The notes under the pieces were generated by a model. It did no database searches. It worked only from the letters and a program-made list of their open reading frames with translations, and was not told the origin of the DNA. The position numbers were made by a program, and so were the translations under genes. From Candidatus Ferrigenium bremense (GTDB taxonomy: Bacteria; Pseudomonadota; Gammaproteobacteria; Burkholderiales; Gallionellaceae), in contig JAGRPI010000002.1 of the NCBI GenBank assembly GCA_019449635.1, positions 21,749 to 85,748 of the forward strand: a DNA stretch of 64,000 bases, in the 5' to 3' direction. Below, one piece after another: positions 1 through 64,000 of the stretch (positions are counted from its first letter, which is position 1; each line of letters starts with the position of its first letter).

Positions 1-359
1 TGGCGATCAAGTCACTAAATTTCCGCAAAGGCCGATGACCGGTCGTCGGCCGAGCTGCCTGTTGCAGCTACATCATTGACCGTCGGCTTATGGCACTGAG
101 TTACTCGTCGGTCATTGTAATAGCCACCCCGGAAGCAGTCAGAATAGTTGCAAACGAACACTGCTTGCGTGTCTGTAGTGATCTTGCACAAAAGCGGTGA
201 GCAATTGACGATGAAATTCATATCCATACAGCATAGATAACTATCTGATACAAATAGAAGTATTTGATTTTTCTCCCATCTGTGCCGCATAATGTTAAAT
301 GCTAAAAGCCTTTCTCACCCGGGAAAGCGCAACGCAGAAAGAAGTAAGGTGGGCGAAAA

Positions 360-761
360 ATGATTAAACACGGGCTTGACCGCGCATCCGTCGATTTCCT
401 TGCGAAGCTGTCGAAAAGGCTCAAGGCCGAGTCCGGCTTCCATTTCGATACGGTCGCTGACGTTCCGGAGCGCCTCCTGTCAAGGTGGCGCGTGGAAAAG
501 GTCTGGGCGGATGAAGATGCAACCTTTCATTTCTATGGCTACGATCACGGGGGGTCATGCGGTCGGGTTTCGACGGCGATTCTATCCTTCGATCCCAGCA
601 CCATTACCGGGAAGACCGAGAGTGGTCGGATCTATCATCTGATCGGCAAGCCCGGATTCTGCGACGATGCGGACTACGTCATGACAAATTGGTTCTCTCG
701 GTTCAGGCATGAGGACGGAACCGATGAGTTTATCCGGAAATACATGGTCCAAAAGACATGA
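360..761 (+). CDS. Hypothetical protein (133 aa)
   Basis: ATG-start ORF with plausible composition (GRVSTAILSFDP...GKTESGRIYHLIGKPG); overlaps the next ORF by 4 nt, as in an operon. No function recognised. Confidence 0.6.
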   Translation: MIKHGLDRASVDFLAKLSKRLKAESGFHFDTVADVPERLLSRWRVEKVWADEDATFHFYGYDHGGSCGRVSTAILSFDPSTITGKTESGRIYHLIGKPGFCDDADYVMTNWFSRFRHEDGTDEFIRKYMVQKT

Positions 762-1087
762 ACAAAATCATTCTCAAGCACTCGATGACTGACGCCCGTG
801 ATTGCACCCTTGACTGGGAAGCAGATTTTGAAAAAATGGAGATGGTGCTCTACGTAACACTTATTTCACCAGGGCTGATACTGGATTTTTTAAGTTCACT
901 CCCCAGCAGGGATCAACGATTCGCCAGGATTGGCATTGCCAATGCGCTACAGATCAGCAATCGCTTCAATATCAAACTGTTCGTTGCCCATAGCGGCAGC
1001 AAGGTTTGCTACAGGCCAAGGCTATTTTTGTTGCAAGCAATCAGTGAGAAGAATGACCGGCTGGAAATCGAGTTGCTACCTTGCTAA
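758..1087 (+). CDS. Hypothetical protein (109 aa)
   Basis: ATGA start/stop overlap with the upstream ORF; no motif recognised. Confidence 0.5.
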   Translation: MNKIILKHSMTDARDCTLDWEADFEKMEMVLYVTLISPGLILDFLSSLPSRDQRFARIGIANALQISNRFNIKLFVAHSGSKVCYRPRLFLLQAISEKNDRLEIELLPC

Positions 1088-1184
1088 ATTTCTTTCAAAA
1101 TTTCCTCAGTGGATGATATTTTCGAAAGTTTTGGCAACCACCGCCTCTGGCATCGAGCTGTTAACACCGTTGCATTAACCTGTC

Positions 1185-1859
1185 TCAATCTTCAATTTCG
1201 ATACACTTTTTATACTGCCCAAAGCTAGGCAACGGCCTTGAGGGATCCCACCCGCGCCACTCTTTGCCGGGGTACATCCGGGACCAATTCTGGTGAGCGC
1301 GGCGAATAAGACGCGTTAACCAAGTGCGGATCCCGTGGTGCATTGGCCTCCTCGTCTGCATCTCGAGGAAGCCAGCCAGCTCTTGAGGCGCAGTCTTCAA
1401 AAGCTGACCGATATGGTGGTCAAGCTGCCGCTGCACGTCAGGCTTGATATGCCACGACCACCTTGTCCCACCGCCCTCTAACCTGTGCCGTTGATCTGAG
1501 TAGAGCACATAGTCGTTCCAGACAACGCGCCCGGGGTTCGTCCTTGCATCCTTCAACTTGCTGTTTTCCTGGATCGGGCCACCGCCATCACTGGCAATCA
1601 GGAACCAGACATACCCGCCCTCCAGCTCATGTTTTGAGGTAGGCGCGACCACGAGGTGCGCATTCGCCAACCCCTTTTTCTTTCGCCAACTTCTTTGGTG
1701 CGGCTTCAGATCCGTGCCGTAATGCTCGCTGAATTTTGCAGCCAGACTATCAAGTTTTTCACGACTGTCGACCACCCCGCCAACCCACCAATGAAAGCCT
1801 TTAGGCACTATACGCAACAGGAATCGCTGCGCTTCAGATTGTCTTGTGAATAGGTTCAT
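1185..1859 (-). CDS. Hypothetical basic, Trp-rich protein (~224 aa) divergent from the permuted intron RNA
   Basis: Long ORF; ATG at 1859 preceded by AAAGGAG RBS (MNLFTRQSEAQ...). Confidence 0.8.
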   Translation of the reverse strand: MNLFTRQSEAQRFLLRIVPKGFHWWVGGVVDSREKLDSLAAKFSEHYGTDLKPHQRSWRKKKGLANAHLVVAPTSKHELEGGYVWFLIASDGGGPIQENSKLKDARTNPGRVVWNDYVLYSDQRHRLEGGGTRWSWHIKPDVQRQLDHHIGQLLKTAPQELAGFLEMQTRRPMHHGIRTWLTRLIRRAHQNWSRMYPGKEWRGWDPSRPLPSFGQYKKCIEIED

Positions 1860-1965
1860 TAAGTTTTCTCCTTTACGACTATAACGCAATTCAAGCGAAT
1901 CGGTTGACATAAGTCAAGCATAACTTAGTGATTGCAATACATGATTAGTTCAACTTCTATAAATA

Positions 1966-2000
1966 GGTTTTTCTGTATATGAAGGTGGTATAGAAAAACC
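1966..2000 (+). promoter_or_regulatory. Candidate extended -10 promoter for the intron RNA, inside a 9-bp inverted repeat
   Basis: TG-G-TATAGA at 1986-1994; arms GGTTTTTCT (1966-1974) and AGAAAAACC (1992-2000). Predicted start ~2001 coincides with the start of the 5' strand that pairs with the RNA tail. Confidence 0.45.
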
Positions 2001-3335
2001 ATCTTCTTTTTTGTTGAACAACATTTATAGGCACAACGTGCTGGTTTTTGGTTAGCGCATCATCGGGGATGGCGTTTCCTACTTCCTTCTTTCACCAAAG
2101 AAAGAGGAAAGCAGGGAGCGTCAACTCCGCCAGATTCCACACGTCAAGGGACGTATGTCCCGGGGTGCCAACCCCAGCTGTTGTTGCTAACAACGGCAAG
2201 CGCTGCTTTGAGCCGTGTGCAGAGAAATTTGCATGCACGGTTCAAGGACGGGGCAGCAGGGTAATCCCGCGCAAGCGGAGTAAACCTGTTGTTCCAGTCC
2301 ATGACTTACATGAAAGATGTAAGGCGTGCGACCAAGAAACGGGGATACGGAGGAAATGCCGTAAACCCTGCTCCATTAGGCAAGGAAGGAAAATCTTGTC
2401 GACGTGTGAATCGTCAACCGTGGGCTGCATGAAAGTGCAGAACGCGAGCCACCTGGGATGGCAGTCTATGCGGAAGAAATTTCTCGCATCGGGCTCATAG
2501 CGAAGTGTTAGAGAGTTCGGAGTACCTGATTGTGAACGTCGTCACGGACGGAAGCATGAAGGACTGGCTGATAGCTTAAACCGGCAAAGCACCTGCAATG
2601 GTGCAATTGGTGGAGTTGCAAAAAAGCCATTGAAAAATGGCCTGGCACTAGGGGTTGAGATACCCCGCTGCTCATCGAAACAGAGTCAATTCCGTAACCT
2701 TACTACTTTACCGCCTTCAGGAGGGTGAAATCGTGGAGATGTGCCGCGAGATAGAGGGTTGATGATCTGGATGATGTCTATGCAACGCAATAAAGATGGA
2801 AGCTAATTGGGGAAATATCAACGTTTTCGCGTGGGGTGGCACTCATGCGGTAGTCGCGTAACGAACGACCGTCAAACGTAGATATGAGAGAGTGGTCCGA
2901 ATAGAGTAAAAAACCGTTGCCCGAAAGGCGCGGTGACCCGGAACATTGGGCGATCGGCTTTGCAGCTGGTCGGAGAGTCTCGAAAGGCTGAGGTAGTGCG
3001 AAACGTGTGGAAAGACCGGGGAACCGGTACTGGTGATGTACTTGAAGGCCGCTTGGCGGCGGCTGGAGAGAGATGTAGCAACCGATGGGATCTTGACGGA
3101 TCCCATCTCAAGAAACACGGCCATTTTTGGCTAATGAATGCCCGTGAGGGTAGGACGAAGCTCGTCCATATTAAGTGGCAGTCACCGTTTAGCTGACTGT
3201 TGTTCTTCAACAAAAAAGAATGCCGTAAGGCAGGATAAGTAATGGGCGCAAGCCCGATAACGCCGGCATAGTCCCGTGCCGGAGAATCGTTCGAGGACAT
3301 AGAAGCCACCTGCAAAGGTGGCTTCTTCTTTTTTA
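2001..3335 (+). ncRNA. Circularly permuted, ORF-less group II intron ribozyme
   Basis: Canonical 34-nt DV at 2210-2243 (GAGCCGTGTGC-AGA-GAAA-TTT-GC-AT-GCACGGTTC; AGC triad). DVI 2246-2300 with bulged A2296 at -7 and terminal AT (2301-2302). Then a 23-nt spacer, then GTGCG at 2326. Many GNRA hairpins follow and a terminator closes the unit at 3301-3334. No DI upstream of DV and no DV downstream of GTGCG. Confidence 0.88.
3301..3334 (+). terminator. Intrinsic terminator of the intron RNA
   Basis: AGAAGCCACCT-GCAA-AGGTGGCTTCT (11-bp stem) followed by TCTTTTTT. Confidence 0.85.
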
Positions 3336-3574
3336 TTGTTTTGTTGTCAAGGGGTCTGCGTAATATGCACCCCCCCAACTTATTCGCGACCAACGGGAGC
3401 CCGCCATACCGTTGAATTTTGTAGTTTTCATCGCCCCCTACATGGGATAGGGAGGGGAGTGATGAGGGGCAGGGGAAGCCGCGAATGAGGCATCCCATCC
3501 CCTCGTCGTTGGGGATGGCGGCCGCCGGGGCGTTTCAAACGCCCCAAAAGGCGAAGTTCAACTCAGGGAGATTA

Positions 3575-3607
3575 AAATAAAAGACCACCTCCGAAGAAGC
3601 GGTCTTT
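3575..3607 (-). terminator. Intrinsic terminator after the 127-aa gene
   Basis: AAAGACC...GGTCTTT stem followed by a T-rich tract on the minus strand. Confidence 0.55.
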
Positions 3608-3616
3608 ACTTACTGT

Positions 3617-4000
3617 CTACGCCACGCCTGCTTTCGCACATTCCAGCGCTTCCGCCAGAGTCGCAAAACAACCCCAGTACGTCGGTCGATCCCATGCTCC
3701 ACCGTCAAGACAATGCACATCAAATCGAATCCCGTTAGGCCAAGCTTTAAACCACTCATCACAACCAATCGCTTCCCAGTAGGCTCGCCGTTGTTCTGCG
3801 TATTCGTCGGTGTGTTTTGCCAAATAAAAACCAGCCTCACAATACGACACAATATATGGCAGCCCGAAGAACTTTTGATGCGATTGCGGGCGTTGATCGT
3901 TAGGCGTGAAATCAAAACCTTTTGGCAACTTCGGATCGACAAGAATGCCCTTAATGCATCTATTGGCTTGGAACGACTTGCCATTGATAATAAATTTCAT
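3617..4000 (-). CDS. Hypothetical protein (127 aa)
   Basis: ATG with GGAG RBS, downstream terminator, conserved-looking C-terminus (FDVHCLDGGAWDRPTYWG). No function recognised. Confidence 0.7.
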   Translation of the reverse strand: MKFIINGKSFQANRCIKGILVDPKLPKGFDFTPNDQRPQSHQKFFGLPYIVSYCEAGFYLAKHTDEYAEQRRAYWEAIGCDEWFKAWPNGIRFDVHCLDGGAWDRPTYWGCFATLAEALECAKAGVA

Positions 4001-4118
4001 GTTGTTCTCCTTGAAAATTGAAAATTAAAAAGCCTCCCGGCATCAACTTATAATTGGAAATGTAATTCATCCACTTGTAAGACGAACGAGATTCCACCTT
4101 TCCGCCCTGCGCTTTCGA

Positions 4119-4250
4119 AAAGGCAAAGGCAAAGGCAAAGGCAACAACATAGTCGCTACGCTTGGAAAGTTTCTGGCCGCCTTCCTTGGCTGCAGGATGG
4201 CAAGAGCGCCATCCGCACCCAATTCCTTGCGGTTCCCTCGCTGCGCTCGG
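4119..4250. other. Candidate replication origin / single-strand initiation region downstream of rep
   Basis: (AAAGGC)x4 at 4119-4142; CTCGCTGCGCTCGG at 4237-4250, a motif I recall from ColE1-type origin regions. Confidence 0.35.
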
Positions 4251-4354
4251 CCAGTGTTGGGGGTCATACCGCAATCAACGTCAAAGTCAAAGGCCTACTG
4301 GCTGCGCCACAACACCTAGTAATACGCACGGACTTTGGACAGGCTGAAAGCACA

Positions 4355-5755
4355 CTAGGAACACCAGATACTTACGATTGACTTCGATACGCATAACTCT
4401 GCAGCAATCTCGCGAATCGACTTACCCGTTGCCCTCAGTAAACGAGCTGTAGCGCGTTTCTTATTGTTGGATGATATGTATGCCTCACGGCTTACCATAC
4501 CGGCACTCCTGCGCCGTTCCTGTTCGCGGATTCGATGGCGTTCTGCAGCGACGTCGCCACAAATGATTGTCCGAAGCTGCCGCTGCTCTTCATCTGTAAT
4601 CTGAAACAACTGGATCAGCGTATCGTTCTTCGGCGTGTAGAGCGCCGGCATCTCCTTGCCGCCCAGTATCACTGTCCTGCCAGCAGTAAAGTCCTTCGCT
4701 TTTAAGTACAGCGTTGACAGCTCATCGCGGCGCTTAAAGTCGCCAAAACCGAACTCGCGGCACAGCTCAGCGGCCTCATGCCACACCTGGTCAGGATTGG
4801 TTGCGCCAGATAACAACAGGAAATTAAGCGACCAGAACAGCGTATTCATTGACATGCCAGCCGGCACACCACCGCGCAGCTTCATCAACGTCCGGATATC
4901 TTCGACCCGATGCCACGCAAGTTGGCGACCAGAGAAACCACGGAGTCCAGAAGACTTGTTCTTTCCGCCCGGCAACAGCTCCAGATGAGCCTTTTTCGCT
5001 TCTCGCGCTTCCCTGGCTGCGACCATCCGGGCTTTTTCTTCTTCGCTGAAAGGATGGTTTTGCTTCTTCTTGTCGAAGACCGAATCATCCATACGATAAA
5101 CCGATAGCTCCTCAAAGTCATAGCGCTTGGGCAACCCGTCATCGCCGTCGGTAAAATCAAGTACGCGAACCGTGGCGCCTGACTTCGTGTTTATTGTGTC
5201 AACAAGGCGCAACACTCGAGATGCATCCTTCGCATTGGCGTCGGCGCCGATCTCGGCAAACAGATCAACCAACATTGCTTGAGTTGCATTCCAGCGCGGT
5301 AGCGCATGGCGTGGCAATGGCTTTTCCAACAGCCATTTGAGCTGGAGGCCTCGACCGGAGTGGATCGCGATCGAGGGATAGGGAATGTGGTTTTCCTCGC
5401 ACAAATAACGAATTGCTTGGTACGCCCATTCCGGAGTGACGCCGACGTTGTAGCAATCGATGTCAACAAACAACAAGCCAAGCCTCGCAAGATTGACGAT
5501 CCGGCGATTGGGCTTTGTGAATTCAGCTTGCGAGATCCATGTGTCGCGATCTTTCGGCAGCAGCCTGATTACCTCAGGCATGTCCGGCAACCTGTAGCTG
5601 CGCTGATGCTTCCTGTTTGTATCGGGAACCTGATACAAAACTGAGAAAAAGCCGAACCTACTAATGTCATGGTAATAGCTGGCCTCGGCTAGGGGGTCGA
5701 ATAAATCGAGTTGTTCAGTAGCAGGAACGATGTCCTGCGCGACGGCAGTTGACAT
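4355..5755 (-). CDS. Plasmid-type replication initiator, AEP primase-like N-terminus plus C-terminal HTH (~466 aa)
   Basis: LFVDID (motif I), SGRGLQ (motif II-like), DASRVLRL (motif III); C-terminal GKSIREIAAELCVSKSIV HTH; RBS GAAAGGA before ATG 5755. Confidence 0.8.
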   Translation of the reverse strand: MSTAVAQDIVPATEQLDLFDPLAEASYYHDISRFGFFSVLYQVPDTNRKHQRSYRLPDMPEVIRLLPKDRDTWISQAEFTKPNRRIVNLARLGLLFVDIDCYNVGVTPEWAYQAIRYLCEENHIPYPSIAIHSGRGLQLKWLLEKPLPRHALPRWNATQAMLVDLFAEIGADANAKDASRVLRLVDTINTKSGATVRVLDFTDGDDGLPKRYDFEELSVYRMDDSVFDKKKQNHPFSEEEKARMVAAREAREAKKAHLELLPGGKNKSSGLRGFSGRQLAWHRVEDIRTLMKLRGGVPAGMSMNTLFWSLNFLLLSGATNPDQVWHEAAELCREFGFGDFKRRDELSTLYLKAKDFTAGRTVILGGKEMPALYTPKNDTLIQLFQITDEEQRQLRTIICGDVAAERHRIREQERRRSAGMVSREAYISSNNKKRATARLLRATGKSIREIAAELCVSKSIVSIWCS

Positions 5756-5782
5756 GTCCTTATTCCTTTCGGTAATAAGGAC

Positions 5783-5884
5783 TTGCACAAAACGGCGAAA
5801 GCGGTTATATTGCGAATGTCATCGCCAAACGACACGCAGCAATACCCAGGGGCTTGTCACCATAAGGTGCAAGCCCTTTCTATT
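5783..5884 (+). ncRNA. Candidate counter-transcribed antisense RNA (ctRNA) in the rep leader, with promoter and terminator
   Basis: TTGCAC-17 nt-TATATT (5783-5811); hairpin GGGCTTG-T-CACC-ATAA-GGTG-CAAGCCC (5850-5876) followed by TTTCTATTT; predicted RNA ~65 nt. Confidence 0.6.
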
Positions 5885-6269
5885 TGCTGGATTCCAGGCC
5901 CGAGATGGAGTGCTGGGCGCGGAGTTCTTTCACAGTGAGATGGCGGCGGGAGGCTTCCGCAAGCTCACTGGCTGACGGCCGGCCAGTGCGCGCCGCCTGC
6001 TGCTTAGGTGGTTTAGCCTGGATAATTGGCAGGCCGGCCAGAAAGCGAACAATCTCGTCAGGATTGTAGAGACGTTTACCAGCCAGGCGGCGGTATGGAA
6101 TGTTACCAAGCCCACCGCGCAGTCGGTCCTGGCGCAAACGAGTAAGGCCAAACGGTAAGGGAGCGCCCAGCGCACGGAAATGCGCGATGAGTTTTTCATC
6201 GGTGAGGTAGAGGGCTGCTACAGGTGCTGCGATTTGAGCCGCAGCGGGCTGTGGAAGTTGAACACGCAT
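5880..6269 (-). CDS. Excisionase/AlpA-like DNA-binding protein
   Basis: Small basic protein with Xis-like IPYRRLAGKRLYNPDEIVRF segment, located between integrase and rep. Confidence 0.6.
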   Translation of the reverse strand: MRVQLPQPAAAQIAAPVAALYLTDEKLIAHFRALGAPLPFGLTRLRQDRLRGGLGNIPYRRLAGKRLYNPDEIVRFLAGLPIIQAKPPKQQAARTGRPSASELAEASRRHLTVKELRAQHSISGLESSK

Positions 6270-6742
6270 GATGGCGAATTCCCTTTCTTTCAAAAGTTAA
6301 TTCGCCGGGTGAGTTTTTGGGTGTTGCGCGGCTGATCTGTTGGTTACTGGTCCAAGCTCACTCGCTGCCTTCACCGCAGCAATATCCTGTCGGATATGAA
6401 CGTGCTTGCCTGATTCGGCGTAACCGCCGGCTTGAAAGGCTCCTCGCTGCGGCATGCTCCGCAAAGTACCCCGTCCAATCAAGACATAGCCAAATTATAT
6501 TCATTGCTCAACAAAACACAACATCTTTTCTTTAATTTCACTTATCTCCTTTCATCCTGAAAAGAGGAAGCGAAATTTCTGTTGATTTTATTGATTTTTG
6601 CGGCAGCGGCCGGGATGCCAAACAGGAGTCGGTGTCGAGCTTTTTTATCTGCATGGCGTGCAATATGTGGAGAATGTGCGCAAGCAAATCGCCGGAAGCC
6701 TTATGCCACAAGGGTTTGAGGTGTGTTGATACTGCGGCGTTG

Positions 6743-7807
6743 TTACCGCGCAGCCTGCATACGCTCAATTCCGGCGTGCAGCTCATCAACTCCGGCGTGA
6801 TAGTACCTGGCCGCCATAGCTGGCGTCTTCCAGCCCATGATCGCCATTAGGGTGAGCATAGGGTAATGTGGCGCCATGCGTGAAGCCGCCTCGTGGCGCG
6901 TGCAGTGAAAGACGCCACCCTCAATGCCGATTTTCTTGCAAGCCGACGTAAAGGCGCGGGAAAGCCCATCAGCGCTTGTTTTGCGAACCGTCTGGAATAC
7001 AAGGGCGCTTGAGTCGAGCGCCTGCGGTAAAGTGCCCAACAATTCCATGGCGCGAGGGGAGAGGGGCACTAAGCGCTTCTTGCGCTGGCCGGATCTGCTG
7101 GATGTGTCTTTTCCCCACACTTCAACGATCCGCCGCGCCTTGTCGAGGTCGCGCCAAGCCATGCGCATCAATTCATCTTCGCGCATGCCGGTTTCGATGG
7201 CGAACTCCGCGATCACGACGTACTGCTTGTTCCGGCACTTCCTCAACTCGTCGGACAGCTTCGGCCAGATATCCGGAGGGATACGCACGTCGCGCGCCTG
7301 GCTGCCACCCGGCTTGCTGATCTTCTTGGTAGGGTTCTCGATGGCGTAACCCCAATCCCGGCGCGCTGACTCAAACACATTCGAGATGGCGATGAGTTCA
7401 TGCTTGATCGTTTGCTCAGCGACCCCACCGCCACGCTTGGATTTATCCTTCCGGCGCTGCGCGATATGGTCTGCAAAGTCCTTCGGCAAACAGCGCGAGA
7501 TCGGCCGGTCGGCGAGTGGATGACGCAACCAGGCCTTGAGGCGCACAATTTCCTGCTTGGCTCCAAGCTTCTTCAAGCTCACCTCATCAATATACCGCTG
7601 GATTAAGTCGCGCAGTGGCGTGGCATCCAGCAAGCGGGTATCATTGTGCTGCGCGCGTTTGAGGTCGGCTTCCAGCGCCTGAGCCCAGTCTTCAGCCTCA
7701 CGCATTGTCGGAAATGATTTTGATTCTCGATGCATTAGTCCGGTCGCACGATTTTTCATCTCGACCTGCGCCCGGTAGCTACTTTTTCGTTTCTGGATCA
7801 TTGCCAT
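6743..7807 (-). CDS. int: Tyrosine recombinase (phage-type integrase)
   Basis: ETGMREDEL (catalytic R), FHCTRHEAAS (HxxR), MGWKTPAMAARYY (W/Y); adjacent to the att site. Confidence 0.95.
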   Translation of the reverse strand: MAMIQKRKSSYRAQVEMKNRATGLMHRESKSFPTMREAEDWAQALEADLKRAQHNDTRLLDATPLRDLIQRYIDEVSLKKLGAKQEIVRLKAWLRHPLADRPISRCLPKDFADHIAQRRKDKSKRGGGVAEQTIKHELIAISNVFESARRDWGYAIENPTKKISKPGGSQARDVRIPPDIWPKLSDELRKCRNKQYVVIAEFAIETGMREDELMRMAWRDLDKARRIVEVWGKDTSSRSGQRKKRLVPLSPRAMELLGTLPQALDSSALVFQTVRKTSADGLSRAFTSACKKIGIEGGVFHCTRHEAASRMAPHYPMLTLMAIMGWKTPAMAARYYHAGVDELHAGIERMQAAR

Positions 7808-7821
7808 GTTTTTTCTACAAC

Positions 7822-7842
7822 CCCGCCAAAAGCCCGCCAAAA
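7822..7842 (+). repeat. Paired 10-bp direct repeats, likely integrase arm-type sites
   Basis: CCCGCCAAAA at 7822-7831 and 7833-7842, between the int start and att. Confidence 0.45.
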
Positions 7843-7898
7843 CTCAACGGAGTTTATTTTAAGTGATTGATAGAAAAAGGGCAAATAAAAAATAAACT

Positions 7899-7961
7899 AC
7901 GGACTTAAAATCCGTCGAGGCTTAACCCCTCGTACCGGTTCGATTCCGGTTCCGGGCACCA
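7899..7961 (+). other. att site: 3' fragment of tRNA-Leu(TAA)
   Basis: ACGGA-CTTAAAA-TCCGT anticodon arm, long variable arm, GGTTCGATTCC T-arm and CCA end; the 5' acceptor strand and D-arm are missing (AT-rich sequence instead). Confidence 0.9.
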
Positions 7962-7997
7962 ACGAAGGCTTTGAGCGGCAGGCCTCCGCCGCTTGCG

Positions 7998-10469
7998 CTA
8001 TTTGAGTACCGGTTTGGCTCCCCAGATCCTGTCGGCATATTCGCTTATGGTGCGGTCGCTGGAGAATTTTCCCATGCTGGCCACATTTAGGATGGCGCGG
8101 CGCGTCCATTGTTGCCGATCGCGGTATAGCGCCTCCACACGCTCCTGTGCGGCAATGTAGGCTTCATAGTCGGCCAGCAGCAGATAACGGTCCCCGAAGT
8201 GGGTGAGATTGTCGACGATGGGCCGGAAGCGGTCGGCCTGTTCGGGGGAGAAGTAACCCGAGGCGATCATGTCCAGTGCCCATTTCAGTTCGGCGTTGTT
8301 ATGGTAGTAATTCCAGGGGTTGTAACCGGAATTCTTCAGCTCGGCGACTTCCTGCGCGTCAAGTCCGAAGATGAAGATGTTGTCTTTGCCCACTTCCTCC
8401 ATGATCTCGATATTGGCTCCGTCGAGCGTGCCGATGGTCAGCGCGCCGTTGAGGGCGAGCTTCATGTTGCCGGTGCCGGAGGCCTCGGTGCCCGCCGTGG
8501 AGATTTGCTGAGACAGGTCCGCCGCCGGGATGATGATACTGGCGGTGGACACATCGTAATTGGGGATGAAGGCCAGCTTCAGCAGGCCGCGCGCGGCAGG
8601 ATCGTTGTTGACGATGTCGGCGATGCTGTTGGCGAGCTTGATGATGAGTTTGGCGGTGGCATAACCGGGCGCCGCCTTGCCGGAAATGATCACGGTGCGC
8701 GGCACGGCATCCAGCGACGGATTGGAACGGATGCGGTTATACAGGGTGACGACATGGAGCAGGTTGAGAAGCTGCCGCTTGTATTCGTGGATACGCTTGA
8801 CCTGGACATCGAACAGGCTGTCCGGGTCGATCTTGAGAGCCAGCCTGCTCATTACCAGCTCGGCCAGGCGCTCCTTGTTGGCGCGTTTCACGGCACGGAA
8901 TTCGGCCTGAAAAGTACCATCGCCGGCCAGATTGTCCAACTGGCGCAATTGCGACAGGTCGGTGATCCACTCTTTGCCAATGCGGCCGGTGATCAGGCCG
9001 GCCAGTTCCGGGTTGGCCTGGTTCAGCCACAGGCGCGGGGTGATGCCGTTGGTGATGTTGGTGAGCTTGTCCGGGTAGTAGCGGTGGAAATCGGCGAAGA
9101 TGGTGGTTTTCATCAACTCTGAATGGAGTTGCGCCACACCGTTGACATGATGGCTGCCGACGATAGCCAGATGCGCCATGCGCACGCGGCGGCCATGTGT
9201 TTCGTCGATGATGGACATGCGTTTGAGCAGCTCATTGTCGCCGGGGAAACAGTGCATGACTTCCTTTAAAAAACGCTGGTTGATCTCGTAAATGATCTGC
9301 AGATGACGCGGCAGCACCGACTCGAATAGAGCCACCGGCCAGGTTTCCAGCGCTTCCGGCATCAGCGTGTGATTGGTGTAGGCAAAGGTGTTGCTGATGA
9401 TTCGCCAGGCATGATCCCATTCCATGTGATGGATATCCACCAGCAAACGCATCAGTTCCGGAATGGCGATGGAAGGGTGGGTATCGTTGAGCTGGATCGC
9501 CACCTTGTCCGGCAGTTCGTCGAAGGTCTCATGGTGCTTGTGGAAGCGGTGCAGGATGTCCTGCAGCGATGCGCTGACGAAGAAATATTGCTGCTTGAGG
9601 CGCAGTTCCTTGCCCATGTCGGTGGTGTCGACGGGATATAGCACCTTGGAGAGGTTCTCCGATTCATTCTTGTCTTCCACCGCCTTGATGTAGTTGCCCT
9701 CGTTGAAGTACTTGAGGTCGAAATCGCGCGAAGCCTTGGCCGACCACAGGCGCATGTTGTTGACGGTGTCGAGTCCGTAGCCCGGAACCGGCGTGTCGTA
9801 GGCCATCGCCATGACATCGTCGGTGTCTATCCAGTGATGATGCAGCCGGCCGAGTTCATCGGCGTATTGCACCACATGGCCGTAAAACTTCACCGGGTAC
9901 AGTACTTCCGGGCGCGGGAATTCCCACGGATTGCCATAGCGCAGCCAGTTATCCGGATGCTCCACCTGCCAGCCGTCTTCTATCCTCTGGTTGAACATGC
10001 CATATTCGTAACGGATGCCCATGCCGTAGCCGGGCAGGCCGATGGTCGCCATGGAATCGAGAAAACAGGCGGCCAGCCTTCCCAGACCGCCATTGCCGAG
10101 CGCGGCGTCGAATTCCAGTTCCGTCACTCTGTCCAGATTGACGCCGGCTTCGATGCAGGCCTGGCGGACTTCCTCGAGAAAACCGACATTGAGCACGCTG
10201 TTCATCAGGCTGCGCCCGATGAGAAATTCCATGGAGAGGTAGTACACCCGCTTGGCATCGTCACGATAGTAGCGGCGCATGGTTTCCATCCAGCGCTCGA
10301 TCAGGCGATCGCGAACCACTCCCGCAAGGGTGAAGAACCAGTCGCGGTCGGTGGCAGTGATGGGGTCCTTGCCGATGGAAAAAATGAGATGGTTGGTCAG
10401 GGACTGCCTGACCGAATCCAGGTTGAGGTTGAGCGGTTCATGCTGGGAGATTTTCGGTGCTTTTGGCAT
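7998..10469 (-). CDS. glgP: Glycogen/starch phosphorylase (GT35)
   Basis: LGNGGLGRLAACFLDS, QVKRIHEYKRQ and EASGTGNMK (PLP lysine) motifs. Confidence 0.97.
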   Translation of the reverse strand: MPKAPKISQHEPLNLNLDSVRQSLTNHLIFSIGKDPITATDRDWFFTLAGVVRDRLIERWMETMRRYYRDDAKRVYYLSMEFLIGRSLMNSVLNVGFLEEVRQACIEAGVNLDRVTELEFDAALGNGGLGRLAACFLDSMATIGLPGYGMGIRYEYGMFNQRIEDGWQVEHPDNWLRYGNPWEFPRPEVLYPVKFYGHVVQYADELGRLHHHWIDTDDVMAMAYDTPVPGYGLDTVNNMRLWSAKASRDFDLKYFNEGNYIKAVEDKNESENLSKVLYPVDTTDMGKELRLKQQYFFVSASLQDILHRFHKHHETFDELPDKVAIQLNDTHPSIAIPELMRLLVDIHHMEWDHAWRIISNTFAYTNHTLMPEALETWPVALFESVLPRHLQIIYEINQRFLKEVMHCFPGDNELLKRMSIIDETHGRRVRMAHLAIVGSHHVNGVAQLHSELMKTTIFADFHRYYPDKLTNITNGITPRLWLNQANPELAGLITGRIGKEWITDLSQLRQLDNLAGDGTFQAEFRAVKRANKERLAELVMSRLALKIDPDSLFDVQVKRIHEYKRQLLNLLHVVTLYNRIRSNPSLDAVPRTVIISGKAAPGYATAKLIIKLANSIADIVNNDPAARGLLKLAFIPNYDVSTASIIIPAADLSQQISTAGTEASGTGNMKLALNGALTIGTLDGANIEIMEEVGKDNIFIFGLDAQEVAELKNSGYNPWNYYHNNAELKWALDMIASGYFSPEQADRFRPIVDNLTHFGDRYLLLADYEAYIAAQERVEALYRDRQQWTRRAILNVASMGKFSSDRTISEYADRIWGAKPVLK

Positions 10470-10644
10470 GTCACTTCCTTCTCTGTGAACGGGCTGTATA
10501 GGCATGGTTTCTGCGGGCAACAGCCTATTTTGTATTCATGAATTAAGGCGCATAATCCGTACGGTCATCAGGATAAACAATTATGCTGTTCCACGGCCGG
10601 CGTGAAGCGATGACGCAGTTTACATTATTTCTTCGGGAGGATTT

Positions 10645-11565
10645 ATGCGGCTGGCGATGATCGGACTGGGCAAGATGGGCGGCAACATGGTGCGCAGGCT
10701 GCGCCGCGGCGGAATCGAGGTGGTCGGCTATGACCGGTCGGCGGAAGCAGTCGCGCAGCTTGCCGCAGAGGAAGGCATGCTGGCCGCCGCCTCGGTGGCC
10801 GATGCGGTGGCGCAATTGTCCGGCCCGCGCGTGGTATGGCTGATGCTGCCGAGCGGCGAACCGACCGAGCAGCAGGTTCGCGCATTGGCGCCGCTGCTGT
10901 CGCAGGGCGACATCATCGTGGACGGCGGCAATTCCAATTACCATGACAGCCAGCGGCGCGGCGACTGGCTCGCGGAGCAGGGTATCGGCTTCATGGATTC
11001 CGGCACTTCCGGCGGCGTGTGGGGACTGGAGAACGGTTATTGCCTGATGGTCGGGGCGACGTCCAAAGTGGCAAAGACCATGACGCCCATCCTGCAAGCC
11101 CTTGCTCCGTCAGCGGATCGCGGCTGGGCGCATGTCGGGCCGGTCGGCGCGGGGCACTTCACCAAAATGATCCACAACGGCATCGAGTACGGCATGATGC
11201 AGTCCTTCGCCGAAGGGCTGGAACTGCTGCGCGGCAAGCAGGAATTCGCGCTCGACCTGGCGCAGATCACCGAGCTGTGGCGGCATGGTTCGGTGGTGCG
11301 CAGCTGGCTGCTCGACCTCACCGCGGAGGCGCTGAAGCATGACCAGGAATTAACAGCAATTGCACCTTATGTGCCGGATTCCGGCGAGGGGCGCTGGACG
11401 GCGGTGGAGGCCATCGACCAAGGCGTCGCCGCACCGGTGCTGACGCTGGCGTTGCAGATGCGCTTTGCCAGCCAGAACGAGACCGGCTACGGCTACCGCC
11501 TGTTATCCACCATGCGCAATGCCTTCGGCGGCCATGAGGTCAAACACGCGGGCGGGGAAAAATGA
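10645..11565 (+). CDS. gnd: 6-phosphogluconate dehydrogenase, decarboxylating (short form)
   Basis: IGLGKMGGNM, DGGNS, GTSGG, KMIHNGIEYG motifs. Confidence 0.93.
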   Translation: MRLAMIGLGKMGGNMVRRLRRGGIEVVGYDRSAEAVAQLAAEEGMLAAASVADAVAQLSGPRVVWLMLPSGEPTEQQVRALAPLLSQGDIIVDGGNSNYHDSQRRGDWLAEQGIGFMDSGTSGGVWGLENGYCLMVGATSKVAKTMTPILQALAPSADRGWAHVGPVGAGHFTKMIHNGIEYGMMQSFAEGLELLRGKQEFALDLAQITELWRHGSVVRSWLLDLTAEALKHDQELTAIAPYVPDSGEGRWTAVEAIDQGVAAPVLTLALQMRFASQNETGYGYRLLSTMRNAFGGHEVKHAGGEK

Positions 11566-13067
11566 AAACGTCGGAACCTTGTACGCTGGCGATATTCGGC
11601 GCGGGCGGCAATCTGAGCCGCCGCAAGCTGATTCCTGCGCTGTTCCGCCTGGAGATGGCAAAGCGCCTGCCGGAGCAGATGGTGATCCTGGGTTGCGACA
11701 TCGCGCTGCGGCAGCGCGACGAATGGTTGAGCATCGTTGCGGGAATCTTGCGGCCGGTCTATCCGCAGGGAATCGATGAAAGCGCGCTGCAACGCTTTTG
11801 CGCGCGGCTGCATTATTTTGCCATCCCGCCCGGCGATGACGCGGCCTATTCGCGTTTGCAGCAGATGCTGGACGGGAATGCGAATTTTCCTCCGAACATG
11901 ATCTATTACATGGCGGTACGCCCGGCGGACTATCCCGCCATCGTCGAAAAGCTCGGCAATGCGGGCCTGCTCAAACAGAAGAACGGCTGGCGGCGCGTGG
12001 TGATCGAAAAACCCTTCGGTTACGATCTGCTCAGCGCGCAGACGCTGCAAGCGAGCCTGTACCGGCACTTGAACGAACCGCAGATCTACCGCATCGACCA
12101 TTACCTCGGCAAGGGCACGGTGCAGAACGTGATGGTGTTCCGCTTCGCCAACCTGCTGCTGGAGCCGCTGTGGAACCATCACTACATCGACCATGTGCAG
12201 ATCACCCATTCCGAGACCTTGGGTATCGAGGGGCGCGCCGATTACTACGAAGGCGCCGGTGCGTTGCGCGACATGATCCAGAGCCATTTGCTGCAATTGC
12301 TGGCGCTGGTGGCGATGGAGCCGCCGGTGACGATGTCCGCCGAACACCTGCGCGACGAAAAAGTGAAGGTGCTGAAGGCGATCCGCCCGATCACGCAGAA
12401 CGCGGTGCATGCCCACGCCTTCCGCGGCCAGTACGCCAGCGGCAGCATCGACGGCAAGACGGTTCCCTGCTACCTGGAAGAGCCCGGTGTGGCGGCGGAT
12501 AGCACCACGGAAACCTACGCGGCGCTCAAGCTGTTCATCGACAACTGGCGCTGGGCGGGGGTGCCGTTCTACCTGCGCACCGGCAAGCGCATGGCGGAGG
12601 GCAGCTCGGCGATCTGCGTGCGCTTCAAAAGCCCGCCGCAGGATTTGCTGCGCCACACGCGCCAAGGCCCGCCGCAGCCGAACTGGATCATGCTCGGCAT
12701 CCAGCCCAATGATTGCCTGAAAATGGAAATGCAGGTCAAGGTGCCCGGCCTGGACTTGCATACCCGCGCGATCAGCCTGGACGCCACGTACCGCAAGGGC
12801 GATGACGAGGATTACGATGCTTACGAAGGGCTATTGCTGGATGTGATTCAGGGCGATCATTCGCTGTTCCTGCGCATCGACGAAGTGGAAGCGGCATGGC
12901 GCGTGGTCGATCCGATCCTCAAGGTGTGGGCGATGGAACGCGATTTCATCAACGGCTATCCGGCGGGCAGTTGGGGGCCGCGCGGCACCTACCGGCTGTT
13001 CGACCGCGATGACCAGTTCTGGCGCCATTCGTTGAATCTGGACGGCGCTGATTTGCAGGCCTATTAA
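11562..13067 (+). CDS. zwf: Glucose-6-phosphate dehydrogenase
   Basis: EKPFG and YRIDHYLGK active-site motifs. Confidence 0.96.
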   Translation: MKTSEPCTLAIFGAGGNLSRRKLIPALFRLEMAKRLPEQMVILGCDIALRQRDEWLSIVAGILRPVYPQGIDESALQRFCARLHYFAIPPGDDAAYSRLQQMLDGNANFPPNMIYYMAVRPADYPAIVEKLGNAGLLKQKNGWRRVVIEKPFGYDLLSAQTLQASLYRHLNEPQIYRIDHYLGKGTVQNVMVFRFANLLLEPLWNHHYIDHVQITHSETLGIEGRADYYEGAGALRDMIQSHLLQLLALVAMEPPVTMSAEHLRDEKVKVLKAIRPITQNAVHAHAFRGQYASGSIDGKTVPCYLEEPGVAADSTTETYAALKLFIDNWRWAGVPFYLRTGKRMAEGSSAICVRFKSPPQDLLRHTRQGPPQPNWIMLGIQPNDCLKMEMQVKVPGLDLHTRAISLDATYRKGDDEDYDAYEGLLLDVIQGDHSLFLRIDEVEAAWRVVDPILKVWAMERDFINGYPAGSWGPRGTYRLFDRDDQFWRHSLNLDGADLQAY

Positions 13068-13071
13068 AATC

Positions 13072-14073
13072 ATGAACCGTTTTCTTGCAGGCGACATCGG
13101 CGGCACCAAGACGCGCCTCGCGACCGTTGAAGTCACCGGCACGCAAGTGCGGATTGAGCGCGAAGCCGATTACCCGAGCCGCGATTACGCCAAATTTGCA
13201 GACTTGCTCGGCGACTTTCTGGCGGATGCTGATATTCCCCATCACGCGGCTTTCGGCGTCGCCGGCCCGGTGCGGGGCAGGGTGGTGCAAACCACCAATC
13301 TGCCGTGGCGTATCGATGCCGATGCCTTGCAACGGCAATTCGGATTTGCGCATTGCACCCTGCTCAACGATCTGGAAGCGACTGCTTATGGCTTGCCGGC
13401 ATTGGGTGCGGATGACCTGCTGACTTTGCAGGCCGGTGCGCCTGACGCCAGCGGCAATGTCGCCGTGATTGCCGCAGGAACCGGCTTGGGCGAGGCAGGC
13501 TTGTTTTGGGACGGGCAATGCCACCACCCGTTTGCCACGGAAGGCGGGCATGCCAGTTTCAGCCCGGGCGATGAACTGGAAATGTCGTTGCTGCGCTACC
13601 TGCAGCAACGGCATCAGCACATCAGCTGGGAGCGCGTGGTGTCCGGTATGGGCTTGCTCAGCCTGCATGAGTTCCTGTGCTTGTATCGTCGCGTTGCCGT
13701 ACCGCAATGGCTGGCTGAAGAAATGCGCAACGGCGATGCGGCGGCCGCCATTGCCAGCGCCGCATTGTCCGGCCGCGATAAAATATGCATCAAAACGCTG
13801 GATTGGTTTGCACGTCTGTACGGGGCGGAAGCGGGCAATCTCGCGCTCAAGGTGATGAGCAAAGGCGGCCTGTATCTGGGCGGCGGGATCGCGCCGAAAA
13901 TATTGCCGCTGTTGCAGGATGGCGCGTTCCTCGATGCGTTCCTGAACAAGGGCCGGATGCGCCCATTGCTTGAGACCGTACCGGTCAGGGTGATCCTGAA
14001 TGACCGCACCGCGCTGTTCGGACCGGCTTTGCGCGCCGCACGATTGGCCAACAACGCAAATGAAAATCGCTGA
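13072..14073 (+). CDS. glk: Glucokinase
   Basis: GDIGGTKTR, LLNDLEA, GTGLG, EGGH motifs. Confidence 0.95.
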   Translation: MNRFLAGDIGGTKTRLATVEVTGTQVRIEREADYPSRDYAKFADLLGDFLADADIPHHAAFGVAGPVRGRVVQTTNLPWRIDADALQRQFGFAHCTLLNDLEATAYGLPALGADDLLTLQAGAPDASGNVAVIAAGTGLGEAGLFWDGQCHHPFATEGGHASFSPGDELEMSLLRYLQQRHQHISWERVVSGMGLLSLHEFLCLYRRVAVPQWLAEEMRNGDAAAAIASAALSGRDKICIKTLDWFARLYGAEAGNLALKVMSKGGLYLGGGIAPKILPLLQDGAFLDAFLNKGRMRPLLETVPVRVILNDRTALFGPALRAARLANNANENR

Positions 14074-14081
14074 CTTGCCGA

Positions 14082-14873
14082 ATGCGCATGGCAAATATGC
14101 CGCCCCTGATGATGAAACCCGCCATGCCCGTTTCCCTCTCTCCTAGCTCTCTCCCGCAAGCGAGAGAGAGGGACGCAGTCTCGCTGCGCGAGTTTCATAT
14201 TAATGCGCAGGCCGTTTTTGTGCATGAAGACACTGAAGGTTTGAGTGCCGCAGCCGCGCAACGCGTTGCCGAACTGGCCGCACAGGCGATCGCGGCACGC
14301 GGGGTGTTTCATATTGCATTGGCCGGCGGCGCAACGCCGCGCCGCTGTTATGAAAAGCTGCGCCGCCTGCCCGTCGACTGGGAGCACGTGCAGGTTTATT
14401 TCGGCGACGAACGTTGCCTGCCTGCCGGTGATGCCGGACGCAATGACCGCATGGCTCGCGAGACCTTGCTGGAGCATATCGCCATTCCGCCGGACAATAT
14501 CCATGCCATTCCGGCTGAACTGGGCGCGCGCGAAGCGGCAGCCAGGTATGCGGCCATGCTGGAAAATGCCGCGCCGCTCGACCTGGTGCTGCTGGGCATG
14601 GGCGAGGATGGGCATATTGCCAGCCTGTTTCCGGGCAATCCGGCGACGGATAGCAAGGCGCTCGCCGTTCCGGTATTCAATGCGCCCAAGCCGCCCCCCG
14701 AGCGGGTTTCGCTGGGCATGGTCACATTGAATGCGGCACGGCAGCGCATCTTTCTGGTGGCCGGAGCGGGGAAACGTGATGCATTGGGGCAGATGTTGTT
14801 GGGGAAATCGTTGCCTGCGGCATGTATTGCGGCCGCCGAGTGGCATCTCGATCGCGCGGCATTATCGGGGTGA
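14082..14873 (+). CDS. pgl: 6-phosphogluconolactonase (start uncertain; N-terminus includes a REP-like insertion)
   Basis: LAGGATP, FGDERC, LGMGEDGHIASLFP motifs. Confidence 0.9.
   Translation: MRMANMPPLMMKPAMPVSLSPSSLPQARERDAVSLREFHINAQAVFVHEDTEGLSAAAAQRVAELAAQAIAARGVFHIALAGGATPRRCYEKLRRLPVDWEHVQVYFGDERCLPAGDAGRNDRMARETLLEHIAIPPDNIHAIPAELGAREAAARYAAMLENAAPLDLVLLGMGEDGHIASLFPGNPATDSKALAVPVFNAPKPPPERVSLGMVTLNAARQRIFLVAGAGKRDALGQMLLGKSLPAACIAAAEWHLDRAALSG
14127..14203 (+). repeat. REP/MITE-like hairpin element, short form
   Basis: CCCGTTTCCCTC...TCCCGCAAGCGAGAGAGAGGG...TCGCTGCGCGAGTTTCATATTAA; both ends shared with 48003-48234 (minus strand). Confidence 0.6.
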
Positions 14874-14990
14874 TGGCAAGCACTGCCCGCGCAATGCGGG
14901 ACACTGTAAAAAGTCAGAGGACAGGGCAGTTACGCTATAATTCATATTCCCACACAAATACAAATCTGACTTTTGATTGGGCATAAAACC

Positions 14991-17552
14991 ATGGAAAAAA
15001 GTACCCCATATATTCTGCAAGTCTGCCCGAAAATTCCCGCCCGTCTGGCGCGTCTTGAAGAGCTCGCGAACGACCTCTGGTATAGCTGGGACCGTCCTAC
15101 CCGCGCGCTGTTCGCGCGCCTGCACCCGGGTTTGTGGAAGGCCACCGGACAAAGCCCGAAAGCATTCCTGAAGCGCATCGATGAACAACACCTGCTGGAT
15201 GCGGCAGAAGACCCGGTATTCATCGGCAATCTCAACCGCGTGCTGGCGGCCTACGATACCTATCAGTATTACCGTTTGCCGCCGAGCGGTTCAAATTTGC
15301 TGCACAAAGATGATCTGGTCGCCTACTTCTGCGCCGAATTCGGTTTCCACGAGAGCCTGCCGATCTATTCGGGCGGCTTGGGCATTCTGGCGGGCGACCA
15401 CTGCAAGGCGGCGAGTGATCTGCGCCTGCCGTTCGTCGGCGTCGGCCTGCTGTATCGCCAGGGCTATTTCCACCAGACCATAGACGGCGACGGCAACCAG
15501 ATCGCCACAAACAGCGACTCCCATTTTGAAGACCTGCCCATCGCGCCGGCCAGGCACGCCGACGGCTCCGAAGTCTACACCTCGGTAAATCTGCCCAATC
15601 GCAAGCTCAACATCAAGATCTGGCAGGCCAAGATCGGGCACATCACGCTGTACCTGCTGGACACCGACCTGGAAAGCAACAATGTGCATGACCGCGACAT
15701 CACGCACCGCCTGTATGGTGGCGACAAGGTAACGCGTATCGAGCAGGAGATCGTGCTCGGTATCGGCGGCGTGCTTGCCTTGCAGGAATTGGGGATCAGG
15801 CCGACGGTATGGCATATCAACGAAGGGCATGCGGCGTTCATGGCGCTGGAAAGGATCCGCCAGAAGATTGCCGACGAAGGCATGGATTTTGCAGCAGCAC
15901 TCGAATGTGTGGCGGTCAACACCATCTTTACCACGCATACCCCGGTGCCGGCCGGGCATGACCATTTCAACGAGGGCATGGTGCAGGAGTACTTTGAACA
16001 CTATTACCCTGAACTCAAACTGAGCCGTGAGGAGTTTCTGGCGCTTGGCCGCGCCAAGGACAGCCCCGATTTCAACATGACGGCGCTGGCCATCCGCTGC
16101 ACGCGCTTCAACAACGGCGTATCGCGCATCCACGGCGATGTATCGGCGGCCATTTGCGGCGACATGTGGCCGGAAATCGAGCACAACGAAAATCCGATGA
16201 CTTACATCACTAACGGCGTACATGCACCGACTTTCCTTGCGACCGAGTGGATCGAGGTGCTGGAGCGCCATCTCGGGCTGGAATGGAGCGCGCGCATGAA
16301 TGACGTGGAATTCTGGGAAGGCGTCATGCGCATCCCGGATCACCTGTTCTGGAGCGTGACCCAGTCGTTGAAGGCCAAGATGTTGACCATGGTGCGCGAG
16401 CGCGTCAGCGCGCAGCACTTCCGCAATCACGGCTCCGAGGCGCACCTGGACCGCCTGCTCAAGTACGTTAACCCGGAAAACCCCAACATCCTCACCATCG
16501 GCTTTGCACGCCGTTTTGCGACCTACAAACGTGCGGCCATGCTGTTCGCCGACCTGGACTGGCTGCGCGAAATCCTGAATGACCCGGAGCGTCCCGTCGT
16601 ATTTATCTTTGCCGGCAAGGCGCATCCGGCGGACATTCCCGGCCAGGACCTAATCCGCCGCATCACCCACATCTCCAAGATGCCCGAATTCGTCGGCAAG
16701 ATATTGATGGTGGAAGGCTACGATCTGGCCATGGCACGCAAGCTGGTTTCTGGAGTGGATGTCTGGCTGAATAACCCGTTGTATCCGCTGGAAGCCAGCG
16801 GCACGTCCGGCATGAAGGCCGGCATCAATGGCACCATCAACCTGTCCGTGCTGGACGGCTGGTGGGGCGAGAGCTATGACGGCAAGAACGGCTGGGCGAT
16901 CAAACCCGTATCGGAATCGTTAAGCGAAGAAGCCCGCACGCGCGAAGAAACCCACACGCTCTATGAGTTGCTGCAAGACCAGGTCGTGCCGTTGTACTAC
17001 GAGCACAGCAAGATGGGCTTGTCGCCCGAATGGGTGAAGATGTCCAAACATTCGATGGCGACCATCATGCCGCGCTTCAATTCCAGGCGCATGGTGGGCG
17101 AATATCTCGCCAAATGCTACCTGCCGGCCAGCCAGCAACATCGCTTATACAGGGAGGACCAGCTCAAAAATTCATACATTGTCGCCGTCTGGAAGGCACG
17201 TATCCGCCATGCCTGGCCTGGTGTCGCACTGCGCCGCCTGGATGCCGAGCAGAGGGAGATCAACTATGGCGAAAGCCTGCGTTTTGAAGTGGCGGTCAGG
17301 CTGAACGGCCTCCAGCCCGGCGATGTGGTCGTGGAGATGCTGCTGGGCTTGTTTACCAAACGCGAAAAATCACAGAACTCACATCACTACCGTTTTGAAG
17401 CCACCGGTGCGATGACCGAAGCGGACGAAACCGTATTCGCCCTTGAAATGCAGCCGGAGAAATGCGGCAAGCTGGAATACCGTATTCGCGCCTACCCGTA
17501 CCATGAGATGCTGACTCATCCGTTTGAGCTGGGCATGATGCGCTGGCTTTAA
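14991..17552 (+). CDS. glgP: Alpha-glucan (glycogen) phosphorylase, second family (GT35)
   Basis: YSGGLGILAGD, FARRFATYKR and EASGTSGMKA motifs. Confidence 0.95.
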   Translation: MEKSTPYILQVCPKIPARLARLEELANDLWYSWDRPTRALFARLHPGLWKATGQSPKAFLKRIDEQHLLDAAEDPVFIGNLNRVLAAYDTYQYYRLPPSGSNLLHKDDLVAYFCAEFGFHESLPIYSGGLGILAGDHCKAASDLRLPFVGVGLLYRQGYFHQTIDGDGNQIATNSDSHFEDLPIAPARHADGSEVYTSVNLPNRKLNIKIWQAKIGHITLYLLDTDLESNNVHDRDITHRLYGGDKVTRIEQEIVLGIGGVLALQELGIRPTVWHINEGHAAFMALERIRQKIADEGMDFAAALECVAVNTIFTTHTPVPAGHDHFNEGMVQEYFEHYYPELKLSREEFLALGRAKDSPDFNMTALAIRCTRFNNGVSRIHGDVSAAICGDMWPEIEHNENPMTYITNGVHAPTFLATEWIEVLERHLGLEWSARMNDVEFWEGVMRIPDHLFWSVTQSLKAKMLTMVRERVSAQHFRNHGSEAHLDRLLKYVNPENPNILTIGFARRFATYKRAAMLFADLDWLREILNDPERPVVFIFAGKAHPADIPGQDLIRRITHISKMPEFVGKILMVEGYDLAMARKLVSGVDVWLNNPLYPLEASGTSGMKAGINGTINLSVLDGWWGESYDGKNGWAIKPVSESLSEEARTREETHTLYELLQDQVVPLYYEHSKMGLSPEWVKMSKHSMATIMPRFNSRRMVGEYLAKCYLPASQQHRLYREDQLKNSYIVAVWKARIRHAWPGVALRRLDAEQREINYGESLRFEVAVRLNGLQPGDVVVEMLLGLFTKREKSQNSHHYRFEATGAMTEADETVFALEMQPEKCGKLEYRIRAYPYHEMLTHPFELGMMRWL

Positions 17553-17600
17553 GAAGCTGTCTCCAACGCATTCCATGATATTCATTGTGACAGCTTCTAA

Positions 17601-19061
17601 ATGGCCGAATTGAAAGTCCTGTTCGCGACTTCCGAAGTCGCCCCGTTGATCAAGACGGGCGGTTTGGGCGATGTCAGCGGGGCGCTACCCGCAGCCTTGC
17701 GCGCCATCGGCGTGGATGTGCGCATCTTGGTGCCGGGATACCGGCCAGTCATCGCGCAACTGGTGCAATACCAAGTCGTCGCGACTTTCGGTGCCTTGCC
17801 GGGCTTCCCGCCGGCACGCCTGTTGTCCGGCACGATGGTGCACGATGTGCCGCTGCTGGTACTCGACTGCCCGGTCTTGTATCAGCGCGACGGCGGACCC
17901 TACCAGGATGCCAGCGGCCATGACTGGGCAGACAATGCGCTGCGCTTCGGCCTGCTCTCCAGGGTTGCCGCCGTACTGGGCTGCAACGAGTCACCGCTCG
18001 ATTGGCATCCCGACCTGGTGCATTGCAACGACTGGCAAACCGGACTGACGCCCGCCTACCTGCACTTTGCGCAAGGCTCCGCGCCGAGCATACTCGCCAT
18101 CCATAACCTGCTTTTTCAGGGAAATTTCCCGCCCGCAACGGCGAACGAACTGCATTTGCCGCCTTCCTGTTTCAGCATCGACGGGGTGGAGTATTACGGC
18201 AACCTGTCGTTCCTCAAGGCCGGGCTGTTCTACGCCGACCATATCACCACCGTCAGCCCGAACTACGCACAGGAAATCCAGCGGGAACCGCTCGGTTTCG
18301 GCATGCAGGGCCTGCTGGCCATGCGCCGCAACGAACTCACCGGCATCCTCAACGGTATCGACACCGGCGAGTGGAACCCGGCGGCCGACCCGCACCTCGC
18401 CAAAAAATACAGCAGCGCGCGCATGGCCGGCAAAGCCGCCAACAAGCAGGCGCTGCAGCGCAGGATGGGGCTGAATCTCGAACCGGACGTGCCGCTGCTC
18501 GGCGTGGTCAGCCGCCTTACCCACCAGAAGGGGCTGGACCTGCTGCTGGAGATCGCACCGCGTCTGATCGAGCTGCCGGCACAACTGGTCATGCTCGGCA
18601 CCGGCGAGGCACAAATGCAAAAAGCCGCGCTTGAACTGTCGCGCCGCTACCCCGGACGGATCGGCGCGCATATCGGTTTCAGCGAAGACCTCTCGCACCA
18701 GATCGAAGCCGGGGCGGACCTGTTCGTCATGCCGTCGCGTTTCGAACCCTGCGGCCTGAACCAGTTGTACAGCCAGCGCTACGGCACCCCGCCCATCGTC
18801 CATGCCACCGGCGGCCTGGCCGACTCGGTGGTGGACTGCACGCCGGAAACGCTCAAGGATGGTACCGCCAGCGGCTTTGCGTTCCTCGGCATGACCGCCG
18901 AGAACCTGTTCGCCACGATCCAGCGCGCGATCGGCCTGTACCGCAATCAGGCCAAATGGAAAGTGCTGCGCAAGAACTGCATGGCCAAGGACTTCAGCTG
19001 GCAGCGCAGCGCTGAGGCTTACCGCGCGGTGTATCTGAAGGTGCTGGGGCGGCAGGAATAG
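17601..19061 (+). CDS. glgA: Glycogen synthase
   Basis: KTGGLGDV, HCNDWQ, SRFEPCGL motifs. Confidence 0.97.
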   Translation: MAELKVLFATSEVAPLIKTGGLGDVSGALPAALRAIGVDVRILVPGYRPVIAQLVQYQVVATFGALPGFPPARLLSGTMVHDVPLLVLDCPVLYQRDGGPYQDASGHDWADNALRFGLLSRVAAVLGCNESPLDWHPDLVHCNDWQTGLTPAYLHFAQGSAPSILAIHNLLFQGNFPPATANELHLPPSCFSIDGVEYYGNLSFLKAGLFYADHITTVSPNYAQEIQREPLGFGMQGLLAMRRNELTGILNGIDTGEWNPAADPHLAKKYSSARMAGKAANKQALQRRMGLNLEPDVPLLGVVSRLTHQKGLDLLLEIAPRLIELPAQLVMLGTGEAQMQKAALELSRRYPGRIGAHIGFSEDLSHQIEAGADLFVMPSRFEPCGLNQLYSQRYGTPPIVHATGGLADSVVDCTPETLKDGTASGFAFLGMTAENLFATIQRAIGLYRNQAKWKVLRKNCMAKDFSWQRSAEAYRAVYLKVLGRQE

Positions 19062-19118
19062 GGAGCCGCAGTATCTGGCGTTTTTTACTGTTTACTTTAC
19101 ATTAGAGGGCATTTGCAT

Positions 19119-19562
19119 ATGGCCGATGAAGAACCGAAAGGCAGTTTTGTTAGGTGGCAGGCCGTCACTATCGGACAGCTTACCTATGCAATTAATCTCA
19201 TCCTAGGCTTCTCAGTCGCAACACTCGGGTTTCAGGTAACGCTGTTACTCGAAGATAAATTTACGCCCATTGCGTGGCAAAAGTGTGCGTTCGGCCTGTC
19301 GCTACTTCTTCTCGTAGCATCTGTAATTTTCGGCATTACGGTTGTCATCAATCGGCTTCGAGCGTTTCGTGCAACCATGCGCACAGCACGAGCACGAGAA
19401 AAAAAAGAAACCGAATCAACAATCGAGGAGCACCGCCAGTTATACCGAAAACTCGACGGTAGAACTTGGTGCCTATTTTGGTGGCAGATCGGCACCTTTG
19501 CAGGCGGTATCGTTCTTACAGTGCTGTCGCTCTTGGCTATTGCTAGTCACAAGCTCTTTTGA
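19119..19562 (+). CDS. Hypothetical membrane protein (~147 aa)
   Basis: Three hydrophobic segments; codon usage looks atypical for the neighbourhood (by eye). Confidence 0.65.
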   Translation: MADEEPKGSFVRWQAVTIGQLTYAINLILGFSVATLGFQVTLLLEDKFTPIAWQKCAFGLSLLLLVASVIFGITVVINRLRAFRATMRTARAREKKETESTIEEHRQLYRKLDGRTWCLFWWQIGTFAGGIVLTVLSLLAIASHKLF

Positions 19563-19591
19563 GCCTTTCAATGCTACGACCCCTCTCGATA

Positions 19592-19660
19592 CGCCTCATC
19601 CTCGATCACCCTGAGAAACTCATCCCCTAGCGCGCCAGCTTGTTCTGCCCGACGCCGCTG
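19592..19660 (-). pseudogene. Displaced, decayed copy of the recQ 3' end
   Basis: 69 nt aligning to 21408-21477 with 5 mismatches and a 1-nt deletion. Confidence 0.85.
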
Positions 19661-19672
19661 CCCGGATTTACG

Positions 19673-21226
19673 TCAAACCCTGACTTCCACTATCTCCGTC
19701 ACCGGCAATGCCGCGATGTCAATCAGCTTCTCGTTGCGCGGGGCGCTGAGGTTCGCCAGTTCTGAGATGCGGGAATAGGACGCACCGACAAATACCTCAC
19801 GCCCGTCTGCATCCTGGCGGCGGATGCCGAACTGCACACGTTGCCGCTCTGCTGCGGTCAGCTTGCCGAGCAGGTTCTTGGTGGCCCAGATGCCGCCGCC
19901 GCGGGCGAAGTCGGACAAGCGCGCGGCGTGGTTGATGGTGTCGCCCAGCACGGTGAATTCCACCTTGGTTTCGATGTGAAAGATGCCCAGCCATTCCTGC
20001 CCTTCGTTGAGGCCGGTATTGAGATACAACTCGTTCAGCCAATTCTTGCGCAACTGCCATTCCTTGCTGATCCTGCGCATCGTGGCCTTCATCTCCTGTG
20101 CACATAACAGCGCGTTGAAGATGTAGTTGCAATCGGGCTGCGGGAAAAAGTAGTACACCATACCGTCGCCCACATGCTTGCCGTGGGTGCCATAGTACTT
20201 GCGGAAGATGGGCTCCATGGTGGACCAGATCTGGTTGATGAGTTCGAAGTATTCCTCCGGCGGCAGTTCGGTGCAGATGCGCACCGAGTTCTGCAAGTCC
20301 GCAACCAGCACGGCGACCTCCGTCAGCACAGGCAGATGTTTTTTCAGCAGGTTGCGGATCACTTCGTCGCGCCGCTCCAGTAGCCCCAGCAAGCTGTCGC
20401 TGGCGGCGTGACCGGGCTGATAGACGAGCAGGATACCTTCGCGGTAATAGGCGGCATAGACGTTGTAATGGACAACCTCGCCGTTTTCCAGGACAAGCGT
20501 GAGCGGCAGTTGCATCAGTGTCCCGCCGGGACGGGCTTCGGCCAGAGGTTCTCCCGTTTGCATGACTGGGATGTCAGACTTACCAGTGAGTACGTCCATC
20601 AGGCCGTTGCGTGAAAGGCGTCCCTTGCCCAGCAGCAGGTAGAATTGCAGCAACTCCTCGCGATTGGCGCCACTCCTGCCCAGTCGCCCCTTGAGCAAGA
20701 AGTCCAGCGCGTTGCGTTCCTTGATATCTGCGGGCAAGCGGTCAAATTCGCCCAGCAGTTCGGTGCGCGCCGCTTCGTTGTACCAGGTGATCTCGAAGTT
20801 GTAGTTGACCATATAGGCCGGGAAGGGGATGTGGTCGATCGTGAGCCGGAGTTGATTGGGTTGGGCTGGTACGGCAGGCGGGGATGCATATTTATTATCC
20901 GCAGGGACGGGCCGCGCTGCAGATTCGAGGATAGGTGCATGGGTCGACTTGAGCATTTGCATCGGTGCCTCCGGTATCTGTAAATCATCCAACTCCATTT
21001 GCCGGGTAATTTCTGCCATGGCACAGCCATCCTTTTTTAATTGCTGGATGCGTTTCAGGCGTGTCAGTACTTCGTTGGGGAAATAGCCGATCTGGCGCGC
21101 CTGGGTCGAAGCTCCCGGCTCTGGATTCTTCACCAGCGGGCGAGGCAGCAGCCCCTGAGAGATGTAGTTATTGAGCGTGGCGCGGGAAATATTTGCGGCC
21201 TGCATTACCTCAAAACTTGTCAACAT
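19673..21226 (-). CDS. MerR-like HTH fused to a class III adenylate/guanylate cyclase
   Basis: N-terminal ISRATLNNYISQGLLPRP HTH; cyclase motifs VLVADLQNS, KHVGDG, FTVLGDTINHAARL. Confidence 0.9.
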   Translation of the reverse strand: MLTSFEVMQAANISRATLNNYISQGLLPRPLVKNPEPGASTQARQIGYFPNEVLTRLKRIQQLKKDGCAMAEITRQMELDDLQIPEAPMQMLKSTHAPILESAARPVPADNKYASPPAVPAQPNQLRLTIDHIPFPAYMVNYNFEITWYNEAARTELLGEFDRLPADIKERNALDFLLKGRLGRSGANREELLQFYLLLGKGRLSRNGLMDVLTGKSDIPVMQTGEPLAEARPGGTLMQLPLTLVLENGEVVHYNVYAAYYREGILLVYQPGHAASDSLLGLLERRDEVIRNLLKKHLPVLTEVAVLVADLQNSVRICTELPPEEYFELINQIWSTMEPIFRKYYGTHGKHVGDGMVYYFFPQPDCNYIFNALLCAQEMKATMRRISKEWQLRKNWLNELYLNTGLNEGQEWLGIFHIETKVEFTVLGDTINHAARLSDFARGGGIWATKNLLGKLTAAERQRVQFGIRRQDADGREVFVGASYSRISELANLSAPRNEKLIDIAALPVTEIVEVRV

Positions 21227-21230
21227 GATT

Positions 21231-21374
21231 TAGACAGACTAACTGTATAATTTGGACAGTTGTATGTTTAACCAATTAAACTGTCTATGTCAAGAGAATT
21301 TTTACATACAGTTGACTGGCTATCTAATTGCTGCAAAATAATATTCAACTTTGTTTGTTGCGACATGGACAGTA
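21231..21374. promoter_or_regulatory. Cluster of TAGACAGTT-like sites upstream of the HTH-cyclase gene
   Basis: About 7 imperfect copies in both orientations (21231, 21241, 21253, 21279, 21305, 21314, 21366). Confidence 0.45.
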
Positions 21375-21398
21375 CAGATAGACGTCCAATATGTATGG

Positions 21399-23243
21399 CT
21401 ATTGATTCGCCGCATCCTCGATTACCCTGAGAAACTCATCGCCATAGCGCGTCAGCTTGTTCTGTCCGACGCCGCTGATCCGGCCCAGTTCGTCCAGGCT
21501 GGCGGGGCGCTGGTTGAGGATTTCCAGCAGGGTGCTGTCGTGGAAGATGACGTAGGGCGGCACGCCCTGTTCACGGGCGAGTTCCGTGCGCTTGGCCTTG
21601 AGCGCGAGCCACAGGCGGTCTTCGCTCGCGCCGGCAAACGGTTCGCGTGACTTTGCATTTCTTTGGGCCTTACGCTCGGCGCGCTGCGCCTTGCGCTTGG
21701 CCGGGTCGGCGTCGCGGCGCAGCCAGACTTCCTGTTCGCCGCGCAGCACCGGGCGGGCGGCTGGAGTGAGTTTCAGACCACCGTAGGCTTCGATGTCGGC
21801 TTCCAGCAGGCCGCCCGCCACCAGTTGGCGATACACGCCGCTCCATTGCGCGGGGCTGATCTCCTTGCCGATGCCGAAGGTGGAAAGGGTGTCGTGATTG
21901 AATTTTTCGACCCGTTCGGTGAGCTTGCCGGTCAGCACGTCGGCCAAGTGCCCCGCGCCGAAGCGTTGCCCGGTGCGGTACACGCAGGACAACGCCATCC
22001 GCGCGGCCTCGGTGGCATCCCAGGTGTCCACCGGCTCCAGGCAGTTGTCGCATGCGCCGCAGTTGCCCGGGTGCTCCTCGCAGAAATAGCGCAGCACGGT
22101 TTGATGGCGGCAGGCGGTGGATTCGCAGTAGCCGAGCAGCGCGTCCAGCTTCTGCCGCTCCAGCCGCTTGCGTTCCTCCGGGGCGTCGCCGCCGGCTATC
22201 ATCTGGCGCATCGACACCACATCGCCCAGGCCGTAGGCCAGCCAAGCGTTGGCGGGCAAGCCGTCGCGCCCGGCGCGGCCGGTTTCCTGATAGTAGCCTT
22301 CCATGCTCTTGGGCAGGTCGAGATGGGCGACGAAGCGCACATTGGGTTTGTCGATGCCCATACCGAACGCCACGGTGGCGACCATCACCACGCCTTCCTC
22401 GCGCAGGAAACGGCTCTGATTTTTGCTGCGTGTCACGGTATCCAGCCCGGCGTGGTAGGGCAGCGCATCCCAGCCGCGCTCCTTGAGCCAGGCAGCGGTT
22501 TCCTCCACTTTCTTGCGCGACAGGCAATACACGATGCCGGAATCGTTTGCATGTTCCGTCTCAAGGAAATCCTGCAACTGATTGCGCGCATTGGATTTTT
22601 GTGTGACACGGTAGCGGATGTTGGCGCGGTCGAAACTGGAGACGAACTGGCGTGCCTGTTCCAGTGCCAGCCGTTCGACGATCTCGCCGCGCGTCGGGGT
22701 ATCTGCCGTCGCGGTGAGCGCGATGCGCGGCACGGCGGGGAATCGTTCGTGCAATACCGTCAGTGCGCGGTACTCGGGGCGGAAGTCGTGCCCCCATTGC
22801 GAGACGCAATGCGCCTCGTCGATGGCGAACAAGGCCAGCCCGGAAGTTTCCTGAATTTGTTCCAATAAGGAGAGGAAGCCGGGCATCAGCAGGCGTTCCG
22901 GAGCGACATACAGCAAGTCGAGTTCGCCGCGCAGCAGACGGCCTTGCACCTCGCGCGCGGCATCGGCGCTGATGCTGGAATTGAGGAAGGCCGCTCTCAC
23001 GCCGATCTGGATGAGTGCATCCACCTGGTCCTGCATCAGCGCGATCAGCGGCGACACCACGATGCCCGCACCCGGCCGCAACAGCGCGGGAATCTGGTAG
23101 CACAGCGATTTGCCGCCGCCGGTCGGCATCAGCACCAGCGCGTCGCCACCCGCCGCGACATGCTCGACGATGGCCTGCTGCTCGCCGCGAAAGGCGGCAT
23201 AGCCGAATACGTCGCGCAGGATCTGCTGTGGGGTGGATGTCAT
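21399..23243 (-). CDS. recQ: ATP-dependent DNA helicase RecQ
   Basis: [35 protein letters not shown]-terminal HRDC domain. Confidence 0.97.
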
Positions 23244-23320
23244 GGCCGGGTGAGTATCATGTCAGGTGGCGGGCATGGCAAACAGATTGGTTTCGCCCGG
23301 AAAATAATGGTATTTTACGC

Positions 23321-24169
23321 ATGACCACCCTAACGAAGGAAAAGATATTGGATCAGTCACAGGATAACCTGCTCGAGGTCAGCGACCTCCATTTCGCCTA
23401 CAACCAACGCGAGGTGCTGAAGGGCATCAACCTCAACATCCCGCGCGGCAAGATCGTCGCCATCCTCGGCAGCAGCGGATGCGGCAAGACCACCTTGTTG
23501 CGCCATTTCGGCGGGCAGTTGCGGCCATCGCGCGGCAGCGTGAAATTCATGGGCAAGGTAGTGCACGAGCTCGGCAATGACGAGCTGTTCACGATGCGGC
23601 TGAAAATGGGTATGATGTTCCAGGTGAGCGGGTTGTTCACCGACTTGTCGGTGTTTGACAACCTGGCCTTCCCGATGCGCGAGCACACCGACCTTCCGGA
23701 GGAGATGATCCGCGACCTGGTGCTGATGAAGCTGCATGCCGTGGGGCTGCGCAACGCCCGCGACCTGATGCCGAACGAGCTTTCGGGCGGCATGGAACGG
23801 CGTGTGGCGCTGGCGCGGGCGATCGCCACCGATCCCGCGCTGATCATCTACGACGAGCCGTTCGCCGGCCTCGACCCGATTTCGCTCAACACCATCGCGA
23901 ACCTGATCCGGCGGCTGAACGATGCGCTCGGCGTGACCTCGGTGGTGGTGACCTATGACCTGTCGGAATCGCTCAAGATCGCCGATTATGTATTCTTCAT
24001 CCATGACGGCGTGGTCGTGGCGGAAGGCGAGGCCGGAGAAATCTTCGAGTCGGGAAATCCCTTTGTCCGACAATTCGTCCACGCGCAACCGGATGGGCCG
24101 GTTGCCTTCCAGTATCCGAGCATCATTCCCTACGAGGATGAGCTGAACCTCAAGGCCGCAGCAACTTGA
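23321..24169 (+). CDS. mlaF: ABC transporter ATP-binding protein, MlaF-like
   Basis: GSSGCGKT, LSGGMERRVALARA, YDEPFAGLDP. Confidence 0.85.
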   Translation: MTTLTKEKILDQSQDNLLEVSDLHFAYNQREVLKGINLNIPRGKIVAILGSSGCGKTTLLRHFGGQLRPSRGSVKFMGKVVHELGNDELFTMRLKMGMMFQVSGLFTDLSVFDNLAFPMREHTDLPEEMIRDLVLMKLHAVGLRNARDLMPNELSGGMERRVALARAIATDPALIIYDEPFAGLDPISLNTIANLIRRLNDALGVTSVVVTYDLSESLKIADYVFFIHDGVVVAEGEAGEIFESGNPFVRQFVHAQPDGPVAFQYPSIIPYEDELNLKAAAT

Positions 24170-24180
24170 AATTCAGCAGG

Positions 24181-25821
24181 CTAGACGTGCTTGCGGAAGT
24201 GGTCGATCAATCCGCCGGTCGAGGCATCATGCTTTGATGCCATCGCCGCATCGCTCAACTCCGGCAGGATTTTGCCGGCCAGTTGTTTGCCCAGTTCCAC
24301 CCCCCATTGGTCGAACGAGTTGATGTTCCACACCACGCCTTGCACGAACACCTTATGCTCATAGAGCGCGATCAGCATGCCCAGTGTGTGCGGATCGAGC
24401 CGGTCGAACAGCAGGGTATTGGTCGGCCGGTTGCCGGGAAACACCTTGTGCGGCAGCAGGGTTTCCAGCGCCTCGCCGTGCAAGCCTTGCGCGGCGAGTT
24501 CGGCGCGCGCTTCCTCGGCAGTCTTGCCGAGCATCAGGGCTTCGGACTGCGCGAAGCAGTTGGCCAGCAGGATGGCGTGATGCTCGCCGGCGGGGTTATG
24601 GCTGTGCAACGGCGCCAGGAAATCCGCCGGGATCAGGCGCGTACCCTGGTGGAGGAGCTGGTAGAACGCGTGCTGGCCGTTAGTGCCGGGCTCGCCCCAC
24701 ATCACCATGCCGGTGTCGTAATCCACCGTATTGCCGTCGCGATCCACGCGCTTGCCGTTACTCTCCATCTCCAGTTGCTGCAGATAGGCGGGAAAGCGGT
24801 GCAGGGATTGGTCGTAGGGGAATACGGCATTCGAGCACGCGCCGAAGAAGTTGCCATACCAGACACCGAGCAGTCCCAGCAGCACCGGGATATTTTTTTC
24901 CAGCGGCGCGCTGCGGAAGTGCTCATCCACCGCGCAGGCACCGCCCAGCAATTCCTCGAATCTATCCATGCCCACGTACAGCGCGATCGGCAGGCCGATG
25001 GCCGACCATAGCGAGTAGCGCCCGCCGACCCAGTCCCAGAACCCGAACACGTTTTCCGGGTGGATGCCGAACTGGGCAGTGGCGTCGAGGTTGGTGGAAA
25101 CGGCGGCGAAGTGTTTTGCCACGGCTTGCTCATCGCCCAATTTTTCGACCAGCCAGGCCCGGGCGGAGCGCGCATTGGTGAGGGTCTCCTGGGTGGTAAA
25201 GGTCTTCGAGCTGATGATGAACAGCGTGGTCTCGGCGTCCAGTTTTTTCAGCGTTTCGGCGAGGTGCGCGCCGTCCACGTTGGAGACGAAATGCGCACTC
25301 AGCTTCGGGCTGGCGTAGGGCTTGAGGGCTTCGCACGCCATCAGCGGGCCGAGGTCGGAGCCGCCGATGCCGATGTTGACGATGTCGCAGATGTCCTTGC
25401 CGGTGTGGCCGACATGCCGGCCATTGCGCACCGCATCTGAGAAACGGCGCATCAGCTCCAGGATGCGCCGCACCTCGGGCATGACATCCTTGCCGTCCAC
25501 ATAAACGGGATGGCCGGAGCGGTTGCGTAGCGCGGTATGCAAAGCGGCGCGCCGCTCGGTGAAATTGATCTTCTTGCCGCCGAACATGCGCCCGATGCAG
25601 GCAGGCAACCCGGCTTGTTCGGCCAAGGCAACCAGCAATTTTATGGTTTCACCATTAATGCGGTTCTTGGAGTAATCGAGCAGCAGCTCGCCGAGTTGCA
25701 GCGAGAATTTGCCGAAACGCGCCGGATCATCCTGGAACATGCGGCGCATTTGGACTGGTTCAATCGCGGCATGGTGCGCCTTGAGTGCTTGCCAGGCCGG
25801 GGATGAGGTTAGTTTTGACAT
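24181..25821 (-). CDS. pgi: Glucose-6-phosphate isomerase
   Basis: [25 protein letters not shown] motifs. Confidence 0.97.
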
Positions 25822-25854
25822 GGTGGTCGGTTCAAATCAACAACAAGCAATTAG

Positions 25855-28032
25855 CTAGGCTTCCGGCACCAGAATGACCCCCGCCAGCGGCGGCAGGACG
25901 ATCTCGGCGGAGCAGGGCAGCCCCATCCAGGGGACCGGCTCCGCCTGGATCAGACCGGCATTGCCGAGGTTGCTGCCCGTGTAATATTCCGAATCGCTGT
26001 TCAGCACTTCGCGGTATTTTGCCTGCATCGGCAGGCCGATGCGGTAACGGTTGCGCGGCACGGGAGTCAGGTTCAGCGCGACGATGGCAATGGAACCGTC
26101 GCGTGCGCGCCGCAGATAGGACAATACCGATTTCTCCGCATCGTTGCAGTCTATCCAGGAGAAGCCCTCGTGCTGGAAATCCAGGTCATGCAGCGCGGGC
26201 AGCCTGCGATAGAGCCGGTTGAGGTCATGCGCCAGATTTTGCATGCCGCGATGCATTCCCTCGCCCAGCTGCCACCATTCCAGTTCCCATTTCGATTGCC
26301 ACTCGCGCCCTTGGGCGATTTCGTTACCCATGAAGTTGAGTTTCTTGCCCGGGCTGGTCATCTGGTAAGTCAGCAGCAGGCGCAGGTTGGCGAATTTTTG
26401 CCAGGCATCGCCGGGCATCTTGGACAGCAGCGAACCTTTGCCATGCACGACTTCGTCATGCGAGAACGGCAGCACGAAATTCTCGGTGTAGGCATAGAGC
26501 TGGCCGAAAGTGAGCTGGTTGTGGTGATAGCGGCGGTGCACCGGGTCATGTCGGAAATAGCTCAGCGTGTCGTTCATCCAGCCCATGTTCCACTTGATCG
26601 AGAAGCCCAGCCCGCCCAGATAAACCGGGCGCGACACGCCGGGCCAGGCGGTGGATTCCTCCGCCATGGTCAGCGCGCCGGGGAACTCCTCGTGCACCAT
26701 GATGTTCATCTCGCGCAGGAAATCCACCGCGTCGAGGTTCTCGCGCCCGCCGTATTTGTTCGGTATCCATTCGCCTTCCTTGCGCGAATAGTCCAGGTAC
26801 AGCATCGAGGCGACGGCATCCACGCGCAGGCCGTCGAAGTGAAATTCGGCAAGCCAATAGTGCGCGCTGGACATCAGGAAGCTCTTCACCTCGTTGCGGC
26901 CGTAATTGAAGACGTGCGTGCCCCATTCCTGGTGGAAGCCGAGGCGCGGGTCTTCGTGCTCATACAAGGCGGTGCCATCGAAGTGCGCCAGTGCCCAGTC
27001 GTCTTTGGGGAAATGCGCCGGCACCCAGTCAAGGATCACGCCGATGCCCGCCTGGTGGCAACAATCGACGAAATGGCGCAATTCGTCGGGAGAGCCGAAG
27101 CGGCTGGTCGGCGCGAAATAGCCGGTAGCCTGGTAGCCCCACGACTCGTCCAGCGGGTGCTCGGAGATCGGCAGCAACTCGATGTGCGTGTAGCCCATGC
27201 CTTTGACGTAGGGAACGAGGTCGGCGGCCAGCTCGCTATAGGTGTAGAAGCGCCCGTCGGGGTGACGCTTCCACGAACCGGCATGCACTTCGTAGATATT
27301 GATCGCACCGTGCAGCCAGTCCCATCGTCCGCGCTGCTCCATCCATTCGTTGTCCTGCCAAAGGTGCCGGTTGGGCGGCGCGGCGAGGGCTGCCGTGCCG
27401 GGGCGATGTTCGTAGCCTTGCGCATAGGGGTCGGTCTTGGCCAGCAGATGCCCGGTATCGCGGTTGCGGATCTCGTAGCGGTACAGCGCATGTTGCGGAA
27501 TCTCGGGGATGAACAATTCCCACACGCCGCTGGAGCCGTGCGAGCGCATCGGATGCATGCGGCCATCCCAGTTGTTGAATTCGCCCACCACGCTGACGCG
27601 CTCGGCATTCGGCGCCCAGACGGCGAAGCGCACCCCCTTGATGCCATCGATCTCGATGCCGTGCGAACCCAGCATCCGGTAACCTTGGCGCAGCTTGCCT
27701 TCGCCGAACAGATACAAGTCCTGCGGGGAAATATGCTGCGGAAACTGGTAGGGATCGAAGACTTCACGGGTCGTGCTGCCATAGTGCATGCGCAGGCGAT
27801 AGGGGCGGGCGGGTTCGCTGCTGCCGCGCCATTCGAATACCCCGGCGGGGTGGATGCGCCTGAGCGCAGAGACTGTTTCGGTGTTGCTCAGCAGGTCGAC
27901 ATCCGTGGCGTAAGGTTCATATACCCTGACAACCCACTCCGCGCCTTCGCAATGCAGGCCGAGCAAGCCGAATGGATCATGGAGACGGGCTTGCAGCAGC
28001 GATTCGATAGGTCTCTTCACCTGTTCCACCAT
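25855..28032 (-). CDS. glgB: 1,4-alpha-glucan branching enzyme (GH13)
   Basis: [32 protein letters not shown] motifs. Confidence 0.97.
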
Positions 28033-28104
28033 TGTTCTTGTCTAGTGGGACGATTGTAAACGATAATGGCCGCGCGACAATAAGGTAAATGAAGGGAGCG
28101 CAAA

Positions 28105-29430
28105 ATGAAATCCGATCCGGGTTACCTGCAAAGAAAATATCATCTCGCCACAGGAGAACCGGCATCGCGCTTTGTCAGCCGCATCACCAAAAATACCTAT
28201 GCGATGGTGCTGGCCGGCGGGCGCGGCAGCCGCCTGCATCAACTGACCGATTGGCGCGCCAAACCCGCTGTTCCTTTCGGTGGCAAGTTCCGCATCATTG
28301 ATTTCGTGCTGTCCAACTGCGTGAATTCCGGCATCCGCCGCATCGGTGTTGCGACGCAATACAAGTCGCACAGCCTGATCCAGCACATCCAGCACGGCTG
28401 GTCTTTTTTGAGCGGCCAGTTCGGCGAAGCCGTCAGCTTGCTGCCTGCGCAACAGCGCGTCAGCGAGGGGCACTGGTATCAGGGAACCGCCGATGCGGTG
28501 TACCAGAACCTTGATATCCTGCGCGAGGCCGACCCCGATTTTGTACTGATCCTGGCCGGCGACCATGTATATAAAATGGACTACGGCAGGCTGCTGGCGT
28601 TTCATGTCGAGAACAAAGCCGACATGACCGTCGCCTGCCTGGAAGTGCCGCTAGCCGAGGCGACTGCGTTTGGTGTGATGGGCGTGGACGAGAACTCTCG
28701 TGTCGTAAAATTCGACGAAAAACCCTCCCATCCCGCTTCCATTCCCGGCAAGCCGGACAAGTCGCTGGCCAGCATGGGTATCTATGTATTCAATACGCGC
28801 TTTCTCTTCGAGCAGTTGATCCGCGATGCCGATGATCCGCATTCCAGCCACGATTTCGGCAAGGATTTGATCCCGCATATGGTTCAAAGGTATCGGGTGT
28901 TTGCGCAAAGTTTCGAGCAAAGCTGCGTGCGTATGGGTAGCGGCAAAGAACCCTATTGGCGCGACGTGGGCACCATCGATGCCTACTGGGAAGCCAACAT
29001 GGAACTGACCAAGGTCATCCCCGACCTGAATATGTACGATCAGGAATGGCCGATCTGGACGCACCAGGAGCAGTTGCCTCCTGCCAAGTTCGTGTTCGAC
29101 GATGACGATCGGCGCGGCATGGCCATCGATTCGCTGGTTTCCGGCGGGTGCATCATCAGCGGCTCGGCGGTGCGCCGTTCGCTGCTGTTCTCCAATGTGC
29201 GCGTCGATGCTCATTGCAACATCGAAGATTCGGTGCTGCTGCCCAAGGTGCACATCGGCTGCCATGTCACGCTGAAGCGCGTCATCGTGGACAAGAGCTG
29301 CAAGATTCCCGACGGTCTGGAAGTCGGGGTCAATCCGGCAGAAGATCGCAAGCGCTTCCATGTCAGCCCGAATGGCGTGACGCTCATTACCCCGGAAATG
29401 CTCGGGCAGAAGGTTCACTGTCTTCGTTGA
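28105..29430 (+). CDS. glgC: Glucose-1-phosphate adenylyltransferase
   Basis: [28 protein letters not shown] motifs. Confidence 0.97.
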
Positions 29431-29471
29431 CTTGAAAAACATTACCCACCCCGGAACATGTGGGCTTCCTT

Positions 29472-31193
29472 ATGAAAAGACCCGTTGATCTGGTTTTCCT
29501 CTGGCATATGCATCAGCCGGATTACCGCGATTATTCCAGCGGCGATTTCGTGCTGCCGTGGACTTATTTGCATGCCATCAAGGATTACACCGATATGGCA
29601 TATCACCTTGAGCGACACCCCAAGGCGCGCGCCGTGGTGAATTTCGTGCCGATATTGCTCGACCAGCTGGAAGACTACGCAGATCAGTTTGCCACCGGGC
29701 AGTTACGCGATCCCTTGTTGCGTTTGCTGGCACATGAGAACCATTCCGAACTGTCTTCGGAACAGCGGCAATTAGTGCTTAACGCGTGCTTTCGCAGCAA
29801 CCACACCAAGATGATCGCGCCTTTTCCGGCGTATAAGCGCTTGCTGGAGATTTACAACCGGCTGCACCCTGACGGAGAGGTTGCGCTGTCCTATTTGTCG
29901 GGGCAGTACATGACCGACTTGCTGACCTGGTATCACCTGACCTGGTGCGGCGAGAGCGTGCGGCGCGAACACGTACTGGTGGCCAAATTGATGAGCAAGG
30001 CAGAAGGGTTCGGCTCTGAAGACCGCAAGCAATTGCTCGATCTCATCGGCAAACTGATCGCCGGCATCATTCCGCGCTATCGCAAGCTGGCCGAAGCTGG
30101 GCAAATCGAAATATCCGCCACGCCGTACTACCACCCGCTGGCGCCGCTACTGATTGATTTTGCCAGCGCCAAGGAAACCATGCCCGATGCGCCATTGCCC
30201 AAGTCGCCGCATTACCCCAAGGGGCGGCTGCGCGTGACTGAGCATGTCCGGCTGGCGAAGAAAAGCCATCGCGAGCGTTTTGGTGCCGAACCGCAGGGAA
30301 TATGGCCGGCAGAAGGATCGATTTCATCGGAAACGCTGGAAGTGCTGGCTGCCGAGGGCTGCCGTTGGACAGCCAGCGGCGAGAGCGTGCTGGTCAACAG
30401 CCTGCGCCAGACACAACACGCCGTTCCGGCTCGTGCCCAATACTTGTACCGGCCTTATCGTTTGGAGAAGGGCGGCGATGGTTTGCAGTGTTTCTTCCGC
30501 GATGATCGTTTGTCCGACCTGATCGGTTTTGAATATTCACGCTGGCACGGCAAAGACGCCGCAAATCATTTCATCGATCAAATCGTGGGCATCGCACAAC
30601 AGGCCGCAGAAAATGAGACACCCGTGGTGAGTGTGATTCTCGATGGCGAAAACGCCTGGGAATATTACCCTTACAACGGCTTCTATTTCATCGATGAGCT
30701 TTATACGGCTCTCGAAACCCATGGGCAGATACGCACCACCACTTACAGCGATTATCTCAATAAACAAAATATGGCTCGCCCTGCGACTGATTATGCCCGT
30801 ACGCACAGCCTTGGGAATATCGTGGCGGGTAGCTGGGTTTATGGCAACTTCTCGACTTGGATAGGCTCGCCTGACAAGAATCGCGCATGGGACCTGCTGT
30901 GCGTCGCCAAGCAAAGCTTCGATATGGTCATGTCCAGCGGCCGGCTCAGCCCAGCCGAACAGAAAGCGGCTGAAAGGCAGCTTTGCTCTTGCGAAAGCTC
31001 CGATTGGTTCTGGTGGTTTGGCGATTACAACCCCGCAAACTCGGTAGCCAGCTTCGATCGTCTGTTCCGCCACAACCTGACCGAATTGTATCGCCTGCTG
31101 AAATTGCCGCCCCCGATGAGTCTGCTGGAGCCAGTCAGCTTGGGTGGCGGATCCCCCGAGGCAGGTGGCGCGATGCGGCGCGCTTCCGAGTAA
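29472..31193 (+). CDS. Glycoside hydrolase family 57 protein
   Basis: WHMHQP, WPAEG, ILDGENAWE, ESSDWFWW GH57 motifs. Confidence 0.92.
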   Translation: MKRPVDLVFLWHMHQPDYRDYSSGDFVLPWTYLHAIKDYTDMAYHLERHPKARAVVNFVPILLDQLEDYADQFATGQLRDPLLRLLAHENHSELSSEQRQLVLNACFRSNHTKMIAPFPAYKRLLEIYNRLHPDGEVALSYLSGQYMTDLLTWYHLTWCGESVRREHVLVAKLMSKAEGFGSEDRKQLLDLIGKLIAGIIPRYRKLAEAGQIEISATPYYHPLAPLLIDFASAKETMPDAPLPKSPHYPKGRLRVTEHVRLAKKSHRERFGAEPQGIWPAEGSISSETLEVLAAEGCRWTASGESVLVNSLRQTQHAVPARAQYLYRPYRLEKGGDGLQCFFRDDRLSDLIGFEYSRWHGKDAANHFIDQIVGIAQQAAENETPVVSVILDGENAWEYYPYNGFYFIDELYTALETHGQIRTTTYSDYLNKQNMARPATDYARTHSLGNIVAGSWVYGNFSTWIGSPDKNRAWDLLCVAKQSFDMVMSSGRLSPAEQKAAERQLCSCESSDWFWWFGDYNPANSVASFDRLFRHNLTELYRLLKLPPPMSLLEPVSLGGGSPEAGGAMRRASE

Positions 31194-31239
31194 GCGTGGT
31201 CGGAACAGCATTTCCTAATAATCGAATCGTGATACCCCT

Positions 31240-32745
31240 ATGTTAGATATGCGAGCAAGCGGCATATTGCTTCATCCCACTTCGCTTCCCGGCAGGTTCG
31301 GTGCTGGCGACCTTGGGGCGGATGCGTACCGGTTTGTCGATTGGCTGAAAAGTGCCGGTCAGACCTATTGGCAGGTTCTGCCACTGGGCGAAATCGGCCC
31401 CGGTAACTCTCCGTACATGAGCAAATCTGCCTTTGCCGGTAATGTCCTGCTTATCGACCTTGACGAGTTAGCCAGGTACGGGTGGCTGAACCAGAGCGAT
31501 TTGGAACCCCTTCCGGAATTCAATGCCAATCAGGTCGATTTTACCCTGATGCGACCCTTCCACATGGAACGCCTGCGCCGTGCTGCAAAGAGATTCTTTT
31601 TATTAAACAATGAAATGCAGTATGAATATAAAGAGTTCTGTAATGACGAAAAAGTCTGGCTTGATGATTACGCTCTGTTCATGGCAATCGCCGAACATCA
31701 CAACCATCAGGAATGGACTCTCTGGCCAACCGAGCTGGTTCACCGGGACAATCAGGCGTTAAGCAGGGCGAGGAGGGAGTATGCCGATGAGATTGGCTTC
31801 TGGAAATTCTGCCAATGGCGTTTCGCGCACCAGTGGTTCCGCTTGAAAGAATACGCCAACTCGCACGGGATTTGGATTATCGGCGACGTGCCGATATTTG
31901 TCGCCCACCAATGTGCCGACGTGTGGGCACATCAGGAATTATTCAAACTGGATGAAAACGGGTACCCATTGGTGGTTGCCGGGGTGCCGCCCGATTATTT
32001 CAGCGAGACAGGGCAGCTATGGGGAAACCCCGTCTACCACTGGGAAACCCACGAAAAGACAGGTTTTGCATGGTGGGTGGCGCGTATGCGGCATGCGCTA
32101 CACCTTGCCGATCTTGTACGCGTCGACCATTTCCGGGGATTTGCCGCCTATTGGGAGATACCCGCGGATGCGCCCAATGCCATCGACGGAAAATGGGTGC
32201 CCGTTCCCGGAGATAAGCTTTTAAATGCGCTGCAGCAAAGCTTCCCATATCTGCCTATCATCGCAGAGGATCTGGGGGTGATTACCCCTGATGTGATCGA
32301 ACTTCGCGACAAATTCAGACTTCCCGGCATGCGGGTTCTGCATTTCGCCTTTGCAGAGGGCGAAGCCAACCATTTTCTGCCGCATCACTATATTCAGAAT
32401 ACCGTTGCTTATACTGGAACCCATGACAACGATACAACCGTGGGATGGTGGAATTCGGTATCCGCCAATGAAAAAGCCTACGCGCAACAGTACCTGAAGA
32501 GCGATGGCCACGCTATTCAGTGGGATATGATGCGGGCACTCTCAGGCTCGGTGGCGAATACTGTCATTTTTCCCATGCAGGATGTCCTCGGATTGTCCAG
32601 CGAACACCGAATGAACTTTCCGGGTCATCCAGCGGGGAATTGGGAATGGCGCTTCTCATGGCCACAAGTCAGGCAGGAACATACTCAAAAACTGGCCAGG
32701 ATGACTGCCGAGTATGAGCGGCTTTCTTATGGCCTGCAGTCTTGA
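31240..32745 (+). CDS. malQ: 4-alpha-glucanotransferase (GH77)
   Basis: RASGILLHPTSLP, VRVDHFRGF, AEDLG, YTGTHDNDT motifs. Confidence 0.97.
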   Translation: MLDMRASGILLHPTSLPGRFGAGDLGADAYRFVDWLKSAGQTYWQVLPLGEIGPGNSPYMSKSAFAGNVLLIDLDELARYGWLNQSDLEPLPEFNANQVDFTLMRPFHMERLRRAAKRFFLLNNEMQYEYKEFCNDEKVWLDDYALFMAIAEHHNHQEWTLWPTELVHRDNQALSRARREYADEIGFWKFCQWRFAHQWFRLKEYANSHGIWIIGDVPIFVAHQCADVWAHQELFKLDENGYPLVVAGVPPDYFSETGQLWGNPVYHWETHEKTGFAWWVARMRHALHLADLVRVDHFRGFAAYWEIPADAPNAIDGKWVPVPGDKLLNALQQSFPYLPIIAEDLGVITPDVIELRDKFRLPGMRVLHFAFAEGEANHFLPHHYIQNTVAYTGTHDNDTTVGWWNSVSANEKAYAQQYLKSDGHAIQWDMMRALSGSVANTVIFPMQDVLGLSSEHRMNFPGHPAGNWEWRFSWPQVRQEHTQKLARMTAEYERLSYGLQS

Positions 32746-32757
32746 TAGGCGAGAAGC

Positions 32758-32943
32758 TTACGGGGGACACATGGTTTGAAAGATTGGGAAAACCCCAAAA
32801 AATTCTGGGATAAGCAGGGATTACGCTGGTTTTAGCGGGATGGGCATCAATTTTGGGTTTGAAAGATTTCCGGCAAAAATCGAACAAATTATGGCTGGCG
32901 CGGACATGTTGCGACAATCGCGGACACTTGGTTTGAAATATTT
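32758..32943 (+). repeat. Left end with three spaced 22-bp transposase sites
   Basis: GGACACATGGTTTGAAAGATTG (32765-32786), partial CAATTTTGGGTTTGAAAGATTT (32848-32869), GGACACTTGGTTTGAAATATTT (32922-32943). Confidence 0.85.
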
Positions 32944-33162
32944 CCAACACCTTGGAAGCCGCGCCATTATTGGCATCAATAGAAAATCGAGAGGTGAAAA
33001 CAGCAGAAATTGCCGCATGGAATTTACGCGGACATGCGGACATATCGCGGACATTTGTAAAAAACATGTCCGCGCCTCTGTAAACCGCATCAATTCTAGG
33101 TTTCGAGTAGTCTCAAAGAGCAGTCAGAATAAATTGGCTCATGCGGACATTTACGCGGACAT
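32900..33162. repeat. Cluster of GCGGACAT octamers
   Basis: Copies at 32900, 33028, 33036, 33047, 33143, 33155 and an inverted one at 33066. Confidence 0.7.
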
Positions 33163-33184
33163 CCTGCATTGCTTCGGTGGCTGC

Positions 33185-33754
33185 CTACGCTGCTTTAATT
33201 GCAGCTTCAATCATGCTCAGCTCAATGCGTTGCCCACTGGCTTGAGCGGCTTTATAGAGGTGCAAAATGACGCGCGCCTTACTGGAGGTCGATAGAGTCA
33301 ATTTTTTTGTGTCTAGGACAAACTCAAGTTTCTCAAGTATATCCTCAAAAAGCCTTTGATCCAGTAGCAATACAGGGCTTTTTTTCAGTAATGTCAGGAC
33401 GGCTGCATCAGCACCATCTTTAGCACTTTCACCGTGCTGGAAGGCTTTGATTTCATCGTATGCCAACCTACAGGCCGCCCCTAATTCTTCATCGTAAGCG
33501 GTAAGCTGCAAAAAAACTTGAATTGAGTTCAGTACACTCCACAGGGCTTGCTCTTTAGTAGGCTCCCCCGTCAACACATAGGAAACATCTAGCTCAACGC
33601 TTGCCCAGGCGGCCAACACGGCGGCATTGGGAAATGCTGTCCCTTTCTCCCACGCAATTTGCGAGCCTTTTGATGCCCCAGCAAGAGCGGCAAAAGCAGC
33701 TTGGGTATAGCCAAGCCGCTTGCGTTCTTTATTGATGCGTTCGCCTATGGTCAT
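33185..33754 (-). CDS. XRE-family HTH repressor (c-like)
   Basis: IGERINKERKRLGYTQAAFAALAGASKGSQIAWEKG; divergent from ner. Confidence 0.9.
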   Translation of the reverse strand: MTIGERINKERKRLGYTQAAFAALAGASKGSQIAWEKGTAFPNAAVLAAWASVELDVSYVLTGEPTKEQALWSVLNSIQVFLQLTAYDEELGAACRLAYDEIKAFQHGESAKDGADAAVLTLLKKSPVLLLDQRLFEDILEKLEFVLDTKKLTLSTSSKARVILHLYKAAQASGQRIELSMIEAAIKAA

Positions 33755-33804
33755 TTTTAACAAATGAAAATCATTTGTGATATGTAAAAAACTAAATAAT
33801 ATAT

Positions 33805-33834
33805 TTGCACAGGTTGATTATTCTGAACTATTAT
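33805..33834 (+). promoter_or_regulatory. Candidate early promoter
   Basis: TTGCAC-18 nt-TATTAT upstream of ner. Confidence 0.4.
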
Positions 33835-33873
33835 TCCCGTATTGTCGGGAATGTTACCACTTAAGGAGCCATT

Positions 33874-34077
33874 ATGCGCGAGTTAAAAACCCTTGAACAA
33901 GCCAGGAATGAATTCAATTATCGCGGCGAATCCGTGACCGGATGGGCGCGTAAGCATGGATTCAACCCGGAAAGCGTTAAGAAGGTGCTGCACGGAAAGT
34001 CCAAATGTTTGCGCGGCAACGCCCACAATATCGCCGTTTCGCTGGGTATTAAATATGGCGTGATAGTCGAAAGCTGA
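33874..34077 (+). CDS. Ner-like DNA-binding protein
   Basis: RGESVTGWARKHGF...GNAHNIAVSLGIK; Mu Ner position; AAGGAG RBS. Confidence 0.85.
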   Translation: MRELKTLEQARNEFNYRGESVTGWARKHGFNPESVKKVLHGKSKCLRGNAHNIAVSLGIKYGVIVES

Positions 34078-34081
34078 CACC

Positions 34082-36103
34082 TTGAAATCGTCCGCAAATA
34101 TCTTACTGACCGCAGCCGATGCCGCGCAGCTTTGCAGGCTGTCAGTTCGCCACATACGCCGCCATTGCACAGCCGGAAAATACACCGGCGTAATCAAACA
34201 AACAGACGGCTGGATTATCCCGCTGAACTCCCTGCCAACAGCCGCGCAACTGCAATACATGGACGCGCAGCCTGCCACGGAAGCAAGCACGCCGCTTGCC
34301 GGATTGCCCGTTGTTGCTACAGTCCCCGCCGCCATTGATGCCGACGCGATGCACCTGGCATACCGCCGCGCCCCGAAAAAATCCAAAGCCCGCGCGGATC
34401 GGCTATGCGCCGCCGTGATGGAGTTTGAAGAACTCCGCGCAACGGGCGAAACAAAGAGCAATGCCGAAGCCCACGTTAAGGCCGCATACAATATTTCCCC
34501 GGCGACGCTATGGCGCGCCCGCGACGTGGTGAAAGGATGGTCGCGCGAATTGTGGGCGGCGTTGCTGTTGCCCTGTTACAAAGGCCGTACCAAAGAGGCC
34601 GAATTAACGGGGGATGCGTGGGAATGGATACAAGCCCGCTGGCTTTCCACATCAGAGCCGCCCGCGCACGTTGTCATCAAGGAAGCCAGGAAAGAAGGCA
34701 AAGCGCGCGGCTGGGCGCTTCCATCGGATAAAACCATCATCCGCAAACTCAACGCCATGCCTGCGCCAATTGTCTTGCTGGGGCGCAAGGGCAAAGAGGT
34801 TTTCGACGCGACGTTCCCGGCAGCGGAGCGGGACTTTGCGGCGTACGGCCTGCATGAAGTCTGGGTGTCCGATGGGCGGCGCGTGGACGTATTTTGTCGC
34901 TGGCCGGATGGCACGGTAAGCCGCCCGTTTATCGTGGCATGGTGCGATATGCGCACCCGCAAGGTGCTGGGCACGCGCGGCGGAGTAAATCCATCCGGCA
35001 ATCTCACTCTGGCTTCATTCCATGCAGCCCTGTCGCGCGCAGGTATCAAACCCAAGCGCGCCCTGTTGGACAATGGCCACGAGTATGCCGCAAAGTCTGT
35101 AACGGGCGGGCAGAAGACGCGTTACCGCTTCAAAATAAAAGAGGGTGAACCCATCGGCGCGTTGACGCGCATGGATGTTACAGCGGACTGGGCGCGCCCC
35201 TATCGCGGGCAGGAAAAACCCATTGAATCCTTTTGGAAGTACATTGCCAACCACCTGGATAAACTGCCGGAATTCCAGGGTGCATACTGCGGCAAAAATA
35301 CCGTATCCAAGCCGGAAGACTTGGACAGAGGCAAAGCCATTCCGATTGAGATTTACGCCGCCAAGCTGGCGGAAGTGCTGGAAGAATTCAACCGCCGCCC
35401 ACATCGCGGGCGCGGCATGGACGGAAAATCCCCTGCACAGCTTGATGACGAGTTAATGCAAGCTGATCCGCACAAGGAATGGGCGCGTCCTACCGCCGAA
35501 CACCTGCGCTTGCTATGTCTTGAACAACGAACATTAACCCTCAACAACAAGGATGCCAGTATCAGCTTCAAATTTACCGGTTATGGCGAAGTGCGCTATT
35601 GGTCTGAGGTTTTGGCTGATTTGCCAATGGCTGCACGCTCCAAAAAATACGCCGTATTCCACAACCCGGAAGATCCAGACATTCCCGTTGTAATCTATGA
35701 CGGGGAGCGCATGGTATGCGAAGCAGCGCGTATTGGTGCGGTTGGTAGCAAGCAAGCCGCCGCACAGCACTGCATCAACAAAGCAGGATTCAAAAAACCA
35801 CGTGCAGCCGCCTTCAAAACAATCAGGCAAGCAGCACCAATTACATTGCCCACGCCCGCCGCGCCGCTGTCTATCCAGTCCGTCACCATCGAAAAACCTG
35901 CCACCCCGGTAATGCCATCCGAGCCGCCCAAACTAAAGGAATTATCGCCCGGTGTGTGGTATGACCCCGAACAGGGAAAAACTATTGGCAAGGGCAAATC
36001 TGCCAAGCCAACCAGCCAACTGGACGATGAATCAATCGAAAAATACCGGCGCATTAAGGAAGCGCGCGAAAGCGAACGCATGAAGCGTTTCGGTACGGCA
36101 TAA
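34082..36103 (+). CDS. MuA-like DDE transposase
   Basis: N-terminal HTH; WVSDG (D), LLDNGHEY (D), EKPIES (E); C-terminal FNRRPHRG. Confidence 0.92.
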   Translation: MKSSANILLTAADAAQLCRLSVRHIRRHCTAGKYTGVIKQTDGWIIPLNSLPTAAQLQYMDAQPATEASTPLAGLPVVATVPAAIDADAMHLAYRRAPKKSKARADRLCAAVMEFEELRATGETKSNAEAHVKAAYNISPATLWRARDVVKGWSRELWAALLLPCYKGRTKEAELTGDAWEWIQARWLSTSEPPAHVVIKEARKEGKARGWALPSDKTIIRKLNAMPAPIVLLGRKGKEVFDATFPAAERDFAAYGLHEVWVSDGRRVDVFCRWPDGTVSRPFIVAWCDMRTRKVLGTRGGVNPSGNLTLASFHAALSRAGIKPKRALLDNGHEYAAKSVTGGQKTRYRFKIKEGEPIGALTRMDVTADWARPYRGQEKPIESFWKYIANHLDKLPEFQGAYCGKNTVSKPEDLDRGKAIPIEIYAAKLAEVLEEFNRRPHRGRGMDGKSPAQLDDELMQADPHKEWARPTAEHLRLLCLEQRTLTLNNKDASISFKFTGYGEVRYWSEVLADLPMAARSKKYAVFHNPEDPDIPVVIYDGERMVCEAARIGAVGSKQAAAQHCINKAGFKKPRAAAFKTIRQAAPITLPTPAAPLSIQSVTIEKPATPVMPSEPPKLKELSPGVWYDPEQGKTIGKGKSAKPTSQLDDESIEKYRRIKEARESERMKRFGTA

Positions 36104-36121
36104 ACCAACGAAAGGAACGCT

Positions 36122-37159
36122 ATGCAAGATACTGAAACGAAAGACGTGTATGGTGAATACAAAAAACGCTGGAAACAGCTCACCGACCGTGTTGCCGACG
36201 AATTGGCGCAAGGCTTCACGCTGAACAGAATCGTTATCGAAGCGGAGTTACATCTGATTGGCGGTGGCGGATCATGTGCCCTGGATCGCCTACGCGCCTG
36301 GTTAGAAAGCCCAAATGCATTGCGCGGCGAAAGCCGCTACGTCGGGCAATTAAGCGTAGCCGACGAAATGGAGAAAAAACTGTCCGCGTGGTTTGAACAA
36401 TTGGATATTGAGCGTGCTGCCGCCAAAACCACCGCCCCCGCCTTTATCGAAACCGCAGTATCGCGCAAGATATGGAGCAGCTTCGAGCAAGCGCGCGAGT
36501 TGTGCGAACTCATGGAAATATCTGCTCCGCCAGGCACAGGCAAAACACATGCAATTCAGCCCTATCTAGCCCAATGCCGCAAGCGTGAGGGCTTTGGCTG
36601 TCCGGTATGGCACATCACCTTGAGCGAGTTTTCTGTATCGCTCAAAAGCGTGTTGCAACTCATCACCGCCGAAGTGCAGCCGGATCATGCCAGCAGCGGG
36701 CGCGAGGACAAGGACTTTTCCAGCGTGCGCATGATCGAAGAGCACACGGAAGGGCGTGGTGGTCTGTTGATCGTGGACGAAGCGCAGCATATCGGCGATG
36801 CCGACAAACTGCACGGCATCCGCATCCTTAACGGCTTGCGCTACTTCACTGATCGCAAGCTGTTCGGCATCGCCTTCCTGAGCAACGGCGAAATATACCG
36901 CCGCGTAGCAGGCGGTAAACATGGGCAGCTATCCAGCCGCATGGAAGCCTCGCGCGTGGAAATCAAAGGTGTGCCGGATGAAGATGTAGATTTAATCATG
37001 GCCGCGCACTGCATCGGCGGCAAACCAGCGCGCGAATGGTGCCTAAAAAAGGCCAAAGGGGCAGGGGGCTTGCGCGCCCTGACGCGCGCATTCAGCCATG
37101 CCCGGCGCGAATTCGGCGAAGTGAATCACCAAACCTTGACCATGCTGGGAAGGCTGTAA
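36122..37159 (+). CDS. MuB-like AAA+ transposition ATPase
   Basis: Walker A APPGTGKT, Walker B LLIVDEAQH; follows the transposase. Confidence 0.92.
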   Translation: MQDTETKDVYGEYKKRWKQLTDRVADELAQGFTLNRIVIEAELHLIGGGGSCALDRLRAWLESPNALRGESRYVGQLSVADEMEKKLSAWFEQLDIERAAAKTTAPAFIETAVSRKIWSSFEQARELCELMEISAPPGTGKTHAIQPYLAQCRKREGFGCPVWHITLSEFSVSLKSVLQLITAEVQPDHASSGREDKDFSSVRMIEEHTEGRGGLLIVDEAQHIGDADKLHGIRILNGLRYFTDRKLFGIAFLSNGEIYRRVAGGKHGQLSSRMEASRVEIKGVPDEDVDLIMAAHCIGGKPAREWCLKKAKGAGGLRALTRAFSHARREFGEVNHQTLTMLGRL

Positions 37160-37161
37160 CC

Positions 37162-37599
37162 ATGCCCGCCGCGCGCCGTGCCACACTATCCGCCACCTGC
37201 ATCAAGCAAGTCCAGATTGCACGGAAGCGGCTGGATATGAGCGATGCAGATTACCGCGCCTTGTTGCAGCGCGTGGCGGGTGTGTCTTCATCCACCGAAC
37301 TGACACCGGCGGGCTTCGCACTGGTCATGGACGAATTCGCCAGGCTGGGGTTTATCTCTACTGCCCGCCATGAAGCCGCCATGCAGGAAAGCCGCGCGCC
37401 GTGGGCGGCAAGCTACGCGCAGCGCAGCAGGATCGCCGCCATGTGGGACGCGTGGAAAGGCAAGCATGACCCGGATGGTTTGCGCCGCTGGCTGGAACAC
37501 CATCACGGCGTATCTGATGTGCGCTTTTGTTCGGCGGAAAAGGCCAGCAAGATTATCGGCGCACTATCGGGATTCAAGAAAAAACCGGAAACGAATTAG
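37162..37599 (+). CDS. gemA: GemA (Mu gp16)-like protein
   Basis: IKQVQIARKRLDMSDADYRALL...SSTELT...VMDEFARLGF signature. Confidence 0.85.
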   Translation: MPAARRATLSATCIKQVQIARKRLDMSDADYRALLQRVAGVSSSTELTPAGFALVMDEFARLGFISTARHEAAMQESRAPWAASYAQRSRIAAMWDAWKGKHDPDGLRRWLEHHHGVSDVRFCSAEKASKIIGALSGFKKKPETN

Positions 37600-37609
37600 C
37601 TTGAAAAAA

Positions 37610-37687
37610 GGGCGGCGGCGGGACTCGAACCGCGCATAATTCGCTGCTTTCGCAGTGTAGCCATTACCTATCGGCGGACAGCCACCC
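37610..37687 (-). ncRNA. tRNA-like fold 1 (non-canonical)
   Basis: Minus strand: GGGTGGC/GCCGCCC acceptor-like stem, D-like arm GCCG-ATAGGTAA-TGGC, CTGC-GAAA-GCAG in place of an anticodon arm, GGTTCGAGTCC T-loop; a T6 tract follows; no CCA. Confidence 0.55.
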
Positions 37688-38044
37688 AATCGGAACTATA
37701 AGCACGGTTGCCATGACGCGCAACCCACGACCGCTTAAAACGCGATTTAAGCCGTTAAACTTTTTCAGTGGCATCCAGCCATTGCCGCGTCACCGTGCGC
37801 GGCTTCGTAGTGCCTTGCGGTGGTGCTTGCGTCGATATTTAAAAGCGGGAAAGGGTGGGGTTTTGCAACTTTGCCGGAGAATTGGCGGGTGGGGTGTGTA
37901 GCTGCGGGAGTTGATGCTGCGCTTTCACGCCCCCCAACCTAAAACGTCCGAAACGTAACCGCATCTGCTACACGCTGGCAGTATGGCGCAATGCTGCGTT
38001 TACTGCAATTGGTGGGGCTGCGCCTGGTAGCCTTTCATTGATTA

Positions 38045-38128
38045 TTCAAGGCAGCGAGCGGATTCGAACCGCCTCACACAGACCGGAATCTGCCCCGTCA
38101 ACCAGTATTTCGGGTTCTCTGCCTTGAA
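38045..38128 (-). ncRNA. tRNA-like fold 2 (non-canonical)
   Basis: Minus strand: 10-bp TTCAAGGCAG/CTGCCTTGAA closing stem, GGCGG-TTCGAAT-CCGCT T-arm, two internal arms, no 7-nt anticodon loop. Confidence 0.55.
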
Positions 38129-38204
38129 AGTGACCATAACATAGGCTGCCCATCGGAAGCAATCTTACCTTCCGGCCTCTGCTGGTGGCGCACAAAAAAA
38201 CCGC

Positions 38205-38233
38205 TTGATATTTCTCCCGCTAATCCGCAGAAT
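38205..38233 (+). promoter_or_regulatory. Candidate promoter of the C4-controlled operon
   Basis: TTGATA-17 nt-CAGAAT. Confidence 0.45.
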
Positions 38234-38344
38234 GCCAACCGTCACGCAAAACTCGTGATGCGAGTTTAGTAGCTCGGAGTTCAAGGCGGACAACCGCCCC
38301 CAGTGCGGTTTTTTTACGTCCGTAAGCATGGCAGGCCAAGTTTT

Positions 38345-38415
38345 GGCGGGCTGTGCGGGGCATCTTCGGATGCGCCGGTTCCTTGACCCGGTCTACTAAC
38401 CTGCACAGTTCCGCC
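38345..38415 (+). ncRNA. C4-type antisense RNA (P1/P7 c4-like)
   Basis: Three-way fold GGCGGGCTGTGCGGG/CCTGCACAGTTCCGCC, GCATC-TTCG-GATGC and CCGG-loop-CCGG. Unpaired TCCTTGA and CTACTAA match target pairs upstream (38264-38286) and downstream (38421-38461). Confidence 0.8.
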
Positions 38416-38469
38416 TCCTCGTTTAGTAGCGGGGGAGCGGGAAATTCAAACCGTTCAAGGAGAATTACC

Positions 38470-38754
38470 ATGACTCAAGCCACACTAGGCGCAACCGCGC
38501 CCGTTCTGATTCACCCCCAAACCCAAACCCTCGCGCATCACAACATCGCGCAATATCGCGCCATTAAGTTTGTATCTGACCGCATCGCGGAAGCGGACGC
38601 ATCGCAATGGCATGGCGGCTATATCCACGGCCTGATTCAAGCCCTGACCATGACAAGCACGATCACCGTTGAACAGGCCAGCAAGCTGGAGCAGGCGCAA
38701 GAACAAGCATCCTGCAAAACCTTCAACCGCCGCGCGGCAGGGGGTGCAGCATGA
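38470..38754 (+). CDS. Hypothetical protein (94 aa), first gene under C4 control
   Basis: AAGGAG RBS overlapped by the C4 target TCAAGGA; ATGA overlap with the next gene. Confidence 0.7.
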   Translation: MTQATLGATAPVLIHPQTQTLAHHNIAQYRAIKFVSDRIAEADASQWHGGYIHGLIQALTMTSTITVEQASKLEQAQEQASCKTFNRRAAGGAA

Positions 38755-39377
38755 ACGCCAAAACCACCTTGCCGCCAGACTGGAAGCCCGCCGCCTTTAA
38801 CCCAAACTTCAACGCGACTGACGAATTCGAAGAACAGCAATACCAGCTTGACCGCTTGCGTTGTGTGCTCAATGTTTTGTCTGATCTAGCCAGCGCCAGC
38901 GGAGATGATTGCCAGCGCGCCACCGTACAACTACGCCGCGAAGATTTGGCGGGCGTTTTCCTGTTGTTGCGTGATACGGTTGCGGTCACGGCGGAACGGA
39001 ATGAGTTGACGCACAAGCATGTATGCAATCTCTGGGGCTGGGAAAAAATGCAGGCCGAACGCGAATTGAACAATGTAGCAGCAGCGGCCAATGAACGCCG
39101 CAGCGATGGCGAGGAAAACCGCATCAGGCCGACCATGCTGGCGCAGATCATCACGGCAATTAGCGGGCAGCGCCCGATTTTGGGAAGTGACATGAACCGT
39201 ATAACCCAACGGCTTCGCGATTGCGCCGAGGCAGACGAGGATATGCAACCCGCTTCTGCCGCTTGGGAAGCGTTTGTCACGGCTGAAGGCGGGCCGGCGA
39301 TTACCACGTGTGAAGGTTTCTATATCAAATACTATCCGGTGCGTGGGGAAGTTGTCGGACAAACAGACGAAGCCTGA
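38751..39377 (+). CDS. Hypothetical protein (208 aa)
   Basis: Translationally coupled ORF followed by a terminator. Confidence 0.7.
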   Translation: MNAKTTLPPDWKPAAFNPNFNATDEFEEQQYQLDRLRCVLNVLSDLASASGDDCQRATVQLRREDLAGVFLLLRDTVAVTAERNELTHKHVCNLWGWEKMQAERELNNVAAAANERRSDGEENRIRPTMLAQIITAISGQRPILGSDMNRITQRLRDCAEADEDMQPASAAWEAFVTAEGGPAITTCEGFYIKYYPVRGEVVGQTDEA

Positions 39378-39401
39378 CCACGCTGCCCACAACCACACTA
39401 C

Positions 39402-39429
39402 AGCCCCCCGCAAGGGGGCTTTCTCTTTT
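39402..39429 (+). terminator. Intrinsic terminator
   Basis: AGCCCCC-CGCAA-GGGGGCT then TTCTCTTTT. Confidence 0.8.
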
Positions 39430-39628
39430 GACGGGTTGACAATGATTTTCGCCTGACGAAACCAGCAGAGCAGGGCGGCCATAAGTGGGCGAGAAAAGGT
39501 AAGCGCCCGACCGCCCCATGCGCACTATGCCAAGGCATGGAGTCTGCATCTATAGGAACCCGTTCCGGCTTATCCCCCCGCCTTCAGGCGGATACAGTTC
39601 CGCCATAAACTTGAGCAAGGGGTAGAGG

Positions 39629-40018
39629 ATGCGCAGTTTTGTTTTATCGCGGGCACAGGCGGCCAATTATCCGGGGGTGTTTCAAGAGGCCGTGCAGCTT
39701 ATCGGGGAAGAGGCGGCGGCCAAGCTGGTAGTGCAATACGGCGGTGTGCGCCTGTATATCCCGCACACAGCTAAGCCTAACCATACCTTGTGTCAATTGC
39801 TGGGGCAGGAAATCGCGCAGCAGTTGTGTGGTGAATTCGCTGGCCTGACTTTAGATATTCCGCGCGGCTACATATTGCAGGTCGCGCTGCGCAACAAGCT
39901 GGTTATGGCGGATCGCGCGGCGGGTATGTCACAGCGTGAACTGGCGCTCAAACACCACCTGACCGAAAGAACTATCCGCAAAATCGTTAACCGTTCCAGC
40001 AGCACAAACCACCTCTAG
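39629..40018 (+). CDS. mor: Mor/C-family transcription activator
   Basis: YGGVRLYIP, RNKLVMAD...GMSQRELALKHHLTERTIRKIV. Confidence 0.88.
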   Translation: MRSFVLSRAQAANYPGVFQEAVQLIGEEAAAKLVVQYGGVRLYIPHTAKPNHTLCQLLGQEIAQQLCGEFAGLTLDIPRGYILQVALRNKLVMADRAAGMSQRELALKHHLTERTIRKIVNRSSSTNHL

Positions 40019-40031
40019 AAAAGGAAAAATC

Positions 40032-40658
40032 ATGGCTCTTACCCAGCAGGAAATGGACACATTCAACCAGGTAAAAAACATCGTTGCCGCACTGCAAGCT
40101 GAATATGCGGACGTGTGCGCAAACATTGAAGCCACCGAAAAGCAGCTTGCGGAACTGCCGCTGTTACCGGTGCCTGTTGCCGACTTAAAGGCCGCCATAC
40201 TCGACTTTGTAGATGCTCGCGGCCAAGATTATTTGGGCGAATTCGTAAAGAGCTCCATTAAGGATTTTGCGACTAACGCGATGGGTGGATCGAGTGTTTC
40301 CGCAAATCTGATGGGGTCACCTCTCAGATTCAAAGAATTGGAGAGTGCGTGTTCAGGCAATAACGGCGCCATATCTAACGCCCAACTGATAACGCAGTTT
40401 GGGAAAGGGCAGTTTAACGACCTGGCTTTGTATGCGTTTTTTGGGGATATGGTGAAGGCCGGGTTGAACAATGTCATGGCTACCATGACGGATGAGGATT
40501 TCGGTTATGCCAAGTTAACGCCGGAGCAGATCGGCACGGATCGCGCAACCCGCCGCCTCGCTATTCAAGCCGCGCAAGATCAACTGGCCGCGTTGCGCGA
40601 AAGTAAAGCAACCCTTGCAAGCAGTCTGCGGCAGTTGGGCATAACGGTTAATGGGTAA
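40032..40658 (+). CDS. Hypothetical helical/coiled-coil protein (208 aa)
   Basis: AAAGGA RBS; heptad-like N- and C-terminal helices; overlaps the protease start. Confidence 0.75.
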   Translation: MALTQQEMDTFNQVKNIVAALQAEYADVCANIEATEKQLAELPLLPVPVADLKAAILDFVDARGQDYLGEFVKSSIKDFATNAMGGSSVSANLMGSPLRFKELESACSGNNGAISNAQLITQFGKGQFNDLALYAFFGDMVKAGLNNVMATMTDEDFGYAKLTPEQIGTDRATRRLAIQAAQDQLAALRESKATLASSLRQLGITVNG

Positions 40659-41262
40659 AGTCATGAGCGCGCTGGCAGCTTGTACTGCGTCCCCATTGGC
40701 TGGGGCGGAAAAAACTATCCGCCTGATTCCGGCAGGCCTGTTTCGTACTACCGATGGCCGCCCGGCTGGCTTGCCAGGCTGGACACTGACCGCGAGCAAC
40801 GCGGCGGCGATTATCAAAGCCGCCGCATCGAGGGCGGATGATTTTCTGATCGACTACGAACACCAGACCTTACACGCCAGCAAAAGCGGACAACCCGCCC
40901 CGGCTGCGGGCTGGTTTAAACGGCTGGAATGGCGCGAAGGGCAGGGATTGTTTGCGGTAGACGTGCGCTGGACTGCGCGCGCCTCGGCAATGATTATTGC
41001 CCGCGAATACCGCTACATTTCGCCTGTGTTCGGCTTTGACGCAAAAACAGGTGAGGTACAAAGCCTGCGTGCCGCCGCTATTACCAATGATCCGGCATTA
41101 GACGGCCTGACAGATATTGCAGCGGCCAAGCGGCAAGCAAGTGACGTTACGCAACGTAGTAGCATGTCCGAATACAACCGCCCCATGACCCAACACGAGC
41201 GCGACCACGCAAACAGAGTTCTGCGCCATTGTTTTGGCGATGCCGCCACATTCATCAAGTAA
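40651..41262 (+). CDS. Mu-like prohead protease I domain, short (203 aa)
   Basis: LIDYEHQT, APAAGW, VRWTARA, EYRYISPVF, AITNDPALDGL; lacks the long scaffold-containing C-terminal half typical of Mu I. Confidence 0.88.
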   Translation: MGKVMSALAACTASPLAGAEKTIRLIPAGLFRTTDGRPAGLPGWTLTASNAAAIIKAAASRADDFLIDYEHQTLHASKSGQPAPAAGWFKRLEWREGQGLFAVDVRWTARASAMIIAREYRYISPVFGFDAKTGEVQSLRAAAITNDPALDGLTDIAAAKRQASDVTQRSSMSEYNRPMTQHERDHANRVLRHCFGDAATFIK

Positions 41263-41457
41263 CCAAGCACAAAGAATGAGGGGGATGGCGTTTGCAAGCT
41301 TCCATGCTTTCACTTGCAGACTTCTCCGCCCTTCAGGGCAAAGCAACCGGGGCGAGAAGTGCGCCATAGCCCAGGATGCGCCCGCAACATGGCACACATG
41401 GGCAACCTGTTTTAACCGACGCCGACCGCAAGCCCCGGCTGCGCAACAGGTAAAGCA

Positions 41458-41491
41458 GAGGCCGGGATTTAACCCCCGGCCTTTGTTTTTT
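41458..41491 (+). terminator. Intrinsic terminator near the right end
   Basis: GGCCGGG-ATTTAACC-CCCGGCC then TTTGTTTTTT. Confidence 0.75.
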
Positions 41492-41536
41492 GTGCATACT
41501 GCAAAAGGTTTTTGCATGGTTAAACTAGGGCGGGGA

Positions 41537-41609
41537 AAATCTTTCAAATCAAGTGTCCAAATCTTTCAAATCAAGTGTCCAAATCTTTCAAACCATGTGT
41601 CCGCCGTCA
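41537..41609 (-). repeat. Right end with three contiguous 22-bp transposase sites and terminal CA
   Basis: AAATCTTTCAAATCAAGTGTCC x2 (41537-41580), AAATCTTTCAAACCATGTGTCC (41581-41602), then GCCGTCA. Confidence 0.92.
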
Positions 41610-41825
41610 GAAGCATTAGATTCGCAACTAATTGAATGTTTATTGAAAGCACAATATTTGCGATTTAACATAATATACATTATGCGTATTAGGCGGGTCA
41701 GGAACCCGGAATGGTTTCCGGAACAGTTTCGCTCGTTTTGCTGCTCTTCCGTGCCTGGCGGTTCGCCAGAACCTGTTCGCGGTGCGCCTTCGTCAGCCTA
41801 TCGACCGCTTCCGGTGTTAGCCGGT

Positions 41826-43817
41826 TCAATTCTCGTGCGCATCCTCTTTCAGCAAGTGTACGATCAACGATCTGAGTTTGGCTGGCCTGACAGGTTTGTA
41901 TAGCAGATGATGCCCGCTCACGCTGGCCAGTTTCAAAACTGCCGGGCTGGTATCCCCAGTGATTAAAACACAAGGGATCTGTCGATTTTGATGCCGGTGA
42001 ACCAGGCTAACAACATCAATGCCGCTCGTATTGTTGTCCAGTTGATAGTCACAAACGATAAAATCCCATTCCATACCGTTGCGCATAAATTGCTCTACTT
42101 CGGCCACCGATGCTGCCGCACTTACTTGGCAACCCCACGAGTTCAGGATGCTGGCTGTACCAGACAGTACGTCCGCGTCATCATCAACGACCAGCAATCT
42201 CTTATCGCGCAAAGGCGATATTTCCGCCTCCAGCCTTGAGTCGGGCAAGACATGCCCGGCAGCCTTCTCAGTAGCCCTGTCGGAATGGCGAGCGTATTCA
42301 ACTTCCAGAGCAAACACCGATCCCTTGCCGGGCACGGAACGCAGCTCGACACGATGTCCAAGCAGCTTCACCAGACGATCCACGATGGCCAACCCCAATC
42401 CAAGTCCCCTGCTGGTATCCAGTTGCGGTTGGGTCAACTGGAAGAACTCACGGAATACGTTATCCTGATCGATTTTTGAAATGCCGACACCGTTGTCGCG
42501 TACCTCGATGCGCGAAAAATTCCCGCGGCGGCGGCATGCAACCAGAACTCTGCCGTTTTGATATGTGTAGCGTATCGCATTGCTTACCAGGTTTCCCAGA
42601 ATGCGCTCCAGCAGCAGCGGGTCACTGGTGACATATCCGGTGCATGGCCGGATAACCAAATGAATGTTTTTGACGTCGGCGAGCATCTGGTAATCCACCG
42701 CAATACGTTTCAGTATGGCATCCACACTGCAGGTACGCATTTGCGGAATAACCGCACCCGCATCCAGCTTGGAAATATCGAGCAAAGCATTCAACAGTGT
42801 GGAAAGCGCCTCGACAGAATGCTCTATCTGTTCGACCAGGTGTTGCTGTTCGGTGCCGGACATCTTGCGCTGCAATTCGGCAACATATAAGCCCAAGGCA
42901 TGCAGCGGTTGGCGGAGATCATGGCTGGCTACTGCCAGAAAGCGGCTTTTGTCGTGGCTGGCGCGTTCCGCATCTTCCTTTTTTTCGCGCAGAGCCAGGG
43001 TTGCTTCCTCTATGCGCTGTTGCAAAACCACTTGCTCTTGCTGCAGGTGTTCGGTCGTTCTATTTAACCCCTGCGCCAAAGTAGCCAGTTCATGCACCCC
43101 TGTTGACAGGGAAACGCGTGTACCGAGCTTCCCTGCGCCTATCGCCTGCACAGCCTCGCTGAGCCTGCGGATGGGTTGTGTGATTCTGCGACTGGCGATA
43201 TGCACCAGATACAAGGTGATTGCCAAAAATAACGCCGTTGCAAGCAACGCAGTCCAGAACATTCTGGTCTTGTGCCTTTCATGACGAATCCGGCTGATCT
43301 CCACGAGGACTGAGCCTGTCGGTTTGACGGCTGTCTTGGTGCCCAGATCGTCCAACGCAATTTGTGCCGGGACAATTGCGTGGTAAAGCCACAGGCCCCG
43401 CGCAGCGCTTGTTGAAGGATGAAAAACGACGACATGATTAATATTTCCGGCAGATGCCAATAGCAACTGGTTTTGTGCCGCACCCCGATCAATAATTTCG
43501 TCTTTGAAGGTGCTGGAAAACCGGCCCGCGCTGGCCAATACTTCGGAGTTTGAATCCAAAATGACCACACCGCGCACGTCCACCTGTTGCAAAGCCGCGT
43601 TGGCAATATTCTGCAAGAACTCCAGATTGTTTGAAAACACGCCATATTCACTGCTAGAAGCGAGCTGATGGGCAACTAGCTCTCCCTTTTCCAGTATTTC
43701 TTGATCCATCTCGGCAAAACGGTCATGCAGGAAATAAGATTCCAGGCCGATCGCCATAATGAATAATGGAATGAACGTTAACCAGGCAACGTACTGCCGG
43801 ATGCTCAAATATTTCAC
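41826..43817 (-). CDS. Hybrid sensor histidine kinase/response regulator
   Basis: TM segments, HAMP, ASHDLRQPL H-box, NLVSNAIRY, DNGVG, C-terminal receiver (LLVVDDD). Confidence 0.95.
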   Translation of the reverse strand: MKYLSIRQYVAWLTFIPLFIMAIGLESYFLHDRFAEMDQEILEKGELVAHQLASSSEYGVFSNNLEFLQNIANAALQQVDVRGVVILDSNSEVLASAGRFSSTFKDEIIDRGAAQNQLLLASAGNINHVVVFHPSTSAARGLWLYHAIVPAQIALDDLGTKTAVKPTGSVLVEISRIRHERHKTRMFWTALLATALFLAITLYLVHIASRRITQPIRRLSEAVQAIGAGKLGTRVSLSTGVHELATLAQGLNRTTEHLQQEQVVLQQRIEEATLALREKKEDAERASHDKSRFLAVASHDLRQPLHALGLYVAELQRKMSGTEQQHLVEQIEHSVEALSTLLNALLDISKLDAGAVIPQMRTCSVDAILKRIAVDYQMLADVKNIHLVIRPCTGYVTSDPLLLERILGNLVSNAIRYTYQNGRVLVACRRRGNFSRIEVRDNGVGISKIDQDNVFREFFQLTQPQLDTSRGLGLGLAIVDRLVKLLGHRVELRSVPGKGSVFALEVEYARHSDRATEKAAGHVLPDSRLEAEISPLRDKRLLVVDDDADVLSGTASILNSWGCQVSAAASVAEVEQFMRNGMEWDFIVCDYQLDNNTSGIDVVSLVHRHQNRQIPCVLITGDTSPAVLKLASVSGHHLLYKPVRPAKLRSLIVHLLKEDAHEN

Positions 43818-44767
43818 CGCCCCCCCTCCCCGCCTTTATTCATGCGTTCGAGTATTACTTCCTGTGAGTCCAACACAATCCCTAATGAACGTGCGACCTG
43901 TTGATTTAACGAGATACTGAACAACAAAGGATATTGCGGCTCGGGCAATTGCCGGCTTTTTGCAAATGAATCGATCATCTCTCCGGCTTGCTCGGCCAGT
44001 TGTTCAGGCGTGGAGAAAATGGCGCCAAGCGCGCCGGCATTCACGTAGGCCTGCGAGATACCGATCAGCGGAACCTTATACCGGTAACTGGTCAGCAAAA
44101 TGTTGCGCACGTTGTTACTGCTGTATATTTCGCTATCAGGAATGACCAGCAGCACGTCGCTGCTGATCAGAATGTTTTCCAGTGTGTCAAACAGAATATC
44201 GGTCGAGCGGACCGATTTGGCGTTGAGCGACATCCCCCGCGGCAAACGAGGAAGCACAATGTGAGTATTCGGCGAATACAGCACGCCGACGATATTGTGC
44301 TTGGGAAGAGCCGCCTGTATAAAATTTAACTGTCTGCTCCATGGTTGATCGAGGTAAATCGCTGATACCGTCTTTGGTAATTTTTGTGGGGAATGTTTAT
44401 CGAGCAGCGCATCATAACCGGCTTTTGGAACCATGATGCTCAGCAGGGGCGCATTGGAATTGGTAAGAGCAAGCTCCGTCGCTTTCGAACCGACGGCAAC
44501 GATCAAGTCGAACTTTTCGTTGCGGCCAGCCTTGGGTTTTTCGTCAGCATAGGATTCAACCACCACCACATCGGCATTGTTTTTGGCAAAAAACTTGTGG
44601 AATCCGGCTGAGAAATGCTGGTATGGTTGACTAGTATCGCTTAATACCACGGAAACAGTGAGTGAATCGGCGTGAACCGGATTTGCCAAGCATGCAAAAA
44701 ACAAGAAATATATCACCCGCCTTGAAACGAGGCAGTTGGCGAAGCAAAAAGTCAGGATGCCCGGCAT
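43814..44767 (-). CDS. ABC-type substrate-binding-like periplasmic protein
   Basis: Signal peptide; LIVAVG, LLTSYRYKVPLIG, YVNAGAL, SLNQQVARSLGI. Confidence 0.75.
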   Translation of the reverse strand: MPGILTFCFANCLVSRRVIYFLFFACLANPVHADSLTVSVVLSDTSQPYQHFSAGFHKFFAKNNADVVVVESYADEKPKAGRNEKFDLIVAVGSKATELALTNSNAPLLSIMVPKAGYDALLDKHSPQKLPKTVSAIYLDQPWSRQLNFIQAALPKHNIVGVLYSPNTHIVLPRLPRGMSLNAKSVRSTDILFDTLENILISSDVLLVIPDSEIYSSNNVRNILLTSYRYKVPLIGISQAYVNAGALGAIFSTPEQLAEQAGEMIDSFAKSRQLPEPQYPLLFSISLNQQVARSLGIVLDSQEVILERMNKGGEGGR

Positions 44768-44775
44768 GGGTCCAG

Positions 44776-46782
44776 TTAAAAATTAATCGTCACGGCAAGA
44801 TAAGCGCGCCGGCTAAACAATACTGGATAACGGTAAGCTGCCGGATTTGTAGGGTAGTTTGTCGAAGGCACAGAAGTATATTCCCGATAGTTATCCTGGA
44901 GCATATTCTGCAGCACCAGTTCCAACTCACCTCCTCCGATTTTCCCCGGTTTGCCGAACGACTTGGCTACCCTCAAATCCACCCTGCGCATCAGCGGCTG
45001 CAATTGCTGGGCGTCTACCACCTGCATCTTTTCCTGGTGGTAGTAACCGGCACTAAGCTGGATGTCGTGCATAACCTGTTGTGTAATCAAAATGCTTCCA
45101 CTGTCCGACGGTACCGACATAGGGCATACGTTTAAGTAATTATTCTGCACGGTTGGCAAGAAAGCCGGCTGGGTCAATATGCCGGTCAGGGTACAACTTG
45201 CCTGTTGATGGGCATAGTTGAATGTCAGGCCGCTCTGTTCACTCCAACGATATTTGACTGTACCTTCCAGGCCCCTGTAGGTTTCGGACATCAGGTTGCG
45301 GAAACTGTACGGCCTGCCTCCGAATACTAGCGTCGTCGGGTCAACAAAAATGATGTCGCTTACCTGGTCGATATAAGCCCTCGCATCGAGCGTCACTCCT
45401 ATCGCATTGAATTCGCCTAGGTAACCGATCTCTTTTGAGAGGGTTTTCTCGGGCCGCAACCCTCCCGCTGACCTGTAAATAAGCGGAAGGATGGTCAGGG
45501 TTGTGCCAAGTCCTTTTTCTTCCATGATGGCCGGGTTGCGGTAGGCGACAGACGTGCTTGCGCGCAGGGTATGTTGCGGGGTGAGATGATAATTGAGCGC
45601 AACCCTGGGTGAAGTGTTGCTGTGACCCATCCCGTCCTTTTCGTACATCGCACCCACGTTCAGCAAGGTCGATTGAGTCATTCGCCATTCGTCATGCGCA
45701 AAAAGACGCGATTGGCGGAGAGATTGCGGAACTGTCAGATTTGCCGGGCTATCCGCCCGGTCGGAACGTACACCGGCGCCCCACACCAGGCGATTGCTTG
45801 CGCCTAACTGCATGGTATGCTGCAGTTCGAGGTCATGGCGGTCAGCTACGGTATTCTCCGGAAGCTTTTGATCGCTGCCGACATCACTGAAGTCCCGGTG
45901 AATACGGTAGTATTGCAGCCGGATGTCATCGCCTTGCTGCTGTACATGCGACCAGGTGAGTTGTTGAAAATCGGAAAAAGTCTTGGTGCTCCTGAAGGGG
46001 TCGGTTCTTCTGTTCATTATGCCCAGACCCCGTGCGCCCTCAAGATAGCCCAGTTGCAATTCAAAACTGTTTGAACCGTCGTAATGGTAGTTGGCACGCA
46101 GGTTAGCCAGGTGGTCGGCACTGTGATCTTTCAATGACAACGCATCGAAACCGTCGTCTGCACGGTAACCCAGCGTCATGCGGTAATCCAGGTTTTCTCC
46201 CGTATTGCCCAAGTGCGCAGCTATATCGGACATACCGCCGTTGCCCTTAAGAACCGATACGCTGGCGCCATGCAAACTGGACGCATCGCGCGTAATGATG
46301 TTAATCACGCCCTGCGATGAATTTGCACCGTGCGAAGCTGCGGCGGTTCCGCGTATCACCTCGACGCGTTCGATGTCGGCAATGTGCATCGGGATGTCTT
46401 CCCAGTTCACATAGCTGAATGGCGGGAGGTAAACGCTGCGCCCATCCACCAAGACTTGCATGCGGCGCGAGTACTGGTCGAATGTTCCATGATAGGCGAC
46501 GATAGGGGTGTAACCGTTATAAGCGCCGACATACATTCCCGGCACCAGCCTGAACAGATCCGATAGATTGCGAAAACCGGAAGCCGCAATCATCTCGCGA
46601 TCGATCACCGTCATCGCATTGGGCGTTTCCGAAATCGGCTGGGAAAGCCGAGAAGCGCTGAGTACGACGGGAAGTTCCTGAAAATAGTCCTGCTCGGTTT
46701 GATACTCGGCGGCCAAAACGCTTTCGCAGGTCATGCCGATCAACAAAGCGGTCATAGACAACCGCTGTTGGAATCGCTTCAT
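44776..46782 (-). CDS. TonB-dependent receptor
   Basis: Signal peptide, plug (IERVEVIRG...GANSSQGVINIITR), C-terminal Phe. Confidence 0.93.
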   Translation of the reverse strand: MKRFQQRLSMTALLIGMTCESVLAAEYQTEQDYFQELPVVLSASRLSQPISETPNAMTVIDREMIAASGFRNLSDLFRLVPGMYVGAYNGYTPIVAYHGTFDQYSRRMQVLVDGRSVYLPPFSYVNWEDIPMHIADIERVEVIRGTAAASHGANSSQGVINIITRDASSLHGASVSVLKGNGGMSDIAAHLGNTGENLDYRMTLGYRADDGFDALSLKDHSADHLANLRANYHYDGSNSFELQLGYLEGARGLGIMNRRTDPFRSTKTFSDFQQLTWSHVQQQGDDIRLQYYRIHRDFSDVGSDQKLPENTVADRHDLELQHTMQLGASNRLVWGAGVRSDRADSPANLTVPQSLRQSRLFAHDEWRMTQSTLLNVGAMYEKDGMGHSNTSPRVALNYHLTPQHTLRASTSVAYRNPAIMEEKGLGTTLTILPLIYRSAGGLRPEKTLSKEIGYLGEFNAIGVTLDARAYIDQVSDIIFVDPTTLVFGGRPYSFRNLMSETYRGLEGTVKYRWSEQSGLTFNYAHQQASCTLTGILTQPAFLPTVQNNYLNVCPMSVPSDSGSILITQQVMHDIQLSAGYYHQEKMQVVDAQQLQPLMRRVDLRVAKSFGKPGKIGGGELELVLQNMLQDNYREYTSVPSTNYPTNPAAYRYPVLFSRRAYLAVTINF

Positions 46783-46901
46783 ATTCTTATTGCTCCCCAG
46801 TATATTTGTTATCGAGTAAGACAAGATAATCAATTATCGCGACTGCGCGCAATTATACGAGGGGAATAATACGAGGGGAATAATATAAATGGCGTGGATA
46901 T

Positions 46902-46978
46902 TGGGGTGGCTGATGGGACTCGAACCCACGACAACTGGAATCACAATCCAGGACTCTACCAACTGAGCTACAGCCACC
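46902..46978 (-). tRNA. tRNA-His(GTG)
   Basis: Full cloverleaf with G-1, anticodon GTG, CCA. Confidence 0.97.
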
Positions 46979-47060
46979 ACTGATGAAGCAATTAGCCATT
47001 CGGCAGAGCCGATAAACAACATCGGCGAGCCGCTGGTTATGAACTTTGCTTGTCTGACAC

Positions 47061-47137
47061 TGGCGTGCCCGACAGGAATCGAACCTGTAACCCCCAGCTT
47101 AGAAGGCTGGTGCTCTATCCGGTTGAGCTACGGGCAC
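47061..47137 (-). tRNA. tRNA-Arg(TCT)
   Basis: Full cloverleaf, anticodon loop CTTCTAA, CCA. Confidence 0.97.
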
Positions 47138-47309
47138 AATTCTTTTCTCTATAAATCCAGATTTCATCCCAACTGCTGCGTTGCGTAAAAAATTTCTTGC
47201 TTGCATATAAAGCATATGCGGCGCTGCGAAATTTTTTCCACGCCCTGCATTTGGGCGAACTCTGAATTTCTAGAGCCACCCTAGGGCTAATTAAAAAGCT
47301 GCTGAAACC

Positions 47310-47386
47310 TGGTCGGGGTGGAGAGATTCGAACTCCCGACATCCTGCTCCCAAAGCAGGCGCGCTACCAGGCTACGCTACACCCCG
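47310..47386 (-). tRNA. tRNA-Pro(TGG)
   Basis: Full cloverleaf, anticodon loop TTTGGGA, CCA. Confidence 0.97.
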
Positions 47387-47425
47387 AAGGCTGCGCATTA
47401 TACAGACGCAGGCTTATAAATCAAT

Positions 47426-47998
47426 TCAGTTCTGGTATTTTTTCAGTCTGGGCGAGGCCAGCATCAGGTAGTAGCCCATTGACCATAAGGTAAGCAGCGC
47501 GGCGAGATACAGCAGCAACGAGCCGATCATCTGGCAATCGATTCCCAGCAGGTGTTCGTGGTAGAGCAGCAGCAATATCGCGATCATCTGAAAAGTGGTC
47601 TTGACCTTGCCCAGCATGGAAACCGCGATACTCCTGCTTTCGCCGAGCTTGGCCATCCATTCGCGCAACGCGGAAATGGTGATTTCGCGCCCGATGATGA
47701 TGAAGGCGATGATCGCGTCGGCACGCCCCAGCTTGACCAGCACGATCAGGGCGGCGGCCACCATCAGCTTGTCGGCGACCGGGTCGAGGAACGCGCCGAA
47801 GGCGGAAGACTGGTTCAGTTTGCGCGCCAGATAGCCGTCCAGCCAGTCGGTTATCGCAGCCAGCAGGAAGATGCCGGTGCTGACAAAATTTTTCAGGTGA
47901 TGGTTAAGCGTATCGTCGGTCAAATAAAAAACCGTGACAAATACCGGGATGAGCAGGATTCTTAACCAGGTAAGCAGATTGGGGATGTTGCTGAACAT
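47426..47998 (-). CDS. pgsA: CDP-diacylglycerol--glycerol-3-phosphate 3-phosphatidyltransferase
   Basis: NIPNLLT, TDWLDGYLAR, GAFLDPVADK motifs. Confidence 0.95.
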   Translation of the reverse strand: MFSNIPNLLTWLRILLIPVFVTVFYLTDDTLNHHLKNFVSTGIFLLAAITDWLDGYLARKLNQSSAFGAFLDPVADKLMVAAALIVLVKLGRADAIIAFIIIGREITISALREWMAKLGESRSIAVSMLGKVKTTFQMIAILLLLYHEHLLGIDCQMIGSLLLYLAALLTLWSMGYYLMLASPRLKKYQN

Positions 47999-48002
47999 GC
48001 GG

Positions 48003-48234
48003 TTAACGTGAAACTTGCGCAGCGATTCGTTTGCTCCCTCGCCCGCCTGCGGGATAACCAGCGACTTGCCCGCTTAAGGGCTTAGTCGAATGGCTAGTTG
48101 CTCCATCAGAGGGTTGGGGTGGCGACCATGACACGGCGTTGCGAAGCATCCGGGGCGGGAATGGCCGCCTCACACCCGCTCCCGCAAACGGCTGGCTTCG
48201 CCAGTAACGTGTCGCGGGGTGTGAGGGAAACGGG
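48003..48234 (-). repeat. REP/MITE-like element, long form
   Basis: Minus strand starts CCCGTTTCCCTC (identical to 14127-14138) and ends TCGCTGCGCAAGTTTCACGTTAA; internal 10-bp stem CCTCACACCC/GGGTGTGAGG. Confidence 0.55.
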
Positions 48235-48277
48235 CGTTGCGATTTCATCATCTAAGGTCGACGGCTTTCCATGACCG

Positions 48278-48409
48278 TTAGTGTAGCTGCTGATAAATCT
48301 TTTCAGCAACAAAATATTGAATTTTCTATATGGAGTTGCTGGTAAATCGCTTCAGCAAAAAAATCTTGATTATTTCTTAATGGAGTTGCTGGTAAATCCT
48401 TTCGGCAAG
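48278..48409 (-). repeat. Three tandem variants of the uvrC 3' end (att-like scars)
   Basis: 33-nt units at 48377, 48327 and 48278 encode [20 protein letters not shown](I) and VAEKIYQQLH*. Confidence 0.8.
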
Positions 48410-50209
48410 CGCTTTGCTGATTCCTTCGACTTGGCAGAGCTGTTCAACACTGGCCTGTGCCACTTCGCGCAGCCCGCCGAAATGGGTCAGCAGGCTGCGC
48501 CGCCGCTTGTCCCCCACCCCGCTGATTTCCTCCAGGCTGGATGCGGTGCGCGCCTTGCCGCGCCTGGCGCGGTGTCCGTTGATGGCGAAGCGGTGCGCCT
48601 CGTCGCGGATCTGCTGGATCAGGTGCAAAGCGGGATCGTCGCTGCGCAGTTGTTTTGCCGTACCGTCGTGGAAGATCAATTGTTCCAGCCCGGCCTTGCG
48701 TTCCCCACCCTTGGCCACCCCCACCAATGCCAGTTCATTCAAGCCCAGCTCCTGCATCACTTCCATCGCGATATGTAACTGTCCCAGGCCGCCGTCGATC
48801 AGAATCAGATCGGGCCTGCTGCCCTCCTCCTTTGGCCCGTCTTCGGCAAGCTTCTGGTAGCGGCGCGTCAGTGCCTGGCGCAGCGCCGCATAGTCGTCTC
48901 CCGGTGTAATGCCGGTGATGTTATAGCGGCGGTAATGCGCCGGACGCATATCGGGATTTTCATATACCACGCAGGAAGCCACCGTTGCCTCGCCCATGGT
49001 GTGGCTGACGTCGAAGCACTCGATGCGCTGCAAGTCCGGCATATCCAGCAATTCTCGCAGCTTGTCCAGCCGCAGTTTCTGCCCGCCCTGCTGTATCTTG
49101 CGTTGCTGCAACGCCAGCAGCGCGTTGCGCTGCGCCATTTCCAGCCACTGCCTGCGCTCGCCGCTCGCGGCCTGGCTGATCTTCACCGCGTGACCAGCCT
49201 GTTCACTGAGCAATTGCGCCAGTGTTTCATCATCGCAGGCGGCATCCAGCACCAGCAACGGCGGCACGCTGCGATTCAGGTAATGCTGTGCGATGAACGC
49301 CTGCACAATCTCATCCGCACTCAACCATTCGGCATGCTCCGGAAAGAAACTCTTGTCGCCCAGATGCCGCCCGCCGCGCACCATCGCCAGATTGACGCAG
49401 GTCAGGCCATCCTGTTGCGCGAGCGCGATGATGTCGGCATCCGTCGCCCCGCCGACGGACTCGACGAATTGTTTCTGCTGCACGGTGTGCAAGGCGCGCA
49501 ACTGGTCGCGCAACGCGGCGGCCTGCTCATAATGCTGCGCCTCCGCCGCGCGCTCCATCGTGCTGCGCAAAGCCTGCTCGACCTCATGGTGCTTGCCTTG
49601 CAGCAGCAGCGCCGCGTTGCGGGTATCGGTCTGATAAGCTTCCGCCGAAATCAGTTTCACACAGGGCGCAGTACAGCGGTGGATCTGGTGCAGCAGACAG
49701 GGGCGCGTGCGGTTGTTGAACACGCTGTCTTCGCAGGTGCGAATGCGGAAGATTTTCTGCAGCAGCTGGACGCTTTCCTTTGCCGCATAAGCATTCGGAT
49801 AGGGGCCGAAGTATTGGTGCCGGCGGTCGGGCGCACCGCGGTAATAGGTCAGGCGCGGGAATTCATCACCGGTCAGCACGATATACGGGTAAGACTTGTC
49901 GTCTCTGAACAGTATGTTGTAGCGTGGTTTTAGCGACTTTATCAGGTTGTTTTCGAGCAACAGCGCCTCGGCTTCCGAGCGCGTGACGGTGGTTTCGATG
50001 CGCGCGATATGCGACACCATCAGGCGGATGCGCGGCGAGACATTGGTTTGCTGGAAGTACGAGGCAACGCGTTTTTTCAGTTGCCTGGCCTTGCCGACAT
50101 ACAGTATCTCGCCCTTGGCATCGAAAAAACGATACACGCCCGGCAGCAACGGCAGGCTGTCGAGTATCGGCTTGGGGGCGAATTTTTCAGTGCTCAAGGT
50201 AATTGGCAA
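48377..50209 (-). CDS. uvrC: Excinuclease ABC subunit C
   Basis: PGVYRF...[35 protein letters not shown], HhH. Confidence 0.97.
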
Positions 50210-50828
50210 TATCCCCGATGACCGCCTTGAACATCGCCGGGGTCAGGCGTTTGGTCTGCGTGTTGTAGCGGCTGCAATGGTAACTGTCATAGAGCGTCAA
50301 ACCACCCGGCAGTTCATGCCGTGCGCCGTGCCCGAAGGCAAAACTGCTCTTGCGTAATTGCAGCGCCATCAGCACCGCCTGGTGCGCGATCGTGCCGAGA
50401 GCCAATACTACCGAGCCTTGCGGCAGCATCGCCAGCTCCTCCGCGACATAGCCGTTGCAGGTGCGTATCTCGCTTGGTTCCGGCTTATTCTGCGGCGGCA
50501 GGCAGCGCACCGCATTGGTGATGCGGCAGCCCCGCAAGCTCAAGACCGGATTGGCATTCCCCGCCGCGTCCAGCGGCTCGGCGCTGCTGGCAAAGCCGTA
50601 TTCGTACAACGTGCCATACAGCAGGTTGCCCGCAAAATCGCCGCTGAATGGCCGTCCGGTGCGGTTCGCGCCGTGCATCCCCGGGGCCAGTCCGACGATC
50701 AGGAAGCGGCTGCCTGCCTCGCCGAACGAGCCTACCGGCAAGGCATGGTAGCCGGCATGGCTAGCGCGCACCTCATCGAGGAACCCGGCTAGGCGCGGGC
50801 AATTACGGCATTCAATGGAAAATACCAT
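50187..50828 (-). CDS. Uracil-DNA glycosylase (family 4/5, Fe-S type)
   Basis: [33 protein letters not shown]. Confidence 0.9.
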
Positions 50829-50831
50829 CGC

Positions 50832-52967
50832 CTATCTATGCCCGAAAAAGCCGACGTACCACAGCCCGACCAGCGAGCAGATGCCTGCCGCGATCGCCAG
50901 ATAATAAGGCCACAGCACCCGCTTTTCCGCAAACGGATCGACCAGCAAGCGGTTCGCGCCCTCCGGCAACTCGGCCATCCCGGTCAACGAAGTGCCGAAC
51001 GGGATATTGATGCGCGCCCGCGCGTTGATCGCCCAGCCGTTGGCATCCAGTATCGGGGCGAGATTGCGGCGCTTCAGCTTGAACCATGCCATCGCCATGG
51101 AAGGGCCGGAAACCAGCAGCATCAGGCCGATTAGCGCCAAGGGTATCTGCCAGAATTTCAGCCCCAGCACGCCGCTGACGATCGAGGCGAGAATGCCGCC
51201 GATGGCGCCGATCGCCAGGCCGATCGCCGCGAAGATACCGGCGAATTTGCCCACGTCGAATGGGGGCTTTGGGGGTGCGGCAGGCGCCTCGGCGACTGCC
51301 TTGCCGCTATCCACTGCCGCCTTGATCATCTGGCTGTCCACGGTACTGGCTTTCGATGCCGCCAGCTTCTGGAGCTGCTCGCTGATCATCTTGGACAGTT
51401 TCTTGTAGGGCGACCAGAACGCCTGACGGATGCTGATCGGATGGTCGATGATGCGCACGATGCTGGCATCCCAGTCCTGGCCTTTGCGGTCATAAAAAAT
51501 GCCGTTGCGCCCGACCATCAGGTAATCCGAATCGCCCGCGGTGAAGGCGGCGGCGATGCTCATCTTTTCCGTACCGCCACTGCGCACGCAATCGCAATAT
51601 GCGAGGCAGATGCCGCTCATGCTGGCGAGCCCGGCGTGCCTCGCCACGTCCTCCACCTTGACGCACAGTTCGCAACTGCGCCCGTCCAGAAACAGCGTGC
51701 CGACCTGGAATATCGCCTTGTCCTTGCTGGTGTAGAAACTGCGGAACGACACGAAGTTGTTCACCAGCTTGAACAAATCGCGGTTGTAGCGCAGCAACTT
51801 TTCCACCAGGCGGATCGCCTTCACCTCGGCCTCGACCGCCTTGTCCTGCGCCATCAATCCGTCGAGCGCCGCCTCGCGTCCGCCGCCGAGGATATCGCGG
51901 ATGCGCGCGAGACCGAGTTGCTCGACACTGCCTGCCGGCTTTTTCGCCTGCCATGCCTCGAACGCCGCAAATTTATCAGACAGCGCGACCCAGTCTTGCG
52001 CATTCAGGCTTTCCCGCTTGCCAAGCAACGGCACCACAACCCGCTCGCGCAATGCGTCCAGCCTGCCTTGCCAAGCCGGGTTGATACCGGAAACCAATGG
52101 CAGCGGCTTGTCCGCTGCCACCGTCGCCAGTGGAAAACTCGCCACCTCCTGGCTTTGCGCCGACAGCTCCTGTGCGGCGAGTCGCTGATAATCCTCGGCG
52201 GAACGGCTCAACGGCACGGCTGCGCGCGCGTCATACGCCGCCAACTGGCAGCGCGTAAAATAGTCGCTGACCTTGTCCTTGACGGCATGGAAGGCCTGCG
52301 CCGCAGCCATGGATTTTTCTCCCAGCAAGAGGATGGACGCATCGCTTTCGCCCTTGGCCTGCCAGGCCGCATAGGCGGCGGCCTCGGCAAAAAACTTGTC
52401 GGCGATCTCGCGGTTGATGCCGGCTGTGCCGCTCAAGTCCGCAACTGAGCCGGCACATTTGATGATGTCTTCGACTGTCGCGCGCAACCCGGCGTCACGG
52501 ATCTGCCCGGCACAGATCACCCCGTCGCCGTTGAATTCCAGCCCCGCCACGAATTTCTCGATATCGGCCAGGTCCGCCAGCGAGATTGTCGCCGCATCCG
52601 GCTTGCCGAGGCTTTTCAGAATATGCCGCGCGGAGGCCAGCAACTGTTTGCCCTCTTCGCTGCTGTCGTCGATATCGGCCAGCGCCAGGCTATCCGCTCC
52701 CTCGACCAGCAGATCGGCATTCTTCAGCACCCCCCCCGCCCACTCGATGGCCGCCAGCACTTCGTTGGCGCGCACATGTCCATCGGTATCGCTATCGATC
52801 ATATCCAGCGTCCTGGTGTCGAACTCCAGGCCGCGCGTCGGACAGCCCAGCGCCACCCACAGCTTCTGGTCCAGTTGTTTCAGCGCCAGCAGATCCGCGC
52901 CGCTGTCGAGCTGCACTTGGTCGAATCCACCTGCCCGGAAAAAACTCCATGTATGCGATGTGGTCAT
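50832..52967 (-). CDS. Hypothetical protein (~711 aa) with EF-hand-like loop and C-terminal membrane segments
   Basis: DSDTDGHVRANE 12-residue loop; hydrophobic C-terminal helices. Confidence 0.85.
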   Translation of the reverse strand: MTTSHTWSFFRAGGFDQVQLDSGADLLALKQLDQKLWVALGCPTRGLEFDTRTLDMIDSDTDGHVRANEVLAAIEWAGGVLKNADLLVEGADSLALADIDDSSEEGKQLLASARHILKSLGKPDAATISLADLADIEKFVAGLEFNGDGVICAGQIRDAGLRATVEDIIKCAGSVADLSGTAGINREIADKFFAEAAAYAAWQAKGESDASILLLGEKSMAAAQAFHAVKDKVSDYFTRCQLAAYDARAAVPLSRSAEDYQRLAAQELSAQSQEVASFPLATVAADKPLPLVSGINPAWQGRLDALRERVVVPLLGKRESLNAQDWVALSDKFAAFEAWQAKKPAGSVEQLGLARIRDILGGGREAALDGLMAQDKAVEAEVKAIRLVEKLLRYNRDLFKLVNNFVSFRSFYTSKDKAIFQVGTLFLDGRSCELCVKVEDVARHAGLASMSGICLAYCDCVRSGGTEKMSIAAAFTAGDSDYLMVGRNGIFYDRKGQDWDASIVRIIDHPISIRQAFWSPYKKLSKMISEQLQKLAASKASTVDSQMIKAAVDSGKAVAEAPAAPPKPPFDVGKFAGIFAAIGLAIGAIGGILASIVSGVLGLKFWQIPLALIGLMLLVSGPSMAMAWFKLKRRNLAPILDANGWAINARARINIPFGTSLTGMAELPEGANRLLVDPFAEKRVLWPYYLAIAAGICSLVGLWYVGFFGHR

Positions 52968-53019
52968 ATGCGCTCCCTGTGGTCGAGTTAAAAGCAAACT
53001 TGATTATAAGCTCGGTGGC

Positions 53020-53865
53020 TTAGTTTTCCTGATGCTCCAGCGTATACCCTGCGCCTTCGTCCTGCCCGAGATGCTGCGCCAGATACGGCATGACTTCCTG
53101 CAACACGCCGTGCAAAGTCCACGGCGGGTTGACGATGAACATACCGCTGCCGTGCATGCCGAAACCGTCCTCGCCGGGAGTCTGCACGCTGAGCGCGACA
53201 TGCATCCAGCTCTTTACCGGCAGTTGCCTGAGCTGCTCCGGCAACTGCCGCGACTCGGTGCGTTGCAGCTGCGGATACCATACCGCATATACGCCGCCGG
53301 CAAAGCGTTTCAGTCCTTCGCGCAACGCCGCCGTCACATGCCGGTAATCCTGCTTGTCCTCATACGGCGGGTCGATCAGCACCAGCGCGCGGCGCGGCGG
53401 GGGCGGCAGCAAGGCCTTCAGCGCACCGAAACCGTCGGCGGCCTGGATCAGCACCTGCGCCTCGTGTCCGGCAAAATTCTCCCGCAAGATATCGCTGTCG
53501 CTGGGATGCAGCTCGAACAGCCGCAGCCGGTCCTGTTCGCGCAACAGCTCCAGCGCGACCAGCGGCGAGCCCGGATAGAGCCGCAACTGCCCGTCCGGGT
53601 TGAGGCGCTTCACCAGTGCTACATATTCCGCCAGCGGTGCGGGCAGATCGTCGCGCTGCCAGAGCCGCGCGATGCCTCCTTCATATTCCGCATTCTGCGC
53701 GGCATAGCCAGTGTCCAGCGCATAACAGCCTGCTCCGGCATGGGTGTCGATGTACCAGAACGGCTTGTCTTTCTGCGCCAGGTAACGCAGCAACTGCACC
53801 TCGACAAAGTGCTTCAGCACATCGGCGTGGTTGCCGGCATGAAAGGCGTGGCGGTAACTCAGCAT
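53020..53865 (-). CDS. rlmJ: 23S rRNA m6A2030 methyltransferase
   Basis: MLSYRHAFHAGNHADVLKH, DTHAGAG, IDPPYE. Confidence 0.96.
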   Translation of the reverse strand: MLSYRHAFHAGNHADVLKHFVEVQLLRYLAQKDKPFWYIDTHAGAGCYALDTGYAAQNAEYEGGIARLWQRDDLPAPLAEYVALVKRLNPDGQLRLYPGSPLVALELLREQDRLRLFELHPSDSDILRENFAGHEAQVLIQAADGFGALKALLPPPPRRALVLIDPPYEDKQDYRHVTAALREGLKRFAGGVYAVWYPQLQRTESRQLPEQLRQLPVKSWMHVALSVQTPGEDGFGMHGSGMFIVNPPWTLHGVLQEVMPYLAQHLGQDEGAGYTLEHQEN

Positions 53866-53991
53866 GGGTCAGGGAACCGGAAATTGCGCAAAGCGCGATT
53901 GTGCCACGCCCGCCCGGATAATGCGCCATCTGGCAAAATATCCGGGATATCCGGTATATTGGCTACCGGGCCATTTCCGGTGGGAGGAATG

Positions 53992-54537
53992 ATGGGCAAA
54001 CAATATAAACAGTTGACCGACGATCTGGCGGGCTTCATCCAGCGGCAAAAGATATTCTTTGTCGGCACCGCCGCAGACGGCGGCAGGATCAATGTATCGC
54101 CTAAGGGGATGGACACCCTGCGCGTCGTCACGGAAGACCGTGTCGTCTGGCTCAACCTCACCGGGAGCGGCAACGAGACAGCGGCCCACCTCCGCGAGGA
54201 TGGCCGCATCACCCTGATGTTCTGCGCATTCGAGGGCGATCCGCTGATCCTGCGCCTGTACGGCCATGCACAGATATTCCACCCGCGCGACGCGGAATGG
54301 GACAGCCTGATCCCGTTTTTCCCGATGATCCCCGGCGCCCGCCAGATCATCGACATGTCGATCGACCTGGTACAGACATCCTGCGGCTACGGAGTGCCAC
54401 TTTTCGAGTTCAAGGCCGACCGGGACCAGCTGGAAGAATGGGCCGAGAGAAAAGGCCCGGAAGGCATACGGGAATACTGGGAAGAAAAAAACCAGCTGAG
54501 TCTGGACGGCAGACCCACGGGCATCATTGCGGAATAG
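53992..54537 (+). CDS. Pyridoxamine 5'-phosphate oxidase-family FMN-binding protein
   Basis: FFVGTA, NVSPKG, LTGSGNETAAH, QTSCGYGVP; GGAGG RBS. Confidence 0.88.
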   Translation: MGKQYKQLTDDLAGFIQRQKIFFVGTAADGGRINVSPKGMDTLRVVTEDRVVWLNLTGSGNETAAHLREDGRITLMFCAFEGDPLILRLYGHAQIFHPRDAEWDSLIPFFPMIPGARQIIDMSIDLVQTSCGYGVPLFEFKADRDQLEEWAERKGPEGIREYWEEKNQLSLDGRPTGIIAE

Positions 54538-54579
54538 GCAGCGCGGCAGGGAACGGCAACAGCCGGATCGAGGGCAAAC

Positions 54580-54612
54580 AAAAAGCCCGGCACTTTCGCG
54601 CCGGGCTTTTTT
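54580..54612. terminator. Bidirectional intrinsic terminator
   Basis: AAAAAGCCCGG-loop-CCGGGCTTTTTT between convergent genes. Confidence 0.85.
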
Positions 54613-54629
54613 ACCAACTCAAGAACCGG

Positions 54630-54833
54630 TTAAGCGGACTGAATGTTGGAGGCTTGCTTGCCCTTTGGGCCTTGTGTCACTTCAAAGCTGACCTTCTGGC
54701 CTTCTTTGAGCGACTTGAAACCGTTCATGTTGATTGCTGAAAAGTGTGCGAACAAATCGTCGCTGCCGTCATCGGGAGTGACAAAGCCAAAACCCTTTGC
54801 GTCGTTGAACCATTTAACTGTACCTGTTGCCAT
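54630..54833 (-). CDS. Cold-shock protein
   Basis: [15 protein letters not shown] (RNP1), LFAHFSAI (RNP2). Confidence 0.97.
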
Positions 54834-55085
54834 GTGTTTACTTCCTTATTAAAAAAACGGGAAAAACTCCCGCGAAACTATTTGAGTCGAAGATTGCACA
54901 TGGAAAAACCAGTACTGCAGTGACTTTGAATCAAATACCTGAATGCCTTGTACGCGCAATAGTTGATACCGTCAAGGTAATTCTCAAGGGGTCAGATCAA
55001 GCTGTCCCTTCGATAAGGCTAACTTCTTTGATCGTGACTCCGATATATTGCCCCCACTCCGCCACAAACACTCATTGAAACAACC

Positions 55086-55412
55086 ATGGCACGCCGCAAC
55101 CACTACCACGTCTATGTGATCGAACTGTCGAAAGACGTTCTGTGCGAAGGCCGCTTCAAGCGCTGCAACCCCGGCTACATCACGGGCAAGCCCTGCGTCT
55201 ACGTCGGCATGACCGGAATAGACCCCGACGTGCGCTTCGACAAGCACAAGGCAGGCATCCAGTCCAACCGCTACGTCAAGGAATACGGATTACGACTATT
55301 GCCCGACCTCTACGAGGGCTTCAACCCGATGTCCTATGACGAAGCGTGCGAAAGGGAGGTGGAGGTCGGCATCGACTTGCGCGAGGCTGGGTTCGGGGTC
55401 TGGCAGGCTTGA
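55086..55412 (+). CDS. Small GIY-YIG-like nuclease-family protein
   Basis: YHVYVIEL...VYVGMTG...RFDKHKAG...CEREVE. Confidence 0.75.
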   Translation: MARRNHYHVYVIELSKDVLCEGRFKRCNPGYITGKPCVYVGMTGIDPDVRFDKHKAGIQSNRYVKEYGLRLLPDLYEGFNPMSYDEACEREVEVGIDLREAGFGVWQA

Positions 55413-55441
55413 ATGCCAAGGACACGGTTTTGACACAAGCA

Positions 55442-55476
55442 AAACAAAAAGCCCGGCATCGCCGGGCTTTTTGTTT
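55442..55476. terminator. Bidirectional intrinsic terminator
   Basis: AAACAAAAAGCCCGG-CATCG-CCGGGCTTTTTGTTT. Confidence 0.85.
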
Positions 55477-55487
55477 GCAGCAACTCC

Positions 55488-58073
<2,586 letters not shown>

Positions 58074-58198
58074 GGTAAAGCACCCCCTTGGTAAACTCGA
58101 ATGCCAGCTAGGTGGGGGAAGGCAACATGAATTTCAACCCCACGCTCCATCCTTTATACTGTACGCCATACTGTATGCCCCGTGGGGGAAAGCGCGCC

Positions 58199-59038
58199 AT
58201 GCCACATCTGAACCTTGCCCAACATATTCATGCAAACGTATCTGCCGCGCTGGATGAAGACCTGCGCGGTGGCGACCTCACCGCACAGTTGCTTCCCACG
58301 GCGCAGACCGCTACCGCCCGCGTCATCTCACGCCAGGAGGCGGTACTGTGCGGCACGCTGTGGTTCGAGGAATGCTTCCTCAGCCTCGACCCCGGCTGTG
58401 AAGTCCGCTGGGCAGTGCAGGAAGGCGCACTCGTCCAGCCCAACCAGCCGTTATGCGAAATACGCGGCAATACGCGCGTGCTGCTCAGCGCGGAACGCAG
58501 CGCACTGAATTTCCTGCAGACCCTGTCCGGCACCGCCACCCTGGTGCGCCGTTATGTGGAAGCCGTGGCCGGCACTCAGGCGAAGATCATGGACACGCGC
58601 AAGACCCTGCCGGGGCTGCGCATCGCGCAAAAGCATGCGGTCCGCGTCGGTGGCGGGCACAACCAGCGCATCGGGCTGTTCGACGGCGTGCTGATCAAGG
58701 AGAACCACATCGCCGCAGCAGACAGCATCCGCGCGGTGCTGGAACTGGCGTTCCGCCTCACCCCACCGGGGATACCCATCCAGATCGAGGTGGAAAGCAT
58801 GGCGCAACTCGACGAGGCGCTCAATGCTGGCGCACGGCTGATCCTGCTCGACAATTTTTCGCTGGTGGACATGCATACCGCCGTGACCCATGCCGCCAAA
58901 CGAGCCGAGCTGGAAGCCTCCGGCGGCATCGCGCTGGACAATGTACGCCTCGTCGCGGAGACCGGCGTGGACCGGATATCCATCGGCGCGCTGACCAAGG
59001 ATGTGCAGGCGGTGGATTTGTCGATGCGCCTCACTTGA
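58199..59038 (+). CDS. nadC: Nicotinate-nucleotide pyrophosphorylase (carboxylating)
   Basis: [30 protein letters not shown]. Confidence 0.96.
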
Positions 59039-59087
59039 ACTTTGACTGCCACCCTGATTTCTGCGGCAACTGTTTCAGGAATCTGCC

Positions 59088-59522
59088 ATGAATGAATCGC
59101 TGCACATCGTCTGCCCGCATTGCGATGCGGTGAACCGCGTCCCATCAGTCAAATTGCCGGAACGGCCTGTCTGCGGCAAGTGCAAGCAGCCCCTGTTCGA
59201 TGCGCACCCCGTGGAGCTGGACAGCGGCAATTTTGCCCGGCACATCGGCCGCAACGACATTCCGGTGCTGGTGGATTTCTGGGCGCCATGGTGCGGCCCG
59301 TGCCGCATGATGGCGCCCGACTTCGCCCGGGCCGCGGAACAACTGGAACCCGGGATGCGGCTGGCCAAGCTGAACACCGAACAAGCGCAGGATCTGGCGG
59401 CGCGTTACAACATCCGCAGCATCCCTACCCTTGCGTTGCTCAGGAACGGGCAGGAAATCGCGCGCCAGGCCGGCGCAATGGACGCAGCCGGTATCGTACG
59501 GTGGGCGCGCAGCAAGCTTTAG
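59088..59522 (+). CDS. trxC: Thioredoxin 2 (Zn-binding)
   Basis: CPHC...CGKC N-terminal zinc site; WCGPC active site. Confidence 0.95.
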   Translation: MNESLHIVCPHCDAVNRVPSVKLPERPVCGKCKQPLFDAHPVELDSGNFARHIGRNDIPVLVDFWAPWCGPCRMMAPDFARAAEQLEPGMRLAKLNTEQAQDLAARYNIRSIPTLALLRNGQEIARQAGAMDAAGIVRWARSKL

Positions 59523-59553
59523 GCAAGCAGCGGATTCCCCTGAAGAAAAGCCG

Positions 59554-60288
59554 TCATTCCAGCCAGACAAACGTGCCCATGCGCCCGGTCGCACCGTCGC
59601 GACGGTAGGAAAAAAACTTCTCGCGCTCACGGTAGGTACAGCGACCGCCACCGTAAATCTGCGTGATGCCCAGCGCATCGAGACGCAATCGCGCCAATGC
59701 GCAGATGTCGGCAAACCATTTGCCGGACTGGCCGGGAACGAATGCCGATGCAGCTTGCGGTTGCACGGCGATAAAAGCGGCGCGCACTTCATCGCCCACT
59801 TCGAAGGCCTCCTGGCCGATCGCCGGTCCCAGCCACGCAATCAGGCTTTGCGGCGCAGCGCCCATCGCCCGCACGGTGGCTTCGATCACTCCAGCTGCCA
59901 GGCCTTTCCACCCGGCGTGCACCGCACCGGCCACGCTGCCCTGCGCATCGCACAACAATATCGGCAGGCAATCGGCGGTCATCACCACACACACCGACTC
60001 GCGGTGCCGTGTTATGCAGGCATCGGCCTGCGGCAGGCAGGAGGTGTGACCGGCGTCGGCGACCAGCGTGCCGTGCACCTGCTCCAGCCATACCGGTTCG
60101 CTGGGCAACAGCCTGTTGAGCAGGATGCGGTTGCGCTCCACCGCCAGCGGGTTATCGCCGACATGGTCACCCAGATTGAGGCTGTCGTAGGGGGCGAGGC
60201 TCACGCCGCCTTGCCGGGTGGTCTGCAAGGCTCTGACATTGGGCGGCGCAGGCCAGTCCGGAACGAGCAGATGTTCAGGCAGGAGCAT
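59554..60288 (-). CDS. pgeF: Peptidoglycan editing factor PgeF (YfiH)
   Basis: QVHG, MTADCLP, HAGWKG, FFSYRR. Confidence 0.93.
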   Translation of the reverse strand: MLLPEHLLVPDWPAPPNVRALQTTRQGGVSLAPYDSLNLGDHVGDNPLAVERNRILLNRLLPSEPVWLEQVHGTLVADAGHTSCLPQADACITRHRESVCVVMTADCLPILLCDAQGSVAGAVHAGWKGLAAGVIEATVRAMGAAPQSLIAWLGPAIGQEAFEVGDEVRAAFIAVQPQAASAFVPGQSGKWFADICALARLRLDALGITQIYGGGRCTYREREKFFSYRRDGATGRMGTFVWLE

Positions 60289-61264
60289 GGCTCGCCTCGC
60301 GTATTTGCCGCAGAAGCTCCGTCATATCCCCGGGCAGCGGTGCGTGCCATTCCATCGTCTCGCCGCTGACCGGATGTTCCAGCGCCAGACGCGTGGCGTG
60401 CAAGGCCTGGCGCGGGAAATCGTGCAATAGGACGCGCAGTTGCGGCACACATTTTTGCGCGCCTCTCAGATACACATGGTCGCCCACCAGCGGATGGCCG
60501 ATGGATGCCAGATGCACACGGATCTGATGGGTGCGCCCGGTTTCCAGGCGGCAACGCAGCAAGGTGCAGCTCGGGAATTTCTCTTCGATCTGGTAATGCG
60601 TCGTGGCGGGCTTGCCGTTTTCCACCGCAGCCATCTTGACGCGCTGGGTGGGATGGCGGCCTATCGGCGCATCCACCGTCCCGCCATGGCGCACCTCGCC
60701 CCACACCAGCGCCAAGTATTCGCGCTTGACGCTGCGCGTCTGCAATTGCCGCACCAGCGCGGTCTGTGCCGTCAGGGTTTTGGCCACTACCAGAAGTCCG
60801 CTGGTATCCTTGTCGAGGCGATGCACGATGCCGGCGCGCGGCACGCCTTCCAGCTGTGGGGCATGGTGCAGCAGCGCATTCAACAGCGTCCCTTCCCAGT
60901 TGCCGCTGCCGGGGTGCACCACCAGCCCGACAGGCTTGTTGATCACCAGCAGCGCATCGTCCTCGTAGGCGACATCGAGCGCGATATCTTCGGCCTGGTG
61001 CGGTTGCTCGGTGGGGTGCGCTTGCGGCTGCACGACGATGGTCTCACCACCCCATACTTTCTGTTTTGCCGCAGCGGCAACCCCGTTCAGGCTGGCCTGC
61101 CCCGCCGCGATCCAATCCTGCAAGCGGCTGCGCGAATACTCCGGCAACAGTTTCGCCAGCACCTGATCGAAACGCATGCCCGCGCAATCATCGGGCACAA
61201 TGAAGACCTGCGGGTCGGTTGCGGCTGCGTTATAATCGCGCAAATTTTTTCCGGATTCAGTCAT
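60275..61264 (-). CDS. rluD: 23S rRNA pseudouridine synthase RluD
   Basis: S4-like N-terminus, HRLDKDTSG, LETGRTHQIRVH. Confidence 0.95.
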   Translation of the reverse strand: MTESGKNLRDYNAAATDPQVFIVPDDCAGMRFDQVLAKLLPEYSRSRLQDWIAAGQASLNGVAAAAKQKVWGGETIVVQPQAHPTEQPHQAEDIALDVAYEDDALLVINKPVGLVVHPGSGNWEGTLLNALLHHAPQLEGVPRAGIVHRLDKDTSGLLVVAKTLTAQTALVRQLQTRSVKREYLALVWGEVRHGGTVDAPIGRHPTQRVKMAAVENGKPATTHYQIEEKFPSCTLLRCRLETGRTHQIRVHLASIGHPLVGDHVYLRGAQKCVPQLRVLLHDFPRQALHATRLALEHPVSGETMEWHAPLPGDMTELLRQIREASHAPA

Positions 61265-62078
61265 GCGCCATAGTTTAGCCTTATTCCTGTTGCTTACGTT
61301 AACCGCTTGCAGCATATTCGACCCGCTGCCGACCGGCTCCGCGCCAGACAAGCAGATGCCCGTCGAGGAAATATACAGCCAGGCCAAGAGCGAATTGAAT
61401 GACGAGAACTACGAATCGGCCATCAAGCTGTATGAAACGCTGCAATCGCGCTACCCATACGGACGCTATGCGCAGCAGGCGCTGCTGGAAATGGCCTATG
61501 CCTATTACCGCCAGGGTGAAGCGGAATCGTCCGTTTCCTCCGCCGACCGCTTCATCAAGCAATACCCCAACAACCCGCATGTGGATTACGCCTATTACGT
61601 AAAAGGCCTGGCCAACTTCCATGGCGAGGTCAGCCTCATCCAGTCGGCAGGGGGGCAAGACCCTACCGAACGCGACCCGAAGGCCGCGCAGGATTCGTTT
61701 GCCGCCTTCAAGGATCTGGTGACGCGCTTCCCCAACAGCAAATATGCGGCCGACTCCAGGGTACGCATGCAATATCTGGTGAACATGCTGGCCAAACATG
61801 AATTGCATGTCGCCGGCTATTACCTGCGCCGCGGCGCATATATCGCCGCAGCCAACCGCGCGCAGGGAATCCTGACGCAATACCCGAACAGCCCCTCGAC
61901 GCGCGATGCGCTGGAGATACTGGCACAAGCCTATGACGCGATGGGCATGACCGATCTGCGCGACGATGCCCGGCGCGTGCTGACAAAAAACAGCGGCGCG
62001 CCTGTTTCCCCCGTCGGCAATGAAATCCCTGCCGACGGAGCCCAGTCTGGAAAATCCTGGTGGCAATTCTGGAAATAA
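61263..62078 (+). CDS. bamD: Outer membrane assembly lipoprotein BamD
   Basis: Lipobox LTAC, TPR repeats (YPYGRYAQQA, YYLRRGAYIAA). Confidence 0.95.
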   Translation: MRHSLALFLLLTLTACSIFDPLPTGSAPDKQMPVEEIYSQAKSELNDENYESAIKLYETLQSRYPYGRYAQQALLEMAYAYYRQGEAESSVSSADRFIKQYPNNPHVDYAYYVKGLANFHGEVSLIQSAGGQDPTERDPKAAQDSFAAFKDLVTRFPNSKYAADSRVRMQYLVNMLAKHELHVAGYYLRRGAYIAAANRAQGILTQYPNSPSTRDALEILAQAYDAMGMTDLRDDARRVLTKNSGAPVSPVGNEIPADGAQSGKSWWQFWK

Positions 62079-62632
62079 ATTTCTGCTCGTCCTGCGGCGC
62101 GGCGGTTGAGTTGCGCCTCCCGGACGACGACAACCGCCTGCGCCACATCTGCACCGCCTGCGGCACCATCCATTATCAAAATCCCAAGATGGTGATCGGC
62201 TCGATACCGGAATGGCAGGACAAAATCCTGCTGTGCCGCCGCGCCATCGAGCCGCGCCACGGATTGTGGACATTGCCCGGCGGCTTTATGGAAAACGATG
62301 AAACCACGACCGAGGCGGCGATCCGCGAGACACTGGAAGAAGCCAACGCGCGCATCGCGATTGGCGATCTGTATTCGATGTACAGCCTGCCCTACATCAA
62401 CCAGGTGCACCTGCTGTTCCGCGCCAGGCTGCTTGATACGGATTTCGCTCCCGGCCAGGAAAGCCTGGAGGTCAGGCTCTTTGCCGAAGCGGAAATCCCA
62501 TGGGATGAAATCGCCTTCCGCCCGGTCAAATTCAGCCTGGAGCATTATTTTGCGGATCGCCGGGGAGGATGCTTTGGCTTCCATATGGGTAAGATAGCTG
62601 CTCCCGCAAGCACCAGAAAGCTGTCCCAATGA
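62060..62632 (+). CDS. NUDIX hydrolase with N-terminal zinc ribbon
   Basis: FCSSCG...CTACG; PGGFMENDETTTEAAIRETLEEA Nudix box. Confidence 0.9.
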   Translation: MAILEINFCSSCGAAVELRLPDDDNRLRHICTACGTIHYQNPKMVIGSIPEWQDKILLCRRAIEPRHGLWTLPGGFMENDETTTEAAIRETLEEANARIAIGDLYSMYSLPYINQVHLLFRARLLDTDFAPGQESLEVRLFAEAEIPWDEIAFRPVKFSLEHYFADRRGGCFGFHMGKIAAPASTRKLSQ

Positions 62633-62764
62633 ATATCACGGGATGCGTTGTACTTCACAGCACAGCCGTTTTTGGTTAGGATGCCGCTTGAGACTCCGCA
62701 ACCCATCCCGACACGCCGCGCATTGCATTACCGATCAACCCTTATTCAAAGCGAGACCTAAACC

Positions 62765-63091
62765 ATGAGCGAACACATTCAATACGTTTCCGATGCCACT
62801 TTCGATGCCGAAGTGTTGCAGTCTCCCCTGCCCGTGCTGGTGGATTACTGGGCTGAATGGTGCGGCCCATGCCGCATGATTGCGCCTATCCTGGACGAAA
62901 TCGCCCAGGAATACGCCGGCCGCCTGAGCGTCGCCAAGCTGAACGTGGATGAAAACCAGCAAACCCCGCAGAAATTCGGCATACGCGGCATCCCGACCCT
63001 GATGCTGTTCAAAAACGGCAACATCGAGGCGACCAAGGTTGGCGCCTTGTCGAAATCCCAATTGGCGGCTTTTATTGACAGCCACATCTAA
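62765..63091 (+). CDS. trxA: Thioredoxin 1
   Basis: WAEWCGPC; upstream of rho. Confidence 0.97.
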
Positions 63092-63255
63092 AGTGTTTAC
63101 TGTCGCACCCGCATCGCCTTCCTGTTTCGTCCGCCAAGTTTCTCTTGGCAACAAAAAACACTAAACGAATACGTTCCAGGCCATGCGGGTGCTATCTTCC
63201 GCCCGATCAAACCCCTTATCTTTTCGTTCTTCTCAATCATCATTCTCGCACCGCT

Positions 63256-64000
63256 ATGCACCTATCCGACATAAAAACCAAACACGTCACCGAACTTGTT
63301 GAAATGGCTGCGGCCAACCAGATCGAAAACGCCAACCGAATGCGCAAACAGGACCTGATTTTCGCCCTGCTGAAAAGCGAAGCGAAAAAAGGCGAGAGCA
63401 TCTTTGGCGATGGCACGCTGGAAATCTTGCCGGACGGCTTCGGCTTCCTGCGCTCACCAGACACCTCATATTTGGCGGGCCCGGATGATATCTATGTCAG
63501 CCCGAGCCAGATCCGCCGTTTCAACCTGCACACCGGCGACTCGATCGATGGCGAGATACGCACCCCCAAAGACGGCGAGCGTTATGTCGCGCTGGTAAAA
63601 GTGGACAAGGTGAACGGCGAGCCACCCGAAAATGCCAAGAACAAGATCCTGTTTGAAAACCTGACCCCTTTATTCCCGACCGAGCCGCTGATACTGGAGC
63701 GCGATATACGCGCCGAAGAAAACATCACCGGGCGCATCATCGACATCGTCGCGCCAATCGGCAAGGGACAACGCGGCCTGCTGGTGGCCTCGCCGAAATC
63801 CGGCAAGACCGTGATGCTGCAACATATCGCGCATTCCATCTCCTCGAACAATCCCGATGCCGTCCTGATCGTGCTGCTGATCGATGAGCGTCCCGAAGAA
63901 GTGACCGAGATGACGCGTACCGTACGCGGTGAAGTGGTTGCCTCCACCTTCGACGAGCCGGCCAGCCGCCACGTGCAGGTTGCAGAAATGGTACTGGAAA
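63256..64000 (+). CDS. rho: Transcription termination factor Rho (runs off the window)
   Basis: [45 protein letters not shown]. Confidence 0.97.

What the first reader, a model, noticed from the sequence alone, without database searches (positions are those of the whole stretch)
1185..2000. Unknown 224-aa protein transcribed head-to-head with the permuted intron: candidate partner
Seen: a basic, Trp/Arg-rich ORF with a strong RBS shares a ~140-nt AT-rich divergent promoter region with the ribozyme. A 9-bp inverted repeat (1966-1974/1992-2000) overlaps the RNA's candidate extended -10. It has no RT, maturase or endonuclease motif that I recognise. Inference: protein plus ribozyme could be a two-component system (maturase substitute, regulator, or an effector held in check by the RNA product). 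Adjacency in one genome is the only evidence.
Basis: inference. Interest (0 to 1): 0.62.

Follow-up and report, generated by a model that had tools for sequence, protein, structure and literature searches.

The report
AcpG partner gene of permuted intron
The 224-aa gene is a diverged member of AcpG, a protein family already reported in 2021 as genetically associated with circularly permuted group II ribozymes; here the pairing is strict in every related locus, but what the protein does is still unknown.

Summary
ORF 1185-1859 (-) encodes a 224-aa basic protein (pI 10.0, 21 Arg, 11 Trp) with an AAGGAG ribosome-binding site. [quoted passage not shown] The protein is not an orphan. [quoted passage not shown] 2021), a family whose function is unknown. 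In all 12 distinct related loci that have upstream DNA, the same 1.2-1.3 kb RNA lies divergently upstream. Its 5' edge is 180-204 nt from the ATG in ten of them. The flanking genes differ from locus to locus: integrases, TrfA, RepC or RepB replicons, restriction systems, toxin-antitoxin pairs, TIR. Distant AcpG genes on 4-8 kb plasmids also sit near a CP-type RNA. The AF2 model is confident (pLDDT 87) but matches no solved or viral structure, and Pfam, PHROGs, NCBIfam and PADLOC give nothing. Metatranscriptome contigs cover both genes. It flanks a motif, TGAAGGTRG, that is invariant in 11 of 11 loci. Most likely AcpG is a nucleic-acid-binding partner of the ribozyme in a mobile two-gene module. 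It is a new member of a known kind.

The parts
1185..1859 (-). acpG homologue: 224-aa basic protein of the AcpG/TTHC007 family
   Evidence: ORF. 35 close homologues. jackhmmer link to TTHC007: E 2.6e-17 at first inclusion, reciprocal 3.3e-38. AF2 pLDDT 86.9. Metatranscriptome contigs cover 1319-1934.
1868..1873 (-). Shine-Dalgarno sequence AAGGAG, 8 nt upstream of the ATG
   Evidence: Read from the sequence.
1860..2042 (.). Shared AT-rich (33% GC) divergent control region with conserved blocks, including TTGACA at 1904-1909 and ATTGCAATACATGAT at 1931-1945
   Evidence: Alignments of 6 and 11 loci. The consensus scan called no sigma-70 promoter.
1980..1988 (.). Motif TGAAGGTRG, invariant in 11 of 11 homologous intergenic regions, about 120 nt from the acpG ATG and about 55-60 nt from the conserved 5' edge of the RNA. 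Candidate operator, promoter element or RNA-leader element.
   Evidence: Invariant columns T121-T127 and G129. No conserved complementary segment was found in the RNA.
1966..2000 (.).
   Evidence: Equivalent repeats with compensating changes (GGATTTTC/GAAAATCC) occur only in the nearest relatives L017 and L110. They are absent from 8 more distant loci.
2043..3331 (+). Circularly permuted group II RNA (conserved extent about 1.29 kb): leader hairpins, D5-D6, linker, then the D1-D4 region
   Evidence: The full-length nhmmer profile matches 2043-3331 and all related loci. RNA-run contigs cover 2274-2814 and 3169-3326.
2208..2302 (+). Domains D5 and D6 (catalytic AGC triad, bulged branch A in CCAGTCCAT), ending at the 3' splice site after 2302
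   Evidence: RF00029 at 52.9 bits. 17 of 31 pairs show compensatory changes across 11 loci.
2303..2325 (+). 23-nt linker ('exon') GACTTACATGAAAGATGTAAGGC, a small hairpin predicted to be released as an RNA circle
   Evidence: It lies between the invariant CCAU and GUGCG. This follows the reaction shown for other CP group II RNAs in PMC8637638. It is inferred here, not shown.
2326..2330 (+). 5' splice-site consensus GUGCG at the start of D1, downstream of D6 (reversed splice-site order)
   Evidence: Present in all ten loci whose extracted stretch reaches it; invariant in the 7-locus alignment.
3301..3336 (+). Intrinsic terminator of the RNA (11-bp stem followed by a T-run)
   Evidence: One metatranscriptome contig ends at 3326.
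4355..7840 (-). Backbone of the carrier element: primase/replicase-like protein (4355-5788), small ORF (5880-6293) and tyrosine integrase (6743-7840). Chromosomal sugar-metabolism genes start at 7998.
   Evidence: phrog_9432 replication protein, E 4e-16. Phage_integrase, E 4e-20, then glycogen phosphorylase, 6PGD and G6PD. G6PD is 94% identical to Gallionella MAGs.

Best explanation
The gene encodes a diverged AcpG, the protein family genetically associated with circularly permuted group II ribozymes. Together with the 1.29-kb ribozyme gene it forms a compact unit of about 2.15 kb (1185-3336), transcribed divergently from a shared 184-nt control region. This unit travels as cargo on plasmids and integrative elements; here the carrier is an integrase- and primase-bearing element in a Gallionella chromosome. 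Shown: family membership, strict synteny, co-divergence, conservation of the ribozyme's catalytic elements, and in-situ RNA coverage. Inferred: AcpG is a strongly basic, non-enzymatic nucleic-acid-binding protein that acts on the ribozyme or its products. It would fill the role that the intron-encoded maturase fills for ordinary group II introns, by stabilising the active fold or holding the branched or circular product. The CP RNAs carry no ORF in D4. It may also bind the invariant TGAAGGTRG element to balance the two promoters. The cellular benefit probably accrues to the mobile element (stability, exclusion or defence), but that is not known.
For: Family: jackhmmer from the window protein first includes TTHC007 of pTT8 at E 2.6e-17 and the T. 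aquaticus homologue at 9e-26. In the reverse search, TTHC007 picks up the window protein at 3.3e-38 in round 2. tblastn hits fall on the replicons that Roth et al. list as carrying CP RNAs: Ralstonia, G. diazotrophicus, T. aquaticus and T. oshimai. Synteny: the RNA is found divergently upstream in 12 of 12 distinct loci, with its 5' edge 180-204 nt from the ATG in 10 of them. Flanking genes differ in every locus. Distant clade: a CP-type RNA core lies next to acpG on plasmids of 4.2 to 70 kb. Co-divergence: Mantel r 0.63, p 0.0004. The ribozyme is intact: D5/D6 covariation, with GUGCG and CCAU conserved. Protein character: pI 9.4-11.1 in all 54 diverse members. The residues conserved across the family are mainly G, K, R, Y, W and P, with the acidic positions only moderately conserved and no recognisable catalytic motif. 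There are no enzyme domains. The model is confident and shows an alpha/beta domain plus a basic three-helix C-terminus. Expression: metatranscriptome contigs cover both genes. Literature: Roth et al. name a helper role as a possibility.
Against: No binding or activity data exist. CP group II RNAs self-process in vitro without protein. Roth et al. report many CP RNAs with no acpG nearby and genomes that lack acpG altogether. The model has no similarity to maturases, to the RNase P protein or to any known RNA-binding fold. The only hint, S. aureus RnpA at E 0.14, is not significant and is not backed by Pfam or Foldseek. The RNA-seq evidence comes from unstranded assembled contigs, which may include DNA, and no back-splice joint was seen. 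Correlated divergence would follow from linkage alone.
Confidence: 0.5

Rival explanations
1. AcpG is mainly a DNA-binding regulator. It binds the invariant TGAAGGTRG element (flanked in this clade by the inverted repeat) in the shared intergenic region. It thereby controls transcription of the ribozyme gene, its own gene, or both, without touching the RNA.
For: The arrangement is divergent at fixed spacing, and the motif is invariant in 11 of 11 loci while the surrounding DNA varies. The inverted repeat shows compensating changes in the nearest relatives. The C-terminus is a basic three-helix unit. No conserved RNA segment complementary to the motif was found, which favours a DNA-level role for it.
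Against: No HTH or other DNA-binding domain was detected by Pfam in any of 54 members, beyond scattered single weak hits. Foldseek also found none. The motif is not palindromic, and the inverted repeat is absent from 8 of 11 loci. At 220-260 aa with a conserved alpha/beta domain, the protein is larger than a simple repressor. In L008 and pHaKG2_3 another gene separates acpG from the RNA.
Confidence: 0.2
2. The pair is a conflict module of mobile elements (addiction, exclusion or anti-phage defence). AcpG would be the effector or toxin, and the ribozyme or its circular or branched product would be the antidote or trigger, loosely like type III toxin-antitoxin systems or retrons.
For: The module is the main cargo of 4.2-4.7 kb plasmids that otherwise carry only a Rep gene and a few small genes. 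In larger loci it sits among type I and type ISP restriction systems, TIR, PIN/Phd, HigBA-like and DUF4258/HTH pairs, WYL-WCX regulators and integrases. According to Roth et al., deleting the RNA on pTT8 does not impair replication.
Against: PADLOC gave no hit, apart from one stray BrxC hit in 54 members. There is no nuclease, pore or NADase domain. The neighbourhood evidence is anecdotal, since accessory regions of mobile elements are generally rich in such genes. The linker that would become the circle is short and not conserved in sequence. Roth et al. use the same point to argue that the circle is not the active agent.
Confidence: 0.17
3. AcpG has a plasmid or ICE housekeeping function unrelated to the RNA (for example in replication, partition or transfer). 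The two genes would be neighbours only because both ride the same backbones.
For: Many homologues lie beside type IV coupling-protein or replication-initiator genes. Roth et al. caution that the association may not reflect physical interaction.
Against: The backbones are unrelated (TrfA, RepB, RepL, RepC/IncQ-like, primase plus integrase), yet the pair keeps the same orientation and spacing to within about 25 nt. Each replicon has its own replication genes. Neither the protein nor the RNA was found alone in any locus examined where both could be seen.
Confidence: 0.1

Closest known systems
[quoted passage not shown]
   Same: Homologous by iterative HMM search in both directions. Similar size (224 aa against about 260 aa), no known domain, and encoded immediately upstream of and divergent from a CP group II RNA, as at both T. 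thermophilus HB8 loci. Found on plasmids and integrated elements.
   Different: Only about 22-26% identical to the Thermus proteins. It belongs to a tight subfamily (35 clusters at 50% identity or more, all from metagenomes). Its RNA is longer (about 1.29 kb against about 0.9 kb). It has near-canonical splice-site motifs (GUGCG and AU, against GGGCG and NU in C. testosteroni). Its linker is very short (23 nt against 86 nt). Its D5-D6 scores above Rfam's group II threshold, unlike pTT8. In this subfamily the association is obligatory in the sample (12 of 12), whereas Roth et al. describe a looser association.
Group II intron-encoded protein / maturase (e.g. LtrA; RT plus X domain)
   Same: Possible functional analogy: a dedicated protein encoded with a group II-type ribozyme that helps it fold or act in vivo.
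   Different: There is no RT, X/thumb, DNA-binding or endonuclease domain and no structural match. The gene lies outside the RNA on the opposite strand, not in D4. No retromobility is expected.
Bacterial RNase P protein (RnpA/C5)
   Same: A small, very basic protein cofactor of a large ribozyme. The family profile gives a weak local match to S. aureus RnpA (QRxYxK...AN..FVV) with the same helix-strand-strand order.
   Different: E 0.14-1 from what is in effect one protein. No member hits Pfam Ribonuclease_P, and Foldseek does not retrieve it. This is a lead only, not a relationship.
RNA-protein modules of mobile elements (type III toxin-antitoxin such as ToxIN; retrons)
   Same: A compact unit of non-coding RNA plus protein, carried on plasmids and in defence-rich islands.
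   Different: There is no repeat-array antitoxin RNA, no endoribonuclease toxin fold, no reverse transcriptase and no PADLOC match. The resemblance rests on context only.

Membership tests
AcpG (TTHC007-like) | Sequence homology to TTHC007 of T. thermophilus HB8 pTT8 | tested here: met
   jackhmmer with Z=1e6: TTHC007 enters at E 2.6e-17 and the T. aquaticus homologue at 9e-26, from a profile that does not yet contain them. In the reverse search, TTHC007 round 2 hits the window protein at 3.3e-38. A direct hhalign of the narrow alignment against the single sequence gave only E 0.014, though collinear over 178 columns.
AcpG (TTHC007-like) | Encoded in proximity to a CP group II RNA | tested here: met
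   D5 starts 349 nt from the ATG on the opposite strand. The same holds in 12 of 12 related loci.
AcpG (TTHC007-like) | About 200-260 aa with no similarity to a known protein class | tested here: met
   224 aa. Zero hits in Pfam, PHROGs, PADLOC and NCBIfam. No significant PDB sequence or fold match.
Circularly permuted group II RNA (partner gene) | Domain order D5-D6 before D1-D4, with the 3' splice site upstream of the 5' splice site | tested here: met
   RF00029 D5-D6 at 2208-2302, then CCAU | 23-nt linker | GUGCG at 2326, followed by about 1 kb of conserved RNA ending in a terminator. D1-D4 were not modelled domain by domain.
Circularly permuted group II RNA (partner gene) | Conserved catalytic structure (D5 triad and bulge, D6 branch A) supported by covariation | tested here: met
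   17 of 31 D5/D6 pairs have compensatory changes. The triad AGC-to-CGC change covaries with its pairing partner. The branch A is retained.
Circularly permuted group II RNA (partner gene) | Back-splicing to a branched RNA plus a small circle | not testable with these tools
   Only assembled metatranscriptome contigs were available, and no joint was reported.
Group II intron maturase / IEP | Reverse-transcriptase fingers-palm and X (maturase) domains | tested here: not met
   No RVT or maturase Pfam hit in the window protein or in 54 family members. No fold match.
RNase P protein (Ribonuclease_P, PF00825) | Significant profile or fold match including the RNR motif | tested here: not met
   Best E 0.14 to S. 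aureus RnpA. None of 54 members hits PF00825. It is absent from the 50 Foldseek PDB hits shown.
Known anti-phage defence or toxin-antitoxin proteins | Match to a PADLOC model or a recognised toxin or effector domain | tested here: not met
   PADLOC gave none for the window protein and one stray BrxC hit (E 0.0017) in 54 members.
HTH-type transcription factor | Recognisable DNA-binding domain | tested here: not met
   No consistent HTH family across members. DNA binding itself was not testable.

The most novel reading that the evidence does not exclude
AcpG, a protein with no detectable relative of known structure, and the CP group II ribozyme together form a self-contained RNP cargo module of about 2 kb on plasmids and integrative elements. 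The module would act in conflicts between mobile elements or with phages (addiction, exclusion or defence). AcpG would read out or be controlled by the ribozyme's branched or circular product. That would be the first biological role for a back-splicing ribozyme in bacteria.
Probability: 0.15. Interest if true: 0.8.

Novelty: new member of a known kind. Interest (0 to 1): 0.4.

Why it matters
CP group II ribozymes are one of the few large bacterial ribozyme classes with no known biological role, and AcpG is the only genetic clue to that role. This locus does not reveal the function. It does define a well-populated subfamily in which protein and RNA are inseparable, sit at fixed spacing and share a control region with an invariant motif. 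The RNA is close to canonical group II consensus, the AcpG model is confident, and both genes appear in environmental RNA data. That makes it a good system for the direct tests that are still missing: binding, effect on back-splicing, toxicity, and plasmid stability or defence. The observation that the pair is almost the only cargo of 4-5 kb plasmids, and sits in defence-rich islands elsewhere, narrows the plausible roles.

Tried and rejected
1. Domain libraries (Pfam, PHROGs, PADLOC, NCBIfam) on the window protein, on 54 diverse family members and on 10 unusually long members gave nothing informative.

2. PDB sequence search with the single protein gave only noise. The family profile gave a weak S. 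aureus RnpA match (E 0.14). I considered it as a 'ribozyme cofactor' lead and set it aside, because neither Pfam nor Foldseek supports it.

3. Foldseek of a confident model against PDB and BFVD gave no match (best E 0.75 and 0.16, TM at or below 0.39).

4. I looked for a conserved third gene. The ORFs downstream of acpG on Thermus and Burkholderiales plasmids are not homologous across clades. The 127-129-aa ORFs beyond the RNA's 3' end are also unrelated.

5. Promoter assignment: the consensus scan found no sigma-70 promoter in 1100-3700. My manual attempts to fit -35/-10 pairs to the conserved blocks (TTGACA, ATTGCAATACATGAT, TGAAGGTRG) were inconsistent across loci, so I make no promoter or TSS call.

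6. I tested whether the invariant motif is the loop of a conserved hairpin or pairs with the RNA's 3' end. The hairpin exists only in the window, in L017 and partly in L110, and no conserved complement was found.

7. Rfam RF00029 alone under-detects these RNAs: it missed L024, L008 and pTT8. A full-length nhmmer profile was needed. A hand-written D5 descriptor found only the clear cases.

8. No relatives were found in GTDB species representatives, IMG/VR or INPHARED phages. A degenerate RNA pattern gave 114 IMG/VR matches, none of which matched the RNA profile.

9. Replication role: each carrier has its own Rep system, and Roth et al. cite a pTT8 deletion that leaves replication intact. I therefore did not pursue it.

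Full report
**What is in the window**

On the minus strand, 1185-1859 encodes a 224-aa protein, preceded by AAGGAG (1868-1873) 8 nt upstream of the ATG. The longer 241-aa reading from the ATG at 1910 is not supported, because all 35 close homologues start at the equivalent of Met-1 of the 224-aa form. The protein is strongly basic (pI 10.0) and has 21 Arg, 15 Lys, 11 Trp and 12 His.

On the plus strand, Rfam's group II intron D5-D6 model matches 2208-2302 at 52.9 bits against a gathering score of 40. D6 ends in CCAGTCCAU at 2302. A 23-nt hairpin linker follows (2303-2325), and then the 5' splice-site consensus GUGCG (2326-2330). About 1 kb of conserved RNA comes next, ending in an intrinsic terminator at 3301-3336. 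This is the D5-D6-linker-D1-D4 order that defines circularly permuted (CP) group II RNAs (PMC8637638).

The region between the two genes (1860-2042) is 33% GC, against 57% for the window. The only correction is that the shared region measures 184 nt to the conserved 5' edge of the RNA, and 349 nt to D5, rather than about 140 nt.

**Identity of the protein**

Pfam, PHROGs, PADLOC, NCBIfam and a PDB sequence search gave nothing. A word-indexed search of 5.8 billion proteins found 35 clusters at 50-82% identity. All are from metagenomes and nearly all are unnamed. A profile search of 1.84 billion representatives found 370 clusters at E<=1e-3, mostly 200-280 aa. tblastn against PLSDB found 23 plasmids, with 24-33% identity among the 18 listed hits at E<=1e-4 and E down to 6e-14. 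They include Ralstonia, Paraburkholderia, Gluconacetobacter diazotrophicus PA1 5, Thermus aquaticus Y51MC23 and T. oshimai JL-2.

The literature search showed that Roth et al. [quoted passage not shown] This is TTHC007 of T. thermophilus pTT8, about 260 aa, divergent from the RNA and named AcpG. They found no detectable homology to any known class and no known function. I fetched pTT8 and ran jackhmmer on the collected proteins. From the window protein, TTHC007 is first included at E 2.6e-17 and the T. aquaticus homologue at 9e-26 (Z=1e6). From TTHC007, the window protein is picked up in round 2 at 3.3e-38. The replicons hit by tblastn are the ones listed in Roth's Data S1. The window protein is therefore a diverged AcpG. 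Apart from Roth et al. 2021, no paper in the searchable library that mentions AcpG together with group II concerns this protein. A 2026 structural preprint on a CP intron discusses the RNA alone.

**Is the pairing more than adjacency in one genome?**

Nine metagenome loci and further contigs encoding close homologues were fetched. RF00029 at its gathering score found D5-D6 on the opposite strand, 350-365 nt from the ATG, in most of them. It missed some.

I therefore built an nhmmer profile from eight full-length RNA regions. It matches window 2043-3331. It also finds the RNA divergently upstream of acpG in every distinct locus that has upstream DNA. These are the window, L002/L009, L003/L112/L113, L004, L005, the L006 type, L017-L019, L024, L109, L110/L111, L008 and the 4.7-kb plasmid pM02_c2. 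That is 12 of 12. L001 starts at the gene and is uninformative.

The RNA's 5' edge lies 180-204 nt from the ATG in ten loci and 145 nt in pM02_c2. In L008 the distance is 1316 nt, because a 367-aa repetitive ORF is inserted in the acpG orientation. An RNA-first blastn against PLSDB found only pM02_c2, which has acpG.

For the distant Burkholderiales-type AcpG clade, I used the 2-kb gap upstream of the Ralstonia gene as the query. It recovers homologous non-coding DNA next to acpG in P. terrae, P. aromaticivorans, G. diazotrophicus, an 8-kb Azotobacter plasmid and the 4.2-kb Halomonas plasmid pHaKG2_3. In pHaKG2_3 the match lies under an annotated 'hypothetical protein' CDS. The window-type profile also touches the 5'-splice-site/D1 region of the P. 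terrae gap, on the strand opposite to acpG.

Protein and RNA pairwise identities are correlated (Mantel r 0.63, p 0.0004). This is expected for a unit inherited together. For the reverse direction I could not run an RNA-first scan of metagenomes. Roth et al. state that many CP RNAs have no acpG nearby.

**The ribozyme is intact**

Across 11 loci, 17 of the 31 predicted D5/D6 pairs show compensatory double changes. These include the AGC-to-CGC triad variant, which covaries with its partner. GUGCG, CCAU and the bulged branch A are conserved. L110/L111 have a shortened D6 that keeps the basal stem and the branch A. The linker varies in length (about 20-36 nt) and in sequence. This agrees with Roth's argument that the circle itself is unlikely to be the functional agent.

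**The shared control region**

An 11-locus alignment shows conserved blocks. These include a perfect TTGACA (1904-1909), ATTGCAATACATGAT (1931-1945), and a motif TGAAGGTRG (1980-1988) that is invariant in all 11 loci, including the distant plasmid. Equivalent repeats with compensating changes (GGATTTTC/GAAAATCC) occur in the two nearest relatives, L017 and L110, but not in the other eight loci. No conserved complementary segment exists in the RNA. The consensus scan calls no sigma-70 promoter, and I could not assign promoters consistently. The TGn of the proposed extended -10 is not conserved. The motif is a good candidate protein-binding or promoter element, but its role is open.

**Expression and context**

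Three metatranscriptome runs from the same freshwater-sediment study as the source DNA contain contigs that cover acpG (1319-1934) and the RNA (2274-2814 and 3169-3326). One contig ends at the terminator stem. These are unstranded assemblies, and no back-splice joint was seen.

The window is a Gallionella chromosome: G6PD is 94% identical to Gallionella MAGs. The module lies in an integrated element with a primase/replicase-like gene (4355-5788) and a tyrosine integrase (6743-7840). Glycogen and pentose-phosphate genes follow from 7998.

In other loci the pair sits on unrelated backbones. These are TrfA plus an integrase, an IncQ-like RepC/Mob plasmid, RepB or RepL mini-plasmids, and conjugative plasmids where it lies beside the coupling-protein gene. 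Its neighbours include type I and type ISP restriction systems, TIR, PIN/Phd, HigBA-like pairs and WYL-WCX regulators. Neither the protein nor the RNA was found in IMG/VR, and the protein was not found in GenBank phages.

**What the protein might do**

AF2 with the 35-sequence alignment gives a confident model (pLDDT 86.9, pTM 0.78). It has an alpha/beta domain with five strands (24-30, 67-73, 83-89, 117-123, 132-138) and a C-terminal three-helix unit (140-195) that ends in an Arg-rich helix. Foldseek finds no match in PDB or BFVD.

Across 141 diverse members the conserved positions are G21, Y22, G28, K42, Y47, R56, G63, W85, G92, the W134-T-W136 triplet, P172, F174, G176, R178 and Q180. Basic and aromatic residues and Gly/Pro dominate that set; the few acidic positions are only moderately conserved and no catalytic motif is recognisable. 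All 54 sampled members have pI 9.4-11.1. This fits a nucleic-acid-binding protein better than an enzyme.

The family profile gives a weak match to S. aureus RNase P protein (E 0.14). That is evocative, because RNase P protein is the cofactor of another large ribozyme. It is not significant, and neither Pfam nor Foldseek supports it. I record it only as a lead.

**Verdict**

The most likely reading (about 0.5) is that AcpG is the dedicated nucleic-acid-binding partner of the ribozyme. It would be a functional stand-in for the missing maturase or a holder of the processed RNA, possibly also acting on the shared control region. The two genes would form a mobile two-gene module. The rivals are a purely transcriptional regulator (0.2), an effector in an addiction or defence module (0.17) and an unrelated backbone gene (0.1). 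They are not mutually exclusive.

The association itself was published in 2021, so the finding is a new and unusually clean member of a known kind rather than a new kind. Its value is as a tractable system for an open question, namely what CP group II ribozymes and AcpG are for.

Noticed in passing
window 1980-1988 (equivalent positions in L002-L006, L015, L017, L024, L109, L110): TGAAGGTRG is invariant in 11 of 11 acpG/CP-RNA intergenic regions, although the flanking DNA is only about 48% conserved. It is not palindromic and has no conserved complement in the RNA. Its function is unknown.
   Followed up: partly
L014 (CP098531.1) 1006-1830; L015 (JX194161.1) 416-646 and 1139-1348: CDSs annotated as 'hypothetical protein' on two 4-5 kb plasmids lie over the CP group II RNA homology. 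They are probably spurious calls on a non-coding RNA gene.
   Followed up: partly
L110/L111 about 7520-7660 (-): The closest AcpG relative (78% identity) is paired with an RNA whose D6 is shortened to a basal stem that keeps the branch-site A. Overall RNA identity is only 58%, so the RNA has diverged faster than the protein in this lineage.
   Followed up: no
L008 4885-5988 (+): A 367-aa ORF with an N-terminal membrane segment and (P)VTQ-type repeats is inserted between the RNA and acpG. It ends 13 nt before the acpG ATG. This is the only close-subfamily locus where the fixed spacing is broken.
   Followed up: no
window 4355-7840: The module sits in an integrated element (primase/replicase-like gene, small ORF, tyrosine integrase) that ends next to glycogen phosphorylase at 7998. 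The left end of the element lies beyond position 1 of the window. GC is 52% in 1-7900 against 58% in the rest of the window.
   Followed up: partly
window 38339-38421 (+): Rfam C4 antisense RNA (the P1/P7-type phage immunity RNA family) at 61.9 bits. This suggests a second mobile or prophage region in the window.
   Followed up: no
window 46905-47386 (-): A cluster of three tRNA genes (66-72 bits).
   Followed up: no
window 1000-3700 in DNA run X1: Assembler word depth is about 3900-4400 in a run of only 58 Mb, with minor variant paths at 1846-1936 (depth 1-10). The organism or element dominates that sample. Depth relative to the neighbouring chromosome was not compared.
   Followed up: no
L017 9524-15125; L020 7256-13782; L024 7081-14162: Neighbours of the module include a thymidylate synthase with aGPT-Pplase3/ADDT genes (thymidine hypermodification type), a TIR_2 protein, an M78 peptidase, a type I R-M system with DUF6602, and a type ISP enzyme with PIN/Phd. 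These are defence-island-like settings.
   Followed up: partly
AcpG residues about 45-105 (family profile positions 46-105): Weak local similarity to S. aureus RNase P protein (QRxYxK..AN..FVV, then a strand and a basic helix; E 0.14-1). It is not supported by Pfam or Foldseek.
   Followed up: yes

Follow-up and report, generated by a model that had tools for sequence, protein, structure and literature searches.

Does the hairpin-dense sequence at positions 2001-3335 of the window (the whole 64,000-nt stretch of DNA analysed here) encode one functional ribozyme whose group II domains stand in permuted order, or does it hold the remains of two ordinary introns? The original prediction favored the former, in the form of a circularly permuted (CP) group II ribozyme that is independent of any host gene and devoid of an ORF, like those reported by the Breaker laboratory, and the evidence assembled here (an Rfam match, a conserved permuted order, covariation between EBS1 and IBS1, and an AcpG-family neighbour) supports that view. 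The locus is a real, conserved and transcribed RNA gene of the rare CP group II intron kind. The sequence from ~2040 to ~3330 (+ strand) would form, with a divergently oriented acpG gene, a module on an integrative mobile element, a reading to which we assign a probability of about 0.8. The RNA is a divergent sub-type of the CP class described in 2021 (Roth, Weinberg, Vanderschuren, Murdock, Breaker 2021, iScience), which is exemplified by Comamonas testosteroni Cte 1 and by RNAs of the T. thermophilus HB8 chromosome and pTT8; the published alignment lacks this sub-type and contains none of its signature motifs.

Domain order and structure of the RNA

Read 5' to 3', the RNA consists of a 5' arm, the 3' strand of domain 4 (D4), D5, D6, a 23-nt linker, D1, D2, D3, the 5' strand of D4 and a 3' arm, with a conserved core of ~1.2 kb in the sub-type. 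D5 and D6 thus lie 5' of D1, and the 3' splice site precedes the 5' one, which is the D5-D6-D1-D2-D3 order of the CP class and not the D1 to D6 order of canonical introns with splice sites at the ends. Opening a group II intron within domain 4 and joining its 3' and 5' splice sites by the short linker would give such an RNA. It stands alone, flanked by acpG on one side (D5 is only ~350 nt from the acpG start) and by a terminator on the other, and interrupts no host sequence. The ORFs within 2001-3335 have zero Pfam matches, hence no reverse transcriptase (RT)/maturase is encoded there, as originally proposed; an RT gene was neither called nor detected among the neighbours searched, RT remnants were also absent, and frame-breaking indels occur all along the alignment of relatives.

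Thirteen related metagenomic loci, 56-68% identical to the window and derived from different samples and genomic contexts, keep the order D5, D6, linker, D1, D2, D3, and 12 of them are in the alignment (A3). Across the predicted structure, 92.9% of cells were paired (vs. 41-44% in slid controls), compensatory changes affected 130 of 201 predicted pairs (vs. 45-54 in slid controls), and none of 500 shuffles equalled the observed structure statistics. The recurrence and covariation of the permuted arrangement are therefore more than chance. Searches elsewhere gave no further relatives: phage and plasmid collections contained no BLAST match to the locus, a protein pattern scanned against 185k species genomes and IMG/VR brought up none, and of the 120 + 12 loci retrieved from genomes and viral contigs with the DNA pattern GGAGCGYCAACTCC...CCAG, every one proved to be a chance hit when evaluated by nhmmer.

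The Rfam model RF00029 (Intron_gpII, gathering score 40) matched 2208-2302 (+) with 52.9 bits (E=1.5e-7 for the whole window), but the group-II-D1D4 models gave no match in 1700-3700 even at E<=10; the expected succession of D5/D6 and D1 hits was thus recovered for its first half only. Domain 5 (2210-2243, +), supported by this match and by covariation, is indeed the textbook 34-nt element first described; it has an AGC triad, an AY bulge of 2 nt and a GAAA tetraloop that does not vary. Its helix (helix 7) includes six covarying pairs, among them an A-U to C-G exchange at the triad, where AGC becomes CGC in half of the relatives and the partner U becomes G. The triad is accordingly paired (A-U or C-G) and the bulge is AU or AC, instead of the unpaired triad A and UN bulge of a CP-type D5. 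Domain 6 (2246-2300, +), also within the RF00029 match, pairs GGAC (2246-2249) with GTCC (2297-2300) and GGGGCAGCAGG (2250-2260) with CCTGTTGTTCC (2285-2295) around a bulged branch-point A2296, located four pairs and two nucleotides ahead of the 3' splice site. The basal stem covaries among relatives (GGAC/GUCC, GGUC/GACC, GAGC/GCUC), and the bulged A is present in all 12 sequences, including one (L149) whose apparently aberrant D6 was an alignment artefact and which on re-reading has a short D6 (GGUC...A GACC AU) and a 47-nt linker. The terminal intron AU (2301-2302, +) sets the 3' splice site between 2302 and 2303; this dinucleotide is AU in 11 and UU in one of the 12 sequences, and AU fits the published NU. 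The full canonical D5/D6 set (34 nt, triad, 2-nt bulge, tetraloop, bulged A, AY end) is therefore in place.

The linker, which serves as the "exon" and would form the predicted circle, spans 23 nt (2303-2325, +) and folds into a 7-bp hairpin (CUUACAU/AUGUAAG); those of relatives are 16-47 nt long and variable in sequence, and most also fold as hairpins. Its last 5-6 nt (2320-2325) are IBS1, which covaries with EBS1, so that the linker is freely variable except for IBS1, the pattern expected of an exon that needs only to be bound. Since IBS1 overlaps the linker hairpin, the two structures compete. Immediately downstream, the 5' splice site GUGCG (2326-2330, +) is invariant in 12/12 sequences and differs from the published GGGCG motif, although GGGCG/NU describes the consensus of the published RNAs and does not enter the domain-order definition of the class. 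G2326 is the predicted branch acceptor, and epsilon (GC, 2328-2329) pairs with a candidate epsilon' (GC, 2645-2646). On the sequence, D5, D6 with its bulged A2296, the AT 3' end at 2302, the 23-nt linker, GTGCG at 2326 and the terminator all fall where the original prediction had placed them.

Domains 1 to 3 were assigned from covariation and motifs (EBS1, epsilon', J2/3, D3 base), without an Rfam match. Domain 1 (2326-2810, +; helices 11-26) includes many covarying stems and an arm (2673-2773, 7/7 pairs of its helices covarying) that bears the hairpin 2697-2726, with EBS1 (GCCUUC, 2713-2718) in its loop. The EBS1-IBS1 pairs vary in a compensatory manner, with CG in seven, UA in three and UG in two sequences at position -1, and GC in nine and AU in two at position -2. 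An invariant CUUUAC in the same loop was considered as an alternative EBS1 and rejected, since the IBS varies and CUUUAC does not, whereas GCCUUC covaries with it. The D2 candidate (2815-2885, +) is defined by covarying helices 2815-2825/2876-2885 and 2826-2831/2866-2871, and the sequence of its terminal loop (UGGCA, 2837-2841) is complementary to that of the 5'-arm GCCA loops. It is followed by a purine-rich, nearly invariant J2/3 candidate, GAGAGAGU (2886-2893, +; columns 1079-1086 of A3), whose counterpart in one of the published CP RNAs is GGGAGAGUG, and by a D3 candidate (2894-2989, +) with covarying helices 2894-2898/2986-2989, 2904-2906/2979-2981 and 2913-2916/2931-2934 and an E-loop-like base (CGAAUAG opposite CGAAAG).

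The segments preceding D5 and following D3 are tied by an 8-bp split-D4 helix (helix 6, +; 3' strand 2200-2207, 5' strand 2992-2999), in which 6/8 pairs have changed on both sides and 96% are paired, and which would close the six-domain wheel. Outside this helix, the 5' arm (2044-2199, +; helices 2-5, with compensatory changes) carries a long hairpin (2065-2128), a second one at 2148-2161, and two with GCCA-type loops (2162-2175, UGCCAA; 2178-2195, UGCUA). The 3' arm (3000-3200, +; helices 29-35, most with compensatory changes) carries hairpins at 3015-3028, 3041-3070 (loop region UUGGCG), 3084-3107 (loop UUGACG), 3139-3152, 3153-3167 and 3178-3200. A predicted staple between the arms (helix 1, GCAUC/GAUGU, 2057-2061/3072-3076, +) has five pairs, 100% paired, two of them with a compensatory change. 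As for the P1/P2 hairpins and P2-D2 pseudoknot of the published class, four covarying hairpins precede D5, and two of these have GCCA loops. In 8/11 sequences the D2 loop reads UGGCA or UGGU; in the other three it is non-complementary, and it does not covary with the GCCA loops. GCCA-UGGC kissing contacts are thus candidates, complementary but with an uncompensated G-to-A change in three lineages, and the UUGGCG loops of the 3' arm offer alternative contacts.

Transcription and the proposed reaction

The locus is transcribed in situ, with assembled metatranscriptome contigs covering 2274-2814 and 3169-3326 at depths comparable to those of neighbouring genes. A terminator scan identified an intrinsic terminator (3301-3335, +), an 11-bp stem (hairpin 3301-3326) followed by a T-run; an RNA contig extends to 3326, and an equivalent terminator is found at L009. 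The candidate promoter also attributed to the unit was not recovered, as a sigma-70 scan of 1800-3500 returned none. The divergent intergenic region includes a motif, ATGAAGGTGGTA (1979-1992), that is nearly invariant in 11/12 aligned loci and represents a candidate promoter or operator.

We infer on good grounds that the RNA would back-splice to a 23-nt circle and a branched RNA. In the first step, the 2'-OH of A2296 would attack the phosphate 5' of G2326 and form a 2'-5' branched intermediate, with the 5' splice site held by the EBS1-IBS1 pairing (2713-2718/2320-2325) and the epsilon-epsilon' contact. The freed 3'-OH of C2325 would next attack the 3' splice site after U2302, releasing a covalently closed 23-nt mini-hairpin circle (...UAAGGC|GACUUA...) along with a branched RNA that has two arms and measures ~1.27 kb. 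If the RNA is processed in this way, reads carrying GTAAGGCGACTTAC would be expected. Five published CP RNAs back-splice in vitro, and the circles tested so far measure 32-86 nt (Roth et al., 2021, PMC8637638). Several observations speak against the proposed reaction: the 23-nt linker (16-47 nt in the family) is shorter than any circle tested, IBS1 competes with the linker hairpin, and the RNA contigs gave an unspliced stretch but no joint.

It is possible, if unlikely, that the RNA is a true CP homologue that does not branch and back-splice in the cell, and either hydrolyzes to linear D5-D6 and D1-D4 pieces or persists as an unprocessed scaffold serving AcpG or the mobile element. Consistent with this, one RNA contig (2274-2585) runs unspliced across the intact linker, processed forms went undetected in vivo in P. 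naphthalenivorans where only unprocessed RNA was seen (Roth et al., 2021, PMC8637638), and CP introns are switched to hydrolysis by minor alterations close to D6 or to the 5' splice site. However, the bulged A, the D6 geometry, GUGCG and the EBS1-IBS1 pairing are under selection in 12 sequences, and a scaffold needs none of these. No back-splice or branch joints were reported in the assembled RNA contigs, which cannot exclude processed forms.

The acpG neighbour, kinship and mobile setting

An acpG-like gene (1185-1859, -; 224 aa as called) lies divergent from the RNA, with an ATG start at 1859 and AGGAG ahead of it; its AcpG identity had been overlooked in the original prediction. AcpG is a protein found beside CP group II ribozymes and genetically linked to them (Roth et al., 2021, PMC8637638). 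The window protein, identified by homology to the AcpG family, is only 23% identical to T. thermophilus TTHC007 (BLASTP E=6e-4 over 192 aa). The profile of its family matches the Thermus AcpG 218297332 over the full length (E=6e-12), and TTHC007 itself matches intermediate family members (E down to 2.6e-14). Homology to TTHC007 over most of the length, a size within ~220-260 aa and the lack of any other domain together place it in the AcpG family, which in the wider sense includes 343 representative clusters at E<=1e-3. An acpG gene is associated with all related loci, and close homologues adjoin the RNA in other loci of the sub-type. With an AcpG-family ORF upstream, the locus therefore belongs to the known CP class and does not represent two broken introns. 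The related loci likewise give no sign of a pair of disrupted introns, the finding that would have refuted the original prediction.

AcpG itself gave no match in Pfam, NCBIfam, PADLOC or PHROGs, its AF2 model (pLDDT 88.8) had no significant Foldseek neighbour in PDB and BFVD, and no catalytic-looking residues are conserved across the wider family. Scattered weak RdRp matches to the model were not credible, and no later work on AcpG was found in the literature. Probably, AcpG binds the RNA and helps it in place of the missing maturase, and its linkage across very divergent RNAs strengthens the case for protein and RNA working together.

Could the sub-type instead derive from a canonical intron that was permuted independently, and resemble the class of Roth et al. 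by convergence? Its GUGCG site and canonical D5 differ from the published GGGCG, UN bulge, unpaired A and hexaloop, and sequence similarity to published members is weak, yet both groups have in common the AcpG partner family, the GCCA/UGGC-type loops and the J2/3-D3 motifs, as well as collinear nhmmer matches that include the motif AGUAGCGGUAnnnUAAnUnGGGAAG. Moreover, a distant AcpG relative at locus L153 stands beside a CP RNA that has a GGGCG site and a hexaloop D5 and is still recognizably similar to the window family (nhmmer E=3.9e-16), which links the GUGCG and GGGCG types and makes convergence improbable; at a second locus whose AcpG relative flanks a GGGCG-type RNA (L152), nhmmer gave no match to the window family. 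That the locus is functionless wreckage, D5-D6 of one ordinary intron abutting D1-D3 of another, is scarcely credible and already contradicted, since against its canonical-looking D5/D6 with an ordinary-intron Rfam match and the missing D1-D4 match stand a junction conserved with its short variable linker in the 13 related loci, an EBS1 that covaries with the linker, the covarying helix between pre-D5 and post-D3 segments, the absence of RT remnants and the co-occurrence of AcpG. With D5 and the 5' splice site both fully canonical, the CP sub-type links the more derived published CP RNAs to ordinary introns and widens the class, and its covarying split-D4 helix suggests that the permutation arose from an intron opened at the usual ORF position.

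The window also encodes a replication protein (4355-5788) and an integrase (6743-7840), which fits the suggestion that the ribozyme is cargo of an integrative replicon. More generally, the acpG + RNA module is carried by integrative elements and small plasmids. Toxin-antitoxin and restriction-like genes are recurrent neighbours of the module there.

Large bacterial ribozymes whose chemistry is proven but which have no known role form few classes, and the CP group II ribozymes are one of these. Because the association with plasmid and integrative-element backbones is constant, back-splicing may have a role in the life of these elements. It is tempting to speculate, though we consider this quite unlikely, that back-splicing is an activation step of a plasmid/integrative-element module: excision of the tiny circle would free EBS1 and the active site, and the branched ribozyme-AcpG or the 17-47 nt circle would then act in trans on other nucleic acid, with a specificity set by the element-specific, covarying EBS1/IBS1. 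If so, possible functions would be the control of replication or copy number, the exclusion of rival elements, or defence against phages, and small replicons and integrative elements with neighbouring toxin-antitoxin and restriction-like genes provide concrete settings for testing them. The natural "exons" of 16-47 nt and compact arm staples are also of practical interest for circular-RNA engineering.

Comparison with known systems

Among known systems, the published CP class is the one with which the window RNA has the order D5-D6-linker-D1-D2-D3 in common, along with reversed, internal splice sites and no ORF. The likeness extends to additional hairpins with GCCA-type loops ahead of D5 (candidate analogues of the published P1/P2), a short variable linker that is often a hairpin, a purine-rich J2/3, an E-loop-like D3 base, and an adjoining, often divergent, acpG on plasmids and chromosomal islands. 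The class differs in its GGGCG 5' splice site (GUGCG in the window sub-type). It also differs in D5, where its A is unpaired, its bulge is UN and its loop is of the YUAAUN type, whereas in the window the triad is paired, the bulge is AY and the loop is a GAAA tetraloop. The window further has the 8-bp covarying pre-D5/post-D3 helix and 5' and 3' arms of ~160 and ~200 nt, and the core is ~1.2 kb in its sub-type compared to ~0.9 kb in the class.

Canonical bacterial group II introns, bounded by GUGYG...AY, likewise have D5, D6 and a branch A positioned 7 nt before the 3' end, as well as GUGCG, epsilon-epsilon', EBS1-IBS1 and J2/3. In contrast to these, the window RNA has D5-D6 before D1, encodes no RT/maturase in D4 and interrupts no gene, and it is capable neither of lariat excision nor of self-transport to a new site.

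Engineered permuted introns (Jarrell, 1993; circRNA "PIE"-type) are similarly opened in domain 4 and closed across exons, and splice to an exon circle and a branched RNA; the split-D4 helix of the window is a natural counterpart of this design. The window RNA, however, is natural and conserved, and has dedicated arm structures, a partner protein and a 23-nt "exon". HYERs and other ORF-less group II-derived ribozymes also retain a catalytic core without an intron-encoded protein, but HYERs keep the canonical domain order and are hydrolytic in trans, whereas the window RNA is permuted. Finally, the fragmented trans-splicing introns of organelles resemble it in their modular assembly of D1-D4 with D5-D6, but they join real coding exons, whereas the pieces in the window are permuted and lie on one transcript.

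Architecture and conservation of the permuted RNA

Overall, the sequence between ~2040 and 3330 (+) confirms the original prediction of a group II RNA with permuted domains. D5 (2210-2243) and D6 (2246-2300) lie where they had been placed, the latter with GGAC/GTCC and GGGGCAGCAGG/CCTGTTGTTCC stems flanking a single bulged A2296, followed by AT (2301-2302), a 23-nt linker (2303-2325) and GTGCG from 2326. This D5-D6 portion is matched by Rfam RF00029 (Intron_gpII; 2208-2302 (+), 52.9 bits for a gathering score of 40, E=1.5e-7 computed on the whole 64-kb window), which was the only group II-type match in 1700-3700 at permissive thresholds; the D1 matches expected downstream did not appear there with the Rfam D1-D4 models. 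As claimed, no reverse transcriptase is encoded (ORFs inside the RNA have no Pfam match) and a terminator scan found a strong intrinsic terminator with a T-run at 3301-3326, but a sigma-70 scan of the region did not recover the proposed promoter.

Metagenomes yielded 30 close homologues of the protein encoded by the divergent neighbour, acpG, and 11 further distinct loci recovered around such homologues were used for alignment. In all of them, a gene-free gap of ~1.2-1.9 kb adjoins acpG and holds the same RNA on the opposite strand, and a thirteenth locus of this type (L154) was found after the 12-sequence alignment was built. The aligned sequences share 56-68% identity with the window, conservation extending from ~1979 to ~3200, and every catalytic landmark is conserved: the GUGCG 5' splice site is invariant, the D5 GAAA loop and the bulged A in D6 persist in all, or nearly all, sequences, and the terminal AU is replaced (by UU) in one only. 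The linker, by contrast, varies freely (16-47 nt, unrelated sequences, with a hairpin in most). Such conserved splice and branch landmarks around a variable linker rule out two broken ordinary introns.

RNAalifold predicted 195 pairs from this alignment, 128 of them with compensatory changes. In an independent count on the same structure with EBS1-IBS1 added (201 pairs), 92.9% of cells were paired, vs. 41-44% when partners were slid by 1-3 columns, 130 pairs changed on both sides (45-54 in slid controls), and the covariation score was 0.51 (~0.10 in controls); none of 500 shuffles attained the observed values. The consensus comprises a 5' arm of hairpins (2065-2128, 2148-2161, 2162-2175 with loop UGCCAA, and 2178-2195), a D5 whose A-U triad pair is replaced by C-G in half the sequences, a D6 with a covarying basal stem, and an epsilon GC (2328-2329) opposite GC 2645-2646. 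These are followed by a D1 arm (2673-2773) bearing hairpin 2697-2726, D2 (2815-2885), a purine-rich J2/3 with hardly any variation (GAGAGAGU, 2886-2893), D3 with an E-loop-like base (2894-2989) and a 3' arm that comprises six hairpins and extends to ~3200. The two arms also pair at 2057-2061/3072-3076.

An 8-bp long-range helix (2200-2207/2992-2999, six pairs covarying) sits between D3 and D5, exactly in the place of D4 in an ordinary intron, so that the molecule reads as an intron opened within D4 and closed across its exons, a design that Jarrell constructed artificially in 1993. GCCUUC in the loop of the D1 hairpin (2713-2718) pairs with the linker end UAAGGC (2320-2325). The pair adjoining the splice site is C-G in seven sequences, U-A in three and U-G in two, and the next one is G-C in nine and A-U in two. 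The 3' end of the linker is thus recognised by D1 as a 5' exon. By homology with five tested CP (circularly permuted) ribozymes, we infer that the 2'-OH of A2296 would attack at G2326, and the 3'-OH of C2325 would then attack after U2302. The reaction is predicted to yield a closed mini-hairpin circle of 23 nt together with a ~1.27-kb branched RNA.

Transcription in freshwater sediment

An exact copy of the sequence occurs at very high depth in a freshwater-sediment metagenome, and three metatranscriptomes from that study also contain it. RNA contigs span 2274-2585, 2346-2800, 2624-2814 and 3169-3326, at depths similar to those of neighbouring genes (e.g., glgP), and their patchy coverage is unlike that of uniform DNA carry-over. 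These data establish transcription of the RNA. In one contig the linker is present, unspliced, and the assemblies report no joints; as assemblies, they inform on transcription and are silent on processing.

One contig of run X4 (2297-2457) starts just after the branch A2296, contig ends being no evidence of RNA ends. Runs X2 and X3, two of the three, have several-fold greater contig depth over the D1 portion (2401-2800) than over the D5-D6 and D2-D3 portions, a difference that could stem from a stable processed fragment or simply from assembly effects.

The acpG neighbour and genomic setting

An ORF on the minus strand (1185-1859; 224 aa in its public annotation) is transcribed divergently from the RNA, at a distance of 350 nt from D5; the original prediction did not identify it as acpG. 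Its product has no match in Pfam, NCBIfam, PADLOC or PHROG, and aligns over 192 residues with TTHC007, the AcpG of T. thermophilus (23% identity, E=6e-4). A profile built from its close relatives matches a Thermus AcpG from end to end (E=6e-12), and TTHC007 matches wider family members recovered with this profile at up to E=2.6e-14; these sequence similarities identify the product as a member of the AcpG family. Its confident AlphaFold model (m9da1b5ab4aaa; pLDDT 88.8, pTM 0.80) is mixed alpha/beta without significant structural neighbours in PDB or BFVD, in agreement with the published view that AcpG resembles nothing known, and the modelled fold may be new. Low-ranking structural matches include several viral RdRps, with scores that are not credible. 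That AcpG acts as an RNA chaperone or stands in for a maturase is speculative.

In the acpG/RNA intergenic region, motif ATGAAGGTRGTA (1979-1992) is nearly invariant in 11 of the 12 loci. A 15-nt direct repeat (TCTTCTTTTTTGTTG / TCTTCTTTTTTATTG) occurs at 2002-2016 and 3324-3338, each copy being the T-tract behind a hairpin (1981-2006; 3301-3326); the upstream hairpin is terminator-like in the window only, not in relatives.

The neighbours of the module include glgP and genes for a replication protein (4355-5788, phrog_9432) and a tyrosine integrase (6743-7840), consistent with the integrative setting originally proposed. The earlier interpretation of the locus as a stand-alone, circularly permuted group II ribozyme is supported. 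Elsewhere, the module is carried by an IncQ-like RepC/Toprim/AAA_25 replicon (L144), a Replicase/PriCT element with AlpA (L151) and integrase islands (L146, beside a tRNA, and L148), and often adjoins toxin-antitoxin pairs, or McrBC, SIR2 or NYN genes. Taken together, the genes next to it at L009 (5524-8296), L149 (271-2263), L150 (247-1605) and L144 (1511-2282 and 4976-7894) comprise a thymidylate synthase accompanied by aGPT-Pplase3/ADDT (phage-type DNA modification), SIR2_2 with DegT, McrBC, a DUF4258/HTH toxin-antitoxin pair and the IncQ-like replicon.

Farther along the window, a C4 antisense RNA (38339-38421 (+); RF01695, 61.9 bits for a gathering score of 45), the P1/P7-type phage immunity RNA, suggests a prophage-like region. 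Three tRNA genes cluster at 46905-47386 (-) (RF00005, 66-72 bits).

Relation to the published CP group II class

Roth et al. (2021; PMC8637638) described ~290 "CP group II" RNAs of ~900 nt, ordered P1-P2-D5-D6-linker-D1-D2-D3-D4 and never containing an ORF, with GGGCG and NU splice-site motifs, a D5 with a UN bulge in which the A of the AGC triad is unpaired, and class-specific P2-D2 and P1-3' end pseudoknots. Tested members back-splice in vitro to 32-86 nt circles and branched RNA, and AcpG (~260 aa, function unknown) is often encoded directly upstream and divergently (PMC8637638). The plasmid and island settings found here match the locations reported in 2021, and a 2026 preprint reports cryo-EM of the Comamonas member.

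The window family differs from this set in sequence. Its signature strings CAACUCC, GGUUCAAGG and AGUCCAU are absent from the whole published alignment, in whose rows considered here the 5' splice site is GGGCG and D5 loops are YUAAUN-type or extended. Against a published member, the window-family profile shows weak, collinear similarity, at the 5' splice site with the D1 start and in a block with AGUAGCGGUA..UAA.U.GGGAAG. Candidate counterparts of the published P2-D2 and P1-3' end contacts are, respectively, GCCA loops (5' arm) facing a UGGCA loop in D2, and UGCCAA loops facing UUGGCG loops in the 3' arm; neither loop pair covaries within the window family, and the complementarity to D2 is missing from three sequences.

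More distant AcpG relatives connect the two types. P0035 (at L154) flanks a GUGCG-type RNA, whereas P0039 (L153; upstream of 961, minus strand) and P0043 (L152, from a Burkholderiales bin; upstream of 619, minus strand) flank GGGCG-type CP RNAs with D5 hexaloops (UUAGUA at L152, UUAAUC at L153). The L153 RNA matches the window-family profile (E=3.9e-16) and is therefore intermediate between the sub-types, whereas the L152 RNA gave no nhmmer match to it. The GGGCG-type loci escape RF00029, which detects several of the window family. We conclude that AcpG-linked CP ribozymes form one evolutionary assemblage, within which the window RNA belongs to a previously undescribed sub-type that combines a split-D4 helix and longer arms with a catalytic core of canonical appearance. 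The RNA is a divergent variant within a kind first described in 2021 rather than a new category; it extends a ribozyme class that still lacks a known role, and its structure shows how such a permutation is put together.

Follow-up and report, generated by a model that had tools for sequence, protein, structure and literature searches.

The class of circularly permuted (CP) group II ribozymes was described only recently, and its biochemistry and structure are well characterised. In members such as Comamonas testosteroni Cte 1 and Polaromonas naphthalenivorans pPNAP05, the domains follow the order D5-D6-linker-D1-D2-D3-D4 (Roth, Weinberg, Vanderschuren, Murdock, Breaker 2021, iScience; PMC8637638). 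Circles and branched products were obtained in vitro for five members, circles of 15-86 nt were predicted, and EBS1, the delta-delta' pair and a linker stem-loop were already proposed in that work (PMC8637638). The initial annotation of the locus described here missed that this class had already been published.

Within the window (the whole stretch of 64,000 nucleotides that was analysed), the segment 2040-3336 of the plus strand very probably belongs to the CP group II ribozymes of Roth et al. 2021 (PMC8637638), and the same explanation very probably accounts for a 23-nt hairpin as the linker ("exon") of that ribozyme. The elements of the locus are as follows.

1185-1859, minus strand: AcpG-family protein gene, 224 aa in public data, divergent from the ribozyme
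1979-1988, plus strand: conserved motif ATGAAGGTGG upstream of the RNA, possibly a promoter or operator
2044-2205, plus strand: 5' leader with P1/P2-like hairpins; conserved region, helices predicted by RNAalifold
2162-2175, plus strand: leader hairpin with loop UGCCAA
2178-2197, plus strand: leader hairpin with loop UUGCUAA at 2184-2190
2210-2243, plus strand: Domain 5, 34 nt, with AGC triad and GAAA loop (Rfam RF00029)
2244-2302, plus strand: Domain 6 with bulged branch A2296; 3' splice site after U2302 (Rfam alignment)
2303-2325, plus strand: exon/linker, with delta' = G2303 and IBS1 = 2321-2325 (sequence, fold and family table); predicted circular product
2326-2330, plus strand: 5' splice-site consensus GUGCG, invariant in 15/15 homologues
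2332-2810, plus strand: Domain 1, closing helix 2332-2335/2807-2810 (RNAalifold, 12 sequences)
2570-2579, plus strand: GAUAGCUUAA in D1, the counterpart of what Roth et al. call the epsilon' region
2697-2726, plus strand: stem-loop that carries EBS1; the stem is 2697-2701/2722-2726, and the conserved CUUUACY-RYCUUC lies in the terminal loop, 2702-2721
2712-2718, plus strand: delta (C2712) and EBS1 (GCCUU, 2713-2717), from family table, covariation and column scan
2815-2885, plus strand: Domain 2, terminal loop UGGCA at 2837-2841 (RNAalifold)
2886-2893, plus strand: J2/3, purine-rich GAGAGAG; GAGAG kept in every homologue
2894-2989, plus strand: Domain 3, starting with the E-loop-like motif GAAUAGAG (RNAalifold)
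3015-3190, plus strand: D4-like 3' hairpins, loops UUGGCG at 3053 and UUGACG at 3093, with conserved CCGUUUAGC (RNAalifold)
3301-3336, plus strand: intrinsic terminator and RNA 3' end, an 11-bp stem then a T-run; also in homologues L008, L012 and L016

The order in the window is thus D5-D6, the 23-nt exon (2303-2325), GUGCG, D1-D4 (2326 to about 3190) and the terminator. A canonical intron has the order D1-D2-D3-D4-D5-D6 with terminal splice sites; here D5-D6 come first and both splice sites lie inside the RNA, in reversed order, and therefore the locus is not a canonical intron. The arrangement is that of the CP class, (P1, P2)-D5-D6-linker-D1-D2-D3-D4, in which the 3' splice site precedes the 5' one, and it is identical in 15 distinct homologous RNAs, each of which lies beside an acpG homologue.

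The catalytic elements are intact in the window, namely the D5 AGC triad, the GAAA loop, the bulged A, GUGCG and J2/3. RF00029 matches positions 2208-2302 (D5-D6) with 52.9 bits and E 1.5e-7 against a gathering score of 40, and the D5 helix covaries among the homologues, as befits a group II core. The D6 helix is 90.7% paired and carries compensatory changes in 7 of its 10 pairs; A2296 is 7 nt upstream of the 3' splice site, and all 15 homologues have the same CA bulge. When RNAalifold was run on the RNA in separate parts (leader/D5-D6 and intron body), 140 pairs were predicted for the intron body (12 sequences), 106 of them with compensatory changes. On the other hand, none of the Rfam group-II-D1D4 families was matched at E <= 10 in 2326 to about 3190 or anywhere in 1850-3450. 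A Pfam search of the ORFs inside 2000-3500 gave no match, and no RT/IEP ORF was found there. The locus belongs to a proteobacterial sub-lineage in which the canonical D5 and the GUGCG 5' end are retained; it adds a member to a known class, not a new mechanism.

The leader also carries a conserved AGCGYCAACUCC, and its loop UGCCA (2166-2170) is complementary in the window to the D2 loop UGGCA (2837-2841). When this candidate P2-D2 loop pairing was followed through the family by eye, some compensatory variants were seen (L022, L028), and the L012 clade misfits. Upstream, ATGAAGGTGG occupies the equivalent position in 13 aligned family members, with the purine core TGAAGGT invariant, and it is also present in L026 and L029. 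A search for a sigma-70 consensus found none.

The initial annotation had proposed that one D1 loop sets both splice sites, through EBS1-IBS1 and the adjacent delta-delta' pair, and the letters are as it gave them: AAGGC at 2321-2325, GCCTT at 2713-2717 as the sole GCCTT in 2326-3300, and C2712 opposite G2303. GTGCG begins at 2326. Taken alone, the GCCUU/AAGGC match is within chance (P about 0.4) and is meaningful only via homologues; in shuffles of a 975-nt sequence of the same composition, at least one GCCTT occurs in 41%, and at least one CGCCTT in 10%. Comparison of the 15 homologous RNAs supports the view that this loop would specify both sites. Covariation among homologues, which the annotation had suggested as a check, is present: in delta-delta' and in EBS1-IBS1 pairs one and two, both partners vary and the pairing is mostly kept. 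The delta-delta' pair (C2712-G2303) is C-G in seven RNAs, U-A in seven and mismatched in one (C.A in homologue L006), and our own reading of a neighbour-joining tree suggests about three independent double changes. At EBS1 position 1, the pairs are C-G (six), U-A (five) and U-G (four), with no mismatches; at position 2, they are G-C (12) and A-U (two), with one mismatch. Positions 3-6 of EBS1 are invariant, and the covariation is carried by two pairs and delta only. The sixth EBS1 position, C2718, is paired in 9/15 homologues and unpaired in the window, where EBS1-IBS1 is perfect but short (5 bp); 10 of the 15 homologues have one internal or distal mismatch.

Across the family, 83.8% of the EBS1-IBS1 and delta-delta' cells are paired; sliding the partners lowers this to 33-53%. 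For covariation, the score is 0.401 versus 0.257, with 0/500 shuffles as high, although the 15 RNAs are related by descent and the shuffle statistics thus overstate the significance. In a scan of about 1100 intron alignment columns, no other column was as good a Watson-Crick partner for IBS1 position -2 as 2714 (12/12), and 2712 tied as the best partner of exon nucleotide 1 (11/12). The EBS loop of the window is column-for-column homologous to that in the published CP group II alignment, in which GAGAUU of Polaromonas pPNAP05 pairs with AAUCUC and C pairs with G (PMC8637638). Covariation of delta-delta' and EBS1-IBS1 in the sub-lineage gives independent comparative support for this mode of choosing both splice sites.

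The hairpin in which the GCCTT loop had been placed, TTTAC(C)/(G)GTGAA, did not survive this comparison. Its three inner pairs are broken in 5-9 of 14 homologues, only its invariant U/A positions always pair, and its covariation equals that of shuffles. The actual EBS1 site is a terminal loop of about 20 nt (2702-2721) on the stem 2697-2701/2722-2726, which is 98.6% paired, shows compensatory changes in 5/5 pairs, has a covariation score of 1.11 versus 0.23, and is given independently by RNAalifold. Two subgroup IIA traits had also been cited. Only the delta-delta' geometry speaks for IIA, with the 3' exon read by the base just 5' of EBS1 and not by an EBS3 at another D1 site, and it holds in all but the one mismatched homologue; the branch A at -7 is a generic feature. 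In a search for EBS2-IBS2, no D1 site paired consistently with the linker upstream of IBS1, and only noisy sites were found. Linkers in the family are as short as 17 nt, which leaves little space for an IBS2.

The exon itself, GACTTACATGAAAGATGTAAGGC at 2303-2325, has exactly the letters and coordinates first assigned to it, and its CTTACAT/ATGTAAG hairpin (7 bp, 2305-2311/2317-2323) is real, with -7.1 kcal/mol, z = -7.7 and 0/200 shuffles folding equally well. At 23 nt, against 17-47 nt in the homologous linkers, it is short, as is usual in the CP class. By our own reading of the folds, a stem is predicted in 12 of the 15 linkers and is weak in several, and linker sequence is poorly conserved except at the ends. 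Three of the five IBS1 bases (AAG) are locked in the exon hairpin and must unpair to bind EBS1. A GNRA loop created by ligation (GCGA in the window, GCAA in L005) was considered as a family trait and rejected on inspection of the linker folds, the other linkers giving unrelated junction loops of 2-8 nt.

By analogy with published relatives, from which both the chemistry and the circular product are inferred, the locus may work as follows. The RNA of about 2040-3336 would be transcribed divergently from acpG, and its domains would fold into a group II active site. IBS1 (AAGGC, 2321-2325) would pair with EBS1 (GCCUU, 2713-2717) in the terminal loop of the D1 stem-loop, and the 2'-OH of A2296 in D6 would attack the phosphate that joins C2325 to G2326. 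Once free, the 3'-OH of C2325 could attack the 3' splice site U2302/G2303, which the C2712-G2303 (delta-delta') pair adjoining EBS1 would hold in place. From the permuted order, with D5-D6 upstream and GUGCG downstream, a small circle is the predicted product; it would be a covalently closed 23-nt RNA with the 7-bp stem capped by the loops GAAAG and GCGA, released together with a branched P1-D6/D1-D4 ribozyme.

The divergent ORF at 1185-1859 agrees with the frequent genetic association of the CP class with AcpG. An upstream ATG at 1910 would extend its product to 241 aa. BLASTP aligned the window AcpG to 192 aa of Thermus thermophilus AcpG (E 6e-4), a comparison of its 22-member family with Thermus AcpG by hhalign gave 91% probability (E 1e-6, 195 columns), and tblastn matched the Thermus plasmid AcpG genes over 99% of length. 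Searches of the protein against Pfam, NCBIfam and PADLOC gave no match, and its confident AlphaFold model (pLDDT 86) had no fold match in the PDB (best E 0.64). A scan of GTDB genomes with the AcpG profile gave 175 pattern matches, of which none was confirmed, and a search of the literature after 2021 found nothing on AcpG or CP ribozyme function save one cryo-EM preprint.

The sources of the sub-lineage include Rhodoferax antarcticus, a sequenced species, and one 4.7-kb plasmid, pM02_c2. The ribozyme-AcpG pair makes up about 47% of that plasmid; the module is carried by integrative elements and small plasmids, always next to replication genes. Exact window strings were absent from the supplements of Roth et al., and shorter motifs then revealed a same-subtype sequence, env 2036049146, in the published CP group II alignment. 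Its EBS loop occupies the columns of the Polaromonas EBS loop, and plasmid pM02_c2 carries this same RNA. A blastn search of the RNA against PLSDB plasmids gave no match, and nothing was found in viral contigs scanned with two DNA patterns and the AcpG profile. A 127-aa ORF downstream of the RNA shows no conservation with an equally long ORF in L008. RNA runs were examined as assembled contigs, and metatranscriptome contigs cover 2274-2814 and 3169-3326.

Several other explanations have to be weighed against an active, circle-forming CP ribozyme. The locus might be a decaying, inactive relic of the CP class that has kept its motifs, lost splicing and yields no circle. Consistent with this, the splice sites are crossed by unspliced contigs only (2274-2585 and 2297-2457, possibly precursor RNA or contaminating DNA), the processed RNA was undetected in vivo in Polaromonas by Roth et al. 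(PMC8637638), and two loops are one base off the family consensus, the second 5' hairpin loop, UUGCUAA (2184-2190; consensus UUGCCAA), and the D3-region loop UUUGCAG (2959-2965; consensus UUGGCA). Decay is nevertheless distinctly unlikely, given that every catalytic element is intact, that compensatory changes maintain the helices across relatives only 45-70% identical, and that the perfect 5-bp EBS1-IBS1, the terminator and the acpG partner are all kept. The functional product could instead be the branched (or hydrolytic, linear) ribozyme, whose freed EBS1/delta loop would bind, cut or reverse-splice AAGGC|G targets to the benefit of a mobile element, the 23-nt piece being a by-product or cis-inhibitor. 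Reverse splicing or trans cleavage was already raised in the discussion of Roth et al. (PMC8637638), and both the carriage on integrative elements and small plasmids near replication genes and the contrast between a poorly conserved linker interior and a conserved ribozyme body point the same way. We consider this reading rather unlikely, since a 6-nt target, to be expected about once in every 4 kb, would leave a nuclease too unspecific unless it recognised something more, and the locus encodes no RT or endonuclease partner, AcpG being without a recognisable fold.

It is very improbable that the GCCUU/AAGGC and C2712/G2303 matches arose by chance and that the true exon-binding site lies elsewhere in D1. 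The frequency of GCCTT in shuffles would allow it, and in a naive perfect-5-mer scan (with G-U permitted), some other D1 sites match pieces of the exon in a larger number of homologues than the EBS loop. Those sites, however, match varying exon positions or sit inside covarying helices; the 2712-2718 loop is the only one that covaries and that, in each of the 15 RNAs, pairs with the exon ends in register. It is also homologous to the published EBS loop, and the idea is largely refuted. Fragmented group II introns are common in bacteria, so the 3' end of one intron might simply abut the 5' part of another. The comparative data refute this, and its probability is close to negligible: 15 divergent loci keep the arrangement, the linker's first base covaries with a D1 loop that lies about 410 nt further downstream, Rfam finds neither D1-D4 upstream of D5 nor a second D5-D6 downstream, and the leader has the hairpins that are specific to the CP class.

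For the CP ribozyme class, the locus thus contributes a sub-lineage of 15 RNAs that retain canonical group II sequence motifs, and in which delta-delta' and the EBS1-IBS1 pairs nearest the splice site covary naturally, at positions that are fixed in the published majority. It also strengthens the tie of CP ribozymes to the replication regions of mobile elements, and the predicted 23-nt circle next to the compact acpG gene makes a convenient small test system. A further idea, which is speculative and decidedly improbable, is that the ribozyme-AcpG pair serves small plasmids and integrative elements as a module for maintenance or competition. In that case, the branched ribozyme left by back-splicing, possibly with AcpG, would cleave or reverse-splice into nucleic acids that have a hairpin followed by RRGRY|R, by means of its freed EBS1/delta loop, and the excised dumbbell circle, being stable, would competitively inhibit the ribozyme that had released it. 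If true, the module would be an RNA-only toxin/antidote or exclusion system.

With the described CP group II ribozymes, the RNA in the window shares the reversed splice sites with a short stem-loop linker between them, the EBS loop at the corresponding D1 position with delta directly on its 5' side, UGCCA loops in the 5' hairpins with UGGCA loops downstream as their putative partners, and a location on plasmids or mobile elements with an AcpG gene alongside and no IEP. It differs from most published members in that they have a GGGCG 5' splice site, a non-canonical D5 (AAGYC... GUAAUG loop) and a delta-delta' fixed as G-C, whereas its sub-lineage has GUGCG, a canonical D5 above the Rfam threshold, a delta-delta' alternating between C-G and U-A, and the EBS1 consensus RYCUUC. 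HYER ribozymes (mentioned in bioRxiv 10.64898/2025.12.30.696962) are similarly ORF-less and derived from group II introns, with exon-binding loops that could target nucleic acids in trans; they are unpermuted and hydrolytic. No trans activity is known for CP ribozymes. Canonical subgroup IIA introns share the D5/D6 core, GUGYG, the branch A, EBS1-IBS1 and a delta' partner base just 5' of EBS1. Compared with them, the RNA in the window has no IEP, its EBS2-IBS2 was not found and the Rfam D1-D4 models are unmatched; they yield ligated linear exons and a lariat, whereas a circle and a branched RNA are predicted for the permuted RNA. In the engineered permuted group II introns (Jarrell 1993) and the permuted-intron-exon tools for circRNA, back-splicing gives circular exons and branched introns, as proposed here. 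Those are laboratory constructs with long exons, whereas the RNA in the window is natural and has a linker of 23 nt.

The window RNA belongs to the class of circularly permuted (CP) group II ribozymes published in 2021, whose domains follow the order D5-D6-linker-D1-D2-D3-D4 (PMC8637638). The Rfam model for group II intron domains 5 and 6 (RF00029) matches 2208-2302 with 52.9 bits (gathering score 40) and stops exactly at 2302, directly 5' of the linker, and GUGCG, the 5'-terminal consensus of group II introns, begins at 2326, directly 3' of the linker; an intron 3' end is thus located 23 nt upstream of an intron 5' end. The bulged adenosine, A2296, precedes the 3' splice site by 7 nt. As the initial annotation had claimed, with sequences and coordinates that are all correct, the linker folds into a strong hairpin (-7.1 kcal/mol, z = -7.7). 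Three of the five IBS1 bases lie within it, so the hairpin and EBS1 compete. No ORF with a Pfam match was found inside the ribozyme RNA.

Features of the ribozyme locus
1185-1859, minus strand, acpG-like ORF, divergent from the RNA
2303-2325, plus strand, 23-nt linker, GACTTACATGAAAGATGTAAGGC
3301-3336, plus strand, terminator closing the RNA
4355-5788, minus strand, 477-aa protein with a C-terminal HTH
6743-7840, minus strand, tyrosine integrase
7998-10520, glgP, adjoining the integrase/HTH-protein block

Closer AcpG homologues (52-82% identity) were used to reach metagenomic loci, and a DNA pattern search led to Rhodoferax antarcticus ANT.BR. At loci with enough upstream DNA, a homologous RNA is located upstream of and divergent from acpG, with few exceptions; these are L001 and L024, which have too little upstream DNA, and L023, in which an IS element (230-1350, HTH_Tnp_1 and rve transposase genes) directly abuts acpG at the expected place of the ribozyme and a search for the ribozyme was negative. 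The 15 distinct RNAs, with mutual identities of 45-85%, all contain D5, D6, a 17-47-nt linker, GUGCG and D1-D4. In the intron body, 106 of 140 pairs show compensatory changes (RNAalifold), and D6 is 90.7% paired, its CA bulge being invariant and 7 of its pairs changing in a compensatory manner. Locus L006 alone has acpG and the RNA separated by repeated GAGTCACG/AGTCACGG units that resemble iterons (~3050-3400, minus strand); the ~1.2-kb insert carrying them includes an ORF-like stretch as well.

GCCTT (2713-2717), which the initial annotation had read as EBS1, preceded by the delta base, occurs only once within 2326-3300. Complementarity alone is weak evidence here, since GCCTT is present in 41% and CGCCTT in 10% of same-composition shuffles. 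For a pairing test, the parts of the 15 RNAs covering the splice sites and the loop were aligned gap-free; 83.8% of the cells of the seven proposed pairs contained standard pairs, compared to 33-53% after the 3' partners had been shifted by 1-3 columns. Covariation scored 0.401, against 0.257 +/- 0.033 in shuffles (0/500 as high), which supports the EBS1-IBS1 and delta-delta' reading; a chance origin of the complementarity is less likely. The loop and the linker ends covary at delta-delta' and at EBS1 positions 1 and 2.

Pairing between the loop and the linker ends in 15 RNAs
delta-delta': C-G in 7, U-A in 7 (tabulated as G-C x7, A-U x7), 1 mismatch (L006)
EBS1 position 1: C-G in 6, U-A in 5, U-G in 4, no mismatch
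EBS1 position 2: G-C in 12, A-U in 2, 1 mismatch
EBS1 positions 3-6: EBS side invariant, paired in 60-100% of sequences

When the tested pairing positions are left out of a neighbour-joining tree, the C-G and U-A forms of delta-delta' intermingle on it, which we read as probably about three independent double changes; the linker hairpin is nearly the same in the window (C-G) and in the homologous locus L005 (U-A). A scan across all variable columns in the intron alignment ranked window position 2714 alone in first place as Watson-Crick partner for IBS1 position -2 (12/12), and 2712 in joint first place for the initial linker base (11/12). One internal or distal EBS1-IBS1 mismatch is common (10/15 RNAs), and by our reading of the published sequences a single mismatch also occurs in several published members. 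Both the anatomy and these comparative constraints are direct observations.

The stem around EBS1 had been drawn as a TTTAC(C)/(G)GTGAA hairpin with GCCUU in its loop, and comparison does not bear this hairpin out: 5-9 of 14 sequences break its inner pairs, and pairing throughout the set is confined to invariant positions. The helix 2697-2701 / 2722-2726 is supported instead, being 98.6% paired with compensatory changes in 5/5 pairs (covariation score 1.11 vs 0.23), and RNAalifold predicts the same helix. It encloses a ~20-nt loop with conserved CUUUACY-RYCUUC, followed by invariant GAAA.

No consistent EBS2-IBS2 pairing was found. Hairpins in the 5' leader carry loops of the UGCCA type, and one such loop, 2166-2170, is the complement of UGGCA in the D2 loop (2837-2841), a candidate pairing that may be likened to the published P2-D2 pseudoknot. 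UGCCAA-type loops in the leader and UUGGCA/UUGGCG loops in D2, the D3 region and the 3' hairpins could kiss, like the published P1 and P2 pseudoknots; besides 2166-2170 and 2837-2841, the candidate loops are 2184-2190, 2959-2965, 3053-3058 and 3093-3098, two of which differ in the window by one base each from the family consensus. An invariant CGCAU in the leader (2056-2060) is the full complement of the 5' splice-site GUGCG (2326-2330), and a conserved CCG near the RNA 3' end (3186-3188) is able to pair with GCG 2328-2330; RNAalifold predicts both, and covariation is uninformative on them because every position is invariant. Upstream of the RNA, the motif ATGAAGGTGG (1979-1988) occupies the same place in every homologue examined, with an invariant core TGAAGGT, and the intergenic region around it yielded no sigma-70-like promoter.

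The 1185-1859 protein had no match in Pfam, NCBIfam or PADLOC. It matches Thermus AcpG by BLASTP (E 6e-4) and by profile-profile comparison (91% probability, E 1e-6, 195 columns), and has tblastn matches on Thermus, Ralstonia and Paraburkholderia plasmids. Its AlphaFold2 model is confident (pLDDT 86.3, pTM 0.79), and Foldseek returned no solved structure resembling it (best E 0.64, TM < 0.2). An acpG protein gene often adjoins CP group II ribozymes (PMC8637638).

Since an integrase and an HTH protein adjoin glgP, the ribozyme-acpG module looks like part of a small integrative element; no tRNA was found within 1-12000. Relatives adjoin Rep, PriCT, RepC, Toprim or integrase genes, and plasmid-borne modules adjoin replication initiator genes, as Roth et al. 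noted for pPNAP05 (PMC8637638). On the 4.7-kb uncultured plasmid pM02_c2 (JX194161.1), which also carries repB and vapD, a same-subtype CP ribozyme and acpG (1-1250 and 1369-2022) make up about 47% of the sequence. Elsewhere in the window, a C4 antisense RNA (RF01695, 61.9 bits, 38339-38421, plus strand), an immunity RNA known from P1/P7-type phages, and a three-tRNA gene cluster (46905-47386, minus strand) suggest a prophage or phage-derived region.

Contigs of three freshwater-sediment metatranscriptomes are identical to 2274-2585, 2346-2800, 2624-2814 and 3169-3326, so the ribozyme region is probably transcribed. Two contigs span both splice sites, unspliced, and none of the matching contigs covers the 5' leader or D5 (about 1944-2273). 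In a matching DNA run, the region is on a contig with an assembler word depth of about 4400.

The best-supported account applies the published back-splicing pathway to the window RNA. IBS1 (2321-2325) would dock on EBS1, A2296 would attack the bond between 2325 and 2326, and the C2325 3'-OH would then attack the bond between 2302 and 2303, held by C2712-G2303, to give a 23-nt circle and a branched ribozyme. This chemistry would be that of relatives, from which it is taken over: in vitro, back-splicing of CP group II RNAs turns the linker into a small circle and yields a branched ribozyme, with Cte, Pna, Tin, Ara and Tth assayed (PMC8637638), and cryo-EM work on Cte 1 is outlined in bioRxiv 10.64898/2025.12.30.696962. 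As the evidence stands, an inactive relic and a function exerted in trans by the branched product are less likely. The initial observation, which had also predicted a tiny circle, is largely correct and its interpretation supported.

What the initial annotation suggested on EBS1, delta-delta', small circles and possible trans targeting is all in the 2021 paper already (PMC8637638), which proposed that a conserved terminal loop of D1 carries an EBS1 able to pair with the linker 3' end, and also proposed delta-delta' as the base before EBS1 with the first linker base, circles of 15-86 nt and possible trans targeting, and described a moderately conserved linker stem-loop. One environmental sequence in its seed alignment, 2036049146, is of the window subtype, combining the loop GCUUUACCACCUUCG with GUGCG and a canonical D5. 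This places the window RNA in the published class, within a sub-lineage rarely represented there. The RNA of 2036049146 is also present on pM02_c2, with an identical linker. The EBS1 loop of the window subtype shares its columns in the published alignment with the Polaromonas loop UGGAAUCUCG, whose AAUCUC is the perfect complement of GAGAUU at the linker end; the G before it pairs with C, the first base of that linker. Class-wide, delta-delta' is thus G-C, C-G and U-A. The additions made here are a corrected stem-loop and a sub-lineage in which delta-delta' and EBS1-IBS1 covary naturally.

Follow-up and report, generated by a model that had tools for sequence, protein, structure and literature searches.

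The stretch of DNA analysed here (64,000 nt from Candidatus Ferrigenium bremense, hereafter the window) carries near its beginning an AcpG-like gene on the reverse strand (positions 1185-1859, encoding 224 amino acids) and, divergent from it, a single non-coding RNA gene at 1979-3335. The latter, like every feature described below, is read from the forward strand, and the AcpG-like gene lies upstream of it. No credible ORF was found in 1861-3335: the listed ORFs are short and mechanical, and the four that we tested gave no Pfam match. The initial annotation had remarked that a hairpin-rich appendix stands where a reverse transcriptase ORF would normally be expected, and the RNA indeed contains no recognisable ORF for an intron-encoded protein. 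Its length is about 1,220 nt when counted from 2004 to 3220, or about 1,360 nt when counted from the conserved 5' motif to the terminator, and it is present as one copy in the genome. The gene ends with an intrinsic terminator at 3301-3335 (stem region 3301-3326), consisting of an 11-bp stem with a U-run behind it, which was detected by a terminator scan and is kept in four close relatives. A promoter scan of 1800-3450 returned no sigma-70-type promoter.

[quoted passage not shown] Domains V and VI (D5 and D6) were recognised at 2208-2302 by the Rfam model RF00029, aligned over its full length with a score of 52.9 bits for a gathering score of 40; the D5 stem, its GAAA loop and the 3' strand of D6, CCAGUCCAU, are all visible in the alignment. 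The motif GUGCG, typed as the 5' splice site, begins at 2326, 23 nt past the end of D6, and does not vary in any of the 13 aligned sequences. Between the 3' splice site and this motif lies a 23-nt exon (2303-2325), which is predicted to leave the RNA in circular form. Domains I to III (D1-D3) were placed at 2326-2989; they score below every Rfam threshold and were assigned by their position, by their conservation in the alignment and by the covariation of the exon-binding site EBS1 (CCGCCUUC, 2711-2718) with IBS1. The order is thus permuted, with D5-D6 in front of D1-D3 and the 3' splice site ahead of the 5' one. The proposed order along the RNA would be leader, D5, D6, exon, D1-D3 and tail, domain IV being opened distally and distributed in two halves, one in the leader (about 2004-2209) and the other in the tail (2990-3335). 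On the basis of these comparisons we consider it probable that 1979-3335 is one non-coding CP group II RNA, in which leader and tail are the halves of a distally opened domain IV whose stem is re-formed by two leader-tail helices, called H3 and H2 below.

Contigs assembled from RNA libraries (three metatranscriptome runs of the study from which the DNA probably also comes) cover 2274-2814 and 3169-3326, as well as the AcpG-like gene. The second of these contigs stops at the terminator stem, which weakly supports transcription of the tail up to the terminator. The contigs leave 1944-2240 and 2832-3127 uncovered, and none of them bridges leader and tail.

Homologous loci were collected using the AcpG-like gene as a marker. 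This protein has 35 homologues with 50 to 82% identity, almost all of them metagenomic. Among the 17 loci scanned, 13 exhibit D5-D6 upstream of the AcpG-like gene and divergent from it, as at the window's own locus; the loci having been found through AcpG, the linkage between the RNA and this gene is partly a product of the sampling. The gap of about 1.3 kb that precedes the AcpG-like gene of the homologues aligns to the RNA of the window at 67 to 79% identity. From these loci we built with MAFFT an alignment of 13 sequences, the window and twelve non-redundant metagenomic homologues. They form about two clades, so several of the covariations reported below may reflect few events.

The lineage is rare in genomes. 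A DNA search of the genomes of 60 relatives recovered nothing but one D5-like 36-mer in one genome, and an alignment search with AcpG for related loci in genome contigs gave no match. When an AcpG profile was run on 400 genomes of the class, a single genome was retrieved, encoding two distant homologues of 260 amino acids with no D5 within 1.5 kb. Finally, a 19-nt leader pattern was found 58 times in genome contigs (185,000 species genomes), where about 70 matches are estimated by chance, and once in viral contigs; none of these matches fits the RNA profile with nhmmer.

The initial annotation had listed three nested complementarities between leader and tail and had proposed from them that the permutation break lies in the domain IV region, rebuilt in trans by leader-tail pairing. 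All three, H1, H2 and H3 from the outside to the inside, are present at the positions given and correctly nested, and the minimum free energy (MFE) fold of 1990-3335 uses them together. Their conservation among the homologues holds for H2 and H3 but not for H1.

H3 is formed by 2200-2209, directly 5' of D5, and 2990-2999, downstream of D3, and comprises 10 pairs of which 4 are G-U. Over the 13 sequences 94.6% of the alignment cells are paired, with compensatory changes in 4 of the 10 pairs. This level of pairing or of covariation was not attained by any of 500 column shuffles, and controls in which the arms were slid were 36 to 50% paired. The counterpart of H3 is found in the CP intron Gdi-1, whose cryo-EM structures have been published (NAR, 29 Oct 2026, PMC13717195). 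In Gdi-1 domain IV is split, and its hairpins p1 and p2 stand at the 5' end. The 3' part of D4 pairs over 9 bp with the segment immediately before D5; this pairing, called omega-omega', is needed for splicing and, according to the authors, recapitulates the architecture of the D4 stem. The arms of H3, the equivalents of omega (2200-2209) and omega' (2990-2999), were assigned by covariation and, for the former, in the light of this literature. Since H3 occupies the position of omega-omega', the proposal of a break in domain IV was right and was already in print. H3 would re-form the basal stem of domain IV beside D5, and its covariation together with its match to omega-omega' supports a domain IV stem rebuilt by pairing of leader and tail. 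The words 'in trans' describe this pairing imprecisely, because leader and tail belong to one transcript until the branching step.

H2 would continue the same stem beyond H3. In the window it is a perfect 10-mer (2135-2144 with 3003-3012) whose score was reached by none of 300 shuffles. MAFFT misaligns this region because of indels, and H2 was therefore assessed sequence by sequence. By this search a homologous helix of 6 to 11 bp was recovered in 13 of 13 sequences, with a shuffle fraction of at most 0.06 in each, and it is written with 10 distinct helix sequences, among them UUCCACACGU, UUCAGUUUGC, UAAACACAC and GUUCAC. No published account of an H2-like extension of the split stem was found. 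The break in domain IV and the rebuilding of its stem, as initially proposed, are thus sustained by the covariation of H3 and by that of H2, which is present in every sequence.

The perfect Watson-Crick repeats of H1 and H2 in the window could also be read at the level of DNA, as inverted repeats belonging to the ends of a mobile element or to recombination or binding sites, with no RNA helix involved. We regard this as very improbable: 4 of the 10 pairs of H3 are G-U, so that this helix pairs only as RNA on this strand, H2 and H3 stay paired through altered sequences, and the arms lie inside a continuously conserved RNA gene that ends with a terminator. Read as RNA helices, these ties would hold the 5' piece of the ribozyme (D5-D6, with the catalytic centre) on its 3' piece (the D1-D3 scaffold), a role drawn from the Gdi-1 structures. 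They would do so both before branching and after it, when the two pieces are joined by the 2'-5' bond and base pairs alone.

The outermost helix, H1, is the longest of the three and pairs 2004-2023 with the A-rich segment 3201-3220. Over these 20 nt the complementarity is 95% (19 of 20), including a perfect 15-mer (2004-2018 with 3206-3220). Its score in the window is 33 for a shuffled mean of 19.3 and was reached by none of 300 shuffles; the variant extended across a 3-nt bulge has an energy of -21.4 kcal/mol, which 1 of 500 shuffles attained. Such figures, and the use of H1 by both the MFE and the centroid folds, would suit a functional master clamp that closes the whole molecule and is required for its folding. 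A weakened form is also kept at the same site in the closest relative, L012 (13 of 20 pairs, -12.2 kcal/mol, shuffle fraction 0.07). The other relatives are at background, however, and over the 13 sequences H1 is 45.6% paired, a level that shuffled columns (44.2%) and slid controls also show. Comparison of the 5' leader with the whole tail in the 12 homologues yielded no significant helix in any of them, the window being the only sequence to have one. L013 and L015 keep the A-rich 3' arm although their leaders do not match it, which suggests another reason for its conservation. Moreover, the 5' arm is a U-run right behind a local hairpin: the promoter and terminator scans report a terminator-like element at 1981-2015, in which 1981-1988 pairs with 1999-2006 before a U-run that overlaps the start of the H1 arm. 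From the alignment read by eye, a similar hairpin occurs in close relatives only. A master clamp required for the folding of this RNA appears rather unlikely. H1 fails the conservation tests and is therefore better described as a recent addition, made in this lineage alone, than as part of the family design; as a further clamp on the outside it may make the RNA more stable. The initial emphasis is corrected accordingly, as the most eye-catching helix of the first reading is the least conserved.

The segment upstream of D5 measures 205 to 230 nt and the tail after D3 about 345 nt (2990-3335), so the appendix is smaller than the figure of about 500 nt initially given for it. Within the leader, RNAalifold delineates an extra domain at 2046-2135, in which a closing helix (2046-2050 with 2131-2135) surrounds a long hairpin (2063-2130). 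The leader alignment contains 35 predicted pairs, 14 of them with compensatory changes. Three small hairpins follow at 2149-2197: hairpin a (2149-2162, loop GUAU), which covaries, a p1-like hairpin (2162-2175, UGCCAA) and a p2-like hairpin (2178-2197, UGCUAA). The p1- and p2-like loops bear the same GCCAA-type motif, as reported for D4p1 and D4p2 of Gdi-1. In the proposed architecture the small leader hairpins, these two included, would branch between H2 and H3. In the Gdi-1 type the p1 and p2 loops kiss those of D2 and D3. Here UGGCA-type motifs are found in the D2 and D3 loops, and each of the p1- and p2-like loops has several possible partners, in D2, in D3, in the leader (2050-2058) and in the T2 loop of the tail. 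The GCCAA/UUGGC motif occurs at eight sites or more, which makes the kissing partners ambiguous, so that none can be attributed to p1 and p2. For instance, the p2 loop could pair with leader positions 2051-2056 (GCUAAC with GUUAGC) in the window and in several other sequences; this pairing fails in L015 and has rival partners, and it was not retained.

The tail contains a conserved module of seven hairpins, T1 to T7, at 3015-3200. The RNAalifold consensus comprises 57 pairs, 36 of which exhibit compensatory changes. The hairpins are T1 (3015-3028), T2 (3031-3080, loop CUUGGCGG), T3 (3084-3107, stem 3084-3092/3099-3107, loop UUGACG at 3093-3098), T4 (3119-3132), T5 (3139-3152, stem 3139-3143/3148-3152), T6 (3153-3167) and T7 (3178-3200, loop CCGUUUAGC). 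Further downstream, at 3221-3282, three distal hairpins T8 (3221-3232, stem 3221-3224/3229-3232), T9 (3244-3255, stem 3244-3247/3252-3255) and T10 (3263-3282) are common, like the terminator, to the closest relatives only. The four hairpins named in the initial annotation, which are T3, T5, T8 and T9, are all present in the window; T3 and T5 covary, whereas T8 and T9 belong to the part restricted to the closest relatives. The module occurs well beyond this one genome. In the distant member L010, whose AcpG is 45% identical and whose RNA lies 1.35 kb from the gene, the sequence read by eye keeps the order of the T1-T7 elements, and these elements appear to be common to the whole AcpG-linked clade.

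The T3 loop UUGACG (3093-3098) is complementary to CGUCAA (2119-2124), carried by the 3' strand of the long leader hairpin. In the alignment 97% of the cells of this pairing are paired, a value reached by 6 of 500 shuffles. UUGGCG faces CGCCAA in ten homologues; both sides are changed (C-G to U-A) in the window and in L015, and L022 and L023 have one mismatch each. On the RNA tree this covariation amounts to one or two double changes, and the leader CGYCAA is also able to pair inside its own hairpin. A contact of the T3 loop UUGRCG with the leader CGYCAA, which would tie the two ends of the RNA a second time, is thus moderately supported by the sequence comparison.

Several parts of the tail are invariant or nearly so, namely two UUGGCG-type loops, the motif CCGYUYAGC and the linker GAUGUAGCAAC, on stems that vary freely. 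Invariant loops on varying stems are a pattern typical of recognition sites. It is therefore conceivable that the tail serves chiefly as a binding platform for AcpG, perhaps jointly with the extra leader domain, and not as a scaffold made of RNA only. Each homologue of the RNA was found beside an AcpG-like gene, and domain IV of canonical introns is where the intron-encoded protein primarily binds (Roth 2021, PMC8637638). The association is, however, partly due to the gathering of the loci via AcpG, and AcpG itself lacks a Pfam domain. According to the same authors, AcpG is associated with CP RNAs, yet a large number of these RNAs lack an AcpG in their vicinity, and no function of AcpG is known. 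Contacts between RNA segments would explain the conserved loops equally well. We judge a tail that is chiefly a protein platform to be unlikely. For a tail belonging to the split domain IV, exon or circle handling and AcpG binding are candidate roles beyond scaffolding.

We also analyzed the exon-binding site and the start of the conserved region. When the last exon bases were simply matched to their exact complement, no column emerged consistently, and EBS1 was located from a register-by-register table. In the register retained, the last exon base faces the third position of EBS1 as C-G in 6 sequences, U-A in 4 and U-G in 3, and the second-last base faces the fourth position as G-C in 10, A-U in 2 and G-U in 1. 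The conserved region of the alignment starts with AUGAAGGURG, of which GAAGGURG (1981-1988) is a candidate IBS1-like motif. This motif pairs over 8 of 8 positions with CYRYCUUC of D1 (2711-2718) in 13 of 13 sequences, and one position of the pairing alternates between G-C (6 sequences), A-U (6) and G-U (1); the observed values were reached by none of 500 shuffles. With 8 of 8 positions paired, the motif is a better complement of EBS1 than the exon itself. Tentatively, GAAGGURG might be an intramolecular mimic of IBS1, which would hold the exon-binding site closed until the RNA is folded, or displace the RNA circle after back-splicing as a lock on product release or against reversal. In combination with H2, the kissing loop of T3 and the seven-hairpin tail, it would then make the split domain IV a regulatory module and not a leftover scaffold; we give this possibility a minority weight.

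The RNA class and the counterpart of H3 are known, whereas the split variant of domain IV, with H2, an extra leader domain and a conserved tail, is new. Like canonical bacterial domain IV, the region lies between D3 and D5, forms its basal stem from flanking strands and is peripheral and variable; unlike it, where a closed stem carries a loop with a reverse transcriptase/maturase ORF, the loop is open, contains the 5' and 3' ends of the RNA and has hairpins in place of an ORF. With Gdi-1 it shares a helix of 9 to 10 bp between the segment 5' of D5 and a segment after D3, two 5' hairpins with the same loop motif, and an ORF-free 3' extension counted as D4. By description only, it differs from Gdi-1 in its leader, which in that intron is 58 nt long (p1, p2 and omega at U50-U58) and here reaches the length given above. 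By the same kind of comparison, the second helix and the multi-hairpin tail, both present here, have no equivalent in the Gdi-1 paper, in which the 3' extension is unmodelled.

RNA circles are the product of CP group II ribozymes, which are in development for circular-RNA production. The opened domain IV described here does not look like a remnant, with conserved structure amounting to about 500 nt in addition to the published omega-omega' pairing. [quoted passage not shown]

With the CP class of Roth 2021 (PMC8637638) the RNA of the window shares the position of D5-D6 before D1-D3, the short linker exon between the 3' and 5' splice sites, the absence of an internal ORF, the small hairpins upstream of D5 and the divergent AcpG-like neighbour. 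A literal search for the tail motifs in the supplements of that study, which are gapped alignments and give such a search low power, returned none. In the part of the 2021 description consulted, members of the class are about 900 nt long, with a self-contained 3' D4 hairpin and a consensus line without leader-tail helices; the RNA analysed here differs by its greater length, by its two covarying leader-tail helices, by about 90 nt of extra domain in the leader and by its seven-hairpin tail. From the same part of the description, a UUGGCG/CGCCAA pairing that joins the end regions is common to both. Its polarity is reversed, however: the Thermus-type CP RNA, as described there, has UUGGCG in the loop of the 5' hairpin P1 and CGCCAA at its 3' end, whereas here CGYCAA is found in the leader and UUGRCG in T3.

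The invariant 5' motif GAAGGURG at the start of the conserved region of the circularly permuted group II ribozyme gene (window 1981-1988) is a full complement of the D1 exon-binding site EBS1 (2711-2718). This complementarity was found in 13/13 of the homologues aligned, the window sequence included, and one position of the pairing covaries (G-C/A-U). By comparison, the true exon end pairs more poorly with the same exon-binding site than the 5' motif does, with only 4 to 6 of 6 positions matched. The motif may be a mimic of IBS1, the exon end that pairs with EBS1. Alternatively, GAAGGURG could be a site acting at the DNA level.

The extreme start of the RNA gene (window 1981-2015) can be folded into a hairpin, formed by 1981-1988 and 1999-2006 and followed by a U-run, which has the appearance of an intrinsic terminator. 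Inspecting the alignment by eye, we found a counterpart of this hairpin in close relatives only.

In every locus but that of the distant homologue L010, the ribozyme lies about 120-140 nt from the AcpG-like gene. In L010 the interval (positions ~2150-3360 of that locus, minus strand) holds some 1.1 kb of short repeats based on GAGTCAC/GTCACG. In L015 (identical to L016), the p2-like leader hairpin has the loop UUUGCC and D3 the loop GCAAA, in place of the GCCAA and UUGGC of other homologues; it looks as if the partners in a kissing interaction had exchanged sequences. In alignment A2 (columns ~980-1000 and 315-350), D6 is strongly shortened in L012, L013, L017 and L022, which also have a reduced D2, and their p1-like loop is UAGCCAC, versus UGCCAA. 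These four loci form a second structural subtype inside the clade.

Two distant AcpG homologues of 260 aa (L026 and L027) are both encoded in G274, a genome of the same class. No D5 was detected within 1.5 kb of either, and one of the two loci contains a weak, sub-threshold match to a CRISPR repeat (28.7 bits, for a gathering score of 35).

In the sequencing run that is the likely source of the DNA (X1), a small run of 58 million letters, word depth over window 1500-3700 was ~3,900-4,400-fold. This high depth may indicate that the run was an enrichment or that the element is high-copy. Minor one-letter variants were observed in the same run at window 1846-1936.

Elsewhere in the window, at 38339-38421 and 46905-47386, Rfam identified on the minus strand a C4 antisense RNA, scoring 61.9 bits, as well as three tRNA genes; both sites are distant from the ribozyme.
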